This document shows, piece by piece, positions 1 through 64,000 of a stretch of 64,000 bases of DNA. How positions within the stretch are numbered: position 1 is the first letter of the stretch; every line of letters begins with the position of its first letter. This DNA comes from Thecamonas trahens ATCC 50062 (Eukaryota; Protista; Apusomonadida), in contig NW_013657648.1 in the NCBI RefSeq assembly GCF_000142905.1, positions 326,922-390,921 of the forward strand, read 5' to 3'. Made by a program: the position numbers and the translations under genes. The notes beneath the pieces are model-generated. The model made no database searches. It was not told the origin of the DNA and was given only the letters and a program-made list of their open reading frames with translations.

Positions 1-3000
1 CTGGCAGCCTTGAGCAGAGAGCGCTTGGCAGCGAGTGCCGCCTCCTCCATGCCACCTGGATCTGACGTCGATCGGTGGCGGACGAGCCCGCTGCTGACTG
101 GTCGCGTCACGGTTAGGCCGTTGTCCGACATGGCGTCGCGGGCGATCGATCGCCGGCGGAGCGGGACAGAACTTATTGTCGAGTTGAGCTTATCAATCCG
201 GCTCGTGAGCGAGCGCTTCCTGCTCGTGGCGTTGCTGGTGGCGGGGCGGATCTTAGGCGGGTCCGCCTCTGACAAAGAAGCTTGGAGCATGAGCTCGGCG
301 AGTGCGGGCTCGTTGGCATCGGGACTCGGCTTGGCCATAATAATTGTCGGCTGTACGGGCATGGCGCGACGGATAATGACCACTCCGTCGCCATCGCCAC
401 CATTACTCTCGAGCGAGTCGGCTGGTTCGATCGAGCACGATGCCGCCAGTCGATCTTCAACAAGCTTCATCGCTGCCCGCGACATCAGCACGCCATCGAC
501 GAGATGGGACTCGACAAAAGTGCGCGCGTGACGTGCGTCGAGCGCCACCGCGGCGCGGCCGTGGCAGTCGAGCACGCTCTCTACCGCCCGCACCACCTCG
601 TCGAGCTGCCACGTCTTGTACGTCGAGACCTCGTGCCACGTGTCGATGCACACCCCACCAACAGGAATGGTGGTCGCCGCACTCCCCGCCACCGCCACAA
701 ACAGAGCCGGTCCGCTCGGCCGTAATGGGCTGGTGGCCGCAGCAACTGCATGCCGGCGGCGAGCCCGGATGGCCACACCTGCCACCAGGCAGAGCAAGAA
801 AAAGAGACCGACCATGGCACTTGCAACCAGGATCATCGGAAGAGCAGGACTCGGCGCCGCGTCGACCGCTATCGCTTCCCCACATGGCCCGCCGCCGCAC
901 ACACCGCACGCGTTGAGCTCGAGGCCCGAGCTAGGATGCCCGTCGCAGCCGAGGCAGCTCCGTGAGTCGCCAAAGCACACGCCACAGACGTCGACGGTGT
1001 AGTTTTGGCCAAAGCATACGCCGCAGCGATCTTTGCCCTGTCCGCCACCAAAGCACACCCCGCAGGCGTCGACGTCCGCGTTGCCTCCGCCGCACACGCC
1101 GCATGTGTCCTGTAGAGAGTTGTTGCCAAAGCATATGCCGCACTCGTCGCGATGGAGATCGGCAAACGCCAGACTATCGGCCGCCGACCAGCACACCCCG
1201 CAGCCGTCCGTCCTCGCATCGCCGCCGCACACCCCGAGGCAGTCGTACTGCATTCCGCCGGGTGCACACGTCGTGTTGCAACTTGTTGCACCGCCAGCGC
1301 ACACACCACATGCGTCAACAATCGCACCGCCGTTGCTCATCGGCAGTCCATTGCAGCCGATACACGTCCCGCCATCGCCGCCGCACACTCCGCACACGTC
1401 GAACACCAAGCCGCTATTCGGGACACCGTCACATCCGGCGCAGCTCCGCCCGTCGCCGAAGCACACCCGCACGCGTCCTTGGCTGCACCGCCACCAAAGC
1501 ATACCCCGCAGTCGTCCTTGTCTTCGTTCTGCCCGTCGCACACCCCGCAATCGTCCATCGTCGCGTTGGTAACGCGCCCGGTCTGGCCACCGACGCACAC
1601 ACCACACCTGTCGAGCCGGGCAAAACCGTTGCACATTCCGGCGCAGTCGCGCACGCCGGACTCACACGGACGGGCAGCAATCGGCGCGGGGGCGCGGGTG
1701 GTGGCGGTGGCGACGGTGGCGGTGGAAAAGGCGGCGGGTATGGTGGCGGAGGGGGTGGCGGGAATGGTGGCGGAGGCGACGGCGGAGGAGGAGGCGGTGG
1801 CGGAGATGGCGGCGGCGGTGGCGGAGATGGTGGTGGTGGCGGCGCAGGCGTGACCAGAGTGCCCACGCATGCCGTAGTTGTCGTTCCCGACACACCCTGG
1901 GCCAAGTGGGCAAAGAACTGTGGCGGGAGAGTAACGGTAAAGGCACGAATGTCGGCCACATGCCCATCAAACTCGCCGCCGATCACTGTGGCTGGGGCAA
2001 AGCCGCCTGCGGTGGCAATCTCGGCCAGAAACGCGTCCGATAGCGCAGCAGTACCGAGCGGAAGCGGTGCAGGAATGCCGTTAATATAGAGCCGCAGGAC
2101 CTTGAACGTGGCCGAATACAGTGCCCCGATGTGGAACCAAGCCTCGGCGCCCAGCTCTGTTGAGACATCGGCTGAAATTGTGGTCGCGGTCGGAGTTACC
2201 GCGCCGTCCGAGACTGTGAACACAATCGTCTCGGAGTTCGCATCCAGCGCAAGCGCCCACCCAGGCGAGCCGCTCGTGGGAGACGTAGGGCCGCGCTGAA
2301 GAATGCTAGGCTGTGCAACGCCGTGGAAAGTAGGCGCGTTAACTCGCATCCAAAGCGAGAGGCTCAAATCGCGGTGGCCAACGGCATACAGTGCTGCCGG
2401 CAGCGTCACCGAGTCACCTGGCAGGATACCGGCAAGGTCAAGGTAGCCGCGGAAGAGGCCGTCGTCGAGGGCGTAGAATGGTGCCGCAGAGTCAAAGCCC
2501 ACGCTTGGGCTACCCGAGCTAACGGTTCCGGTCGAGCCGTCGATCGCGTCGTCCAGCATCGACGCCGGCGAAGCCGAGACAAAGCGCAGGGCTGAGAAGC
2601 CGCCGGGACTTGCGCCGACCGTCGCGCGCGTCAGTGTTGCGCACACACTCGCGTTGTGGCTCCCGCCGGACGGGGTCGGGTCAAAGCGCAGGCCATTGAG
2701 CGCAGCGTTGAGAACTGACTCGGTCGCCGACGCCACTATTCGGGTATCAGCCGTACCATCGCCGGTCGTGAACAAGATACCCGACGAGGTGGCAAGCGTC
2801 AGCGTCCCGCCAGTGGCGTCGAGCGTGAGCACCGGATCCACCGGCATAAGTGTGCTGACGCCCTCCAGAAACGGCACAATATCTAGCTCCGAGCAGCCAG
2901 CTGCAATTAGCCGTGTGCCGCTCCCCTCGAGATGCAGTGCGGTCTTGTCAACGGCGCTGGATCCGGGAGAGTTCAGCACGCTACCCTGGTTGAATAGCGC

Positions 3001-4290
3001 GGCCAGGTCTGGTGATGCCACCCGCTCGCCGCGCGGCCACGTACTCGGCATTGTCCAGTACACATCGGCCGACCCGAGTTGCCGCGAAGAGATGTCTGCG
3101 CCAGCGCCGGTTGCAGCTCCTGGTGCCGCCCGCACTGCGTCAAGCGCCTCAGCTCGAACCCGCAGATTGAGCGGACCGGCCTCGAGCGTCTCGTTGGCGG
3201 CGGCGGTCACGATCGAGGCCGAGACGATCCGCCCGCTGGGCGGCACGCCAAGAGGCGCAAACGCCAGTCGGGTAACAACCGGTGTGCCGGGCCCCGGGAC
3301 GTACGGTTGAGCGAGAGCATGACCGAGAAAGACATCAGCGGTCGGAGCGAACACTGTTCCGGCCGTGCCCATGCCCGAGCTTACTTTCAGTTCAAATGCC
3401 GCCGCCGCCGCCGGCGAGTCTGCATCCAGCGGCACCAGCAGCGGCATCTCGCCGTAGCCATCATCGACCGATACCTCGGTGGAAGAACCTGCTGTGAACA
3501 CAACCTGAGATCCATGGAAAATAGTCGGTGGGAGAGAGGCTGGGAACGTGAGGACTGAGGCGCAGTCGGCACACATAGACGTGACCTGCAGCATCGGCGC
3601 CGCAATCGGGCCGTACCACGACGTGGTGTCCGGCACGTAGCCCGCAAACTGGCGCGCTCCGCCGTCGCTCTCCTTGCACGACGACGACGGGACAGCGATG
3701 AGTAGCGCGACGTGTCCGCCTGCGGTCCAGCCGGGCAGGGCCCGGACGTGGTCCAGGAGCGGCGTGAGGTCCGGCGAGGTGGCTGTCGGCGTCTCAAGCT
3801 GTCCGTTGGCGCAGACATCGGTGGTACCCGGCAGCGTCCATGGGATGACGGGAGGCGCACGCGAGCGGCCCGAGAGCACGCCGCCGTCCGACGCACCGAA
3901 CGGTGCAGGTGTTGCCGAGTTCTCGACGTGGATGACGACGGCGCAGGCGCTGCTCACGGACGTCGTCTGCGCAGGCACAAGCGAGAGCACAGCCGCCGCC
4001 ACCTCGTCGGAGGCTCCGACCTCGAGCCGAAACCGTAGCCCGATCCACGTCGTGAGCGGGGCGTTCAGGGCAAGGCTCGTCGGAACGACCGTCGTTCCGT
4101 TTGCCAGTTGAACCGCAGTGTCCGTCGCAGCCTCTACGCGCGTCCGCTGCACCTTTGGGATCGCGCCTACCGGGAGCCCTACGCCTACCAACACCACCAC
4201 ACACACCGCCACGACTGCTTTCCACTGCCAAAGCCCGTGCCTCTTTCCTTGCTGCCGCCGTCGACTCGGCGGCCGAAGCATAGCGGGCAA
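1..4290 (-). CDS. Large type I membrane surface protein: signal peptide, two bacterial-type beta-sandwich repeats, cadherin/Ig-like adhesin module, LamG domain, Pro-rich stalk, Cys-rich DxCGVCxG repeats, TM helix, cytoplasmic tail (3' end beyond window)
   Basis: ORF 1429..4290 has a hydrophobic N-terminus (AVVAVCVVVLVGVGLPVGA) and LamG motifs (SLSLWMRV, WFHIGALY, LRLYING, FDGHVADIR). Coding continues via two single-base frameshifts (G5 at 1688-1692; CCC at 1466-1468) through many DxCGVCxG repeats and a TM segment (MILVASAMVGLFFLLCLVAGVAI, ~770-840). The frame stays open to position 1. Confidence 0.8.
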
Positions 4291-4375
4291 AAGTGCGGCT
4301 CGGTCAAGTGGTGGTCAATTGCCCGCATTTGGCTAACACAGAGCAGCAACGGGTCAAACCCAATTTGGCAGAGGT

Positions 4376-6274
4376 CTACCTGTCACCGCGGTTCCGACGA
4401 CGGCTGGACTTGCCTGCTCCGCCCTTGCCCTTGGCCTTGGCCTTGGGTCTACCTTGCTTGGCTGCGCCCCTGGCCTTGCCCATTCCTCGGCCGTTGCCCT
4501 TGCGGCCTTTGGCTGACCGATCACGGGCCCGGCTCCCAACACGGACGCGAGTCCGAGGCCGGAGATGCGGGGCGAGAACCAAAGGCTCCGGCTCATCGGC
4601 ATTGGCAGGCTCAGCCTCTGCGACAAGCCATGCGGCGAGAGGCTCGGCAACGGCAGGCTCTGACACTGCTGCGAGCACCTCGACCAAGCGGGCTCGGTCG
4701 ATCAGGAGTCCGCACTCTTCGAGCAGCCACGATACCATGAACGGCGCGCCGGCAATGGCGGCGGCGGCAACAGCAGCGGAAGCGGCCTGCCGCAGCTCGG
4801 CGCGCGGCGTATGGTTAACGATAACAGGAAGGACCGCGCTCGCAAGGCTCACGTTGCCCGCAGCACACATGGAAACAAAGCCCTCGAGAGCTACCTGTGC
4901 GCATGCGGCCGGAGAGATGTGTGGATGGCACGCAAGCGTCAAAAACGTGCTAGCACAGCCAGAGCCGACCGCAGCGTACAACGCGGCCACGGATGCAGCC
5001 TGATTGTTGACCTCGCAGCCGGTGGTGGCCAGCACAACTTCCAACGCCTTGGCTTGTCCGGCTGCTGCGGCAGCGTGTAGCGCCATCCGGTGGGTATTGC
5101 TGGCATCACTTGCGAGCTCCAACAGGAGCTGCAGCGCATCGGCGTGGCCGCATCCGGCGGCCCGCACGATAGCCCCACATGCAACGGGTGCGCAAGCTCT
5201 ACCGAGCCGAGCAACAAGAGCACGCACCACCTCCGTTTGGCCACATCCACCCGCAATGCCCGTCAGCATTGGCGCCAGCGTGCCAGCGCCGGTGTCGGCA
5301 GAGTCGATCGCAGCGAGGACAGCGTCGACGTCTCCGGCCATGCTCGCCGCAACGGCCGAGTAGAGCTCGGGCTGTGCCTGGCACATAAAGTCTAGCAGCA
5401 CAGTCTGGCACGCTGCACTAACATGCAACACGCTTACGAGGAGCTTATCGCTCATGATCGGGCCGACCCGCTTGAGCAGACACGCCAAGATCTCGGGGCA
5501 GAACGGGAGGTGCGGTGGGGCGTGGGGCGAGTGCGGCGCCCAGACAACATTCTGGAAGCCCAGCATGCCGACGAACAGATTCTGTTCCAGATGGGATGTG
5601 AACGCGTCCGGCACCATGTCGATCAGCGCCGCCACCATCTCCGGTTTCTGCTCCGCGGCCGCGTCCATCACCAAACACAGCACCAGATGGACGCGATGAT
5701 CGTCGTCGTCCTGCGAGCATAGCACACGACGGACAACGCCAAGATGCCCTCGGCGGACTGCCTCACGCAGAGCCTCCTTGCACTGCACCAACACGCCCGC
5801 ATCGGCGCCGAGTGCAGGTACCAGAGCGGCAACAGTGCCGTCGTTGTTGGCAGCCAGGGCGCGTCGCAAGACCAGGTACGAGCTGTCACGCGGGTCAAAC
5901 AACGCGTGCCGCGCACAGGTGCGCACAACAAGCTCCCGCCACGGTGCAGCATCGGCATCGGCGTCGGCAGTCGCACCAGCCGCGGAAGCCGCCACGGCGG
6001 TGAGCAGCAGCCGATTCACGGGTGGGGTGAGGGGGAGAGTCAGCGCCACATAGGCCGCACGCCATTCGCCCCGGGCGGCGCAGGCAGTCGGCCCGGCGCG
6101 GGCATACAGCAGGGCGCGGGCGTAGCCGTCGCCGAGGAGGGCGGCATGGAGGTACGAGTTGGTGGCGGCAAGGGCAACGACATCGCCGGCGGTCAGTACG
6201 CCCGAGCCATGAGCCACGGCGTGGACCAGCTCCGCGGGCAGGGTGTCTAGTCGCGGCAAGGGGGCGGGAGGCAT
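4376..6274 (-). CDS. F-box-like N-terminus plus degenerate ankyrin-repeat protein
   Basis: ATG at 6274 (MPPAPLPRLDTLPAELVHAVA, F-box-like LxxLPxE). Ankyrin-like units: ALREAVRRGHLGVVRRVL, AIVRAAGCGHADALQLLL, ALHAAAAAGQAKALEVVL. Basic C-terminal tail. Confidence 0.7.
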   Translation of the reverse strand: MPPAPLPRLDTLPAELVHAVAHGSGVLTAGDVVALAATNSYLHAALLGDGYARALLYARAGPTACAARGEWRAAYVALTLPLTPPVNRLLLTAVAASAAGATADADADAAPWRELVVRTCARHALFDPRDSSYLVLRRALAANNDGTVAALVPALGADAGVLVQCKEALREAVRRGHLGVVRRVLCSQDDDDHRVHLVLCLVMDAAAEQKPEMVAALIDMVPDAFTSHLEQNLFVGMLGFQNVVWAPHSPHAPPHLPFCPEILACLLKRVGPIMSDKLLVSVLHVSAACQTVLLDFMCQAQPELYSAVAASMAGDVDAVLAAIDSADTGAGTLAPMLTGIAGGCGQTEVVRALVARLGRACAPVACGAIVRAAGCGHADALQLLLELASDASNTHRMALHAAAAAGQAKALEVVLATTGCEVNNQAASVAALYAAVGSGCASTFLTLACHPHISPAACAQVALEGFVSMCAAGNVSLASAVLPVIVNHTPRAELRQAASAAVAAAAIAGAPFMVSWLLEECGLLIDRARLVEVLAAVSEPAVAEPLAAWLVAEAEPANADEPEPLVLAPHLRPRTRVRVGSRARDRSAKGRKGNGRGMGKARGAAKQGRPKAKAKGKGGAGKSSRRRNRGDR

Positions 6275-6511
6275 GCAGTGTGTTGGGTGTGGAGGGCGGG
6301 GTGTGGTTGGGGGGGCATGAGGGGAGGATGGGGGGAAAGGGAGTGCCAAACCACGACCTTTTTGCGGCTGCGTCAAACGCGGCTCACCACACACAGCACA
6401 CTGGCCACACCCCACTCTCACCCTCATCCCCCCACCCCACCCTCTACACCTCCCCTCCCCCACCCCACACACCCCACACACACCCTCCCCACCCCCCCAC
6501 ACACACACGTC

Positions 6512-9500
6512 ATGGTCCGGGCACTCAACGTGGCGGAGAAGCCGTCGGTGGCCAAGGAGGTCGCCCGCATCCTCTCGTCGGGCTCGTACTCGACGCGCAA
6601 CACATACTCCAAATACAACAAGATCTACGAGTTTGGGTACAACGAGCCCGGGGTTGGGGCCGGGCTGGATATGGTCATGACGTCGGTGACGGGCCATCTG
6701 GCAGGCATCGACTTTGAGGCCACGTTCCGCAAGTGGCGGGCGGTGGCGCCCGGCGAGCTCTTCGGCGCACCGGTGGTGACCGAGATCTCGTCGCCGGACA
6801 TTGCGCGGACGCTGCGAGCCGAGGCGCCGCGGTGCCAGTGGCTCATTCTTTGGCTCGACTGTGACCGTGAGGGCGAGGCCATTGCCGAGGAGGTCCGCGC
6901 CGTGGTGGCGCAGGCCAACCCGGGCATTGTGGTTAAGCGGGCGCGGTTCTCGGCTCTCATTCCGGCCCAGATCCACGGCGCCATGCGCAATCTTGACCGG
7001 CTCAACTACGCCGATGTCTACGCGGTGACAGTCCGCCAAGAGCTCGATCTCCGCATCGGCGCCGCCTTTACTCGCTTCCAGACCATGACGCTCTCGCAGG
7101 CCATGCCGGCCCACTTTGCCGGCGACAACCGGCGGCTCGTCTCATACGGTCCGTGCCAGTTTCCCACGCTCGGCTTTGTCGTTGACCGGTACAAGGAGTG
7201 GGAGGCGTTTGTTCCGGCACCGTACTGGTACATCCAGCTCAAGGCCAAGCTGCCCGATCCTGCAGCGCCGGACAAGACCATGCTGGTCAACTTTAACTGG
7301 CGGCGCGGGCGGCTGTTCGACTTTCCGGCCGCCGCCCTCCTGTTCGAGGCCGTCATGGACGAGCCAGTGTTGGCGCGCGTCTTCGACGTCGACGCCCACC
7401 GCAAGTCCCGCCGCAAGCCGCTCCCGCTCACCACCGTCGATCTCCAGTCGATCGCCGCCCGCAAGCTTCGCATCTCGTCGGCCAACACCATGAAGATTGC
7501 CGAGAAGCTCTACACGCAGGGCTACATCTCGTACCCGCGTACAGAGACCAACTCGTTTGCCAAGGGCACCGACCTCCTCTCGCTGGTGCGGCAGCAAGCC
7601 GACTCGGCGGCGCCATGGGCCCCGTTTGCCGGCTCGCTCCTCGCTCCCGGCGGCGGCACGTTCTCACCGCGCTACTCGGTGCCACGGCGTGGCGGCAAGG
7701 ATGACCACTCACACCCACCAATCCACCCAACCAAGGCTGCTTCGGGCCTCTCCGGGGACATGGCCCGGATCTACGAGCTCGTCTCGCGCCACTTTCTGGC
7801 TGTCTGCTCCATCGACGCCTGGGGCGAAGAGACCGTGGTCTCGGCCCAGGTTGGGCCTGAGGTCTTCACCACCCGCGGCCTCATCATCAAGGAGCGCGGC
7901 TTTCTCGAAGTCTACTCGCGCTTTGCCTCGTGGAATGCATCAGCCATCCCAGACTTTGTGCCCGGAACCGAGTTTACCCCGTCGTCGGTCCGCCTCAAGG
8001 ATGGCATGACCACGCCACCGCAGTTTCTCACCGAAGCCGATCTCATTGCCCTCATGGACAAGAACGGGATCGGAACTGATGCCACCATTGCCCAGCACAT
8101 CGAGACCATTCTCTCACGCGAGTACGTCGTGAAGCAGTCTGGCGATCGCCTCGTGCCCACCACGCTCGGTATGGCCCTCGTCGAGGCTTACACGGCCATG
8201 GGCCTCACCCTTGCCAAGCCTCACCTCCGCGCCATTACTGAGGCCGAGCTTGCCGAAATCGCGTCGGGCACGCGCTCGCACGACGACGTCCTTGCCAACT
8301 CGGTCAATGCCTATCGTGCTTTGTTTGAGCAAGTTCTTGCCTCGCGCGCCATCTTTGTGTCGACTGTTCGTCGGCGGATGGAGAACCTGCCCGACAGGGG
8401 CGGAGGCGGGGGCGGAGGTGGAGGTGGAGGTGGAGGTGGGAGTGGTGGAGGCGACGGTGGCGGCGGTGACGGCTCGTCCACCGCCGACATCCCGCTCAGT
8501 GCCGTGGTGTTCTCCGACAAGTGCCCGACGTGCAGCATGCATCCGATGCTGCTGGCGCAGGCTGGGAAGAACGGGCAGTCGTTTGTGCTCGGCTGCCGCG
8601 GGCGCGAGTGTGCAAACTCGGCGTGGGTGCCGTCGTACGTCTCGTCGATCGAGCCGGTGCTGGATGGGCCCAAATGCGCAACATGTGGTGCAATGTGCTT
8701 CCGGGTCACGCTCTCGCGGCGGCTCCCACCGGCTCACATGCATCTCTTCCCCGAGGCCTCGGGCTGCGTGGCGTGCAACCCGTCGCTTGCGGCACTCTTT
8801 GCCACTCGCACCGGGCGGCGGCTGGTGACAAAGCGACAAGAGTCGGCGCCGCCTACCGGACCAGCGCCATCGTCCGACTCGGGCCCCAATCTCGTCGCTC
8901 TGCCCAAGTTCTTTTCCAAGTCAGTCCTGCCCAAAGCGTTGGCGTCGTCATCGTCATCGCGCGGCTTGGCAGCCGGCGCGCAGCGAGCCCGGCGCGGATC
9001 GTCAACCATCCCACGCGCAGCTGCGACCAGCGGAGGTGGTAGGAGCGGTGGAGGAAATGGGGGCGGTGGAGGCAGCAGTCTCTCTTCTGCGACGTCGCGA
9101 CCATGCCCGTGTGGAGGCACCGCAGCGCTGCGGACTGTCGGCAAGGTTGGTCAGAACCAGGGGCGGCAATTCTGGAAATGCGGCAAGTGCAACGCGTTTG
9201 CGTGGGACGATGACGATGGCGGCGGTGGCGGCGGCGGCGGCGGCGGCGGCGGGAACAGCGGGAGCGTGTGCTACAACTGCCAGCAGCCAGGCCACTTTTC
9301 GTCCAACTGCCCGTCCAAGGGAAGCGGTGGTGGCTCGGGATACAGCGGTGGTGGCGGCGGTGGGAGCAGCGGGAGCGTGTGCTACAACTGCCAGCAGCCA
9401 GGCCACTTTTCGTCCAACTGCCCGTCCAAGGGAAGCGGTGGTGGCTCGGGATACAGCGACGGATCTAGATACGGCGGCGGATCTGGATACGGTGGCGGTG

Positions 9501-9879
9501 GAAGCGGCGGCGGCGGCGGGAGCAGCGGTAGCGTGTGCTACAACTGCCAGCAGCCAGGCCACTTTTCGTCCAACTGCCCGTCCAAGGGAAGCGGCGGTGG
9601 CTCGGGATACGGTGGTGGATCTAGATACGGCGGCGGATCTGGATACGGTGGCGGCGGTGGCGGCGGCGGCGGCGGGAGCAGCGGTAGCGTGTGCTACAAC
9701 TGCCAGCAGCCAGGCCACTTTCGTCCAACTGCCCGTCCAAGGGAAGCGGCGGATACAGCAGCGAACGGTCAGGTGGGCGGTCGGGCGGTCGCGGTGGCGG
9801 CGGCGGTGGCGGGAGTAGCGGCAACTGCTACAAGTGTCAGCAGCCGGGTCACTGGGCATCGTCATGCCCCAATACATAG
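6512..9879 (+). CDS. TOP3A: DNA topoisomerase III alpha with zinc ribbons, GRF-type zinc finger and five CCHC zinc knuckles
   Basis: TOPRIM motifs NVAEKPSVAK and WLDCDREGE; SYGPCQFPTLGF; catalytic GYISYPRTET; HPPIHP; GIGTDAT; GRF finger (CPCG...NQGRQFWKC). A single T is missing at 9719-9721 relative to the sibling repeats, so the true C-terminus is in ORF 9691..9879 (CYKCQQPGHWASSCPNT*). Confidence 0.95.
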
Positions 9880-9886
9880 TCCAGGC

Positions 9887-10810
9887 TTACGGCTGCGGCC
9901 AGTACGGGTTGTAAATGCTTGAGCGACTCGGACTGCGCGCGCACTCGAGCGAGTGATTCAGGACCCGGGCTGGGTCCGAGGCCCGCACAGAGGCCGACTC
10001 GGGCAGCGGTGAGCCATCCACGGGCGCAGCAAGTGCCGAGAGCGACGATGCAAAGGCCGAGTGGGTGCCGTAGCGATAGTCATACGAGCCTAGGGTGGCG
10101 GTCAGCGAGGGCGTGGGTGACGCGATCGGGAGCAGCGACGACGTGGCAGCATAGCCGTTGCCGGTCGGGTCGGGAGGCGGCGGGACGTGGAGCGGCTCGC
10201 GAAGAGCGTCGTTGGTGAGATGTGGGCGGAGGTGAGTAAAATCTGCAGCAGCCAGGCGGAAAGCCTCGCCCCAGCGGGCGATCGGCGAGAGCGAGCGCGA
10301 TCGTTGGCGAGCGGCTGCAGCGGTGCGTGGTGGTGGATGGCGAACTGGCGGGCGATAGCGAAAGGCGTAGCCGCGCGGCGCCCGGTTGGCGCCCCAGACT
10401 CGTGACGAGGCAGCCCAGCCGGCAGACGGCGAGAGTGCGGTCGAGCGCGCAGCAGCAAGAGCAGGCGCGGCAGGCGGCGGGGCGGGCGGATAGCGGGCGC
10501 GCCATCGGTTGACTGCTGCGTCGACGTCCCGGTTGCGGTGCGACGCGGCGCGGCGGGCAAGCGGTGAGGGTGAGCGGCAGGAGCGGCGGCGGCTAGTCTG
10601 CTGCAGCGAAGATGAGAGCAGCTCGTTGCCGCGGGTGCGGGCGGCGAGCGCGAGGGCGTCGGGCGTGAGCCCAGCCCGGGCGGCATGGCGGGCCCGAGCG
10701 TCTGAGGCGTGCCGGTCGAGGGCAGCACTGGTAGCGGTAAGCGGGCGGACGGGTGCGCTGACTGTCAGCGGGAGTGCCGCCGCCGATGTTTGTGGTCGTC
10801 TACGCGACAT
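9887..10810 (-). CDS. Hypothetical Ala/Arg/Pro-rich protein (307 aa)
   Basis: ATG-initiated ORF preceded by the C-rich leader typical of genes in this window; fills the space between flanking genes; no recognisable domain. Confidence 0.55.
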   Translation of the reverse strand: MSRRRPQTSAAALPLTVSAPVRPLTATSAALDRHASDARARHAARAGLTPDALALAARTRGNELLSSSLQQTSRRRSCRSPSPLARRAASHRNRDVDAAVNRWRARYPPAPPPAAPALAAARSTALSPSAGWAASSRVWGANRAPRGYAFRYRPPVRHPPPRTAAAARQRSRSLSPIARWGEAFRLAAADFTHLRPHLTNDALREPLHVPPPPDPTGNGYAATSSLLPIASPTPSLTATLGSYDYRYGTHSAFASSLSALAAPVDGSPLPESASVRASDPARVLNHSLECARSPSRSSIYNPYWPQP

Positions 10811-11016
10811 GGGTGGGTGGGTGGGGTGGGGTGGAGTGGGGGCGGGGACGGGGACGGGGTGGGGTGGGCGGTTGGCGCCGGCTTGGCGGGTGACAGGCGG
10901 GTGGGCCGGCGGGTGGGCCGGCGGGTGGGCGGGCGGACGGATTGTGTTATAGACGATGGTTCGTTTGTTGGGCCGTCGGGCACGTGGCCGGGGATACGGT
11001 TGGTGGTCATCGTCAG

Positions 11017-12942
11017 CTACAATGCGGGATCACTGCTGTCAATCATCAGTGCCTGCATGACCTGATTACGGAGGGCGGCAACCTGCTGGACAAGCTGCTC
11101 CTCTCGGGAGCGCGCAGCGGCAAGCTGCACCTCCATGGCACGGCGCTCAGCCTTGACGGCGCGAAGCTCCAGCTCGGCTGCCGAGGTCGGTGAGACATGC
11201 TGCCGCTGAGAGAGCTTGCGTGATGCAGACTTGGCGATCTTGTTGGCCTTGGCGATGGCCTTGGCGGAAGCCTCGGCTGCTGCTGCCGCAGCAGCCTCAG
11301 CGCGACGTGCGCGCAGCTCGGCGCTGCGCGCTCTGGCAGAAGCAATTTCAACGCATTTTGTGGCAGTCTCGTCGTCGCCATCAACCAGAACCTGCAGGCA
11401 CGCGACGTGGTTGGCAAACGAGGCCTCCAGCTGGATCAGATCGGTGTTGTGGTGGGCGGCGAGCGCGGCCATGTCGTGCTCGGGCGACTCGACAACGGCA
11501 TACGTGGAGTTGAGACCAAAGTCCGGCGCGGCGACGTCGGTATCGGCAAAGTCGCCATCACTAGTGCTACTCAAGCTATCTGCCGCAGCAGCGCAGTGAA
11601 TGATCGAGTCGGTCACCTGCGAGGTGGCGAGCGAGGCACACATCTGCCCGTCGAGCCACGATAGAGTCATGGTCACGTCACTCGGGGCTGCCGCCGGCCC
11701 CGGCGCTAGCGGATCAGCGACAAGCGGAAGGAGCGCCTCGCTGCCGACTGCAATGCCCGAGATGGTGCGGTAGGCCAGAGCAGGCACCTTCCACAACACC
11801 GCGAACTTGCTCAGCTCCGCAGTCTTGTGGTCGAGGGCAGCGCAGAGCTGGCCAGCCGAGTCGGCAATGCTGCGCCCACTGGCCATCAGCTGCGCCACCT
11901 TTGCCACTGTCGCGCATGCGGCCACCATCGCAGAGCTCAGCTCCGCCGCCTTTCCGCTCAGCTGCAGGCCCATTGCCACCATCTCCTTGTGGAGCCCAAG
12001 CGAGGCCGAGTGCAGGATGCGCAGCTTGTCCGCAGCGGCGGCAGCAGCCTCGCGGTCAGTTGTTGGGAGCGCGTGTATATCATTGTATACCATGTTCGCC
12101 CCCTCGACCACCTCGATCATGTTGTCCAGGCTCGTGGTGTGGCTCGCATGGCCGGGTGCAGGCCGCTCTGCCGGCCCGACATCGCGCGCCCGAGCCAGCC
12201 ACTGCTCACCCTCTGTGGCCACCATCGCCGCCTGCGCCACAATCTCGCGGCTACTGCTGACGAGCTCAGCACGCCATGCCTTGGTCTGCGCTGCATCAGC
12301 ACCATGCGCATAAGCCAGCATCGAGTCGTCCGGGACCGATCCGTCCGCAACAAGAGGCATGACATGATCCGCAAGCCGTGCAAAGGCGGACTGGGACTGC
12401 TCGAGCAGGGTGAGCGCCTGAGCCATCGCACGTGCCCGTCGGGCAGTGTAGGCGGAGTGTGCATCGACAGCCGCACGGATCCGATCCAGCCGCTGTGTCG
12501 CCTCGTCCGCCTGCTCGAGCGCAGCCTTTGAGGTTCGGAGCGCAGCGCGGAGGTTCTCCAGCATGCGGCTCGCGTGCATCCCGAGGACGTCGAGGGCGAT
12601 GCCACGGTCGTCATCACACTCTTCGTCACACTCACCATCGTCCCATAACACCACAGTCTCAGCAGCCGTCCTAAGCTCCTCGGTGCGGCTAAGGAGCGGC
12701 GCAATGGTCTCCTCGATGCGCGGCACCGGCCGGGCCCAGAACGTCGGATCGATGAGGTAGACGACGAATGAGTCGCCGCTTGGTGCTGCCTCGTCTTCGT
12801 TCTTCAGCAAGTGTGACATCAGCGCGGTATGCGACACCAGGCGACCGGTGCTTCGGATGATCAGCGCCTGCAAGGGAAGGCCACGGAGCGCGCTTGTGTC
12901 GTGCACCGAGCCGCACAGGCCAACGACACGCCACAAAGACAT
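11017..12942 (-). CDS. Helical/coiled-coil protein (641 aa); weak resemblance to Atg11/Atg17-type scaffolds
   Basis: Long ATG ORF with amphipathic helices and a C-terminal coiled coil (ELELRAVKAERRAMEVQLAAARSREEQLVQQVAALRNQV). The family call is tentative. Confidence 0.6.
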   Translation of the reverse strand: MSLWRVVGLCGSVHDTSALRGLPLQALIIRSTGRLVSHTALMSHLLKNEDEAAPSGDSFVVYLIDPTFWARPVPRIEETIAPLLSRTEELRTAAETVVLWDDGECDEECDDDRGIALDVLGMHASRMLENLRAALRTSKAALEQADEATQRLDRIRAAVDAHSAYTARRARAMAQALTLLEQSQSAFARLADHVMPLVADGSVPDDSMLAYAHGADAAQTKAWRAELVSSSREIVAQAAMVATEGEQWLARARDVGPAERPAPGHASHTTSLDNMIEVVEGANMVYNDIHALPTTDREAAAAAADKLRILHSASLGLHKEMVAMGLQLSGKAAELSSAMVAACATVAKVAQLMASGRSIADSAGQLCAALDHKTAELSKFAVLWKVPALAYRTISGIAVGSEALLPLVADPLAPGPAAAPSDVTMTLSWLDGQMCASLATSQVTDSIIHCAAAADSLSSTSDGDFADTDVAAPDFGLNSTYAVVESPEHDMAALAAHHNTDLIQLEASFANHVACLQVLVDGDDETATKCVEIASARARSAELRARRAEAAAAAAAEASAKAIAKANKIAKSASRKLSQRQHVSPTSAAELELRAVKAERRAMEVQLAAARSREEQLVQQVAALRNQVMQALMIDSSDPAL

Positions 12943-13172
12943 GGTCGTGAGAAGGTGGGGGGAGAGAGAGAGAAAGAAAGATGTGGGCGAGAGAGGTGTG
13001 GTGGAGGAACGGGCGCAGGCGGAAGAGCAAAGGAGGGGGAGGGGGGGAAGGAGATGGTGGGTCTACTGAGTGTGCCGTCATCTGGTGTCGGTGTGTGGAA
13101 GGCGAAATGGAACGATGAACCGGTGGCAAATGAAGGAACGAAACGAGCGATGTCAATCACAGTTGCCTCATG

Positions 13173-13408
13173 GCAACCAATCATGTCACGGTTGTTGCCA
13201 ATGGCCTCGTACCAGTCGATTATGTTGCGCTTGTTGTCAACGGCCTCGTAACAACCAATCATGTCGCGATTGTTGCCAATGGCCTCGTAACAACCAATCA
13301 CGTCGCGATCGTTGCCCGTGATGTTGACCTGCATGGCCTTGTAGCAATCGATCATGTCACGGTTGTTGCCAATGGCCTCGTAACAGCCAATAACATCACA
13401 ATTGTTGT
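13173..13408. repeat. Diverged ~39-bp tandem repeat (~6 units) containing CCAAT
   Basis: Consensus caaccaatcatgtcacggttgttgccaatggcctcgtaa repeated with substitutions; one unit has an insertion. Confidence 0.85.
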
Positions 13409-14390
13409 GTGACTAATGATGGCCTGATGACGTGTGCTGAACGGCTCCTCCCCCCCCCCCTGCCGGACTCATACCGAGCTCAACGCTATGATTCCACAAA
13501 GGGAAGCGAGACACTAGCCAGTTGGCGGGTGGTGGGGCAGAGCCACCGCAGAGATGGTTCATGCTTCGAGAGTCGCGCATGTGACCTAGGGTAGTGCTGC
13601 GGGGCATATTCTTGGTCATGACGCCATACACAAGGTGCGGCACAGGTTGATTGTCAAACGTTGCAACACCCCAAAAATAGTGCCCTCTGCCACCGGGACG
13701 GAGCTCATGGCAGCGAGCCACCAAGCCCGACGCGGGTACACTGCCGCAACAAGAGCGAGGTGAGCAAAGGTGAGCGCCTTAAGCACCCATGTGTGCGTAG
13801 CATAGCTAAACGTGGCATCATCACCCCCTTTTCCGAGCCGAGCTTCGCGCCCAGACGGTCTGGGCGCGGTTGACCAACTCGCAACCAATGTCCTCGACCA
13901 GCACGTGCCTACTGGCAACGCACGCCTCTCTCTCCCACCGGTACGTCGACGGGAGCCAAGCACGCGGCAGCAGCCGTCCGTGTCCCTTGCCCCCCCCCTC
14001 TCCTCCTCCCCGTCCTCCCCTCCCATTACTCCCTTGCCCCCCCTCCCCCCTCCCCCTCCCCCTATCCCCCCCCCATCCCCCCTCCCATCCCCCCCCCCCC
14101 CCCCATCCCATGTCGGTATCCATGGGGGTGCCAATATGGCCTCCTCCCGCCCTTTCTTTCCAGATGCGCAAATTGGACCCAAGTCCACCCGAATCGGCCA
14201 AGAACAACGCCCCCTGCCGCCTGCCGCCTGCCGCCTGCACCACCAAGTCCATACTCTGCCCCCTACCGACCGAGCCTCCTTCCTTCCCCTCCCCTGCTAC
14301 CGCCATCGTTTCATCGCGGCAATGGGAGAGGGGGGGGGAGGGGGGGAGGGGGCGACGGGGCTGGGTGAGCAGCGACAGCGCAAACTGCTG

Positions 14391-14434
14391 CCACCGCCAC
14401 CACCACCACCACCACCACCACCACCACCACCACC
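14391..14434. repeat. (CCA)n microsatellite
   Basis: Direct inspection; lies in a short upstream ORF 14322..14543 encoding poly-Pro. Confidence 0.9.
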
Positions 14435-14849
14435 GCTATATGCCATTGTACCCACCTTCGGCTCATCTCGCAACGTCGCCAAGGCTATGTCCATACTTGA
14501 TGCTGATCGGCTCGCGCTCCAGCAGCACGTTGGACTCGGCTGACGAAGCTCTGCTCTCGTACTCAACAAGCACAAGCGTTGGTCACCACCGGCTGGCGCC
14601 AGCAGTTCTTGACGTGGCGTGGCCGACGCTGGCTCTACTTGCTTGACCGCAGACGTGTCTGGGGTCTCAGGCACTTGGCCACGATGTGGTGGGGGAGGGG
14701 GGGACGGTGGACGATCTGGTGCAGGCGGGAGCTTGTGGTGACTTTTGACGCTGCACGAGTCATGGCCAAGATGTACGGCAGAGACTCACTGGGAGAGGAG
14801 GAATGCGCAGCAAGGGGATACTCTGCGAGGGGTGGACAGATCGCCAAGT

Positions 14850-16733
14850 ATGGGATCGCCTGCCAAGGCGAATGGTGCAGACAAGGCAGGAGGCGGCGAG
14901 GCAGGAAGCCAGTCCGAGTCAACGTCCGCGCTCTCTGCGACACTCGGGCTCGGGGGCGAGGGCCAAGAGAGCGGCGAGACGGAGGCACGGTATGTGGTAG
15001 ACGCATCGATCAAGGAGCTGTACACCATCGAGCGGCTACTGTCTGAGGGCTCATACGGAATCGTATGGAAGGGGGTGCGGAAGGAGACCGGCGAAGTAGT
15101 GGCCATCAAGAAGGTGTTTGAGGCATTCTACTCGTCGACCGATGCGCAGCGGACCTACCGTGAGGTCATGTTCCTGACACAGCTTCGGCGACACACCAAC
15201 ATTATCAAGCTCCACGGGGTTCACCCTGCGGTTAACAACCGCGACCTGTATCTTGTGTTTGAGTACATGGAGTCCGATCTGCACTCGGTCATCCGTGCTC
15301 AGATCCTGCAGAATGTCCACAAGCAGTACATTGTGTACCAGACGCTGCGGGCGCTCAAGTATATCCACTCCGGCAAGCTCTTGCACCGTGACCTCAAGCC
15401 ATGCAACTTGCTCGTCTCGTCGACATGCGAGCTGAAGGTCTGCGACTTTGGGCTCTCGCGGTCGCTGGCGACAACTTCCGAGGACCTGCCGACGTCGGCC
15501 GATCTGACGGTGTACGTGGCGACCCGGTGGTACCGTGCGCCTGAGATCCTGCTCGGGTGCCCCAAGTACACAGTGGGCATCGACCTCTGGTCGCTGGGGT
15601 GCATCATTGGCGAGCTCCTTGTGGGCAAGCCCCTGTTCCCCGGCTCATCAACGCTCAATCAGCTCGAGCGGATTTTCAATCTCATTGGGCGGCCATCCGA
15701 CGAAGATCTCGCGTCGATTGAGTCGCCCTTTGCCGCTGCCATGATGCAGCGCATCACCGCCGAGAAGACCGTCTCGTTTGCCGAGCAGTTCCCGTCGGCC
15801 TCGCTCGAGGGCGTCGACCTCATGCTCCGACTGCTGCAGTTTAACCCGGCGAAGCGAATCTCAGTCCGTGACGCCCTCCGTCACCCCTTTGTCCGCATGT
15901 TCCACAACTCGGCTACTGAGCCAGTTCTCAAGCACCCGATCCGCATCCCGGTCAACGACGATGTCAAGCACTCTAAGGACTTTTACCGCTCGGCGCTGTA
16001 CCAGGGCATGGAACAGCTCTCAGCGTTTGTCGCCGGCGACGCGGACACCGGAGACGCCGCGGTCGGCAGTCGACCCGGCGACTCGTTGTCGTCAACCTCG
16101 GTCCAGCCGTCGGGATCATCCAGCTCGGTCCAGTCGTCGTCCGAGGCCGGCTCGTCGAGCTCATCGTCGCGATGCGTCGCTGCTCGGCGTGTCTCGGACG
16201 CCGGCATCGTCTCGGTTCCCTCGTCGTCGCTCACTCCGCCACGACATGGCCTCCGCGCTCCGGTCTCGACTCCAACCGGAGATCCCGGCGAAGACGTCCG
16301 CGTCCTCGACGCCACATCGTCCTCGCCCGAGTCATGTCCTCGGTCCAAATCCAAGTCCAAGTACAAGGCCAAAGCTAAGACCAAAGCCAAGGCCAAGGGC
16401 AAAGGCAAGGCCGGAAAGGCAAAGGCAAAGGCGAAGGCCAAGGCCGACGCCGATAGTGATGGTGAAGCCAAGACAGGCCGACAGCAACGGGCCTCCACCG
16501 AGCACAGCGGGACGCTCGAGCGCAAGCGGAGCAAGAGCAAAGCTAAGGCAAAGGCAAGGGCAAAGGCAAAGGCAAAGGCCAAGACCAAGACCAAGACCAA
16601 GACCAAGGCTAAGAGCAAGACCAAGACCAAGGCTAAGAGCAAAGCCAAGGACAAGGAGCAGGCACTGCCCGACGCCGCGCCAGCTTTGGGGTCGGCCGAA
16701 TCGTCAGGCAGCTCATTCGGCTCGGGCTTTTGA
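14850..16733 (+). CDS. MAPK15: Mitogen-activated protein kinase, ERK7/MAPK15-like, with Lys-Ala/Lys-Thr-rich tail
   Basis: GSYGIVWK, VAIKKVFEAF..TDAQRTYREV, NNRDLYLVFEYMESDLH, HRDLKPCN, DFG, TVYVATRWYRAPE and LFPGSSTLNQLERI are ERK7/8 signatures. Confidence 0.9.
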   Translation: MGSPAKANGADKAGGGEAGSQSESTSALSATLGLGGEGQESGETEARYVVDASIKELYTIERLLSEGSYGIVWKGVRKETGEVVAIKKVFEAFYSSTDAQRTYREVMFLTQLRRHTNIIKLHGVHPAVNNRDLYLVFEYMESDLHSVIRAQILQNVHKQYIVYQTLRALKYIHSGKLLHRDLKPCNLLVSSTCELKVCDFGLSRSLATTSEDLPTSADLTVYVATRWYRAPEILLGCPKYTVGIDLWSLGCIIGELLVGKPLFPGSSTLNQLERIFNLIGRPSDEDLASIESPFAAAMMQRITAEKTVSFAEQFPSASLEGVDLMLRLLQFNPAKRISVRDALRHPFVRMFHNSATEPVLKHPIRIPVNDDVKHSKDFYRSALYQGMEQLSAFVAGDADTGDAAVGSRPGDSLSSTSVQPSGSSSSVQSSSEAGSSSSSSRCVAARRVSDAGIVSVPSSSLTPPRHGLRAPVSTPTGDPGEDVRVLDATSSSPESCPRSKSKSKYKAKAKTKAKAKGKGKAGKAKAKAKAKADADSDGEAKTGRQQRASTEHSGTLERKRSKSKAKAKARAKAKAKAKTKTKTKTKAKSKTKTKAKSKAKDKEQALPDAAPALGSAESSGSSFGSGF

Positions 16734-16753
16734 CGGAGGGAATAATGAGGCGT

Positions 16754-18026
16754 TTACTCGTAAAGTACGTCGTAGTGGCCCGGGCGGTAGAGGAGAGTGC
16801 AGACGGGGCGGCCGCCATCAGGAATGACGATTTCCGAGGCGGCGCCGTCGGCGGTGGTGGACTGGTCGAGATAGACGACGCGGACAGCGAGGTCGAGGTA
16901 GGCGGTGAGGGCAGTGATCTGGACGTGGTCAGCGTCGCGGCCGACAGCCTCAACCTCGATGCGACGGAACTCGTCGACAGACAGGCCCGAACCCTCGATG
17001 AAGAACTGGAAGAAGTCTGCATTCTTGGCAAGGTGGAGCGAGACGAGGAAGCGCATAAACTGGACGATGTACTCGGTCCGCTCCTGATCACGGAAGCAAG
17101 CCAGGAGATCGTCGTGCGAGTAGTTGCCGCCCTTGATGGCGCGGAGCGGAGCCATGGTCATGGCCCAAAAGTCGTCGATGAACTCGTCAAAGCCGGCGGC
17201 GAGGAGATCGGCCTTGGAGGCTTCAAAGACGCTGACGACGCGGGTCACGTCCTCGGGCTCCGCCAGCGTCATGAGCCACTCGCAAAGGCCAAAGGCAAAG
17301 CCGCGATAGAAGCAGTTGCCGTCCGGCCGAGTCGTCCGCATCCACTGGAACTTGCTCGGCAGCAGCTCAAGCTTGCGGCGGAGCGTCTCGGACGCCGTCT
17401 CGTACTCTGAGCTCAGCTCGGTGACCGCAACCAAATCTCCCACATACGGCTTGGTCAGCACTTCTTCCTCACGGATCCGCTCCTGCTGCGCGATGATCTC
17501 TCTGTCAAAGGCCGCTGCGGCAGGTACGATAGCGTGAGTTCATGACGGCATAGCCTTTGGCCGCGATCCCCCGCGGAGTCCGAGATCACGACCACAACAA
17601 GCGACACACGATCGAGGCAAGTAATGCCACGAGCAGGGCGATGCAGTTGGCGAGCCGAGTGATATCGCGAGCTGGGCAACATGGCGACCGAGCCGAGCAG
17701 TGTGGCGAGCGAGCCATACGATGTGGCCTGGCCTGTAGCCGACCAGAGCAAGGACACGAGGCCTTGGCAACGCACATACGCCGCCATCCATCCCCCTACA
17801 GACAGTACCACATTCCCCATATCTCCCCATCTCCTCCCCCTTCCCTCCCCCTTCCCTTTCCCTGCCCGCAGCCTGTGTGTGCCCTCTGTCACGCCGTACC
17901 GTTGTCAATGGAAGCCTGGTCGATGACCACCTGGTCACCGCCTGCCTCCCCGCCTTGGCCTCCCTCTGCTGCTGCTCCGCCAGCCTCTGTCCCTCACACC
18001 ATGTTGTTCTCCTCGTTTGACGCCAT
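16754..18026 (-). CDS. OTUB1: Otubain-family deubiquitinase (peptidase C65), spliced
   Basis: RTTRPDGNCFYRGF, ADHVQITAL and LLYRPGHYDVLY. The main exon is 17514..16754. A phase-1 intron 17899..17515 (GTACGG...ACTCAC...CCGCAG) joins an upstream exon in frame. ATG at 18026, but see the in-frame TGA finding. Confidence 0.9.
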
Positions 18027-18167
18027 TGCTCCTTCTTCTTCTCTTACACACTCGAGTGTTGCTCACTTGCACTCTTCTCGCCTCACCCTCTCCCCCCCCC
18101 ACGCCTGCCTGTCCCATGTTCGCTGGTCGCCTGTCCGCCTTCCGAGTCGTCGGTCGCAATCGTGATT

Positions 18168-18290
18168 GTAATCGTTCGAGTTATCGTTCGGAATATTGTT
18201 CGAGTTATCGTTCGAGTTAGCGCTTGAGCTAGTGTTCCGGGTCATCACTGAGCCGCAGTCGTATCTACGGCTATCGTTCGAACCATCGTA
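18168..18290. repeat. Short ~12-bp degenerate tandem repeat (ttatcgttcgag)
   Basis: atcgttcgag / ttatcgttcgga / tattgttcgag / ttatcgttcgag and further decayed copies. Confidence 0.65.
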
Positions 18291-18907
18291 CGGCCGCAGC
18301 TGTATCTATGGCTTTGTATCCCCTCTGCAACTCAACTACGTGACGTTGCAAGGGCAATGTATGTGGTAGACGAGAAAACAAAGTTGAATCAAGAGGTAAT
18401 GTGTTTGTTCATGTCCATGGCGTGAGAAACAATGATCTTAGCACAGAAAATCTGCTCCTCTCGGCCTATCTCTCCACGCCGCGCCGCCTCTAATCCCATA
18501 CGCACACCGTGTAGGCCGATTCTATCCGGCGCCACACACTGGGTTGTACCAGGCAGACCATTCTGTGCCTGCTCAGTATGACCCGCCTTAAGATTCACCG
18601 CATCACCTGCCATGCTCGGTCCGAGCACGAGAAACTGCGACCTTTTTTCGCCACCGCCATCGCCGACTGCCACCATCCTGCCCACACTACTGTCTCAGCC
18701 GAGCTACGCCACAGCCACGTTCCCATACAACAACCCGGCCATACGAGCTGCGTTTGTGTTGTGTGGTCGGCGAAGCGAGCACGATGTCTTGACGGAGCAA
18801 GAACCATGTTCACGGAGAGCTGCAGACTACGACCTTTTTCCGCCACTGCTGCCTGCACAGCTGCCCTCACACGCCCTCACACGTCTCCATAGCCACCAGT
18901 CGACACC

Positions 18908-19294
18908 ATGAACAGTTTCGAAGAGAGCGACGACGGTGACGTCCTTCTCCCACTTGCCGAGCCCGTGTCCATCTCCGTTACCGAGCTGGACGACCATGCT
19001 GTCCTGCCACTCGCCAGCTTGGCACATGGCGCATCAGCGGCAGCCCAAGCCGAAGCTACCGCCACATCAAGAGCACAAGCGGCAGAGCCAAGTCGCCAAC
19101 GCAAGCGCCGCTGGGAGAGCCACGGGTCCACAAGCGAGTGCACTCTGTCGGGCAACGATGACATTGGGAGAACGAGGCCCATGCTAGAGGACCCCGGCGT
19201 GGAACGGGGCGGCGCGCGCGAGCTTGGCCCACGCCGCGACACGGTCGGCTTGAGCGCACGCGGGCACGGAGATCGATGCGGTGATCATTGGTGA
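18908..19294 (+). CDS. Short ORF, probably a gene 5' end fused at a rearrangement junction (possibly the N-terminus of the SWIM-RING gene)
   Basis: ATG ORF MNSFEESDDGDVLLPLAEP...RQRKRRW; runs into the 62-bp duplicated block and ends out of frame with the SWIM-RING ORF. Confidence 0.4.
   Translation: MNSFEESDDGDVLLPLAEPVSISVTELDDHAVLPLASLAHGASAAAQAEATATSRAQAAEPSRQRKRRWESHGSTSECTLSGNDDIGRTRPMLEDPGVERGGARELGPRRDTVGLSARGHGDRCGDHW
19197..19258. repeat. 62-bp direct repeat, copy 1
   Basis: gcgtggaacggggcggcgcgcgcgagcttggcccacgccgcgacacggtcggcttgagcgca, identical to 21699..21760. Confidence 0.95.
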
Positions 19295-20279
19295 CGAGAG
19301 CCTGGGCGTTTTGTCTGGGGTGGTACAGAGCTTGTCTGGAGCGACTGCTGCGTCGTCCACGACGACAAGTGCATCGAGTGCATCGAGTGCATCGACAGCG
19401 GCGCCAGCCCGGGCGAGGCGGCGGATCAGGACGAGTACGGTGGCGCAGCGGGCCAAGAAGCCAGTTGCTGACTCGGCCGAGGTCGAGGAGCGCGCGGTGC
19501 GTTGGCGAGCGCGGGCTCCTGCTGGAATGAAGCGGCGGAAGGAGCGGGCGATGTCCCAGCCGCTGTTTCTCCTCTCGGCGTCGATCGATCGCGACGTGCC
19601 GCGCGGGGAGTTTGCAGTCACCGGCTCGACTGGCAACGTCTACAACGTGGTCTTTGCCGAGAGGACGACGTGTTCGTGCCCCGACGCGGGGAAGGGCAAT
19701 GTGTGCAAGCACGCCCTCTTTGTCGGCATCAAGGTGCTTAAGATCCCATCGCGCTCGCCACTGCTGTTCAACGCCCTGCTTCCGTCCGAGCTCAAGGTGG
19801 TCTTTGCCAACCTTGCCATTGCGCGGCACGTCATGGCGTCATCGCAGGCGCAGCAGGCGTACGTGACAGCCGTGCTGGGCGAGGGCGATGCTGACGGCGA
19901 CGGCAATACAAGCGGGGCGCCTGGCGTGACCCGCAAGCCTGTCGACGGCGAGTGTCCAGTTTGCTTTGACGATCTGGACTCGGATCCGGTGGTGTGGTGC
20001 CGGGGCCAGTGCGGACAGAACCTACACAAGCGCTGCTTCGAGCAGTGGTCGGCGCACGGCGGCAAGGTGTGTGTTCTCTGCCGCGCGCCATGGCTCGAGA
20101 CCTCGCTGTCCAACGTCGAGGGCTACATCAACTTGGCCCCGTTTGAACGACGCGCCCTCACTGCACGGCTCGACCGGTACCGATCGGCCTACCAGTCCCG
20201 GTACTCGCGGAGGCGGTACAACTACGACCATGATTGGAACGAATCGGCCAGCAATAGCACAGGCAGCAGTGAAAACTGA
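19281..20279 (+). CDS. SWIM zinc finger + RING (C4HC3-type) E3 ubiquitin ligase-like protein, ZSWIM2/MEKK1 N-terminus-like; copy A (open frame, start uncertain)
   Basis: FAVTGSTGNVYNV...CSCPD...CKHALFV (SWIM) and CPVCFDDL...WCRGQCGQNLHKRCFEQW...CVLCRAPW (RING). Confidence 0.88.
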   Translation: MIIGDESLGVLSGVVQSLSGATAASSTTTSASSASSASTAAPARARRRIRTSTVAQRAKKPVADSAEVEERAVRWRARAPAGMKRRKERAMSQPLFLLSASIDRDVPRGEFAVTGSTGNVYNVVFAERTTCSCPDAGKGNVCKHALFVGIKVLKIPSRSPLLFNALLPSELKVVFANLAIARHVMASSQAQQAYVTAVLGEGDADGDGNTSGAPGVTRKPVDGECPVCFDDLDSDPVVWCRGQCGQNLHKRCFEQWSAHGGKVCVLCRAPWLETSLSNVEGYINLAPFERRALTARLDRYRSAYQSRYSRRRYNYDHDWNESASNSTGSSEN

Positions 20280-20367
20280 TAGCACTGACCCCCCACCTGT
20301 ACATGTCGACTGACGCTGGCGCCCGAACTGGTGTGTGAAAGTACGACGACGTTGCATGTAGTAGTGA

Positions 20368-21580
20368 GCGAGAATCGTTGTCGCAGCGCTTGCCGAGGAC
20401 CTTGATGACGTCCTTGCGCGTCCAGCGGTCGAGAACCAGGCCAAGTTGGAGAAGGCCGAGGCCAAGCTGAAGGAAGCTAAGGACGAGCTGAAGGAAGCTA
20501 AGGACGAGCTGGAGAGGGCCTACAATGAGCTCGAGACCAAGCGAAAGCAGGCGGAGGTGGTGCAGGCCCAGTTGCGTGCGGCGCGTGCGTCGCTCGTCCT
20601 CGGGCCGGACGTTGCACCTCTCCCGCCTGCTGCGCCGTCGCTCGACTCGCTCGCCGTCGTCGCCGGGGCGTCGAAGGCAACTCGAGAGATCATGGACGAG
20701 CACTGCGTCTTCCACAACGACGATGTGGTGGCCAACGCAGGCAAGGACCCGTCGTTTTTCGACGCCGCGTGCGGGATGGGAACGCTCCGGCAGAGCGTGT
20801 GGGAACCCCGGCCGGTCGACGCCAACGCTGTTGAGGCGCTCAAAGTCGACCTGGCGCGGCTGGTGGCGAGGCCGTCGGGCGACTGGATCGGTGTCGTGGG
20901 CAGCGTGGCGTCGGCGTCCCGCAACGTACACCTGGAGGAGACGCACAACGCGGTCCTCTCGAGCCATCTCTGCCGCCGCGAGATGCTGCGTGAGGCGCAT
21001 GTCTCCGGCCTTTCTGAGGCGTTGGAGAACGCGGCTTGCGCTGTGCGGCGCGATGCGAGCAAGATTGAGGAGGCCAACGAGGATGGCAAGTCGCAGGTGC
21101 TGTTGCACTCGCGTGAGGACGCCTACCCTTTGGTACCGGTCACTACGCCGCAAAAGTGCGAGTACTTCTGCGGCGAGCGGCAACGAGAGTTCGCAGGCGG
21201 ACATTGAGGCACGGACATCTGTTGCGGCGCTCACCGCGACGTACTTTGCGGTCGAGGCGCAGTCACCGACGTTTTCGGGCAACCCCGTCGACTTTGCGGC
21301 GAGCCTCGTGTACCACGGCGTCCGGCTTCGGCTCGCGATGTTCGAGCCCGGTAACTCGGCCAAGGAGCACCAGGCCGCCGCGTACGCGCTCAACACCTTC
21401 CGTTCGCTCTACGGCCTGCCGCCGTTTGTCACGCTCCTCGCCCTCCACGGGCGGTTCATCTCGTCGCGCGACGAGTCGGTGCCGAAGAGGCTGTACCTCG
21501 TCGGCTACCGCCTTGACGCGAGGTCTGACAAGCTCCACGCGTACTCGCTTGGCTCGGTGGACGCAGCGATGCGGATACGA
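20368..21580 (+). pseudogene. 5'-truncated, frameshifted coiled-coil + restriction-endonuclease-like (CR-REase-like) gene fragment
   Basis: No upstream ATG (TAG TGA precedes the frame). Heptad repeat KLKEAKDELKEAKDELER from a 21-bp duplication. After a frame change near 21150 it reads NPVDFAASLVYHGVRLRLAMFEPGNSAKEHQAAAYALN (D...FE...QxxxY pattern), then loses coding character near 21580. Confidence 0.5.
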
Positions 21581-21698
21581 AAGCGGCGCTCCGAGGCTGG
21601 ACCGGGTCGACAGACCATTGTCACACACATACAAGCTACATGGTGGGTGCGGGAGGTTGATAGGAAGGACGTCGAGCGGGGGACGGGGTGGCCCGGGC

Positions 21699-21760
21699 GC
21701 GTGGAACGGGGCGGCGCGCGCGAGCTTGGCCCACGCCGCGACACGGTCGGCTTGAGCGCA
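21699..21760. repeat. 62-bp direct repeat, copy 2
   Basis: Identical to 19197..19258. Confidence 0.95.
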
Positions 21761-21969
21761 TACTGGTCGACATACACGCGCGCTCCGCTAGCGACGCGCC
21801 CGAGAGGTCGATTGCTCGAGGGTGTCTCCGAGTTCACGTCGGGTCTCCCGCCCGCATGGGTTGCCGCTGGGTTGCCGCTTGTTCCTTCTCCGCGCCGCGG
21901 GCCCGCGGACCAGCGCGCAACACCCCACCCAGCCCACCCCCCACGCTCACCCACCCCCCCCCCACGGCC

Positions 21970-23865
21970 ATGCTCCGGGCAGGAGCACACGTACTGGGTG
22001 CGTGCCTCCGCCTCTCCCCCGTGCTCCGCAGGCCGGCTCGTGCCCTGGCCACCCACCCCCCCACCCCCACCCCCGCCCCCCTCGTGAGCCCTGCGTTCTT
22101 CCCCGTCGGCCGCTCCAACTTTAAGCGCATCCGTGCGTCGGGCGCGTTCTACGTCGACCATACGCGGTTTCTCGAGGTGTGGGAGCGCGTCGGTGAGGAC
22201 GGGTACACGACGCTGCTCCGGCCGCCGCGGTTCGGGAAGACTCTGATGCTGGACATGATGGCTGCGTACTACGACGCGGGAGTCGGGGCGGACGAGCACG
22301 ACCGGCTCTTCCACGGGCTCTACATCGGCGAGAACCCCACGTCCGGCGCCCGGGCGCATCACGTGCTGCGGCTCAACCTTGCGCCAAGCGCGAGCGTGGG
22401 CGCGTCGTTCGACATGCAGGCATTTCTGGATGATGCGGTAGATGACGCCCTGGTGGACTTTGTGGAACGGTACAATCTCGCAGTGCAGAGGGAGCGGCCA
22501 TTTGAGATGCGGGACATCAAGCGTGTCGTCGGCGCTGTGGGCCGGGCGGGCGGGCGGGTAATGGTGCTCATCGACGAGTACGACCGGGTGGCGAACGAAC
22601 TGATGGTGAAGGATAAGGACGCTTACGCGCGGAGCGTGATGGGCGTGTCGGGCGAGGAGGCGTCGTCGCCGCTGCGGTCGCTCCTGACAACGTTCAAGAT
22701 GGCCCAGGACCGGGCGCCAGTTACGCTCCTCATGACGGGGCTCACACCCATTGTCCTGGCCGACGTGTCGGCGTACAATGTGGCGCGCAACCTGACGCTC
22801 CGCGAGGAGTTTGGGGACTTTTTCGGGTTCACGTCCGGGGACATCGAGCGCGGGCTCACAACGGCTGGGCACGGGTCGGGTGATATTGCTGCGGCGCTGG
22901 CGGTGATGCGCAAGTGGTACAACGGGTACCTGTTCCCTGGCGCGTCGCAGCGGGTGTTCAACCCGCAGATCTCGCTCCACTTTATGGACTTGTTCACGTC
23001 GAGTGCCAGGGTCAAGGAAGCGACGCTGCGAGGCGTCATTGCACCGGACGACTTGGTGTCGCGAAACCTGCGCGTCACAGAGTCCATGCTGAGCGTGCTG
23101 GCGACGAGCCGTGCTGGTGCCGGACCGCTCGCCAAGCTCCTGGGCGGGGACGCGACGTACACGCTTGAGGGGCGCGTAGTGGACGAGTTCCGCTTCTCGG
23201 ACCTCATGCGGTGGAACCTGGAGGGTGTAGAGTCCGAGTCGGAGGACAAGTTCTGCTCGTACCTCTACTACCATGGCGCGCTGACGTTCGCCGAGAAGCC
23301 AGGGATGCTGCCGCCGGACAAGCTGAGCATCCCGAACGAGCTCGTGCGGCGCGAGTTCTGGGATGCGCTTCCGAAGCGGCTTCGCGACGCGGTGCTCAAG
23401 ACGCTCGACGCGGCGTTTGCGGCCGGGCCGCAGGCTTCGGCCGAGCTGTGGGAGGACATCTTCTCGGCGCTGAACGAGCGTAGCGCGGCGGGCATTGCGG
23501 ACACGTCGAGGGTCGACGAGCATGCGTTCCGCGGGATGCTGTTGTGGATGACGGGCAACGAGGCAGTGAGTGTGCAGACCGAGGTCGCGGCGCCCCGGCA
23601 GAGCTCGGAAGGTGCGGGCACGGGCCGGGTCGACCTGGTGGTGGAGCATGTCAAGTCGCCGACGCGGTTCGTGATCGAGCTTAAGCGCGTGAAGGGGAGC
23701 GGGCCCAAGGCGCTCGCGGGGGCCGTCGAGCGTGCTGCCGAACAGGTGGCCGACTACGACTTGTCGGCGGTTCCAAAGGCCGCGCACGTGACGCACGACG
23801 TGCGGCTCGCGGTGGTGCTCGCCGACGACGATGTGGTCGTGCGCGTGGTGGGCGATGAGGAGTAG
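21970..23865 (+). CDS. AAA-ATPase-like (PF09820-type) + C-terminal PD-(D/E)XK nuclease (PDDEXK_9-type) protein with mitochondrial-presequence-like N-terminus
   Basis: FPVGRSNFKRIR...FYVDHT, Walker A LRPPRFGKTL, Walker B VMVLIDEYD, WYNGYLF, VFNPQ, YLYYHGALT, LSIPNELVR, then TEV...GRVDLVV...FVIELKR...AAEQVADY. Intronless; ATG at 21970 follows a C-rich leader. Confidence 0.9.
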   Translation: MLRAGAHVLGACLRLSPVLRRPARALATHPPTPTPAPLVSPAFFPVGRSNFKRIRASGAFYVDHTRFLEVWERVGEDGYTTLLRPPRFGKTLMLDMMAAYYDAGVGADEHDRLFHGLYIGENPTSGARAHHVLRLNLAPSASVGASFDMQAFLDDAVDDALVDFVERYNLAVQRERPFEMRDIKRVVGAVGRAGGRVMVLIDEYDRVANELMVKDKDAYARSVMGVSGEEASSPLRSLLTTFKMAQDRAPVTLLMTGLTPIVLADVSAYNVARNLTLREEFGDFFGFTSGDIERGLTTAGHGSGDIAAALAVMRKWYNGYLFPGASQRVFNPQISLHFMDLFTSSARVKEATLRGVIAPDDLVSRNLRVTESMLSVLATSRAGAGPLAKLLGGDATYTLEGRVVDEFRFSDLMRWNLEGVESESEDKFCSYLYYHGALTFAEKPGMLPPDKLSIPNELVRREFWDALPKRLRDAVLKTLDAAFAAGPQASAELWEDIFSALNERSAAGIADTSRVDEHAFRGMLLWMTGNEAVSVQTEVAAPRQSSEGAGTGRVDLVVEHVKSPTRFVIELKRVKGSGPKALAGAVERAAEQVADYDLSAVPKAAHVTHDVRLAVVLADDDVVVRVVGDEE

Positions 23866-23899
23866 AGGATTGAGTGCTGACGCGGAGGCATGGGCGTAA

Positions 23900-24960
23900 T
23901 TGATCACGGATAGTGAGTGTGAGCAGCCAACAACTCGTCCCGCGTGGATACCACATCTGTAACCGAGGGCAACGGCTGCCACATCCGACCGACGCGCACC
24001 TGAACTCGAGGCGTCCCTCACCGACATCGTTGAGGGGCACCTCGGCGCACTCGCAGCTCGCCCTCGAGAGACCGCGCTTGGCGGCGTCGGCGGGAGCCAC
24101 TCGTCAGCGGACCAGACGCTGCTCGTGCTCCTTTCGGGCGTCGTGAGCTCAAGCATACCGTTCACCGCGGCCGCATCATGCCACAGCCTCGACATCGTGC
24201 AAAAAGTCGACGCCGGCCGCCAGCTGCGAGCACATCGACGCCTGCGGCGTCATCAGCGACTGTAGGATGTGCACTAGCGTGTTGATGCCATTCCACGTCG
24301 CCCTCGCCGTCGCCTCTAGGTTGGCCTGGAACTGTGCCATCGCTCTCGATGATGCCAGGTTGTCCGAGTCGGAGACGCTGAGCTCGATGGTGAGCTGCGG
24401 CAGGCCTGGGACGGGCGCGTGGAACGCGTCGGGATGGATGGCGGGCAGCGATGCGCTGAGCACCAGCGACGTGTCAGCGCGCGCGCTCAGCAAGTCGGCG
24501 ATCATCGCCAGCGGACGGAGCTTGCCGACCGTCGTCCTCGCGCTCAGCGACGAGGTGCAGCGGAGGCCCAGCGCGAGGTGCGAGACCATGGCGCACGACT
24601 GCGGCATCATTGGCGCCGCGTACTGGAGGCCCGAGAGCGTCACGTTCGAGACCGGGAGCCGTAGGGAGGATGAGGTGCTGCGTCGTCGGGTTGATGGCCA
24701 CGTTGAGCGCAAACTCCACCTGCGGCGCGTGGGGCTCGACCACGCGCACAGCGTGAGCACGCAGGCAAGGTCGGGCTCGGCCATCTGCGGAACGAGGTCG
24801 TGAAGCAGGGCGTGAGCCACCAGTGAGCCCGGCGTAAGCATCACGTACTGCGACGCTCAGCACCGCCGGTCCGCTCCCGTAGCGCAGGCTCGTGACGAGC
24901 GCGAGCGGGACGTCGACGCGAGCGAGGTCGAAGATGCCGCCGCATTGCCGCGTCACGGCG
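23900..24960 (-). pseudogene. Frameshifted/stop-interrupted remnant of an unknown gene
   Basis: Protein-like text switches between frames (GGIFDLARVDVPLALVTSLRY / LVAHALLHDLVPQMAEP / VEFALNVAINPTTQHLILP / LTIELSVSDSDNL...), with stops downstream of 24176. Confidence 0.45.
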
Positions 24961-25021
24961 CCACTTCCGACCCGCGGCGGTTGGACGGGCGTGTGGGGAC
25001 GGGCGCGGGGACAGGGACGGG

Positions 25022-26063
25022 CGCGGGCACGGAGATCGATGCGGTGATCATTGGTGACGAAAGCCTGGGCGTGTTGTATGGGGTGGTACAGAGCTTGTCT
25101 GGAGCGACTGCTGCGTCGTCCACGACGACGAGTGCATCGAGCGCATCGACAGCGGCGCCAGTCCGGGCGAGGCGGCGGACCAGGACGAGTACGGTGGCGC
25201 AGCGGGCCAAGAAGCCAGTTGCTGACTCGGCCGAGGTCGAGGAGCGCGCGGTGCGTTGGCGAGCGCGGGCTCCTGCTGGAATGAAGCGGCGGAAGGAGCG
25301 GGCGATGTCCCAGCCGCTGTTTCTCCTCTCGGCGTCGATCGATCGCGACGTGCCGCGCGGGGAGTTTGCAGTCACCGGCTCGACTGGCAACGTCTACAAC
25401 GTGGTCTTTGCCGAGAGGACGACGTGTTCGTGCCCCGACGCGGGGAAGGGCAATGTGTGCAAGCACGCCCTCTTTGTCGGCATCAAGGTGCTTAAGATCC
25501 CATCGCGCTCGCCACTGCTGTTCAACGCCCTGCTTCCGTCCGAGCTCAAGGTGGTCTTTGCCAACCTTGCCATTGCGCGGCACGTCATGGCGTCATCGTA
25601 GGCGCAGCAGGCGTACGTGACAGCCGTGCTGGGCGAGGGCGATGCTGACGGCGACGGCAATACAAGCGGGGCGCCTGGCGTGACCCGCAAGCCTGTCGAC
25701 GGCGAGTGTCCAGTTTGCTTTGACGATCTGGACTCGGATCCGGTGGTGTGGTGCCGGGGCCAGTGCGGACAGAACCTACACAAGCGCTGCTTCGAGCAGT
25801 GGTCGGCGCACGGCGGCAAGGTGTGCGTTCTCTGCCGCGCGCCATGGCTCGAGACCTCGCTGTCCAACGTCGAGGGCTACATCAACTTGGCCCCGTTTGA
25901 ACGACGCGCCCTCACTGCACGGCTCGACCGGTACCGATCGCCCTACCAGTCCCGGTACTCGCGGAGGCGGTACAACTACGACCATGATTGGAACGAATCG
26001 GCCAGCAATAGCACAGGCAGCAGTGAAGACTGGTAGCACTGACCCCCCACCTGTACATGTCGA
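25022..26063 (+). pseudogene. SWIM-RING duplicate, copy B, with premature stop
   Basis: Near-identical to 19259..20309. CAG>TAG at 25599-25601 lies between the SWIM and RING domains. The Ser-Ala tract is 9 bp shorter and the stop differs (GAC TGG TAG vs AAC TGA). Confidence 0.9.
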
Positions 26064-26533
26064 TGCTGATTCTCATTTACTCGCCGACCTCGCCCCCGCC
26101 ATGGGTCCCACCACGCCCGCAGGACTCGCGCTGGCTCAGCTACGCCATCGTTTCGTAGTCGAGCGAGGTCGATGACACTGTTGCACTTTTTGTAACGCCG
26201 AATGTTATTATTCACCAGAACCCGCAGAGCCCCCCATAACCCATGTAGCCTCGTCAGTCCCACTCAGCCTCACTAGACCAGTATACTCCCCACCCCACAC
26301 TGTCCCAACTCTACACAAACACCTCAGGCGGCCTTGCACCTCCCCAGCTTCCCGCTTCCGGCCGGTTCGCAGCTCCTCCCCACTTTGTTCTGCGGTTTCT
26401 GTGCTATTTTAAGAAAGCGCCGAACAAAACCATTGCAATTCTGTGGCTACAAAAGTCGAGCGAAAATGTCACACTTTCGAGGAGAGAGCTTTTTCTCATC
26501 CCACCAGCCACAAATAGCCCAAAGCGCTCAATC

Positions 26534-27622
26534 ATGGCCACCAACCCCGCCAAGTTCAACATCAATGCCACCTGCGATACAATTGACTCTGCCCGCCACA
26601 TTGCAAAGTGTGTTTACCCGTTTACAGACAAAGAGAACCGCGCTGTGGCTCGCAACAACATGACGGAGGCCTTTGCTCGGCACTCGGACGCAGATGGCCT
26701 CATCAGCCTCGTCGGCATTTCGAAGGCGATGAAGGATACCATCTACGTCAACGGCGGCGCGTGTGAGCACGGTGCTCTGGTCTCAGGCATTCTTGCCGAG
26801 AGCTTTGACCTCGCTGTCGCCGCTGCCTGCTTCCACGCCGTCTTTGCCGTGCGTTTCCGGAACAACTCGAAGGGCGTACGCATTGCCGACGGCCGGGTCA
26901 ATCGCCAGCGCCGCGAGGAGTGCGAGCGCTTTGATGCATCGGGCTTGGTCAAGGCTCATACTTTTATCTCCTTGTACATCGAGCGCATCTACTCGTCTGC
27001 CTCCCGCCGCGTCTACTCCCACACCGATCGCTCGCCCGCGGGCAAGCTCGAGTTTGAGCTGACCGACTTTTGCTCGCCGGCGGAGATGATCAATGCCGTT
27101 ACCTTGCTTCGTGCTCCCTTCGCCGACGTCTTTGTTGACGCCGACGTGGTCGTTCTTAGTGAGACCTTCTTCGGCAACGACTCCTACGACGACGGCGAGA
27201 CCGATGTTGACCAGGTTGTCGCCATGGACGAGGTCAAGATCTTCGAAAAGTCCATGGACGACAAGAGCAGCGAGTTGAAGTTTGATCCCTCCTTTGCCGG
27301 CTACCTTGTCTTATCCGACGACGACGACGAGGATATTGTTGCCAAAGACAAGGCCCCAATGGATGAAGTCAAGATGTGCGTGGCTGACAACAGCAGCAAA
27401 CTGGAGCTCGATGCCACCTTTGTCGACTGGTTTGCCCATTGTGAGAACGACCGCATCTTTGACGTTGCCGACCTGGACGACCCCCTCGCCCTGCCGATGC
27501 CCGATTTCGTCCGCCCTATTTACTATGATCCGACCGACCCGTTCGGCATTGGCTTTGTTCCCACACCAATCCTGGCGTACGAACTCGCAGACGACAACAG
27601 CATTGACCATCTTCTTGCGTAA
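26534..27622 (+). CDS. Hypothetical protein (362 aa) with acidic, internally duplicated C-terminal half
   Basis: ATG ORF with host-like codon usage; no recognised domain. Confidence 0.75.
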   Translation: MATNPAKFNINATCDTIDSARHIAKCVYPFTDKENRAVARNNMTEAFARHSDADGLISLVGISKAMKDTIYVNGGACEHGALVSGILAESFDLAVAAACFHAVFAVRFRNNSKGVRIADGRVNRQRREECERFDASGLVKAHTFISLYIERIYSSASRRVYSHTDRSPAGKLEFELTDFCSPAEMINAVTLLRAPFADVFVDADVVVLSETFFGNDSYDDGETDVDQVVAMDEVKIFEKSMDDKSSELKFDPSFAGYLVLSDDDDEDIVAKDKAPMDEVKMCVADNSSKLELDATFVDWFAHCENDRIFDVADLDDPLALPMPDFVRPIYYDPTDPFGIGFVPTPILAYELADDNSIDHLLA

Positions 27623-27867
27623 CGCCACCGTAAATCGCCATCACGCCGCCATTCGTCCAACAACCCCCATCGGCCACCCTTTATCAGTCATCCCCCATCG
27701 CTAGGCCTCATCGGGCACAAGCTGTCCCCGCACGATGCATTGCAAGCACACTCCAGATAGAAACGCCCGATGCCAACGGTGTCCGGGCATTCGTGTGATC
27801 CAGCACCTGCCGTCGAGGGCGTATGCCATCGGCACAAGAAACAAAGAGCGCGTCGCCGCCGAGAGCG

Positions 27868-28296
27868 CCAACCGGCAGCCGATGAACAGCGAGCGGGAGA
27901 GCGGCCAGCAACCGGCAGCCGACGAGCAGCGAGCGGGAGAGCGGCCAGCAACCGGCAGCCGACGAACAGCGAGCGGGAGAGCGGCCAGCAACCGGCAGCC
28001 GATGAACAGCGAGCGGGAGAGCGGCCAGCAACCGGCAGCCGACGAACAGCGAGCGGGAGAGCGGCCAGCAACCGGCAGCCGACGAGCAGCGAGCGGGAGA
28101 GCGGCCAGCAACCGGCAGCCGACGAACAGCGAGCGGGAGAGCGGCCAGCAACCGGCAGCCGATGAACAGCGAGCGGGAGAGCGGCCAGCAACCGGCAGCC
28201 GACGAACAGCGAGCGGGAGAGCGGCCAGCAACCGGCAGCCGATGAACAGCGAGCGGGAGAGCGGCCAGCAACCGGCAGCCGACGAGCAGCGAGCGG
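27868..28296. repeat. 40-bp minisatellite, >10 near-perfect units, running into an assembly gap
   Basis: Unit accggcagccgaYgaRcagcgagcgggagagcggccagca. Confidence 0.97.
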
Positions 28297-28538
28297 NNNN
28301 NNNNNNNNNNNNNNNNNNNNNNNNNNNNNNNNNNNNNNNNNNNNNNNNNNNNNNNNNNNNNNNNNNNNNNNNNNNNNNNNNNNNNNNNNNNNNNNNNNNN
28401 NNNNNNNNNNNNNNNNNNNNNNNNNNNNNNNNNNNNNNNNNNNNNNNNNNNNNNNNNNNNNNNNNNNNNNNNNNNNNNNNNNNNNNNNNNNNNNNNNNNN
28501 NNNNNNNNNNNNNNNNNNNNNNNNNNNNNNNNNNNNNN
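28297..28538. other. Assembly gap (others at 30473..30572, 45117..45359, 53446..53751)
   Basis: Runs of N, each flanked by minisatellite or G/C-homopolymer-rich sequence. Confidence 1.
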
Positions 28539-28737
28539 TCCCCCCTTCCCCACCTTCTGTTTATCATGATCTCTGCTGATAGCTCTTGTGCTCTCTCTCT
28601 CTCACACTGCCTCCCTCCCTCCATATGCCAACCCCCCCCCCCCCCCTCCCGTGCTCACACACACCGTATATGATCTATATCGGTGTATGTGTGTGGGTCT
28701 TTGACGCTGCTGATTACCTCCATTCTCTCTCATACAG

Positions 28738-29214
28738 GGCTTTGTGTACATGTGTGTCGCCGATCATGACACAAGGCGCCGCGTGGCCATCGGGTACTTG
28801 GCTGACCTGGAGGCTCGGTTCAAGGCTGACATTTCGCAAGGCGAGCGCGCATCGGCCGGTGCCATTCCGCAGTTTGCGCGGACTATGGCGTCGCGCATGG
28901 ACTTTTTCAACAACGATCCCTCGGCTGACAAGCTCTCGCACATCCAGGCCGAGCTCGAGGGCGTGCGCGAGAACATGCTCGAGAACATCGACAAGATCCT
29001 TGCTCGCGGCGAGAAGATCGAGTTGCTCGTCGCCCAGACCGAGGAGCTCAACCAGCAGGCAGCCACCTTCAAGTCCAAGTCGACCAAGCTCAAGCGCCAG
29101 ATGTGGTGGCAGGACAAGAAGATGTCTGTCATTCTCTGCTTTGTCTTCCTTGCAATCATCGCCGTCATCGTCACTGTCATCTGCGCCGCCACCGGATGCG
29201 GCTCCAAGAAGTAG
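28738..29214 (+). CDS. VAMP7: VAMP7-like longin R-SNARE, 3' exon (5' part probably in the gap 28297..28538)
   Basis: Acceptor ctgat...catacag| then GFVYMCVAD...RRVAIGYLADL (end of longin domain), SNARE motif MLENIDKILARGEKIELLVAQTEEL, KRQMWW, C-terminal TM. Confidence 0.9.
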   Translation, partial: GFVYMCVADHDTRRRVAIGYLADLEARFKADISQGERASAGAIPQFARTMASRMDFFNNDPSADKLSHIQAELEGVRENMLENIDKILARGEKIELLVAQTEELNQQAATFKSKSTKLKRQMWWQDKKMSVILCFVFLAIIAVIVTVICAATGCGSKK

Positions 29215-29262
29215 CCACCTCCTCGACAAACCAGCAAACCTTCCGCGACACATCGTTTACTC

Positions 29263-30069
29263 TCACGAGACATGTGTCCGCGGCGCCGAGATCACGATCT
29301 CAATGTGCCCAACCTCCAGCAGCGGCAGCGCGTATGACGCAACGGTACAGGCAACAGTGGCAGCCTCAATGATCGCGTACGCCAGCTGGTGGATGCCAAA
29401 GATGTCGAACCAGACGATGCGCTCATGGAAGAGGTACAGCAAGACCGAGAGTCCGCAGGCGAGGCCGAGATTGAGCGCCGAGTACCACGGATACGACGAC
29501 GACGGCGGAGCCCAGATGTAAAAGTACGCCGTAGATACAAAGTTCTGCCCGAAGGCTGCAGCAAAGTACGCCACCGATGCTGCCACATGCCAATCCTCCC
29601 ACTCGCCCATGGGCACGACAGCGAGGATGGCGAGGAAGAGGACTGCGAGAGAGGTCAAGATCAAGTTGATGCCAGCGACCACCCGCTGTGCCGCACTCGC
29701 ATCGGGCAACGACCATCTTGCCACTGTGGCCACAATGGTCAAAGCCACAACAAGAACAAAGGTACCAGTGTTTGCCAGAGCAAAGGTAAACGAGGCAGGA
29801 GCTGAAGCTGCTGCATCTGACAGCAGAGGAAATCGGACCGAGCAGGAATACGAAGTGCGACAAGCAATGACGACCGGAGCCACCAATCCCATCATTGCCC
29901 AAACAAACGATACAGCCACAATCGTTATCAGTCGCACACTACCCATGCGACCGCCAGCCTTCCGTCCTGTACCCATACCACCACCTCCACCACCTCCACC
30001 TCCTCCACCTCCTCGGCGACCTCCTCCGCCTGCACTCACTCCTGCTCCTGTCCGGCTCCTTCGTTGCAT
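29263..30069 (-). CDS. Frag1/DRAM/Sfk1 (TMEM150-like) family membrane protein
   Basis: About six TM helices with FPLLSD, WHVAASVAYF and AIIEAA motifs typical of the family. Confidence 0.7.
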   Translation of the reverse strand: MQRRSRTGAGVSAGGGGRRGGGGGGGGGGGGMGTGRKAGGRMGSVRLITIVAVSFVWAMMGLVAPVVIACRTSYSCSVRFPLLSDAAASAPASFTFALANTGTFVLVVALTIVATVARWSLPDASAAQRVVAGINLILTSLAVLFLAILAVVPMGEWEDWHVAASVAYFAAAFGQNFVSTAYFYIWAPPSSSYPWYSALNLGLACGLSVLLYLFHERIVWFDIFGIHQLAYAIIEAATVACTVASYALPLLEVGHIEIVISAPRTHVS

Positions 30070-30287
30070 CTCCCCGCCCACTCCAGCCTCGCTGTCTCGC
30101 CCTCGCAGGATGGTTACCGCCACGTCGAGTGTTTCTCAACTCAAACTTGAGCTCTTGTCCGTCTCCTTGCCCGAGCCCAAGCCCGAGCCCCGAGTCAGAA
30201 GCCCAAGCCCGAGCTCAAGTCTCGCGCCTCGCCCCACCAGCCACCTCGCCGTCAAACTGTCATTGATTCGTTGGTGCTCCAACTCGC

Positions 30288-31021
30288 TCATCGCCCACCC
30301 GCCCCGCCACCAACTCATCGCCCACCCGCCCCGCCACCAACCCATCGCCCACTTACCCCGCCACCAACCCATCGCCCACTTACCCCGCCACCAACCCATC
30401 GCCCACCCGCCCCGGCACCGATCATGGACACAGGCCTGAGCTCCACCACTGGCCTCTCTTATCGTATAGTTCNNNNNNNNNNNNNNNNNNNNNNNNNNNN
30501 NNNNNNNNNNNNNNNNNNNNNNNNNNNNNNNNNNNNNNNNNNNNNNNNNNNNNNNNNNNNNNNNNNNNNNNNAAAAAAAATAATAAAGAGTTAACAAAAG
30601 TGGAACATTTTTAGTAAATACTAGAAAATAAGAATTATATGTGTGTTTTAAGTATATTATTTACATGACGATAAAGATCCGAAAGTAGTTGTAGAAAAAT
30701 AAATGAAGAAAAAGTGAATAAAAAATGACTCAATAATAACCAACCCATCGCCCACCCGCCCCGCCACCAACCCATCGCCCACCCGCCCCGCCACCAACCC
30801 ATCGCCCACCCGCCCCGCTACGAACCCATCGCCCACTCGCCCCGCCACCAACCCATCGCCCACCCGCCCCGCTACGAACCCATCGCCCACTCGCCCCGCC
30901 ACCAACCCATCGCCCACCCGCCCCGCCACCAACTCATCGCCCACCCGCCCCGCCACCAACCCATCGCCCACCCGCCCCGCCACCAACCCATCGCCCACCC
31001 GCCCCGCCACCAACCCATCGC
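30288..31021. repeat. 27-bp C-rich minisatellite on both sides of a gap (30288..30418 and 30739..31021)
   Basis: Unit ccaccaacccatcgcccacccgccccg, ~5 + ~10 copies. Confidence 0.93.
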
Positions 31022-31407
31022 TCTGCCTCGCCGGCAAACAGTCGTTGGCCAAAAGAAAGGCACATATATTCTCACCAATGCCTAGCAAATCCAGATTCCA
31101 ATAGGCGTACCCTCCTCCCATCTCTTCCCCCATCCACCCATTCTTCTTTCCCTATCTCCGAAAAGGTGCCTCCCTTCTTCCGGCAAGTTCTCCTTGCCTA
31201 CGGCGAGCAGATCATTGACAGGGAGAAGACCATACTGTGGCAGCGAACGAATTGGCTGTTGATTAATTAGCGTTGCTGCCCTTCTCCCGCATTTTCCCCG
31301 CACTGGCATGGTCAAGCAGGCTTGACCAGGAGGGGGGGGACAGGCATACTCGACTTGAGAACGTATTCGGGGGAGTGGCACACGGCCGCAAGGCAGACCA
31401 CCAAGCC

Positions 31408-34400
31408 ATGGAAGGTAGTCGTGCTTCGCGTGTGGAAGCAAGCGTTCATTCGGTCCTGTATGGTCTGATTCAGACGCGGCGAAGCGGCTCATCGCTGTCG
31501 ACCATCCTCTTCCTCGTTCTCGATGGCTTGCAGCTGGTGCCGTTTGTCTTTCATCCATCGTTTGCCTTCAAGTACAGCCTCGTCCAGTTGTACTCTTCGG
31601 CTCTGTCAAGATCGCCTGCTGAGACTTCGGCAACATCGCTACTTCAAGCTTCTCTCTCGGAGCAATCGTTCTTTGTGGTTCTTCTCCTCGTTCTCCTCGC
31701 TCTCCTCGCTTTCTCGGCCAACGTCGGCTACCTCTACTCATCATCGACTCATCATGGCGCAACATCGTTTGCTCGGACCTGGGCGCCCAAGATCTTCAAC
31801 ACCATCGTCCCACCCATGATCTCCTTGTTCTACATCACCATTCTCCAGTTTCTCCTCCTCCCGGCTGCCTGCGAGGTTGCGGTAGACGACTCGCCACATC
31901 GCATGGTGTGGGCCATGGCGACGTCGACTCGGTGCTGGTCTGGATGGAGAGTAGCTATCGCTGTCCTTTCCCTCGCGCTTTTGATCTGCTTCTTTCTCCC
32001 ATTCTCCTTCCTCATGGCGCTGACGTACTACGATCCGCGGCCATTCTCTGATGATCTGGCCGCCCGCCCGCTTGGCCGACAGTATGCCTTGTTTGTCGCC
32101 GTCAAGACCGCCGTCATTGCCGTCTTTCGACTTGCGCCGCGCAATGCCATCCCTCTCGCTCGTGTCTTTGTCCTCCTCCTGGGCTTTGGCTCGCTCGCCT
32201 ACTTTCATATCACCCGCATCCCGTACTACTCGCGGTTGCTCAACTACATCTACGCTGCCTTGTTCACCTTGCTGTTTGGCGGCTCGATAGGCTCGGCAGC
32301 AGCTGTGCTGGCCTCGGACCCGGCGTTAGAGTGGCCATTCTTCCTTGGTGTCAGCGGAGCCGTGGTTGGCGGCGCCTGCGGTCTCGCCGCCATGCGATGG
32401 CGGTACCTTGTCGTCGAACGCAAGATCACCCGTTTCGCGAGCTCGGCACAAGACTTGCTTGACACCCTGCTGGCTTCTCGCAATGCTGCTGGACGGGAAG
32501 CCAATCTATCGCAAACTGCCGGCAGCGGCACCGACATGCAAGCCTATGTTGCCGGCATCGACCCGGTGCTAGGCGAGATGGGCGCGCATGGTGCCACTGC
32601 TGAGCTTTCGATTCTTCGCGCCGGTGACAGCGATGCAAACTTCCGCCCCCATGACAGGCTTCGCTTGATCCTCATGCGGTCGGAGCGCGAGGTCGAGCTG
32701 CTGGTCCGCGCTCATGTTAGTGCCCGCCTGGCGGCCATTCCCGTCATCGATGACAACGACATCTTTGGCATGCTGGATACGCGCCAGGCGGCGTTTGACC
32801 AAACAGCCAGGACTCTGTTTGAGCTGGGCATCGAGCTCTACCCGCGATCTGCGTTTGTCCGTAGCGCGTATGCACACTACATCAATGAGTTTGCTCCTGC
32901 CGAGGTTGGCACGGCCATGGTTGCCATTCAGGCGGCGCAGCTCATGCCAGCTGCTTTTGACATCCGCCTCATTGTCCACGGCTTTGAGCGCAAGCTGCTG
33001 CATACCATGCAGGGCCGGGGCTTTGGCGAGACCGACACCCGTATGGATCTTGTCTCATATGTCGAGTACCAGAAGCACTTTCAAGTTGCTCGCCAGTACC
33101 ATCGCGACACCCTTGTTGCCACCCACACCTTTTGGTCACTGCTGCACTCCGGCCGGTGCTCCAGCGCCTCCTTTGCGGCCGCATCCCAAGCCGTCACGCG
33201 CGCCGAGCGCCAGGCCTCGATTGCATACAAGCGCCTCATTGCCCGCTTTCCGCTCGCGGTTGAGCTGCTCTACTCGTACGCGTCCTTTATTGAGACCGTC
33301 CAACGCGACAGTCCCCAGGTCGAGGCCATCCGAGCTCGCGCCGCATCGCTCGTCAATACCTCGTTCGAGATTCCGTCAGTCCCGGACATGCCGCCTTCTG
33401 GTGCCCACCCAGCACTTCATCTCATGGGTATGAGCCGCAGCCCTGCATCGACCTCCATGGAGAGGCATCCTTCACCGATGCACGCCCACTCTGGCGGCAG
33501 AACGGCGCAAACGTCGTCGTTGCGTGGCCCGGCGTTGTTGCGGGCGAGAGCGGGTAAGATTCGCTTGAGGGGCGCAGACCACAGGATCAACAAGAGTGCC
33601 ACCAAGCGCAAGATGCACAGGAAGAAGTCTAATGGCAAGAGAAGGCGGGCACGCTCCGTCTCAAGCGGACGATCTGCGCTTGCCTCCGCCAAGAAGGTGG
33701 CTCTGACCAAGTCGGGCGCGAAGAAGGGCAAGAAGAGGAAGTTTTCAAGGAAAGCGCTCGCTGCTTCGATACCCGCATCTCGCAAGTTGAGCGCCAACGC
33801 GTCGGCATCTTCATCGTCGTCGACATCATCTTTGCCATCCTCGGCCTCCTCGTCGTCTCAGAACCTGTCTACAAGCCGGAGTGCGCATGCCTCTTCTGAG
33901 CATCGCGAAATGTCGACGCTGCCAAACGCGTTCAAGAAGCCGAAAAAGTCGAGCCTCAAGCATAGGTCAAAGTATGGATCATCTTCGGGCTTTTCGGCGC
34001 TCTCCTCGTCGACCTCGTGTGGTCCACCACAGAGAAAGTTCAAGCGATCCAAGGCTCAAGCTCGCGCCACCAGCAGTAGCGACGACATGAGCATCTTGCT
34101 TCCGCAGCGGGCGATGTTTGGAACACCGATGGAGACTGTGGCAAACAGGCCGAGGGAGGACAACACGGCAAGCGGATCAGAGTTTACCCCCACCCCCTCC
34201 CACAGCAGGTCCTCGCGTGGCCACCGGTTCTTCAGCCGTGGCGCGTCGCGACACCGGGGCTCGATTTCCTCGGCTTTCTCACGAACGTCCTTTGAGCATC
34301 ACGCTGCGGCGCGCGAGAGGGTGCTTTCAGCCAAGTCACAAGCGGCAGGGCGGTTATCGTGGTCACTCAAGATCTCAGTCCTTCTGCTACTGGTGTTCTT

Positions 34401-37400
34401 CGCCGTCGGCTTTGGTCTCTCCAATTCGTCCATGTCGGCCATCAAGGCCGAGTTCAAGCTGATGGACATGTACGGTCGCATGCGGAAGCTCTCGATCGAC
34501 ACCTACCTACAGGTCTCGATCCTGCACTGGTCTGCACTCTCGCCGGGCGCAAGCGTGTTGTACGTCGCGAGCGAGGTGCGCTCTACCGTCGATGCAACGG
34601 CGTCGATTGTTGCCGACCACGCGGCGTACCTCTACCGCGCCACGTACGGCTCGGGCGCACACGCGACAAACAAGCTCAACGCGCTCTGGCGCGACCAAGT
34701 GATCCCAGTCTCTGTTGTCGCGTCAACGGTCACCACTCCGCCGGCGATCGAAATCCGCATGGTCAACCTCCGTGACGCCATTGCGCACTTGGTTGGCTAT
34801 GCGCGCGAGCTGGTGGCACGGCCGGTGGGTGAGTGGGTGATGGACAAGCTGCAGATTGATCTCGCTGCCAGCTTTGTGCGCCACAATCTGCACCCACGCG
34901 CCCCGCTCTCTTCCAAAATTGGTGCGGGAGCGCAGCTGTTTGAGACAAAGGTCTCCGAGTCGATTCATGTTCTGGTCATTCTCCAGATTGTGCTTCTGGT
35001 CACGTCGACAAGCATTCTGGTCTTTATCGGCGTTGCACTTGTTCTGCCAGCCATTGCTTCGCTCCGCAATGAGCAGTGCGACTCGTTTCGGCTGTTTAAG
35101 ACAGTGCCGCAACCGATGCTTCGCACCATTCAGAGCGAGATGGCCAACGCGCTGCTGTCATTTATGTCAGCCGAGCACGGGCTCGGATTTCTTGTCGACG
35201 CGGGATTCGGGCAGAGTAGGTCGGGCTCGGTGGGCTCGACCTCTGACAATTCGACTCAGAACGCTTATTGTTCACGCAGCGACGACCTGCTTGTTCCGAG
35301 CATCGAGAGTGGATCAGGGGCGCAACGACCTCGTTCTGATGTGTACGGTGTCGAGGACTCGGACTCGGACATGGACTCTGAGATGTCGCAAATCCGGATG
35401 ACGCTCTCGCTCGAGTCGACGGCGGCGATGACTGAGCTGCTCTCCAAGTCGGAGAAGGTCTCGATTGTGCGGCGAGTTCAGCTGCAGATTCTCTGCGCCC
35501 TGGGCGTTGTTTTTGTCCTTGCCTGTGTCTTCTTCACTACAGTCTACTTCGGCGCCACTGTCACAACCCACTATGGCAGCCTCATCAACGCGTCGGGCAT
35601 CCGCCGATTCTACGCCAAAGGAGTGCACACAGCAGTGGTGCATCTCGCGGCGTACGCAGACGCGATGGCGAACGGATCGAGCAACGAGACCGCAGTTCCG
35701 TTTTGGGTTTTGCCACCTCCAGTCGCTTCTGCCTTGCTCAACAACTCTGTGGGAGCGTTGTGGAGCGCGCACATGGAGGCAAAGTATGGGACCGACGGCC
35801 GGAGCGGGACGGATGGGTTGTTTCCGCGGCTGGAAGAGGTCATGTACGGCGCCAGCGGGCTGGATCAGGCCGTGATCAGCTATGTGGCGCTCGGGCGGCA
35901 GCTTGCGGGTGCGGCGTTGGAGATCAGCACCGGGAGCAGGGAGAGTGTGCTTGCAGCGGGCGCTACGCTGATTGCGGCACTGCCACAGGTCAAGGCGGAG
36001 GAAGCCAATGTGCTGTCGCCGCTGCTCGACGAGGCGACGGCAGTCATGGTCTACGAGTTTGAGTCTGTGATCTCTCGGTTCCTCGCGGCGACGCTGGCGG
36101 TGTACGTGTTGGAGAATCTTGCGCTAGTAGCCATCTACTTTGTGGTCTTTGTTCGACTCATCCGGCAGATTGCCGACCAGACGACCCGTGCGCGGTCGAT
36201 GATTTTCATGATCCGCCCCGACTACATTGTTTTGCTTCCCCAGATCTCGCACTTTATCGAGCACAACACGCTGGTGTCGCTAGAGGAGCTCGAGAGGAAT
36301 GCCAAACCACCGGGACTGGAGCGACGGGCTGTGCTTGAGGTCGACTCGAACTCGGGCAAGATTGTGGGCATGGACGGTGACGTGACGTTCCTCGGCCTGC
36401 CGCCGCGGTCGCTACTGCGACAGCACATGTGCAACTTTCTTCCGCGTGTGGCGCCGCGCAAGCTGGAGGCAAAACTCATGAAGCTGATGCGGTTTCCGCC
36501 GCGGCGAATCACTGTCTTGCCGTACATGGACCCAGCGACGACGGGCTCGCAAGTGACGTTCAAGTGTTTTGCGTGGGTAACTCACTTCAACCCAGCATCG
36601 AACGATGGCTCAAAGTGGATCAAGTCTATGTTTGAAGATGCTCGCCGGCGTCGCGGGCGGCGGCAGACGATCGTGGATGGGGCGCGTTCGATCTCGTCGT
36701 GGTTTGCGCGGATTTGCGGGCGCGGGCGTGTTGCGCCGTTGCCGAATTCAGGCGCAGAGCAGAGCACGTACACGCAGCTCGAAGATGCAAAGCACGTGTT
36801 TTTGTGGGACGGAGCGCGACGCTGACCCGGACCGGAGAACTGAGCGCGATGGCGAGGAATGCCGGGAGCTCGCAGCGGTATCGCCTGACACTCTTTTTCC
36901 AGCCCGAGGCCGAGGCTGTGGCTGGAATGCTGATGGACGAACAGGTGGCGCTCAAGGGTGCGGATCCGCGGGTGATGCTGCGGCTCTCGCTGCGGCTCAA
37001 CGCGATGCTGCCTGCGACAGACGCGGTGCTGGTGTGCAACAAGGATGGAACAGTGCTTGAGTGCCAGTCTCAGAACCACATGTTCCTCAACCCGGCGAGC
37101 GTGACGTTCAAGAACATCCGCACCGTGCTTCCGAGCTACGAGGTGAACTTTGGAGGACGGCTTGGCATGATGCGGCACCAGACACTAATTGTCGGGACGG
37201 GCGAGTCGCGAGCTGTGACTGTGGCGATGGTGCGCGCGCAGGGCATTGTTGTCCTCGGCTTGACTCAGCAGGGCCTCGACTCGCTCGCAGGCGTGAGCCA
37301 CGGGCTGATGGCGGTTGCGGACCTCGCCAACTCTGCGGTCGGCGTCGTTGTTCTCCAGCCCGGACCGGCGCTTGTGGCGGCTAACTCTGCGGCGCTCGTT

Positions 37401-38200
37401 TTTGCGCAGATGCGGTACGAGGAGCTAGCACGACAGCCGCTTGCGGCCTTTGTTGGCATCACCAACGGCGACCTGTGGGGTAAGCCGCACGTGCCGGGCT
37501 CGAGGAGTGACATGCGATTGACGCTGCGGCGATCAGGCGAGCGGCTGTATGGATCGGTTTACTTTTTGAGGCCCAGACCGTGGTCATCTCGTTTACCGAC
37601 GCCGGGCCCAAGGCTTCGAGCATTCTTGAGGAGTCGAGGCATAACAGCGCGCCGCTCTCATCAGTCCGCTTTGGCGACGCTCCCGAGGTCTTTCCGATCA
37701 AGAACAGGATGGATGTGTCGATTGGGGCGTGCTCGCTCTCGCATTCGATCATTTGTGACTCGGAGGTGACGTCGGCGGTGTCATCGCCCGCTTCGTCGGC
37801 GGACGCGTTGTCGTCGTCATCATCGTCGGTGGGGAGCAAGCTGGATGTGTCGTCCTCGACCTCGTCATTGTCGTCGTCGTCGTCGTCGGGCTCAAGTCCA
37901 GAGCAGGACTCGGGGCTCGATATTGGGTCTGGCTCGGGGTCTGGATCGGGATCAGGCGAGGCAGGAAAGCGAGTGGCGGAAGCGTCGACGGTGCCCGGCG
38001 CTCGACGTGCTGCGTCTATTGGCGAGGCAACAGCAAATGGGCACGGCATTGTCCGCGGCGACGTGTCCGATGTGTGTGCTATCTCAGCCGACACGACGTC
38101 GATCACTGATGTGTCGACCACAGCGCCTGGACATCTTGTCCTGCCTGACAGCCGCTCGAGCTCCAAAGATGGCAATGATGATGGTGGCAAGGCCGAGTAA
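31408..38200 (+). CDS. Very large multipass membrane protein, TmcB/TmcC (tiny macrocysts)-like, with C-terminal PAS-like domains
   Basis: N-terminal multi-TM block (CWSGWR, RIPYY), TPR-like helices (AYKRLIARFP..VELLYSYASFIETV), further TM pairs (LINASGIRRF), PAS-like segments (VLEVDSNSGKIV; DAVLVCNKDGTVLEC). ORFs 31273..36825, 36699..37769 and 37580..38200 join via single-T losses at 36799-36803 and 37563-37567. Confidence 0.75.
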
Positions 38201-38291
38201 ACAGCTCTTCCCCGCGGTAATTTGTCCCCACCCGATCCCCACCCCGCGACGGGGCGTTTGCTGGGAATGACAAGCCCTTCAATCCGTGGTT

Positions 38292-38584
38292 GGCTAGCCC
38301 CCCCCCTGCTACGATCATTGGTCACGTCAGTTCATCGATGGCTAGCCCCCCCCTGCTACGATCAATGGCACCGTCAGTTCATCGATGGCTAGCCCCCCCC
38401 TGCTACGATCAATGGCCCCGTCAGTTCATCGATGGCTAGCCCCCCCTGCTACGATCATTGGTCACGTCAGTTCATCGATGGCTAGCCCCCCCCTGCTACG
38501 ATCAATGGCCCCGTCAGTTCATCGATGGCTAGCCCCCCCCTGCTACGATCAATGGCCCCGTCAGTTCATCGATGGCTAGCCCCC
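38292..38584. repeat. ~47-bp minisatellite, six units in ABB-ABB higher-order pattern
   Basis: ggctagc(c)n tgctacgatca[ttggtcac|atggcccc]gtcagttcatcgat. Confidence 0.95.
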
Positions 38585-38733
38585 AAAAACTCGCACGGAA
38601 TCGTGATCGCGATCGCGATCATGGCCGTCCCCTGCCGCCTGACCCCCCCCCCCCCCCCCCCCTTCCCCTCCCCCTCCCCTCCCCACCCCTCTCCCCCTCT
38701 CCAACCCGCATTCCCTCCCCTTCTCTCACAACT

Positions 38734-40239
38734 ATGTTCCGCGCAGCAAGTGCAGCAGTCCGGGCGACGACGACGGCAACCATGGCGGTGGCTCCGGCTG
38801 TGACTGCTCGAGTCAGCTCAGCAAGCAAGACGTCGGCGACGACGACGACGACGGCAAAGGCGACGGCGGCGGCCTCAGCCACGTCAGCCATGGGTGGCAA
38901 CCGGCTGGTGGCTGGTGGCAGCCTTCTCGGTTCGGGCAACTATGCCAATGGCGGAAATGTGCCATTTGCCGTTCACATGCGGTCGTCAGCCAACGGCAAC
39001 GCGTCGTTTGGTGGCATGACCGGTCAGAAGCGATTTGCTACCGGATGGGCGACGACGGCTCTCTCGCCTACCTCGCCGTTCTCGGCCACGGTGGGTCTGG
39101 ATGACGAGCAGTTGATGTTCTACGAGACGGCGGCTGCCTTTGCTGCCGAGAACATTGCTCCGCATGCAAGCAAGTGGGATGCCGAGTCCATCTTCCCCAA
39201 GGACGTCGTCCATGAGCTCGGCAACCTCGGCTTTGGTGCCATGTACACCTCGGAGGAGCACGGTGGCTCGGGCGCGTCGCGTCTTGACGCTGCTCTGGTC
39301 TTTGAGGCCCTCTCCATGGGCTGCCCGGCCACGTCGGCCTACCTCTCCATTCACAACATGTGCACGTGGATGGTCGACTCGTTTGGCTCGGACGAGCTCC
39401 GCGCCGAGTTTGTCCCGCGCATGGCCACCATGGAGGCCCTCGGCTCGTACTGCCTCACCGAGCCCGGCTCGGGCTCGGACGCCGCTGCGCTGCGGACCAC
39501 CGCCGTGGTCTCGTCGACCGACGAAGACGTTTACGTGCTCAATGGCGAGAAGGCGTTCATCTCGGGCGCCGGCGAGACCGATGTCTACCTCATCATGGCC
39601 CGCACCGGCTCCGAGTCGGGCGCCAAGGGCGTCTCGTGCTTCCTCGTCGACGCCGAGTCGGATGGTCTCTCGTTTGGCGGCAAGCTCGACAAGATGGGCT
39701 GGAACGCGTCGCCGACTCGCCCAGTCATTATGCAGGACGTCAAGGTCCACAAGTCGCGCATGCTCGGCGCGCCCGGCGAGGGCTTCAAAATCGCCATGAA
39801 GGGTCTCGACGGCGGGCGCATCAACATTGGTGCCTGCTCCATCGGCGCCGCCGCCGCCTCGGTTGGCATCGCCCGTGAGTATGTCCTCGAGCGCACCGCC
39901 TTTGGCAAGCCGCTCGCCCGCTTCCAAAACACCGAGTTTGTCTTTGCCGACATGGCCGCCAAGCTCCGGACCTCGCGCCTCGCCATCCGCGACGCCGCCA
40001 AGCTCCTCCACGAGCGCTCGCCGCTTGCCACCTCGTCGGCCGCCCTCGCCAAGCTTACCGCCACCGAGCAGTGCTTCGACGTCATCAACTCGGCGCTGCA
40101 GACCCTCGGCGGCGCCGGCTACGTCGCCGACTACCAGATCGAGCGCTACCTTCGCGACGCCCGCGTCCACTCGATCCTCGAGGGCTCGTCCGAGATCATG
40201 CGCCTCGTCACCGCTCGCGCTATCTTTGCTGACCAATGA
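38734..40239 (+). CDS. ACAD8: Isobutyryl-CoA dehydrogenase (acyl-CoA dehydrogenase), mitochondrial
   Basis: AYLSIHNMCTWMVD, SYCLTEPGSGSDAAAL, LNGEKAFISGAG, KMGWNASPTR, GLDGGRINIGACS, RVHSILEGSSEIMR. Long Ala/Thr/Arg-rich presequence. Confidence 0.92.
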   Translation: MFRAASAAVRATTTATMAVAPAVTARVSSASKTSATTTTTAKATAAASATSAMGGNRLVAGGSLLGSGNYANGGNVPFAVHMRSSANGNASFGGMTGQKRFATGWATTALSPTSPFSATVGLDDEQLMFYETAAAFAAENIAPHASKWDAESIFPKDVVHELGNLGFGAMYTSEEHGGSGASRLDAALVFEALSMGCPATSAYLSIHNMCTWMVDSFGSDELRAEFVPRMATMEALGSYCLTEPGSGSDAAALRTTAVVSSTDEDVYVLNGEKAFISGAGETDVYLIMARTGSESGAKGVSCFLVDAESDGLSFGGKLDKMGWNASPTRPVIMQDVKVHKSRMLGAPGEGFKIAMKGLDGGRINIGACSIGAAAASVGIAREYVLERTAFGKPLARFQNTEFVFADMAAKLRTSRLAIRDAAKLLHERSPLATSSAALAKLTATEQCFDVINSALQTLGGAGYVADYQIERYLRDARVHSILEGSSEIMRLVTARAIFADQ

Positions 40240-40274
40240 AGACCACGGCATCGTCGTTTTGTTTCTTCTTCAGA

Positions 40275-43200
40275 CTACAAGTGCTCCACAGACGAGCCGA
40301 CGCCGACCCATGCCGGCTTGTGGCCTGAGGCCATCATTTTCCGCGCCACAATCCGCCGCTGCTCGGCGCGCTCGGGCGTGTCCAGCGCTGAGGGCGCCAC
40401 CGGCCGCAGCCGCGCACGGACGTCGGCGCGGGTGGTCACAACTTTGGAGTCCTGCGCCCGGGTACCCATCGAGGTGAGCCGGCGAGTCACCATTGCGGCC
40501 TTTGAGACGGTGTGGCGGCGGGCGTGCCGACGGCGACCGCGGCCGCGGCCACGGCTGCGGCCGCGTGCCACGTTGTGGCGGCGCTTGGGTCCAGACGGCC
40601 GGACGCCGCTCCGCGGCGCACTCCCCTCCCAGGCCGACGTGAGCTCAACCGACAAGCTCGCACCCTCGGCCGACTTGTCGAGCAGAATCTCGAGCTCGGC
40701 CTGCTTCTCCTGCGCGATACGCTTCTTGCGCTGAGCTTTGCGCTGTGATTTGAGTCGCTTGCGCCGCTCAAGCCGCTCGGGTGTGGCATCCGGGTCAGCG
40801 GCTGCCTTGGACGACATGGTGTGGTAGACGTGGTGAAAGTGGCTGGTCGACTCGACGTGGCTCTCGAGCTCGTGCGACTTGGGAGCCACGACGTGGGCCG
40901 TATCGTCGTAGGCAGCCCGGACCCGAGCGTGAGCAGTGTCGGGTACGATCTCGGGCTCGTCGCGCTGGCGCTGCTGGTGCAGGTCGAGGATGAGTCGCCG
41001 CTCGCGCACGCGCCGCGCCGCCGACGTGTTGACAGCTGCTGTCGAGACCGAGTGCAAGATCGGAGCGTCGAGCGGGACGCCGAGGACCAGGTCGTTGCGC
41101 AACATCTCTTGTGCGTACTCGAACGGGGTAGCGTTGCGCGGGGTAAAGACAATGGCGTCGAGCAGGGCCATGCCCTCGCGGTTGAGTGGATACGCCGGCT
41201 CAATGAGGTCCTCGATGAGAACCGGGTCGCCGAGCTCATCGCGGAGGCCCGCCAGCAGCGACTGCGCGGCGGCGTCGGCGTCGGCAATGTGCTCCATCAC
41301 CGAGCCTGTCGACGACCGTGACTCAGAGCGGAACAAGTCGCTGTCGCGGTGGCGAAAGGCCTCGACCCGAGCCCGTCCGAGTGTGGACAGCAGGCTCGTG
41401 GCCTGGATGGAGAGCGCCCGCTTCCGCCCGTTCTCGGGCGAGACAACCTTGGCGCTATCGGCGGCGGCAGGAGTCTCGCTGTCGGGCGAGGCGGCAAGCG
41501 CCAGCGGACTGGTCGGTTGGAGGCGCGCCGCCGGCGTCGGGCGAGCGAGCGAGGATGAGGCCTGGCTCGCCAGCTGGTACCTTTTGACCGTCGACGAAAA
41601 CGACTTGGGCACCATGGCCAGCGACATCGAGGTCGACCGGGTGCGCGACCGTTGTCGTGCGAGGACGGCCTTCATCGACTCGGCGACCTTGGCGGTGACC
41701 TGGCGCTTGAGCTCGGTGACCTCGGGCGACTCTTCATCTGACGAGAGCGAAAGTCGAGAGCGTTGACGCAAGCGAATTGACTGGTGAGACGGCATCGTCA
41801 GAGTCGGTGTCCGACTCGCTCTTGCTCTTGCTGCGGGCATGGGCTGCGGCGCGGGCGAGCGTGTTTCGCGCAGTCGGTCCGACGGCAGTGGAAGGACAGC
41901 CTGCGAGTGAAGGCCTGAGCGGCGGAGGCGATCCGGAAGGACCGGCGGCGGATTGGGATGAATATCGGTCTCGCTCTCGACAGCGACCACCGTCTCGATG
42001 GTGTCTTCAAACAACTTCGGCTTGTTTCGAGGCAGCGAACGCGCTGGCGCCGTGGTCTGGACTCTCCGTGAGCTACCCATGAGCTTGCGGCGGCGCTCTG
42101 AGATGGACGAGACGTTGGCGGTCGACTCGGCAACCTTGAGGTTGTTGATGGACTTGTTGCCGCGGACGTTGCGGAGAGCGACTAGCTCGTTGGCGAGCTG
42201 GCACGATGACTCGTCGAGGATCTTGAGGACGTCAAAGTGGCCACCCTGGAGAGCGAGCGAGATCGGGGTTGTTCCCTTGATTGACTGCTGGTAGGTGTCG
42301 CCACCCGCGGCAACGAGGAGCTTGGTCAAGTCCACGTCGCCGGCGAGAGCAGCGAGATGAAGCGGGGACTGGTTCTGCGAGTCAAGCTCGTGCGGGTCAG
42401 CACCGGCGTCGAGGAGCCAGCGGACGGTCTCGATCTGGCCAACGGCAACGGCGTGGTGAAGAGTAGTGCGGCCCGAGGCGTGGAGGGCGGATCCTGCGGC
42501 GAGAACGTCGACACCGAGGAGGAGGAGCGTTTGCAGGACGTTGGTGTAGCCGCCGCGGGCGGCGTGATGTGCCGGCAGCAGGCCGTGCGCATCGCAAGTG
42601 TGCTTTGGCGCCATCTCATGGAGGAGGACGATGCAGGCATCGGCGCCTGCGTGGGCGGCGAGGTGGAGCGGGGTGTGGTGGAGCATGGTGAGCGAGTTGA
42701 CGGCGGCGCCTTCCTTGAGCAGAGCTTTGACCATGGAGAGCGAGTTTGTGACGACGGCGTGATGGAGCGGAGTGGCGCCGTCAATGTCGCGGGCCTCGAG
42801 GTGGGCGCCTGCGGCGACGAGGTTGTGAACCCAGTGCGAGGGCGCAGCGTCAAAGGAGCTCACCTCGTGGAGGACGGTGAGCGAGGACGGCGACTGGGCT
42901 GAGAGCTCAAAGCCGACCGAGACTAGGGCCTCGAGCATGTCAAGGTCGGCGTCGTGGTAGTGAAGGACAAAGTGGAGGGCGGTGTGGCCATCGCGAGTGC
43001 GGGCGTGGACGTCGGCGCCGCCCTCGCGGACAAGCATGCGCATAAAGCCGACGTTCTTGACGAGGACGGCGATGTGGAAGGCGCGGAGGCCGTGGTAGCC
43101 GGTGGCTTTTTCGACAGCGGCGCCGGCCTTGAGCAGGGCGGCGCCAGCGGGCTCGGCACCATAGTAGGCAGCGACATGGAGCGGGGTGTGCGCGCCGGCG

Positions 43201-44965
43201 TCTGCGACGTGGTTCACGTCTGCGCCGCCAGTGATGAGGGCATCAAGCGACTCGAGAGCGTTGCGCGGGAGGGCGTAGAAGAGCGGCGAGCCCGACGGCG
43301 CCCATGCGTCGACGGCAGCGCCTGCGTCGAGCAGGGCCGAGACGACGTCTGTGGCGTTGGCGGCGGCGGCGTCGTGGAGCGGTGAGAGGGCGTGCTCGGT
43401 GAGCGGCTCGACCGAGGCACCGGCATCGATGAGGGCGAGGACAGAGCGGCGGGCGTTGGCGCGGGCGGCGAGATGGAGAGCGCTGGCGCTGTGCTGCCAC
43501 GGCGCAGTGAGGTTTGCAGCCTCAGGAAGGGCGTGGAGGAGGACTTTGAGGACCGAGAGGTGGCCACCGGTGGCGGCGTAGTGGACAGGCGTCCCGTAGA
43601 CGGCGTTGTCCGAGCGGATGGAGGCGCCGTGCTCGAGGAGGGCGACGACGCAGTGGACGTAGCCAAAGCCGGCGGCGAGATGGAGGGCTGACTCGGAGGC
43701 CGAGTTGAGAGCGTTGATGAGAGCCTTGCGGGCCGGCTCGTAGGAGAGGCCCGAGACGAGCTCAACGATGACCTCGCGGTGGCCGTACATGGCGGCGTAG
43801 TGGAGCGGGGTGTTGCCAAGAACGTCGGGCATGTCAAGGCGCGCACCTGCGGCGAGGAGCACGTGCACTGAGCCCATGTCGCCCGATGCTGCGGCAAGCT
43901 GCAACGGGGTAGCGTTGTCGCGGCCCTGGGCGTTCGGTCGGGCGGCGGGACGGCCTTGAGTAGGTCGGCGAGGATGGCGGAGAAGCCAAAGGCGGCAGCG
44001 TAGTGGGGCGCCCGCCAGTCGCGCGGGCCGCCTGGACGGGATGCCGAAGCACCGGCCTCGAGCAGGACCTTGACGACGGCGCGGACGCCCGAGGTGATGG
44101 CTAGATGCAGAGGAGTGACGCCGGCCGAGTTGGCCATACACGGCGAAGCACCGCCGGCGAGGAGCTGGCAGACAAGGCCGAGCTCTCCGCGGCCTGCGGC
44201 GAGGTGCAGCGGGGTGAAGCCCTCTGCATCGCGAGCGTCAATGACGAGCGAGCCCGAGCCAGCCGACCGATGCCAGTCATCGGTTGCGGTCATGGCCCTT
44301 CGCCGCCGCGGCGACGGAACGCCTGTACTCGCCACAGAGCTCCTCCGACCAGCCGAAGGCGACTGCGAATGCGAAGAGCGCAGAGAAGCATCACCAGCTT
44401 TCAGTGGATGGCGAGAATACTGACGAGAATGATGATGCCGACCTGAGGTGACTTGAGGCGATGGTGAAGACGACGACGACGAGTGCGAGAGATGATGATG
44501 ACGATGATGATGACGATGACGATGATGATGATCAGCGGGAGACGAGGGATGAGGATGAGAAGGAGGATGAGGAAGAGGATGATGATGAGAGGACTTGTGA
44601 TACTTGAGAAGGATGGCGACAGCATCATGATTGAAAGCAGCAACAGCTACATGAAGCGGTGTCAGCTTTGCAGAGTTTGTGGCATTGGCATTTGCGCCAG
44701 CGGAGAGGAGCAGTGAGGCAATGTCTGTCCGAGGCATTTTGACGGCAAAATGAAGCGGAGTATCACCATGAGCATCCCTTGCATTAACATCCACACCATG
44801 ACTGAGCAAGTGAGAGACAATAGCCAGATGACCTGCTTGGACTCCCAGATGAAGTGGCGTCTGTCCATGGGCATGAGCTGATGATGATGGGTCTGCATGT
44901 TGTTCATGTAAAAGTGAACGAAGTGCTCGAAGGTCACCACTTGCTGCTGCACGGTGGAGGGACAT
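40275..44965 (-). CDS. Multi-ankyrin-repeat protein with His/Ser-rich insertion and basic low-complexity C-terminus
   Basis: More than 20 GxTPLHxAA repeats. ORFs 43214..44965 and 40275..44141 join by a single-C loss at 43936-43937 (restores DPNAQGRDNATPL). Confidence 0.88.
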
Positions 44966-45469
44966 GTTGTGTAAGCCTGGTCGTCGTCGTCGTCGTCGTC
45001 GTCGTCGTGGGTGGGGGTGGGTGGGGTGAGGTGTGGCGCCTGTGCTCGGCGGGATCGATCGTTGGCGGTTGGAGGAGGGTTTGGGGGGAAGTAGGGGGAT
45101 GGGGGGAATGGGGGGGNNNNNNNNNNNNNNNNNNNNNNNNNNNNNNNNNNNNNNNNNNNNNNNNNNNNNNNNNNNNNNNNNNNNNNNNNNNNNNNNNNNN
45201 NNNNNNNNNNNNNNNNNNNNNNNNNNNNNNNNNNNNNNNNNNNNNNNNNNNNNNNNNNNNNNNNNNNNNNNNNNNNNNNNNNNNNNNNNNNNNNNNNNNN
45301 NNNNNNNNNNNNNNNNNNNNNNNNNNNNNNNNNNNNNNNNNNNNNNNNNNNNNNNNNNNAAAAAAACCCCCCCCCCCCCCCCCTACCGTTATCCCCATAG
45401 GCCCCCCCCCTCTCCCACCCCCAAGGGGGGATGGGGGGATGGGGGGATGGCTGTGTTTGTGATGTAGAT

Positions 45470-45638
45470 AATGGTGGTGATGGTGGTGATGGGGGGGTGA
45501 TGATGATGGTGACCGTGATGACCATGATGACCATGATGATGATGACCATGATGATGATGATGGTGACCATGGTGGTTGGTGGGGGTGGGGATGATGGTGA
45601 CGACCGTGATGACCATGATGACCATGATGATGATGACC

Positions 45639-45671
<33 letters not shown>

Positions 45672-45690
45672 GTGGTGATGATGATGGGGG
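45470..45690. repeat. (GAT/GGT/GAC)n trinucleotide low-complexity tract next to a gap
   Basis: Direct inspection. Confidence 0.8.
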
Positions 45691-45763
45691 AATGGGGATG
45701 GGGCTGGGCGTTGTGGTGTAGTAGGTAGTTTCAAAGAAATCATCAACGTGTTCGTGTACATGT

Positions 45764-48700
45764 CTACGCGATCGAGAGCCGCCGCCCAGATGGCGTTCGT
45801 GCATCCACAGCCGACGGCGATCGCCGACGTGGGGAGTCAAGGACGCCAGCTGCGCTGCGCGGCGTTGCCGAGAGCCGTCGTTTCCGGACGCGGATCCGTC
45901 GCCGCGGCGTTGTCGTCGTAGCTGTCTCGGTATCATCGGCCGCCGCCGATGTCGCGGCGCGCGGTGAGGAGTATGCGGCCGATATGATATTCCGCCGAGT
46001 CCGCGGCGTGAGATGCGAGACCGACTTGCGCCGTGCCCGGGATCCGCGCGCCGACTGCGACATGCCTGTCTTGGCTGCCCCGCTCGTTCGGCGATTGATC
46101 CGAGGTTGAGCTTGCGGACCGGTCGACTACTCAGCCCGCTCATCGAGACCATCGTCATGTCCGACGTCGCAGCTCTCGGCGACCCGTCCACCCCACGCCT
46201 GACCGTCAAGCCGGGCGTCTCTTTGCCATCGCCATCGGATGTCGAGATGTCAAACCCGGCTGCGGACGTAGCCGAGGAGCAGCGCTGATGCCGTGGCAGC
46301 AGCCGGCGCATCTGTACCCCAGGCGAGCCGGCCATTGACATCGAGTTTCCTCGGGAGTGGTTGCGCGTTCGCGACACGGACCGCGATGGCGAGCCCGAGG
46401 CTGAGGAAAAGTCGCCAGCCGTCAGCTCGGACGTCGCCTCGCCGGCAAGCCACGACGTTGCGCTCGCTTCCGATCTGCCAGCAGCCGCCGACGTCAGCCC
46501 GGCGGGCTGCCGGACTTGCACTATGGCTGCGTACTTGGCTGCGTGCTTGGAGTACGACTCGGTACGGTTGAGACTGCGCGCCATAAGCGCTGAGTGCCGC
46601 TCGTTGCGTGCCGCCCGATGCGCTGCAATGTCCAAGGACTTGCCGTTGTGCTTGAGGGCAGCATTCGCTTCCTGAACCCCAGCCAGCACCCGATCCAACC
46701 TCGGCGACATCCCGCCGTTGCTGTTGGCTGCAGCCGGCATCCGCGGCGTCAGGGCAGGGTTCATGTCGAGCCGTCTCTCGGTCACCGTCCCGGCCTTGAC
46801 TGCAAGATACAGCGGGACTTCGTGTGACACCTGGAGCGGGTAGATGGCCAGCTGATCCGGAAGCGGCACAGGCATCGCCGCAAACGTCGCATCATCCAGC
46901 ACCACTGCGCCGTCGTAGCTGTGTGCCGTCGCCGCTCTGTACGCGGCAGCCACACAAACGCGCTGCTTGGGCACTGAGCTGAGTCCAACGTGGTTGCAAG
47001 TCGTCACCGCTACCGTGATCCGAGGCCCGCGCCAGATCCGCACAGGTCCATCGCCGCTGCTCTTGACCGACGACGCGCAGAGCGGGTGCGAGACAAGGGC
47101 ATTGGACCACTCCACATCAAGCAGTGCATCCTCGATAGCGACGGCAGTCTCCACAGCCGTGAGCGCCATGTCGGCTGGAAACATCGCTGCCGCGAATGAA
47201 CCATCGCCATCGACGAGGTTGAACGGCATGCCGCCCGCTCCAACCACCTGAGAGTAGACAACGTCCACGACCAGATCCATAGCCTCTTGCGCAAGCTCTG
47301 GCGAGCTGCTTGCAAGCTCGGTGTAGATCGGCATGTACGCCACCAAGCACCTGCCCGACGGGCAAAGCTGCAACTTCTCTCCGGGTGTCACCTTGTTGGT
47401 CTGCAGCCGCCGGCGCTGATACCGGACGCAGCAGCATGCCACACAGCAGAGAAGGAGGACGATGACAAAGATCATGACGTTAATGGGAGAAGCATACGAT
47501 GCCACGCCGCTCGAACTTGATGACGACACGTCGAGGCCACCGCAGCTGGCCCCGTCGCCAAAGCAAACACCGCAGGCATCGCGCTCGTTTGGCGCGCAGA
47601 GTGATGTAGGCGGCGGCGGCGGCGATGGGGGAGGAGGTGGAGATGGCGGAGGAGGTGGAGATGGCGGCGGTGGCGGCGATGACGGCGGTGGCGGCGGTGG
47701 CGGCGGTGGCGGTGATGGGGGAGGAGGTGGAGATGGCGGTGGCGGCGGTGATGGTGGTGGGGGTGGTGATGGTGGAGGAGGTGGAGATGGCGGCGGTGGC
47801 GATGGCGGTGGCGGCGGCGATGGCGGTGGGGGTGAAGGCGGCGGCGGGGGTGACGGCGGCGGCGGTGACGGAGGAGGAGGAGGAGATGGCGGTGGCGGCG
47901 ATGGCGGTGGCGGCGGCGATGGCGGTGGGGGTGAAGGCGGCGGCGGGGGCGATGGCGGCGGCGGGGGTGACGGCGGCGGCGATGGCGGCGGCGGCGGTGA
48001 AGGCGGCGGCGGCGGTGGCGGGCCACAGTACGGTGAGGCAGGGACGTACGAGCCGTCCGACTGACAAGTCACCTCGTCGTTGGCGTCCGCGCCGTAGAGA
48101 GTAAAGCCTGGATCGCAAGTGATCTTGAGCGTGCCGTCGACCGGAGCAAAGGTAGCGCCGGTGATGGACGACGGTGCGACCGAGCCATCGGCCACAGCAC
48201 CGTAAAAGTTACACACCGGGTAGTAGCGAAAGTAGATGGTGGGGGTAGGCAGGCCCTTGCCCAAGGTACACGTCCCTGAGTTGCACTTTGTGCCCGATTG
48301 CTCGATGCGCAGCATTAGCCGTGAGCCCGAGAAGGCCGAATCACTAAAGGCAGCGCCCAGCAAGGATCTGATGGCGGTGCCCGAGATGGAAGCAACCGAT
48401 CCGGCCGAGTCTGGCACGTTTTCCACAACATAGCTTCCTGTGTATGGCGTAGCTGTGTTGAGACGATAGTCGGTCTGCCAATAAGAGTCATCGAACGACT
48501 TTGCCTTGTCACTGCTTGCAATGCCGTAGTACGCCAAGGCCACGTCCATATCATTCGATACGGAAATATACTCAAACTCGATGGCACTCTGCGGAGTGAT
48601 CCAGAAGAAGCCCGTTGTCGTCGATGGCAAACTTGCAAAGTAAGCATTAATAGCACAGACTCGCTCATCATTGACGAGATTAAGGTCAACGCCTTCGCTC

Positions 48701-48861
48701 ATACCTCCGTTGCTCCGCGTCATGCAGGTTATCCAATTTGTTGATTGGACCACGCCGGTCACCGTCTCCATTGTCGGCGCAGCCGAAGCCACCACACACA
48801 GCCACAGGACAACGACCATGGTACATGCTACTGCAGAACATGGTCTGCTGCCCTGGTGCAT
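45764..48861 (-). CDS. Type I membrane receptor-like protein: signal peptide, beta-rich domain, sushi/CCP domain, (SPPPP)n stalk, DACGVCFGDG motif, TM, degenerate class III nucleotidyl-cyclase-like domain
   Basis: LKITCDPGFTLYG...VTCQSDGSY...PYC (sushi), TM MIFVIVLLLCCVACCC, then PSGRCLV...DGDGSFAAAMF...ALLDVEW...IWRGPRITVAV. A single-G loss at 46078-46081 moves the C-terminus into ORF 45764..46063. Confidence 0.75.
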
Positions 48862-49521
48862 GGCTTGGAAGAGTCAAGTGTCGACGAATCGGGCCGGTGC
48901 CTTGGTGCGACCTTCTGCGGGTGAGTCAATATGCAGAACAACGTTTGGTCACGGTAAAGGTGGAGGAATAAAATTTTACCGGAGGCGGTTGATCAGTGGC
49001 CTGCCTGTCGAGTTGATGTGCTGTTCGTACCCAATGGCACAGATGGTCCATCATTGACGACTGAGTTGGATGAGTGGGATAAAGGGGTGGGGAAGAAGCG
49101 TGTTGAGGAGCAGAGGGAGTGCGATGATTAGAATACGGAACCTGTTGAAGGCTGTCTCGGTATATGACAAGGTATCAAAAGTACAGCTGAGGTCTGTCGT
49201 GAGCATAGAACATGCTTGCTAACCTGGTGGTGACGCCGATGCCTTGCTGCAGAAGTGTATCACTATGTGCAATGAACATGCTTGTGATAATGAAGCCGCA
49301 GCTTTTGTAATGCACAAGATGTGGTGAGAAACATTGACCCGGGACTCACAGACTAAAAATTGACATCTACCTGTCACCCAAGCTACTCTGTCAGCTCGCC
49401 ACCGGCTTTCGGTTCTCGCTCCTCGCCAACGGACCCGCTTGTATGCGAGAGCTCAACAAGGCCGTACACACGTCTTGTTTGGCAGAGGAGGCTAATACTT
49501 GGCAGTGCAAACGTTATAGCC

Positions 49522-51261
49522 ATGGCTAGTAACGTCACCGAGTGTGCCATGCCTGAGCTTTTATTTGCGTGCGGAAGCGCGTCGCAAACGTGCCCATCGT
49601 CGTCGGTTGAAGCGGCGGGTGTGGCCGGCGGAGCGATGGTCATCTTTTTCTCGCTGGCGGCTTTGGCGGCGGCTAGCGGGCGATCTACGGCGCTGGCGGT
49701 CTTCTTTCCCATCCGACTCCTGCAGAGCATATACTTGATTGTTTCTGCAAGCTATCGGACGACGTTGGTCTTTTCTCAGCCGCCAGTGGGCTTGGTATGG
49801 GCGCTGCGGATCGGCGCGGCGGTGACGATGGATGTTCCGGTGCTACGGGCGATCGGATGCGAGGACGTGTGGCTGGCACGTGGCGATGCGGCGGCGCTCG
49901 AGTGGTCACTGGTGAGCCAGCTGGGTGTCAGCTGCATGGTCATGGCTGTGGCTGTGGCTGTGGCAGCGGTGCGATCGGTAGCCGACCACGAGGCCGGACA
50001 AAAGCCGATTCGACGAGCCGCGATGCTAACGGCGATGCTTCTGCTTCCGGGCGCGGCGCTTGCTCTCGCGCGCGGAGCAAGCTGTTCGATGCGACCTAGC
50101 CTGCACTCGGTGCATGCGCCGCAATGGTGCTTCGACTCGCCGTGGGGCATGGCGCTGGTGGTAGTTGGTGCCATGATCGGCGTGGCTCTTGTGGCGTGTG
50201 TGGCTGGATGGTGGGTCCTGCTGCGGATGACCGAGTGGGACGAGCTTGTGCACTCGCTGTATCTCTCACGGTATGGGGTGGTGTACGAGGAGTTCAAGAT
50301 GCGCGACGTGGCGCTGTATCGCGGCCTGGGTGGCGCTGTGGTCACTCTCGCGACTCCGTTCATCGCCCTCGCGGTGCCGGACGTTTCAGGCTCAGCGCAG
50401 CCTCGGCTCGGCGGCCTTGCTGCGCTCCTCATCCTTGTCCTGGCGTACGATGTGTTCTTTCGGCCGTATCTCCGCTGGTGGAAGACGGCTGGGAGTGTGG
50501 CGGCTGGGCTGATAGCTGTGGCGGTGTGCGTGGCGGCGCTTCGAGTTGAGCCGCGACCGCTGGTCGACCGCCAGCTGGCAATGGTGCTCGGCGTTGGATA
50601 CAGCCTGGTAGTCTGCGGCGGGATGTATGGCCTGTGGCGGGTGAGTCAGGCGCTGGAACGGGCCCGGGTCGGCCCGTCGCCTGCGGACACGGTGGCGGAT
50701 CCGCTCCAGCTCGGCTCGGAGTTTACCTCGCCATCGTCGTTTGCGCGCTCGACCTGGGTCCGCCGCCTCTCGACCATGTTTGGTCCAGCCGGGAGTGCGA
50801 CTGTGAGCCCGGGGAGAAGCGGCTCGACGCCGCGGCCGGGCACGCCTGGGCGGATGACACAAACTCTGCCGTTTGCGCCGGTAGAGGCAACGCGGGCAGT
50901 GCCCGGGACGGAGCGGCGGCGGGCGCCGCTATCGCCGCTGGCACGCGGCGGCGGCGGGTCGGCATCGTCACTCCGGGCGGCGCGGTACGAGATCGACAAG
51001 GCGACCAACGTGCCGTCGGTGGCTGCGCTCCAGCGACAGGGCAGCGGAGCGGAAAGGTCGCTGCCGAGGCGGCCAGACTCGCGGCAGGGCTGGCCGGCTG
51101 GGCAGCGGAGTGGACTGCGGCCGCTTTCGCAGGGCGCGGCGTGGCTGGTCTCGACGCCCAGCTCGCCAACGACGCGGCCGGCGCGGCCGGTGGCGACGAG
51201 CGAGTCGCCGGCTTTGGCGCCTGTGGCATTCCAGGTCCCGGTAACGCGCAAGGAGCCGTGA
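49522..51261 (+). CDS. Multipass membrane protein (about 9-10 TM) with YGxLYxxF/YK and RPY motifs, disordered tail
   Basis: Hydrophobic segments; WCFDSPW, RYGVVYEEFK and FFRPY match the TM block of protist TRP-like/GPCR-like membrane proteins. Confidence 0.65.
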   Translation: MASNVTECAMPELLFACGSASQTCPSSSVEAAGVAGGAMVIFFSLAALAAASGRSTALAVFFPIRLLQSIYLIVSASYRTTLVFSQPPVGLVWALRIGAAVTMDVPVLRAIGCEDVWLARGDAAALEWSLVSQLGVSCMVMAVAVAVAAVRSVADHEAGQKPIRRAAMLTAMLLLPGAALALARGASCSMRPSLHSVHAPQWCFDSPWGMALVVVGAMIGVALVACVAGWWVLLRMTEWDELVHSLYLSRYGVVYEEFKMRDVALYRGLGGAVVTLATPFIALAVPDVSGSAQPRLGGLAALLILVLAYDVFFRPYLRWWKTAGSVAAGLIAVAVCVAALRVEPRPLVDRQLAMVLGVGYSLVVCGGMYGLWRVSQALERARVGPSPADTVADPLQLGSEFTSPSSFARSTWVRRLSTMFGPAGSATVSPGRSGSTPRPGTPGRMTQTLPFAPVEATRAVPGTERRRAPLSPLARGGGGSASSLRAARYEIDKATNVPSVAALQRQGSGAERSLPRRPDSRQGWPAGQRSGLRPLSQGAAWLVSTPSSPTTRPARPVATSESPALAPVAFQVPVTRKEP

Positions 51262-51282
51262 CGAGAGGGAGCAAGGGGCTAA

Positions 51283-53385
51283 TTAGCTGCGCTTCGGCTT
51301 GGTCTTGGCCTCGGCGTGGAGAGCATCGACCTGGCTGGCGTAGGTCTGGAGAATGTTGTGCCGCTTGAGCGAGAGCTTGGGCGTGAGCATGTCGTTGTCT
51401 GTGGAGAACGGCTCGCGGAGGTAGAGCCAGGCGGCCGGGCGTTCGTACGACTTGAGGGCGGCGCAGCCGGCGGCGATTTCAGCGTCGAGGAGGGCGCGGA
51501 CGCGGGAGGAGTCGAGGAGCGAGGTGGTGGAGGCGCCGGCGTCCAGGCCGTGCTCGGCAGCCCAAGCGCGGAGAGCAGCCCAATCGGGGACGATGAGGGC
51601 GACGTTGGACGGCATGTTTGCGCCGTGGATAAACGACTGCGATATGAAGCGCGAGAGGTTGAGCTTGTCCTCGACAGGCGCGGGGACGACAAACTTGCCG
51701 TTCTCCAGCTTGTACTGCTCCTTGATGCGGCCGGTGATGGTGAGGAAGCCGTCGGCGTCGAGGCGGCCGAGGTCGCCGGTGCGGAAGAGGCGGAGCGACT
51801 TGCCCGGGCCGACACGGGCGTTCTCGACGACGGCCTCGGCAGTGGCCTCGGGTTTGTTGTAGTACTCGACCATGACGTTGTCGCCTGCGATGCAGACCTC
51901 GCCGTCGGTGCCGGAGGGGGCGACGTCGACGAGGTCGCCATCGAAGGACTTTGCAATGACAATGTCAACGCCTGCGATGGGTGGGCCGACGGTGCCGTAC
52001 TTGCGGGCGCCCGGGGTATTGAGGGTGGCGATGGGCGAGGTCTCGGTGAGACCGTAGCCCTCAAAGACGGTGATACCGAGCGCGTCGAGGAGCTGCATGA
52101 TGTGCGGGTCCATGGCGGCACCACCGACAAAAGCGACGCGGAGGCGGCCGCCAAAAGTCTCGCGGATCTTGGTGAGGATAGCCTTGTCGAGAACCTTGAG
52201 GATGAGCGTGTCAAGGATGCTGAGCGGCGGGCCTGAGGCGCCGGCGAGCTGGCGGGTGCGAAGTGCAATGGTCTTCTCAAAGAGCGAGCGGACGATGGGC
52301 GGCTTGCTAGCAAGCTTGTTGTTGATGCCGTCGTAGATGCGGTTGAAGAGGGCAGGGACGGAGAAGAGGACCGTGGGCGAGACCTTCTTAAAGTCCTCGA
52401 GGATGGTCGTGACGTGCTCGACGAGGCCGATGGCGCCGCCCTCGACTAGGAGCGAGTTGAGCTCGCAGGTCTGGCCGTAGGCGTGCGCCCAGGGAAGGAA
52501 CGAGAGCGAGACGTCGCTGCCGTCGTAGAGGAGGCCTGATGGCGAGAGGCCCCAGAGCTCGGTGGGGCGACCGCCTGCGGCAGCGTGGCGGGCGGCGCCG
52601 CCTGCCGCCGCCGCGTTGCCCGATTGAATGGCCTTGAGGTTGGCGACGATGTTGCGGTGGGAGAGGGCGACGCCCTTGGGCGTGCCGGTTGTACCCGAGG
52701 TGTAGATGATGGTGGCGAGGTCGTCTGCGGCCGGCGGGCTGGGCGGCTCGTCGTCGCGGATGGACGCGCCGTAGGAGAGAGCATCGCGGTAGGAGAGAAA
52801 GGGAACGCGCGAGCCAGCTTCGAGTGCGGCGCCGGAGCCAAAGGTAGTCTCTGCGTCGAGGCCAAAGGAGACCTGTGCGCGGAGGGCCGACTCGGGATCG
52901 AGGCCGCCGAGCGGGATGATGGCATGGAGCGGATCGATGTCATCGACCAGGTGCAGGGCCTTGTTGAAGACGGCCGGCTTTGAGACAAGAAGAACCTCTG
53001 CGCCCGAGTCCTCGATGATGTACTTCCAGGTTGACGGCATCTGCGCCTCGTACATGGGCACAAAGACAGCGCCGAGCGAGAGAGTCGCGTAGTAAGCGAC
53101 GGCCCACTCGACGGAATTATTGGAGACGATAGCGACACGAGAACCTTTTTGAGTACCTAGAGCTGCCAACGCCGCTGCAAACGCCGTGACCGAGTCCTTC
53201 AACTCGGAATACTTCATCCACTCGTACACATCCGGCTCTTTGTTCAGCGACGTGTTCTTGTAGCCGAGCACCTTCTTCGAGCTGTACTTGCCCGTCGACT
53301 CGATGAACATGTCCACAACCGTATTAAAACCACGGACCCGTCCTGCCACTCCCATGCCTACTGTCATAGCAGAGAGTCGGAACAT
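51283..53385 (-). CDS. Long-chain-fatty-acid--CoA ligase (AMP-binding, FadD/ACSL-like)
   Basis: IIYTSGTTGTPKGV, SFLPWAHAYG, EGYGLTETSP, FRTGDLG, ITGRIKEQYKLENGKFVVP, LTPKLSLKR. Confidence 0.93.
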   Translation of the reverse strand: MFRLSAMTVGMGVAGRVRGFNTVVDMFIESTGKYSSKKVLGYKNTSLNKEPDVYEWMKYSELKDSVTAFAAALAALGTQKGSRVAIVSNNSVEWAVAYYATLSLGAVFVPMYEAQMPSTWKYIIEDSGAEVLLVSKPAVFNKALHLVDDIDPLHAIIPLGGLDPESALRAQVSFGLDAETTFGSGAALEAGSRVPFLSYRDALSYGASIRDDEPPSPPAADDLATIIYTSGTTGTPKGVALSHRNIVANLKAIQSGNAAAAGGAARHAAAGGRPTELWGLSPSGLLYDGSDVSLSFLPWAHAYGQTCELNSLLVEGGAIGLVEHVTTILEDFKKVSPTVLFSVPALFNRIYDGINNKLASKPPIVRSLFEKTIALRTRQLAGASGPPLSILDTLILKVLDKAILTKIRETFGGRLRVAFVGGAAMDPHIMQLLDALGITVFEGYGLTETSPIATLNTPGARKYGTVGPPIAGVDIVIAKSFDGDLVDVAPSGTDGEVCIAGDNVMVEYYNKPEATAEAVVENARVGPGKSLRLFRTGDLGRLDADGFLTITGRIKEQYKLENGKFVVPAPVEDKLNLSRFISQSFIHGANMPSNVALIVPDWAALRAWAAEHGLDAGASTTSLLDSSRVRALLDAEIAAGCAALKSYERPAAWLYLREPFSTDNDMLTPKLSLKRHNILQTYASQVDALHAEAKTKPKRS

Positions 53386-53977
53386 GTCGCCTTCCCTTAT
53401 GTCTGCAGATGGGTGTGGTGGAGAGGTGTGAGGAGGATCAATCTGNNNNNNNNNNNNNNNNNNNNNNNNNNNNNNNNNNNNNNNNNNNNNNNNNNNNNNN
53501 NNNNNNNNNNNNNNNNNNNNNNNNNNNNNNNNNNNNNNNNNNNNNNNNNNNNNNNNNNNNNNNNNNNNNNNNNNNNNNNNNNNNNNNNNNNNNNNNNNNN
53601 NNNNNNNNNNNNNNNNNNNNNNNNNNNNNNNNNNNNNNNNNNNNNNNNNNNNNNNNNNNNNNNNNNNNNNNNNNNNNNNNNNNNNNNNNNNNNNNNNNNN
53701 NNNNNNNNNNNNNNNNNNNNNNNNNNNNNNNNNNNNNNNNNNNNNNNNNNNGGGGGGCGGGGGGGTGAGCGGCTGGCGGCGGTTGGGCGGCGGCTTTTGC
53801 CTCGGTCAGGCGCAGTGGACGATTTTGGATTGGTTTCGGGCGAGGGGGATGGGAGGGATGGATGGAGGGGAGGGTGTGTGTAGATGGGGTGGATGGGTGT
53901 AATGGCATGATGGTGTGATGGTGTGATGTGGTGACGGCTTGTGGAGGGTCGTCCATCGGTCACTCGTCACGCAGGGA

Positions 53978-56900
53978 TCACAGCCGACGACGAGCGGGCG
54001 GCGGCGGCGGAGGAGTGGCGGCAGCGGCAGTCTTCTCGATCCACCAGATGTAGATAAAGATGCAGCCGACAGCGATGGCGATGAGGAGGAGGGTGACAAG
54101 GGCGATTGAGTACTTGTTTTGGAGAAGAAAGTTGGTAAACTTCTTGTCGAGCCGCCATGGGGCGTATGAATCGCGCGGGCGGTTGGGCGGCGGGAGGTAG
54201 GGATTGGCGTTGGGATCCTTGCGACCGAGGCCGACCGGGTAGGCCTGCGCGATGTGTGCGGGGAGGAGCTCGAGTGAGATCTCGACCTTACCCGAGACCC
54301 CCTCAAAGGCCGGATGCGACATCTTGACCCACTGCTTCTTCAGCTGCTTGCCGTCTTTCATGCGGCGCGCGGAGCGCATAAAGGCCGAGAGATCGAGGTT
54401 GGCCTCACAGAGCGCGTCGTTGGCGTTGAGATAGTCCTTGTCGTAGACCTGGATCTTGAGGCGGGCGTTGGCGGTGTGCGAGCCGCCGAGGATGACCTCG
54501 TCCGAGCCAAAGACAAACCGATAGTTGAAGTTGCCCTCACCGTTTTTGGACCGGTAGTGGATGTCCGACTTTTGCGGCTTGCCCTCGTTGTACCGCATGT
54601 TGATGAAGATGTCCGACATGTTCTTGTCGCGGAGCCGGACCTTCTCGGTGTTCCACACCACAACACGCAGCTCAAACGGCTGCGGCAGGTGGGTGGCGAG
54701 CGAGACCGGCGGGTTGCGCCGCGCGTAGGCCGGCTCGAGGATGTCCACAAACATGTCCAATGCGCTCTGCACACCACGCGAGGTCGGCGAGAACAGCTTG
54801 CGCGTCTCGATCGGCTTGAGCGTCCACCTCTGCCATTTGCGCGAGAAGTACCGGTCCTCAAGGTCAAAGCTGGTCGCACCAATGAGGTCGTTGCTCGAGT
54901 ACTTGTCGTAGTCCCAGATCTCGACAGACACCTCGCCTGCGCCGACCAGCATGGTGTCAAACTGGTAGCACCGCGCAAACTCGGGCGACGAGTTGGCCTT
55001 GAACCGGTGCTTGACATCGTCGATGACCTGCGTCTTGCCTGCCCCATGCCGAATGACCACGAACGGGTCGCACGAGCCCGACGAGTCGCTCGGCACAAGT
55101 CCGACTGCACGGAGGACGTAGACGCGAACAACAAACGGGCGCGGCGCGCCCATGAGCTCCGTCCGGATAGACTTGATCTTGGCAGCCGGCACCGGCTTGG
55201 TCGTCCCGTACAGCTGGTCGCTCGACGACGATGGCGACTCGTGGTAGACATCGCTGCTACTGAGCGGCGTCGACTCGTCGTCAGAGTCCTCGTCCGAGGC
55301 GAGCGACGACGAGCCCGTCATCTCGTCCGACGATGAGACGTGCGAGTCGAGCTCGGCCGGCTGTCGCCGGCGTCGCTTCTTGCGCTGGGCCTTGGTCTTG
55401 CGTCGCTTCCGGCGAGCCGCCTCTTGCTCCTCATCGTAGCTCTCCTCCTCATCGTCAGACACGTCAGAATCCTCGGTGCTACTCGACGCGCTACTCGCGG
55501 CCGAGTCGGACACGTACTCGTCGTCACCATAGTCGTCTGATGTCGACTCGTCGACGTCCGAGTAGCCCCGGACCTCGATGCCGAGCTTGATCTCGCCGAC
55601 CTTGACCTTGCGGGCGCCGTAGTAGAGCGGATACGAGCGGAACGGCAGGTCGTCGAGAACAGTCTCCAGCTCGGCGTTGACAACTGGGCGTTCGTCACCG
55701 ATTGACTCGCCGTCCGACGCCATGTCCTCCGGCGAGAGGTCGTCAGATGACGAGTCGAGCTTGAGCCGACGAAGCTTGGTCTCGGGCATGGTGCGGATTG
55801 GATTGCCGTCCGAGTCGTACTCGTTGGACCAGAGGAAGAGGCCCGACTGCGAGGACGAGTCGTTGTCGTCGGACTTGCCCCCTTTGCCCCTTTTCCCCTT
55901 CTTGTCCTTCTTGCCCTTCTTGCGCTTGCGCTTGCCCTTGCCCGATGCCTTCTCGCGTAGCGTCTTGTTGAGCTCGACGATTTCCTTCTTCTTCTTCCGC
56001 TCGGCCTCGACCTTGACTTTGAGCGTCTCGTTCTCGTGCTTGATGTCTTCCATCTGTTGGCGAAGGAGGCGGACGGTCTCATCGTTGGCCACCGTCGGGT
56101 CAACTGCCGACCACGAGATGTGGTACTCGGAGAGGTTGGACGAGGTCATGTCCATGCCCGATGACGAGCCGTGGCGCTTGCGCTTAGACTTGGACTTGGA
56201 CTTGGACTTGGACTTGCGCCGGCGTTTGGCCTTGGCCACAATCGACTCGGAACTCGAGGGCTGCTCAGCCGAATCCGACGCCGGATAGTCACCGTCGGCA
56301 TCGTACACGCTGTCATCGTCATCGACATCTGCCGAGTAGTCGGAGCCGGACGAGTGCCGCCGGCCGCGGCGTTTGCCGCGGAGCCTACGCTTTGCAGAGG
56401 CGTAGGCTTCGACTTTGACAGCGCGGGCCTGCTCGCTAGGACGGTCGACGATGAAGGGGACCCAAGCGTCGAGCGGGACGAGGGCGGCGCCGATAAAGTT
56501 GGACTTGCGGTCGTAGACGCGGACGGTGATGGAGGGCGCAAAGACGGCACGAGTGGCAACCTCAACGTCCATGGTCAAGGTCTCCAGAAAGTTGGGGTCT
56601 GTTGGCGCCGGGTGCGACGACGCCTTGGTCGTCACCATCGAGTCTGGGCTCGAAACCTGGAGCGTGGCGTGGACGCGCTTGAGCGACTTGAACATGGCAT
56701 GCGAAACAAGCTCGCGACAGCCGACGACCGAGACAAACAGGCGGGCGTCGCGAAGATCCGGAATAAGCGAGCGCGGCGGCGGGTAGTCGTCGGCCTCGTG
56801 GTCGCGAAGAAGCTGGAACGAGAGCAGGAGCTGACCGCGGACGTTTTCGGGCGTGCCGTGAAAGAGGTCGTACCACGACGGCGTGGCAGCGAGGTTGCGC

Positions 56901-58989
56901 GAGAGTGAGTTGAGCGGGATGGTCAGATGGCCGAGAGTGTCGTCGGAGGAGAGCGCATCGTCGTCGAGAGCCTCGATGTGGAGGAGCGGCGCGAGATCGC
57001 GGTCATCGGGGAGCATAACCTTGAGCTCGAGTGTCTGGTACCAGGCCGGCGCAATGGCGCCGTCAAGGACTTTTGTCTTTGCGGCGCCGTTGCCGCAACG
57101 GGCCGAGACGTACGGGTCGATGAACTCCTCGTCCTCGTTGTCGAGCGTCGGTGCGAGGTCGCGGCCCTGGTAGACGTGGACGCGGAGGATGTGCGGGTCG
57201 AGATCGGGCTTGACAAGGTCGAAGCGCCGCGGGAAGCGGTGTTCCTTGGCCTCATCGCCGGCAGTGAGCTTGAAGAGGGCAAGGCCGGCAAAGTTGTCGC
57301 CGTCAAAGGTCGGCTCCATCGGGCGGAGATGGTGCCAGGCCGGCTTGGCCTTGCGACCGGCGGCGAGAAGGTCGTTGAGCGGGAATCGAGCAAAGGCGCG
57401 GTCGACGTAGCGAAGGACGGAGCGCTCTTGGACAACAACAAGGACGTCGGGACGGGAGCGAGCGTTGCGGGGGACGGTGACCGAGAGCGCCGGGAGCGAG
57501 GTGTAGGCGGCGGCGCGACGGTGTTTGTAGGCGATGCGCGACGAGACGACGGCCTCGTGGCCGGCACAGCGGAGCGAGATGCGCAGCTTGCCGGACGAGT
57601 CGTTGCCGAGGACCTCGAGGAGCTCGTAAACGTCGAGCCAGAGGAAGACGCCAATGGCCGGCGGCTCGGAGGCCCAGGCGATGTCCGAGACAGCGTTGAC
57701 CGGGCGCGGCGCAGGAATGAGCGAGGCCGAGACCAAGAGGGCGCCAAAGTACTCGGTGGCGTAGTCCGAGTGGAAGAGCTTGGCATCCTTGAAATCGGCA
57801 AAGGTGTCGTGCGCGTCGGAAAAGCCGTACATGTACAGCCACATGGGCTTGAGCGGCTTTTCAAGGAGCGGCGCAAAGTCGATAAACTGCCGCGAGACGA
57901 GATCGTTGGACGAGAGGCGATCGCGGTCCCAGACGGCAACCTCGATGGTAGAGCACATGGTAGGGATGTTGACCGGGAGGAGGATGGCCTGGTTGTACTC
58001 GGGGCTGCGGTCCTTCTTGTGGACCTTGGTCTTCCCGCGCTGGCCGGCAAAGGCGACCGAGACAAACGAGTCGATGGATCCGATGCGATCGAGCTTGGGC
58101 AGGCCGACGGCCTTGTGGACGTTAAAGGTGAGCTGATGCGGCTCGAGGTCCATGAGCGGCGGCATGAGGACCATGGCCTGCAAGTCCTCGACCGACATGG
58201 GATCGTTGGCGTCCTCCTCGGGCGTGTTGCCGTCTCCGGTGATGGCATCTGGCAGCGGGTCGCCCGGCCCAAGCACAGCGATGCCGACCTTGAGGTAGCC
58301 CTGGAGGCCCTGGAACTTGGCGAGCTGGGTGAGGCCGATCCATGACCGCAGCTGGCCGTTGTCCTTGGCGTAGATCCAGGGAAGCGAAATGGCGTACTGA
58401 CCGATGATAGCTTTGGAGCGGAACGAGTTGGCGTCCCATACCTCGAGCAAGATCGACGCGGCCTCAAACTCGGCATCGGTGAGTTTGGCGTTAAAGTGGA
58501 GGATCTCGTTCCAGGTGCAGTTGAGGGTGGCCTTGTGGGTGCTTGTGCTCTGACGGGAGGAAAAGGCAGTGACGCGGACAAACGGATCAGCCATGGCGTT
58601 GGCATCGCGAGGCTGAAGCTCGCGCGCCTCCTCCACCTTAACCACCAGCCGATACTCGACCCGACCCCGGACATCGTAGTCGTGCTTTGAGCGAGATCTG
58701 ACCTTTGATCGAGAAATAGCTCTTGCATGCTTCACCTTTTTCCGTTCGGGCATAGACTCTGAGTCTTCAATAAAATGTCCAGCACGTGCACCAGTTCGGC
58801 GCCTTTTTCCAGCCCACGATCGACCTGCGCATTGCCCGTCTGTCCACCGCCGCCACTGCCACCGCCACCGGTTCCAGGCGTATTCGCTGCTGCCACGGTC
58901 CCTGCTCCACCACCTGGCGGAGCTGTGTTGACTGCTGGCGGGCCTTCAGCTCCTGCCGTGCCGCCTCCTGGTGCTCCTTGACTGGCCAT
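53978..58989 (-). CDS. Ferlin (multi-C2, tail-anchored; no DysF domain seen, i.e. type II/otoferlin-like)
   Basis: Multiple C2 domains; VRVYVLRA, DLEDRYFS, ELRVVVWNT, QKSDIHYRSKNGEGNFNYRFVF, PVGLGRKDPN...PNRP, C-terminal TM. N-terminal ORF 58732..58989 joins via a single-A loss at 58737-58741. Confidence 0.92.
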
Positions 58990-59728
58990 GGTTGCCTAGC
59001 TCGCGACTGGCGTCAAGTGGGAGGGAACTGGCTGTTGTGTGTACCTGGCTGCTTCGGCAGTGCGGGTGTGAGAGGGCTGCCGGCGTGGGGTGGGGGGTGG
59101 GGGGTGCTGGGAATATTTTTTATAGGGTGGGACATGGGAAATGGGCGCAAGGGGGGGGGGGGGGGGGGGAAGGAGGGGGTGCAGTAGGAGCGGGGATGGG
59201 ATGATGGAGTGGGATTGGGAGGGAGGGGGTGTAGGGGGGTGTAGGGGGTGTAGGGGTGGTGATGGATGCGAGAGTGAGGTGGAGGGGTGGCTGTCTTACG
59301 GCGAGATTTTCGTGGCGGGAGAATGGGGTTTGTTCGTGTACGAGGGATCGTGGACGTGAACGTGGACATGCAGTGTGTGAACGTGTTGTTGTTTGTAGTT
59401 GTATATGAGTGTATGTGTGTGCGTGTGCGTATGGGTGCGTATGGATGCGTATGGGTGCGTATGGGTGCGTGTAAGGCGGCGTGGGCGTGGGAAGGAATAA
59501 TCGCATGTTAAAATGTTCGGCTTGGGCTACTGACCGCGCCGCGAGAGGCACACGGACAAAACAAGGAAGGGATAGGGCAGTGACACGTCTGTGACGGCCT
59601 GGATTCAAGCGGCAGATTGTCTTTTGCTTGCACGCGTGGGTGGGCGGGTGGGCGGGCGGGTGGGTGGGCGGGTGGGTGGCATTGGCGAGCGCATAAGTCC
59701 GGCTGGATCGGATCGGGGTGGCGGTGAT

Positions 59729-59757
59729 TTCGTGAAGAATTGCAGAAGCTTCGCGAG
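59729..59757 (+). promoter_or_regulatory. Candidate heat-shock element upstream of the small HSP
   Basis: TTCgtGAA (59729-59736) and GAAgcTTCgcGAG (59745-59757), nGAAn inverted repeats 120-150 bp before the ATG, followed by AATAAAA. Confidence 0.5.
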
Positions 59758-59877
59758 CACTGATGCACGCCAGAATAAAACAGTGCGGGCGCGCGGCAGG
59801 TAGCAGACGGCGATGCGCAGTCGCACAACAACAAAGCCAAGAACAAGACCATCAAGCAAACGCACAATATCAACAAG

Positions 59878-60336
59878 ATGATGCTCACTCCGTTTCGTTC
59901 GCACCGCGCCCGGCCGCGGAGCAACTGGCTGATCGACGGGTGGGAGCCGTTCGGCGAGCTCGGCATTGGATCGTGGGACTCGGAGTCATCGCGGCTCTCG
60001 TTTGATGTGACCGAGAAGGACGACAAGTACGAGATTGTGGCGCACGTTCCAGTTCCGCGTGACAAAGTCAAGCTCTCTGTTAAGGACGGTGTGGTGACGA
60101 TCTCGGGCTCGGACTCGTCGTCGTCAACGCGTGAGGTTGACGGATACACGTGCACCTCGTCCTCGTCCTCGTCGTTTTCGCGCTCGTTCCCGCTGCCAGC
60201 CGGCATCTCGCCCGAGGCGGTGACGGCAACCCGGGCTGCTGACAACTCGGTCAAGATCGTGATCCCCAAGCCGGAGCCGGGCCAGCACGACGAGCTCGAG
60301 GACGTGACGCCGATGCCAATCGAGATCGAACAGTAA
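59878..60336 (+). CDS. Small heat shock protein (HSP20/alpha-crystallin domain)
   Basis: FDVTEKDDKYEIVAHVP, KVKLSVKDGVVTISG, FSRSFPLP, VKIVIPK, C-terminal IXI (IEI). Confidence 0.9.
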   Translation: MMLTPFRSHRARPRSNWLIDGWEPFGELGIGSWDSESSRLSFDVTEKDDKYEIVAHVPVPRDKVKLSVKDGVVTISGSDSSSSTREVDGYTCTSSSSSSFSRSFPLPAGISPEAVTATRAADNSVKIVIPKPEPGQHDELEDVTPMPIEIEQ

Positions 60337-60420
60337 ATGCTCACCAGCGTTGCAAGAGCAAAGAGTCGGGCAAGCTTGCGGCGCTCAGGCCGGAGCCGAG
60401 CCTGTACGGCGCGCCAACGG

Positions 60421-63400
60421 TCACCAGCCTTGCAGCCGCTTTTCGTGCTCGAGATCCAGCAGAGCTTCCCAAAGCAGCCGCAGGTGCTCGGCGATGCGAG
60501 CCATGCAAAAGATAGTGGCCGAGAGCTGGGTCACCAGTGGGGTGTCGAGCTCGGCCTTGACATGGACCGAGCCGCCGGTGTGCTGCCGGTGAACCGAAGC
60601 GACGTGGTTGAGGAGGACGGCTTCGTAGGCGGCGCGGAGCTTGGGGGCGGTCTTGGCCATGAACGAGATCAGCATTGCGGTCTCTTCGTCGTACTCGAGG
60701 CCACGCGAGAGCGAGGCGGCGAGGTCCAGATCGCGGAGGAGCTTGGCGATCGCTCGCGAGAAGACATGGGCGACGGCGCCGAGCTGCTCGTCGAGGGCGG
60801 CCAGGTACTTGACTCGCGATCGGTGGGCCTCGTCGCCAAGGCCCTTGGACGTTAGCTGGTCCATCCACTTGAGAACGTGGACAAGGTCGCGCTGGACCTC
60901 GATAACACGGTCCCAGTGCTGGCGCGGGACTGGGGTCCGCCACAGGACCGGCTCGACTTCGCTCAGGCCGAGAATGGCTTCTTGCTTTGCGATGCCGGCC
61001 CAGACCGGCTTCATCAGCGCCTTGGTCTGGGGCGACGTCGGATCAGCAATCTCGCGACGGACCGAAATGCCCTGCGGGCCATGACCCGACGACGGCTCGA
61101 GCGCCAGCTCTAGCACGCCGTCCATGAGGTCGCCGAGCGAGGCGACGGTCGCGCGCAGGGCGCCGGTCAGCCGGCTCCCGATCCAGGGGCCTGGGGCAAC
61201 AAGCGTGACAGGGAGGGTGACAGCAATGCCGAGGACGGTCTGCTTGATCCGGGCCAGCGCGTAGGCCTCGTCAGAGACGTCGGGATCCTCGTTGCCAAAG
61301 GCGATGAGGGCGGCGGTAAAGGCGGAGACAAGGCCGCCGTACGAGTACTGCGGCGAGGCGCGGATGTAGCCGGAGAGGACGACCCAGGCGGCGATGAGGA
61401 CAATGACCGCAGGCAAGTAGGCGCCGAGGACCACAACGACAAAGTAAGCAAAGACGGCACCGGCCACGGTGCCCTCCAGCCGCAGAAAGCTCCGCTTGAG
61501 CGAGCCGCCCACCGAAGTCTGCATGAGGAAGCAGACGGTGAGCGGAGCCCAGACGGCGTTGCGGCCAAACTCTTGGGTGAGCTCGGGGACAACGACAATG
61601 AGCGATGCGATGAGGATGCCGCCGGTCCGCCGGAGCGCAAATGCCGCCCGCGTGCCGCGCGGCGCCTTGCCCAGCACCAAATCAGCAAAGGCAGCAAGCA
61701 TCGACTGGTGGTCTGTGGCCGCCGGCGCTGGATCTTCCTCGGGCTGGGTCTCGAAAACGGTGGCGAGCGCCATCGTGCGCTCGATCACGTTCCGGAGGGC
61801 GAGAATCATGGTCTGCATGTTGATCATGTCTGTTGTGGACGGGAGGTTGGCGTCGAACGAACCGCTCGAGTAGAAGATCTCCTGGCGGGCGCGAGCCATG
61901 GCGGCGACCAGCGGCTCGGCCGAGAGCTCGGCTGCCGGCGGGGCGGCCCACACGGAGAGTTCCGAGAGCATCGACGACGACCGCGACCACGAGAGCGGGA
62001 GAGCGGTGACAAAGGTCCGGGTCGCTGCGGCGAGCTCGTTGAGCGGCGCAGCTATGTACGGCCGAAAGGCCTCGAGGTAGCGGAGCTTGACAACGTCGTT
62101 GGTCAGGGTAGTCTCGAGGCATCGGAGGGTGAGAACAAGCTCATGGAAGGCCTTGAGCAGCCGACCGTAAGCCGCGGCCCGCTTGTGGCGGCCGGAATGG
62201 AGAAAGAGCGCAGGGTCCCAAGCAAGCCACGCGTGGTGCTTCTGGGCGAGCTCCATCTGCGACTCGAGGAGGACAAAGAGCGCCCGCGCCCGCTGGCGCT
62301 GGAGATCGGCCCGGAACTGGGTGCCGGACGATTGGACAAGGAACGAGTCGACAAGGGCGGTAAAGAGCGAGGCAACGGTCTGGGTTGACGCCAGCAGGAT
62401 GTCGTCGAGGCGCGCGGCGTCCGAGTGCGGGAACGGGAGCGCCGCAAGTACGCCGGTGATGATGCCGAGCGTAATGGAGAAAACAACCTTGACGGCGGCG
62501 AGGTAGTCGAAGATCGGTGGCGCGGTGGCGGCCGCCGATGAGAGCGAGTGTGCAATGACCGGAACAAGGGCGATGATGATGAGAAAGTTGTCGCGGAGGA
62601 GGAACGAGGTGCCGAAGAGTGCCACCGCAAAGGCCACCATCTGAGCCCAGACGCGGGCCGGCGAGTCTGATGCCAGCAGCGCCAGCGGAATGAACTGGGT
62701 GATGAGCGCGACAGCGGCGCCAACAGCGGCGCCGATGATGCCAAGCGCGCCCGAGCGCAGCGTCTGGGCCAGCGACGCGTTGACGATGATGACCGCAAAG
62801 ACCGGGATGAGGAAGGGGGCGGCCACAATCTGACGGATGGGCTCCCACGACGCCGCCAGGCCTGCCGCCGCCACTGCCGCGCCCATGCGGAGGCTCCATA
62901 CCATAGCCCGGACAAACGGCCGGGTGAGCGGGCGACGGCGAGGCGGCGGCGAGCGGATGAGTGATCGGGCCAACATGGCTTGCCGCTGCGAACCGCTTCC
63001 GTCGCCAGCTTGAGTCTCCGACATGACCTGTCCTCGGCCCTCGCTCAGCTCATCTAATTCGGGCGGAACCATAAGCGGCGAGTCGAAGACCGGAACCTTG
63101 AACTGGCCGCTCATGGAGAGGTGACGCATGCCCGCAGGAGCACTCGCCGGCGGGAGCTCACCGTGGGTCATCTTGAGCGCATTGTCGGACGAGGAGTTTG
63201 CCGACAACAAGTTGTTGCCATTCATGTTAATGGCATGATGTGGGTTGTCGTGGATGATCGTGTTTGAGCTGTCCGATGACGATTCATAGTACGACGAATC
63301 GCCAGAAAAAGTGGCCAAATCAATCGCTGCATGCAAGCCGGGCGTCGCCGGCACGCCTCTCTGGCTGGCCACGTGGCTGACTGTTTCGAGCTCGTTTGAG

Positions 63401-63459
63401 TAGTATGATGACCTCAGCGTGTTTTCACCCGAGTTGCTTGTAGAAGAGACACTCGACAT
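60421..63459 (-). CDS. FUSC/ArAE/ALMT-superfamily transporter-like membrane protein (duplicated TM block)
   Basis: Two TM clusters; WAPLTVCFLM...GGSLKRSFLRLEGTVAGA, YGGLVSAFTA, ALARIKQTVLGI. Confidence 0.82.
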   Translation of the reverse strand: MSSVSSTSNSGENTLRSSYYSNELETVSHVASQRGVPATPGLHAAIDLATFSGDSSYYESSSDSSNTIIHDNPHHAINMNGNNLLSANSSSDNALKMTHGELPPASAPAGMRHLSMSGQFKVPVFDSPLMVPPELDELSEGRGQVMSETQAGDGSGSQRQAMLARSLIRSPPPRRRPLTRPFVRAMVWSLRMGAAVAAAGLAASWEPIRQIVAAPFLIPVFAVIIVNASLAQTLRSGALGIIGAAVGAAVALITQFIPLALLASDSPARVWAQMVAFAVALFGTSFLLRDNFLIIIALVPVIAHSLSSAAATAPPIFDYLAAVKVVFSITLGIITGVLAALPFPHSDAARLDDILLASTQTVASLFTALVDSFLVQSSGTQFRADLQRQRARALFVLLESQMELAQKHHAWLAWDPALFLHSGRHKRAAAYGRLLKAFHELVLTLRCLETTLTNDVVKLRYLEAFRPYIAAPLNELAAATRTFVTALPLSWSRSSSMLSELSVWAAPPAAELSAEPLVAAMARARQEIFYSSGSFDANLPSTTDMINMQTMILALRNVIERTMALATVFETQPEEDPAPAATDHQSMLAAFADLVLGKAPRGTRAAFALRRTGGILIASLIVVVPELTQEFGRNAVWAPLTVCFLMQTSVGGSLKRSFLRLEGTVAGAVFAYFVVVVLGAYLPAVIVLIAAWVVLSGYIRASPQYSYGGLVSAFTAALIAFGNEDPDVSDEAYALARIKQTVLGIAVTLPVTLVAPGPWIGSRLTGALRATVASLGDLMDGVLELALEPSSGHGPQGISVRREIADPTSPQTKALMKPVWAGIAKQEAILGLSEVEPVLWRTPVPRQHWDRVIEVQRDLVHVLKWMDQLTSKGLGDEAHRSRVKYLAALDEQLGAVAHVFSRAIAKLLRDLDLAASLSRGLEYDEETAMLISFMAKTAPKLRAAYEAVLLNHVASVHRQHTGGSVHVKAELDTPLVTQLSATIFCMARIAEHLRLLWEALLDLEHEKRLQGW

Positions 63460-63670
63460 GACTCACACCGAGTTTGGTGCAAGTACTACCAGTTTCTACA
63501 CTCTTTCTTGCCTCTGCCGGCGTCGAGTGTCTGTCCCGTCCAGCGCAGCGCTTGATGTCGCCAGCGATCGATCGGCCGGCGATCGATCGGCCGCTGGTCG
63601 ATGAGCCGGCGATGGTGATGATGATGACGATGGGTGTGTTTGGTTGACAGTGGCAGTCTGCTGTGGCTGG

Positions 63671-64000
63671 CTATGGAGAGGAGGGGCGAGTGGTCTCGGC
63701 GTCGGCGACCCAGGTGATGATGTCGAGCGGATCAAGGCGACGATACGGGTTGGCGGTTGGTCGCGGGGCAAGGTCAAGCCAGGTCTCGACGAGATCGGCC
63801 GGTTCGAGGCCGAGCCAGCTGGCGGCGAGGGCGCGAGTGTCTGCGGCCGGCACGCCGTCGGCACCACCTTCGGTAGGGGCGCGAACCATGAGCGAGACGG
63901 CGCGGATGCGGCGGCCCGGCGCGATGTCGCGGGCCTCGATGCTGACGAGGACAAGCGAGTCGGGCATGGCGGCGAGGGCGGAGGCAAGGCCGTCCAGCTG
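63671..64000 (-). CDS. 3' end of an unidentified gene entering from beyond the window
   Basis: Frame open from 64000 (QLDGLASALAAMPDSLVLVSIEA...) to TAG at 63671. Confidence 0.6.
   Translation of the reverse strand, partial: QLDGLASALAAMPDSLVLVSIEARDIAPGRRIRAVSLMVRAPTEGGADGVPAADTRALAASWLGLEPADLVETWLDLAPRPTANPYRRLDPLDIITWVADAETTRPSSP

What the first reader, a model, noticed from the sequence alone, without database searches (positions are those of the whole stretch)
21970..23865. Bacterial-type AAA-ATPase + PD-(D/E)XK nuclease with a mitochondrial-presequence-like leader in a protist genome
Seen: an intact, intronless 631-aa ORF with Walker A (RPPRFGKT), Walker B (LIDEYD) and a complete C-terminal nuclease motif (E...GRVD...IELK...Q..DY). 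Its first ~30 aa (MLRAGAHVLGACLRLSPVLRRPARALATH) are Arg/Leu/Ala-rich and lack acidic residues. Established: the AAA-ATPase_like + PDDEXK_9 architecture is mainly bacterial, often multicopy, of unclear function, and patchy in eukaryotes. Inference: a horizontally acquired NTPase-gated nuclease retargeted to mitochondria, acting as an organelle defence, cell-death or selfish effector. Its position in a rearranged island next to a second REase-like relic supports a conflict-system hotspot.
Basis: partly seen in the sequence, partly recalled or inferred. Interest (0 to 1): 0.8.

Follow-up and report, generated by a model that had tools for sequence, protein, structure and literature searches.

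The report
Mitochondrial-type ATPase-nuclease shared by protists
This Thecamonas gene encodes a bacterial-type ATPase fused to a DNA-cutting domain, and it belongs to a previously undescribed group found in several free-living protists whose members nearly all carry what looks like a mitochondrial import signal.

Summary
Window 21970-23865(+) is an intact 631-aa ORF in Thecamonas trahens (public locus AMSG_12037). It has a PF09820 ATPase domain (E=3.8e-30), intact Walker A and B motifs, and a complete C-terminal PD-(D/E)XK set (E517, D555, E570, K572, Q592).

The public model removes residues 12-40 as an intron. That intron fits none of the splice signals seen in 10 of 10 homology-defined Thecamonas introns. 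A 59%-identical relative encodes a leader of the same length within one ORF. The leader is therefore probably translated.

The "fresh HGT into one protist" reading is not supported. An exhaustive HMMER search and trees place the protein in a eukaryote-only clade (UFBoot 99, SH-aLRT 94). Named members include Naegleria, Willaertia, Balamuthia, Clydonella, Parvularia and Amoeboaphelidium. The clade is nested within bacterial DUF1703 proteins.

Clade members carry N-terminal extensions (median 42 aa, against 4 aa in bacteria). Most are basic, lack acidic residues, and many end in R-x-F/L-S/A. This supports mitochondrial targeting in silico only.

The "REase relic" and "conflict hotspot" ideas found no support. 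The biological role is unknown; an ATP-gated mitochondrial DNA nuclease is an inference.

The parts
21970..23865 (+). Coding sequence of the 631-aa ATPase-nuclease (public locus AMSG_12037), stop codon included
21970..22101 (+). N-terminal leader, residues 1-44. It comprises a basic amphipathic part (about residues 1-27, with an R-A-L|A site at 24-27) and a Pro/Thr-rich linker that ends just before the conserved FPVG motif.
   Evidence: Composition and hydrophobic moment. Disordered in the AF2 model. Leaders of the same length and type occur in relatives.
22002..22088 (+). 87-nt intron of the public gene model (GTGCCT...GTGAG). It is in frame, has no stop, and is probably not a real intron.
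   Evidence: Compared with 10 homology-defined Thecamonas introns.
21856..21858 (+). Additional in-frame ATG, 38 codons upstream of the ATG at 21970. Whether it is used is unknown.
22102..22767 (+). AAA-ATPase_like (PF09820) P-loop domain, residues 45-266
   Evidence: Fold resembles ORC/Cdc6, CED-4/NLR and the archaeal ATPases 2qen and 2fna.
22219..22242 (+). Walker A RPPRFGKT, with the eukaryote-type Pro at position 86
22567..22587 (+). Walker B LIDEYD followed by the eukaryote-type Arg206
23518..23850 (+). C-terminal PD-(D/E)XK nuclease domain, residues 517-627, with E517, D555, E570, K572 and Q592
21699..21760 (+). 62-nt segment X in the 5' flank, 100% identical to 19197-19258
25022..26063 (+). 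Segment S (SWIM-RING gene copy B), 98.1% identical to 19259-20309. X and S are adjacent in the upstream copy and 3261 nt apart here.

Best explanation
The ORF is a genuine nuclear gene of Thecamonas trahens. It encodes a member of a eukaryote-specific clade of the DUF1703 family: a PF09820 P-loop ATPase with a C-terminal PD-(D/E)XK nuclease.

Shown here:
- The ATPase and nuclease motifs are intact.
- The predicted fold is an ORC/Cdc6/STAND-like ATPase module followed by helical domains and a restriction-endonuclease-like domain.
- The protein belongs to a eukaryote-only clade that is nested within bacterial sequences.
- An N-terminal extension of about 40 residues is shared by the clade and absent from bacterial relatives.

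Inferred:
- The extension is a cleavable mitochondrial presequence, possibly cut by the processing peptidase near R-A-L|A (residues 24-27).
- The mature protein therefore works in the mitochondrial matrix.
- ATP binding or hydrolysis by the N-terminal module switches or assembles the protein and licenses the nuclease to cut DNA. The most likely substrate is mitochondrial DNA or foreign or aberrant DNA in the organelle.

The intron in the public model is most likely a prediction artefact.
For: Domains and motifs.

Structure: AF2 model with pLDDT 88.2 and pTM 0.85, with residues 1-40 disordered. Foldseek matches 2qen, Cdc6, ORC, CED-4, NLRs and 2fna at E=2e-6 to 1e-4. The nuclease domain modelled alone matches Cas4 SSO0001, AdnAB, human MGME1, the R2 endonuclease, SduA and Hjc.

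Eukaryotic clade: the exhaustive HMMER search found closer hits than the word search. Eukaryotic neighbours (Ras, SH2, Ank, kinases) are on the JGI contigs. Clade support is SH-aLRT 96 with 84 rows, and UFBoot 99 / SH-aLRT 94 with the clade present in 100% of 200 bootstrap trees. Signature residues: P86 in 22/23 eukaryotic against 0/66 bacterial sequences, and R206 in 21/23 against 0/66. Thecamonas has both.

Leader: median extension is 42 aa (n=27) against 4 aa (n=69), and 16 of 27 pass a crude presequence rule. RRFST-, RSFST- and RRFAAT-type ends occur in Naegleria and others. The 59%-identical relative encodes a 41-42-aa leader beginning MLR in one ORF, with a stop 22 codons upstream. Thecamonas mtHSP70 and GUF1 presequences are of the same style. 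GC3 of the leader (0.82-0.93) matches the gene body (0.86) and exceeds the flanks (0.59-0.73).

Intron: 10 of 10 homology-defined Thecamonas introns begin GTAYG and end YAG, and most have a CTCAC branch-like motif. The annotated intron has GTGCCT, GAG and no CTCAC.
Against: - No localisation data, and no dedicated targeting predictor could be run.
- The public gene model removes most of the leader, and I could not inspect RNA-seq.
- Only 10 introns were sampled, so atypical introns cannot be excluded.
- Eleven of 27 clade members with complete N-termini fail the crude presequence rule. A few have acidic N-termini.
- The truncated copy of a Naegleria gruberi mitochondrial proteome supplement contains no match to the N. 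gruberi homologue.
- The Pfam nuclease hit is below threshold.
- Some eukaryotic paralogues have lost D555 or the E-x-K motif, so nuclease activity is not universal in the clade.
- Many 'eukaryote-type' rows come from metagenomes and are called eukaryotic only by signature or N-terminal extension.
- The Thecamonas branch is long (1.2-1.3 changes per site) and its composition deviates.
Confidence: 0.6

Rival explanations
1. The leader is not a mitochondrial presequence. The protein is cytosolic or nuclear, either because the annotated intron is real (giving a 602-aa product with only about 13 residues before the domain) or because the extension is a disordered linker or another kind of signal.
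For: The public model AMSG_12037 splices out residues 12-40. GC-rich DNA readily yields Arg/Ala-rich, acid-poor peptides, and the untranslated in-frame region upstream is also Arg-rich. Some clade members have acidic or short N-termini. No hit was found in the truncated N. gruberi mitochondrial proteome file.
Against: The splice signals of the annotated intron match none of 10 verified introns. Leaders recur in AT-rich Naegleria and in a transcript-derived Clydonella ORF, so they are not a GC artefact. The close relative has a leader of the same length in one ORF. R-x-F/L-S/A ends are typical of sites cut by the processing peptidase (established knowledge).
Confidence: 0.22
2. A recent, lineage-specific horizontal transfer from bacteria into Thecamonas that then gained a presequence.
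For: The word-based search returned only bacterial-context hits at 24-33% identity besides the self-hit. The family is rampantly transferred and multicopy in bacteria (PMC6387759). Thecamonas lacks the insert between E-x-K and Q that most eukaryotic members have.
Against: The exhaustive search found eukaryotic relatives that score better than any bacterial one. The eukaryote clade including Thecamonas has UFBoot 99 / SH-aLRT 94. Thecamonas shares the P86 and R206 signatures and the leader. Gene GC and GC3 are host-like, and the gene lies on a 401-kb nuclear scaffold.
Confidence: 0.07
3. The gene is a selfish or decaying element in a conflict-system hotspot and has no host function.
For: It is flanked by a recent local duplication: X 100% and S 98.1% identical. 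Bacterial relatives often sit near toxin-antitoxin and transposase genes.
Against: It is single-copy. The ORF is intact with all catalytic residues. There are no terminal repeats or target-site duplications at the junctions. The neighbouring 'REase relic' has no detectable family. There is no PADLOC match. The clade is conserved across distant protists.
Confidence: 0.06

Closest known systems
DUF1703 proteins (PF09820 AAA-ATPase_like + PF08011 PDDEXK_9) of bacteria, for example the expanded family in Cardinium cCpun, Simkania and Rickettsia (PMC6387759; nuclease classified in PMC1913061 and PMC3424549)
   Same: Same two-domain architecture and length, the same Walker A/B motifs, WYNGY motif and E...D...E-x-K...Q nuclease motifs. 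Function is unknown there as well.
   Different: The Thecamonas protein belongs to a eukaryote-only subclade marked by RPPR[FW]GK instead of RPRRFGK and by IDEYDR. It has an N-terminal leader of about 40 aa that bacteria lack. Its Pfam nuclease score is below threshold.
Eukaryotic 'AAA-ATPase-like domain-containing' hypothetical proteins of Naegleria (e.g. NAEGRDRAFT_78045, XP_044552051), Willaertia, Balamuthia, Clydonella, Parvularia and Amoeboaphelidium
   Same: Same clade, same signature residues and presequence-like leaders; 31-37% identity.
   Different: Most have a 30-80-aa insert between the E-x-K and Q motifs that Thecamonas lacks. They are often multicopy, whereas Thecamonas has one copy. 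None is characterised in the literature I could search.
ORC/Cdc6 and STAND ATPases (Cdc6 1fnn, ORC, CED-4, plant and animal NLRs) and the archaeal Walker-type ATPases PABY2304 (2qen) and SSO1545 (2fna)
   Same: Best structural matches for the N-terminal two thirds: a P-loop core plus helical or winged-helix-like domains. This suggests a nucleotide-dependent switch or oligomerisation module.
   Different: Only fold-level similarity (TM 0.2-0.5, 9-14% identity). None of these carries a fused PD-(D/E)XK nuclease. No sequence-level match to any PDB chain.
MGME1, the human mitochondrial PD-(D/E)XK nuclease, and Cas4/AddB-type nucleases
   Same: Among the best fold matches of the C-terminal domain. 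MGME1 is a precedent for a PD-(D/E)XK nuclease acting on mitochondrial DNA.
   Different: Weak matches (E=2.6e-4 to 1e-2). No Fe-S cluster motif or RecB-type context was seen. MGME1 has no ATPase module. No orthology is implied.

Membership tests
DUF1703 (PF09820 + PF08011 architecture) | [quoted passage not shown] | tested here: met
   Pfam E=3.8e-30, 105.7 bits against a cut-off of 26.1. G89, K90, D202 and D205 are invariant in 90 sequences.
DUF1703 (PF09820 + PF08011 architecture) | C-terminal PDDEXK_9 domain reaching Pfam's gathering score | tested here: inconclusive
   18.3 bits against a cut-off of 25.5, E=0.0023. Eukaryote-clade members generally lack a precomputed PF08011 hit.
DUF1703 (PF09820 + PF08011 architecture) | PD-(D/E)XK catalytic residues and alpha-beta-beta-beta-alpha-beta core | tested here: met
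   E517, D555, E570, K572 and Q592 align with residues conserved in 64-66 of 66 bacterial members. The domain model (pLDDT 84.9) has that topology and hits only PD-(D/E)XK nucleases at the top.
Eukaryote-type DUF1703 subclade (defined here) | Groups with named eukaryotic sequences to the exclusion of bacterial ones | tested here: met
   SH-aLRT 96 with 84 rows. UFBoot 99 / SH-aLRT 94 with the clade in 100% of 200 bootstrap trees, 44 rows, PMSF model.
Eukaryote-type DUF1703 subclade (defined here) | Signature residues Pro86 (RPPR-GK) and Arg206 (IDEYDR) | tested here: met
   P86: 22/23 eukaryotic, 0/66 bacterial. R206: 21/23 eukaryotic, 0/66 bacterial. Thecamonas has both.
Mitochondrial matrix-targeting presequence | N-terminal 15-60 residues that are basic, acid-free, hydroxylated or hydrophobic, and amphipathic | tested here: met
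   5 Arg and 0 Asp/Glu in 44 residues. Maximum hydrophobic moment 0.84, reached by 2-4% of shuffles. Style matches Thecamonas mtHSP70 and GUF1 leaders. This was a crude calculation only.
Mitochondrial matrix-targeting presequence | Processing-peptidase site (Arg at -2 or -3) | tested here: inconclusive
   R-A-L|A at residues 24-27 fits the R-3 pattern by eye. RRFST, RSFST and RRFAAT occur in relatives. No cleavage predictor was available.
Mitochondrial matrix-targeting presequence | Positive call by a trained predictor, and experimental localisation | not testable with these tools
   No TargetP or MitoFates was available. The proteome look-ups were uninformative.
Known anti-phage defence systems (PADLOC v2), including RADAR RdrA, for which a review (PMC10952713) lists PF09820 | Significant match to a defence-system protein model | tested here: not met
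   Only a 36-residue HamB hit at E=0.0048. The PF09820 listing comes from the review read.
ORC/Cdc6 - STAND AAA+ ATPases | Fold of the P-loop core plus following helical or winged-helix domains | tested here: met
   Foldseek probability 1.00, E=2e-6 to 1e-4, but TM only 0.2-0.5. This shows resemblance of fold, not membership.

The most novel reading that the evidence does not exclude
The clade is an old, vertically inherited mitochondrial ATP-gated nuclease. It would have been acquired from bacteria before the split of Amorphea and Discoba, retained only in free-living phagotrophic protists, and lost in animals, fungi and plants. It would serve as an organelle DNA-surveillance or recombination factor, for example destroying damaged, linear or foreign DNA in the matrix.
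Probability: 0.2. Interest if true: 0.8.

Novelty: new variant of a known kind. Interest (0 to 1): 0.55.

Why it matters
DUF1703 ATPase-nucleases are common in bacteria, but no function has been tested for them. Here they have a eukaryote-only branch present in at least four deep lineages: Heterolobosea, Amoebozoa, Holomycota protists and Apusomonadida. That branch has a conserved import-signal-like leader.

If the proteins are mitochondrial, they add a new bacterial-derived enzyme to protist mitochondrial DNA metabolism. They would also give a tractable entry point to the function of the whole family, because Naegleria and the amoebozoans can be cultured.

The work also flags a probable error in the public gene model, an artefactual intron that hides the leader. 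It shows too that the word-based protein search missed the true nearest relatives.

Tried and rejected
**Searches that gave nothing**
- NCBIfam: no family.
- PADLOC: nothing usable.
- PDB by sequence profile: only E=0.13.
- The search for related loci with the single protein found nothing.
- The search for homologous proteins with the eukaryote alignment A3 was swamped by bacterial candidates and returned no eukaryotic members.
- The look-up of encoding contigs for P0001 and P0192: not on record.
- Literature searches for AMSG_12037, NAEGRDRAFT_78045 and 'AAA-ATPase-like domain' with mitochondria found nothing relevant.

**Proteome look-ups**
- The N. gruberi mitochondrial proteome supplement of PMC8134430 is stored truncated. 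It holds no match to the locus tag or to three short peptides, so the result is inconclusive.
- The Acanthamoeba mitoproteome paper has no supplement held.

**Ideas tested and dropped**
- Alternative upstream intron. A CTCAC at 21946 and a CAG at 21980-82 could form a 3' splice site inside the leader. The only GTAYG donor upstream (21382) would join an Arg-rich junk frame, so I rejected this.
- A pattern scan of the whole window for intron signatures was too noisy to use.
- 'REase-like relic' at 20368-21580: no Pfam family in either frame and no Atlas hit.
- Cassette mobility: no target-site duplication, microhomology or terminal repeats at 19258|19259, 21760|21761 or 25021|25022. Insertion versus deletion could not be polarised.

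**Technical failures**
- The first 110-row mixture-model tree did not finish.
- L152 downstream of residue 318 does not continue the gene, perhaps because the low-coverage contig is chimeric.

I built and searched no joined spliced model. The 602-aa product came from the database as P0001.
Full report
**What is there.** The window is Thecamonas trahens ATCC 50062 (an apusomonad), contig C32 of a 28.7-Mb assembly.
- ORF 21970-23865(+) is open for 631 codons.
- Pfam gives PF09820 AAA-ATPase_like at E=3.8e-30 (residues 45-266) and a sub-threshold PF08011 PDDEXK_9 hit at E=0.0023 (residues 549-612).
- Walker A (RPPRFGKT, 84-91), Walker B (LIDEYD, 200-205), WYNGY (316-320) and the nuclease residues E517, D555, E570, K572 and Q592 are all present.
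- They align with invariant or nearly invariant columns of the family.
- The gene is single-copy in its genome.
- It lies on a scaffold of about 401 kb with host-like GC (0.66) and GC3 (0.86). It is therefore not contamination.

**The leader and the annotated intron.** The database holds the public product AMSG_12037 (P0001, 602 aa). It is identical to the ORF except that residues 12-40 are missing.
- This corresponds to an 87-nt, in-frame, stop-free intron at 22002-22088, with donor GTGCCT and acceptor GTGAG|.
- To judge it, I defined Thecamonas introns by homology in conserved genes from the same genome: HSP70 paralogues, actin and an Arp, eIF5B and a Ras (sequences read).
- All 10 begin GTAYG and all end YAG (9 CAG, 1 TAG). 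Most have an [A/C/G]CTCAC motif 15-35 nt before the acceptor.
- The annotated intron has none of these three features.
- GC3 across the leader (0.82 overall, 0.93 in the 'intron') matches the gene body (0.86) and exceeds both flanks (0.59-0.73).
- The strongest evidence comes from the nearest relative in the exhaustive search, P0126. It is 59% identical over residues 47-287 and lies on a metagenome contig of 60% GC (L152).
- P0126 has a 41-42-residue leader that begins MLR, continues into a Ser/Thr/Pro-rich linker, and meets the same FFPVG motif, all in one ORF. An in-frame stop lies 22 codons upstream of its ATG.

I conclude that the leader is probably translated and the public intron is probably an artefact. 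I could not inspect RNA-seq. A further in-frame ATG at 21856 would only lengthen a basic, acid-free N-terminus. I did not build or search any joined spliced sequence.

**Relatives.** The word-indexed search returned only the self-hit plus proteins of 24-33% identity.
- Those proteins sit in compact, bacterial-looking neighbourhoods with toxin-antitoxin genes, a transposase, and GntR- and HTH-type regulators.
- A scan of bacterial genomes showed this subfamily to be multicopy and scattered over Latescibacterota, Vicinamibacterales, Spirochaetia, Gammaproteobacteria and SAR324.
- On this evidence alone the gene would look like a lone horizontal transfer.
- The exhaustive HMMER search (4053 hits at E<=1e-3) changed the picture. 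After P0126 and P0127, the best hits are 31-37% identical proteins of 600-750 aa.
- Where these are named, they are eukaryotic: Naegleria lovaniensis (three paralogues), N. gruberi, N. fowleri, Willaertia magna, Balamuthia mandrillaris, Clydonella sp., Parvularia atlantis, Amoeboaphelidium occidentale and an MMETSP transcript.
- Unnamed JGI members lie on 72-167-kb contigs beside Ras, SH2, ankyrin, chromo and tyrosine-kinase genes.

**Phylogeny.**
- In an 84-row tree (LG+G4, quick), all 41 eukaryotic or eukaryote-type rows including Thecamonas form one clade (SH-aLRT 96). Its sister is a bacterial clade containing Candidatus Kentrum, Thiosymbion, Parabeggiatoa and Rhodobacteraceae and Anaerolineales MAGs. 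The joint node has support 99.
- A careful 44-row tree under the site-heterogeneous PMSF model gives the eukaryote clade UFBoot 99 / SH-aLRT 94, and the clade appears in 100% of 200 bootstrap trees.
- In that tree Thecamonas is sister to the rest (93/91). Parvularia and Amoeboaphelidium, both Holomycota, group together (98/97). Naegleria and Willaertia group together (100/100).
- Two independent signature residues agree. Pro86 occurs in 22/23 eukaryotic and 0/66 bacterial sequences. Arg206 occurs in 21/23 and 0/66. Thecamonas has both.

The protein is therefore of bacterial type and ultimately of bacterial origin, but it is not a Thecamonas-specific acquisition. The data cannot separate one old transfer followed by loss from spread among eukaryotes. 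Caveats are the long, compositionally deviant Thecamonas branch and the metagenomic origin of many rows.

**Is the leader a mitochondrial signal?**
- Among sequences with complete N-termini, the stretch before the conserved FPYG motif has a median of 42 residues in the eukaryote type (n=27) and 4 in the bacterial type (n=69).
- Sixteen of the 27 pass a crude rule: at least 15 residues, with no Asp/Glu and at least 2 Arg/Lys in the first 20.
- Many end in the R-x-F/L-S/A pattern typical of processing-peptidase sites. Examples are RRFST and RSFST in Naegleria and RRFAAT and RRFLST in environmental members. Thecamonas has R-A-L|A at 24-27.
- The pattern holds in AT-rich Naegleria and in a transcript-derived Clydonella ORF, so it is not a by-product of GC-rich DNA.
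- Bona fide Thecamonas mitochondrial proteins read from the genome (mtHSP70, a second DnaK-type HSP70, GUF1) have leaders of the same style.
- The Thecamonas leader has a high hydrophobic moment, reached by 2-4% of shuffles, and is disordered in the structure model.

This is consistent, comparative, in-silico support. It is not a localisation.

**How it probably works.**
- The full-length AF2 model is confident (pLDDT 88.2, pTM 0.85).
- Its N-terminal two thirds resemble the archaeal Walker-type ATPases 2qen and 2fna, Cdc6/ORC subunits, and the STAND ATPases CED-4 and NLRs (Foldseek E=2e-6 to 1e-4).
- The C-terminal domain modelled alone (pLDDT 84.9) has the alpha-beta-beta-beta-alpha-beta core. 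Its top matches are PD-(D/E)XK nucleases: Cas4 SSO0001, AdnAB, human mitochondrial MGME1, the R2 endonuclease, SduA, Exo5 and Hjc.
- The reasonable inference is a nucleotide-dependent switch or oligomerising module that controls a metal-dependent DNA nuclease.
- What it cuts, and why, is unknown. No function has been tested for any family member (PMC6387759), and it matches no known defence-system model.

**Surroundings.**
- Segment S (19259-20309) recurs at 25022-26063 (98.1% identity). The 62-nt segment X (19197-19258) recurs at 21699-21760 (100% identity).
- X and S abut in the upstream copy. In the downstream copy they are separated by 3261 nt, which contains this gene.
- S carries a SWIM-RING gene. 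It is intact in copy A and split by a stop in copy B.
- The junctions show no target-site duplication, microhomology or terminal repeats. This is a local duplication with an insertion or deletion whose direction I cannot determine. It is not evidence of a mobile cassette.
- The proposed second REase-like relic (20368-21580) has no Pfam family in either frame and no Atlas hit.

**Verdict.** The lone-HGT and conflict-hotspot ideas are not. The finding is best described as a new, eukaryote-specific, presequence-bearing variant of the known DUF1703 family. I found no description of it in the searchable literature.

Noticed in passing
window 22002-22088: The public gene model AMSG_12037 contains an 87-nt in-frame intron whose donor (GTGCCT) and acceptor (GAG) do not match Thecamonas splice signals. 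It is probably an annotation error, and it hides the N-terminal leader.
   Followed up: yes
own-genome loci L086, L089-L092, L110, L115, L144, L151: Thecamonas introns show very uniform signals: donor GTAYG, a branch-like [A/C/G]CTCAC 15-35 nt before the acceptor, and acceptor YAG (10 of 10 homology-defined introns). This is typical of intron-poor genomes.
   Followed up: partly
L092 (C17:111250-111480), L100 (C22:227800-227960), L101 (C10:319020-319180): Conserved HSP70 and Cpn60 genes change frame without any intron, one of them with two TGA codons. These look like single-base indel errors in the assembly, so apparent frameshifts or nonsense codons elsewhere (for example SWIM-RING copy B) may not be biological.
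   Followed up: no
window 19259-20309 and 25022-26063; 19197-19258 and 21699-21760: A recent local duplication of a SWIM-RING gene (98.1% identity) plus a 62-nt segment (100% identity). The junctions are clean and lack transposon hallmarks. Copy B is split by a stop between SWIM and RING.
   Followed up: partly
window 27789-28348: A tandem array with a 40-nt period (at least 10 overlapping 200-nt registers, 71-100% identity) lies inside overlapping ORFs on both strands.
   Followed up: no
window 16352-16651: Imperfect AAGGC/AAGAC-type repeats encode a Lys/Ala/Gly/Thr-rich low-complexity stretch within the ORF 14745-16733(+).
   Followed up: no
loci L005-L083 (bacterial genomes): The bacterial subfamily nearest by the word search is multicopy. 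It has up to five loci per genome in some Spirochaetia MAGs and two loci about 7 kb apart in a Latescibacteria MAG. It is shared by Latescibacterota, Vicinamibacterales, Gammaproteobacteria, SAR324 and Longimicrobiales at 56-87% identity, which implies frequent transfer.
   Followed up: no
protein P0192: A long-branch sequence with the bacterial-type P-loop (RPRRFGK) but a 45-residue presequence-like N-terminus falls as sister to the eukaryote clade. It could be an early-diverging eukaryotic member. Its contig is not on record.
   Followed up: partly
L089 and L090 (own genome): Two DnaK-type HSP70 genes have their presequence-like first exon (starting MLRATT... and MFRLVL...) separated from the domain by an intron placed right after the leader.
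   Followed up: no
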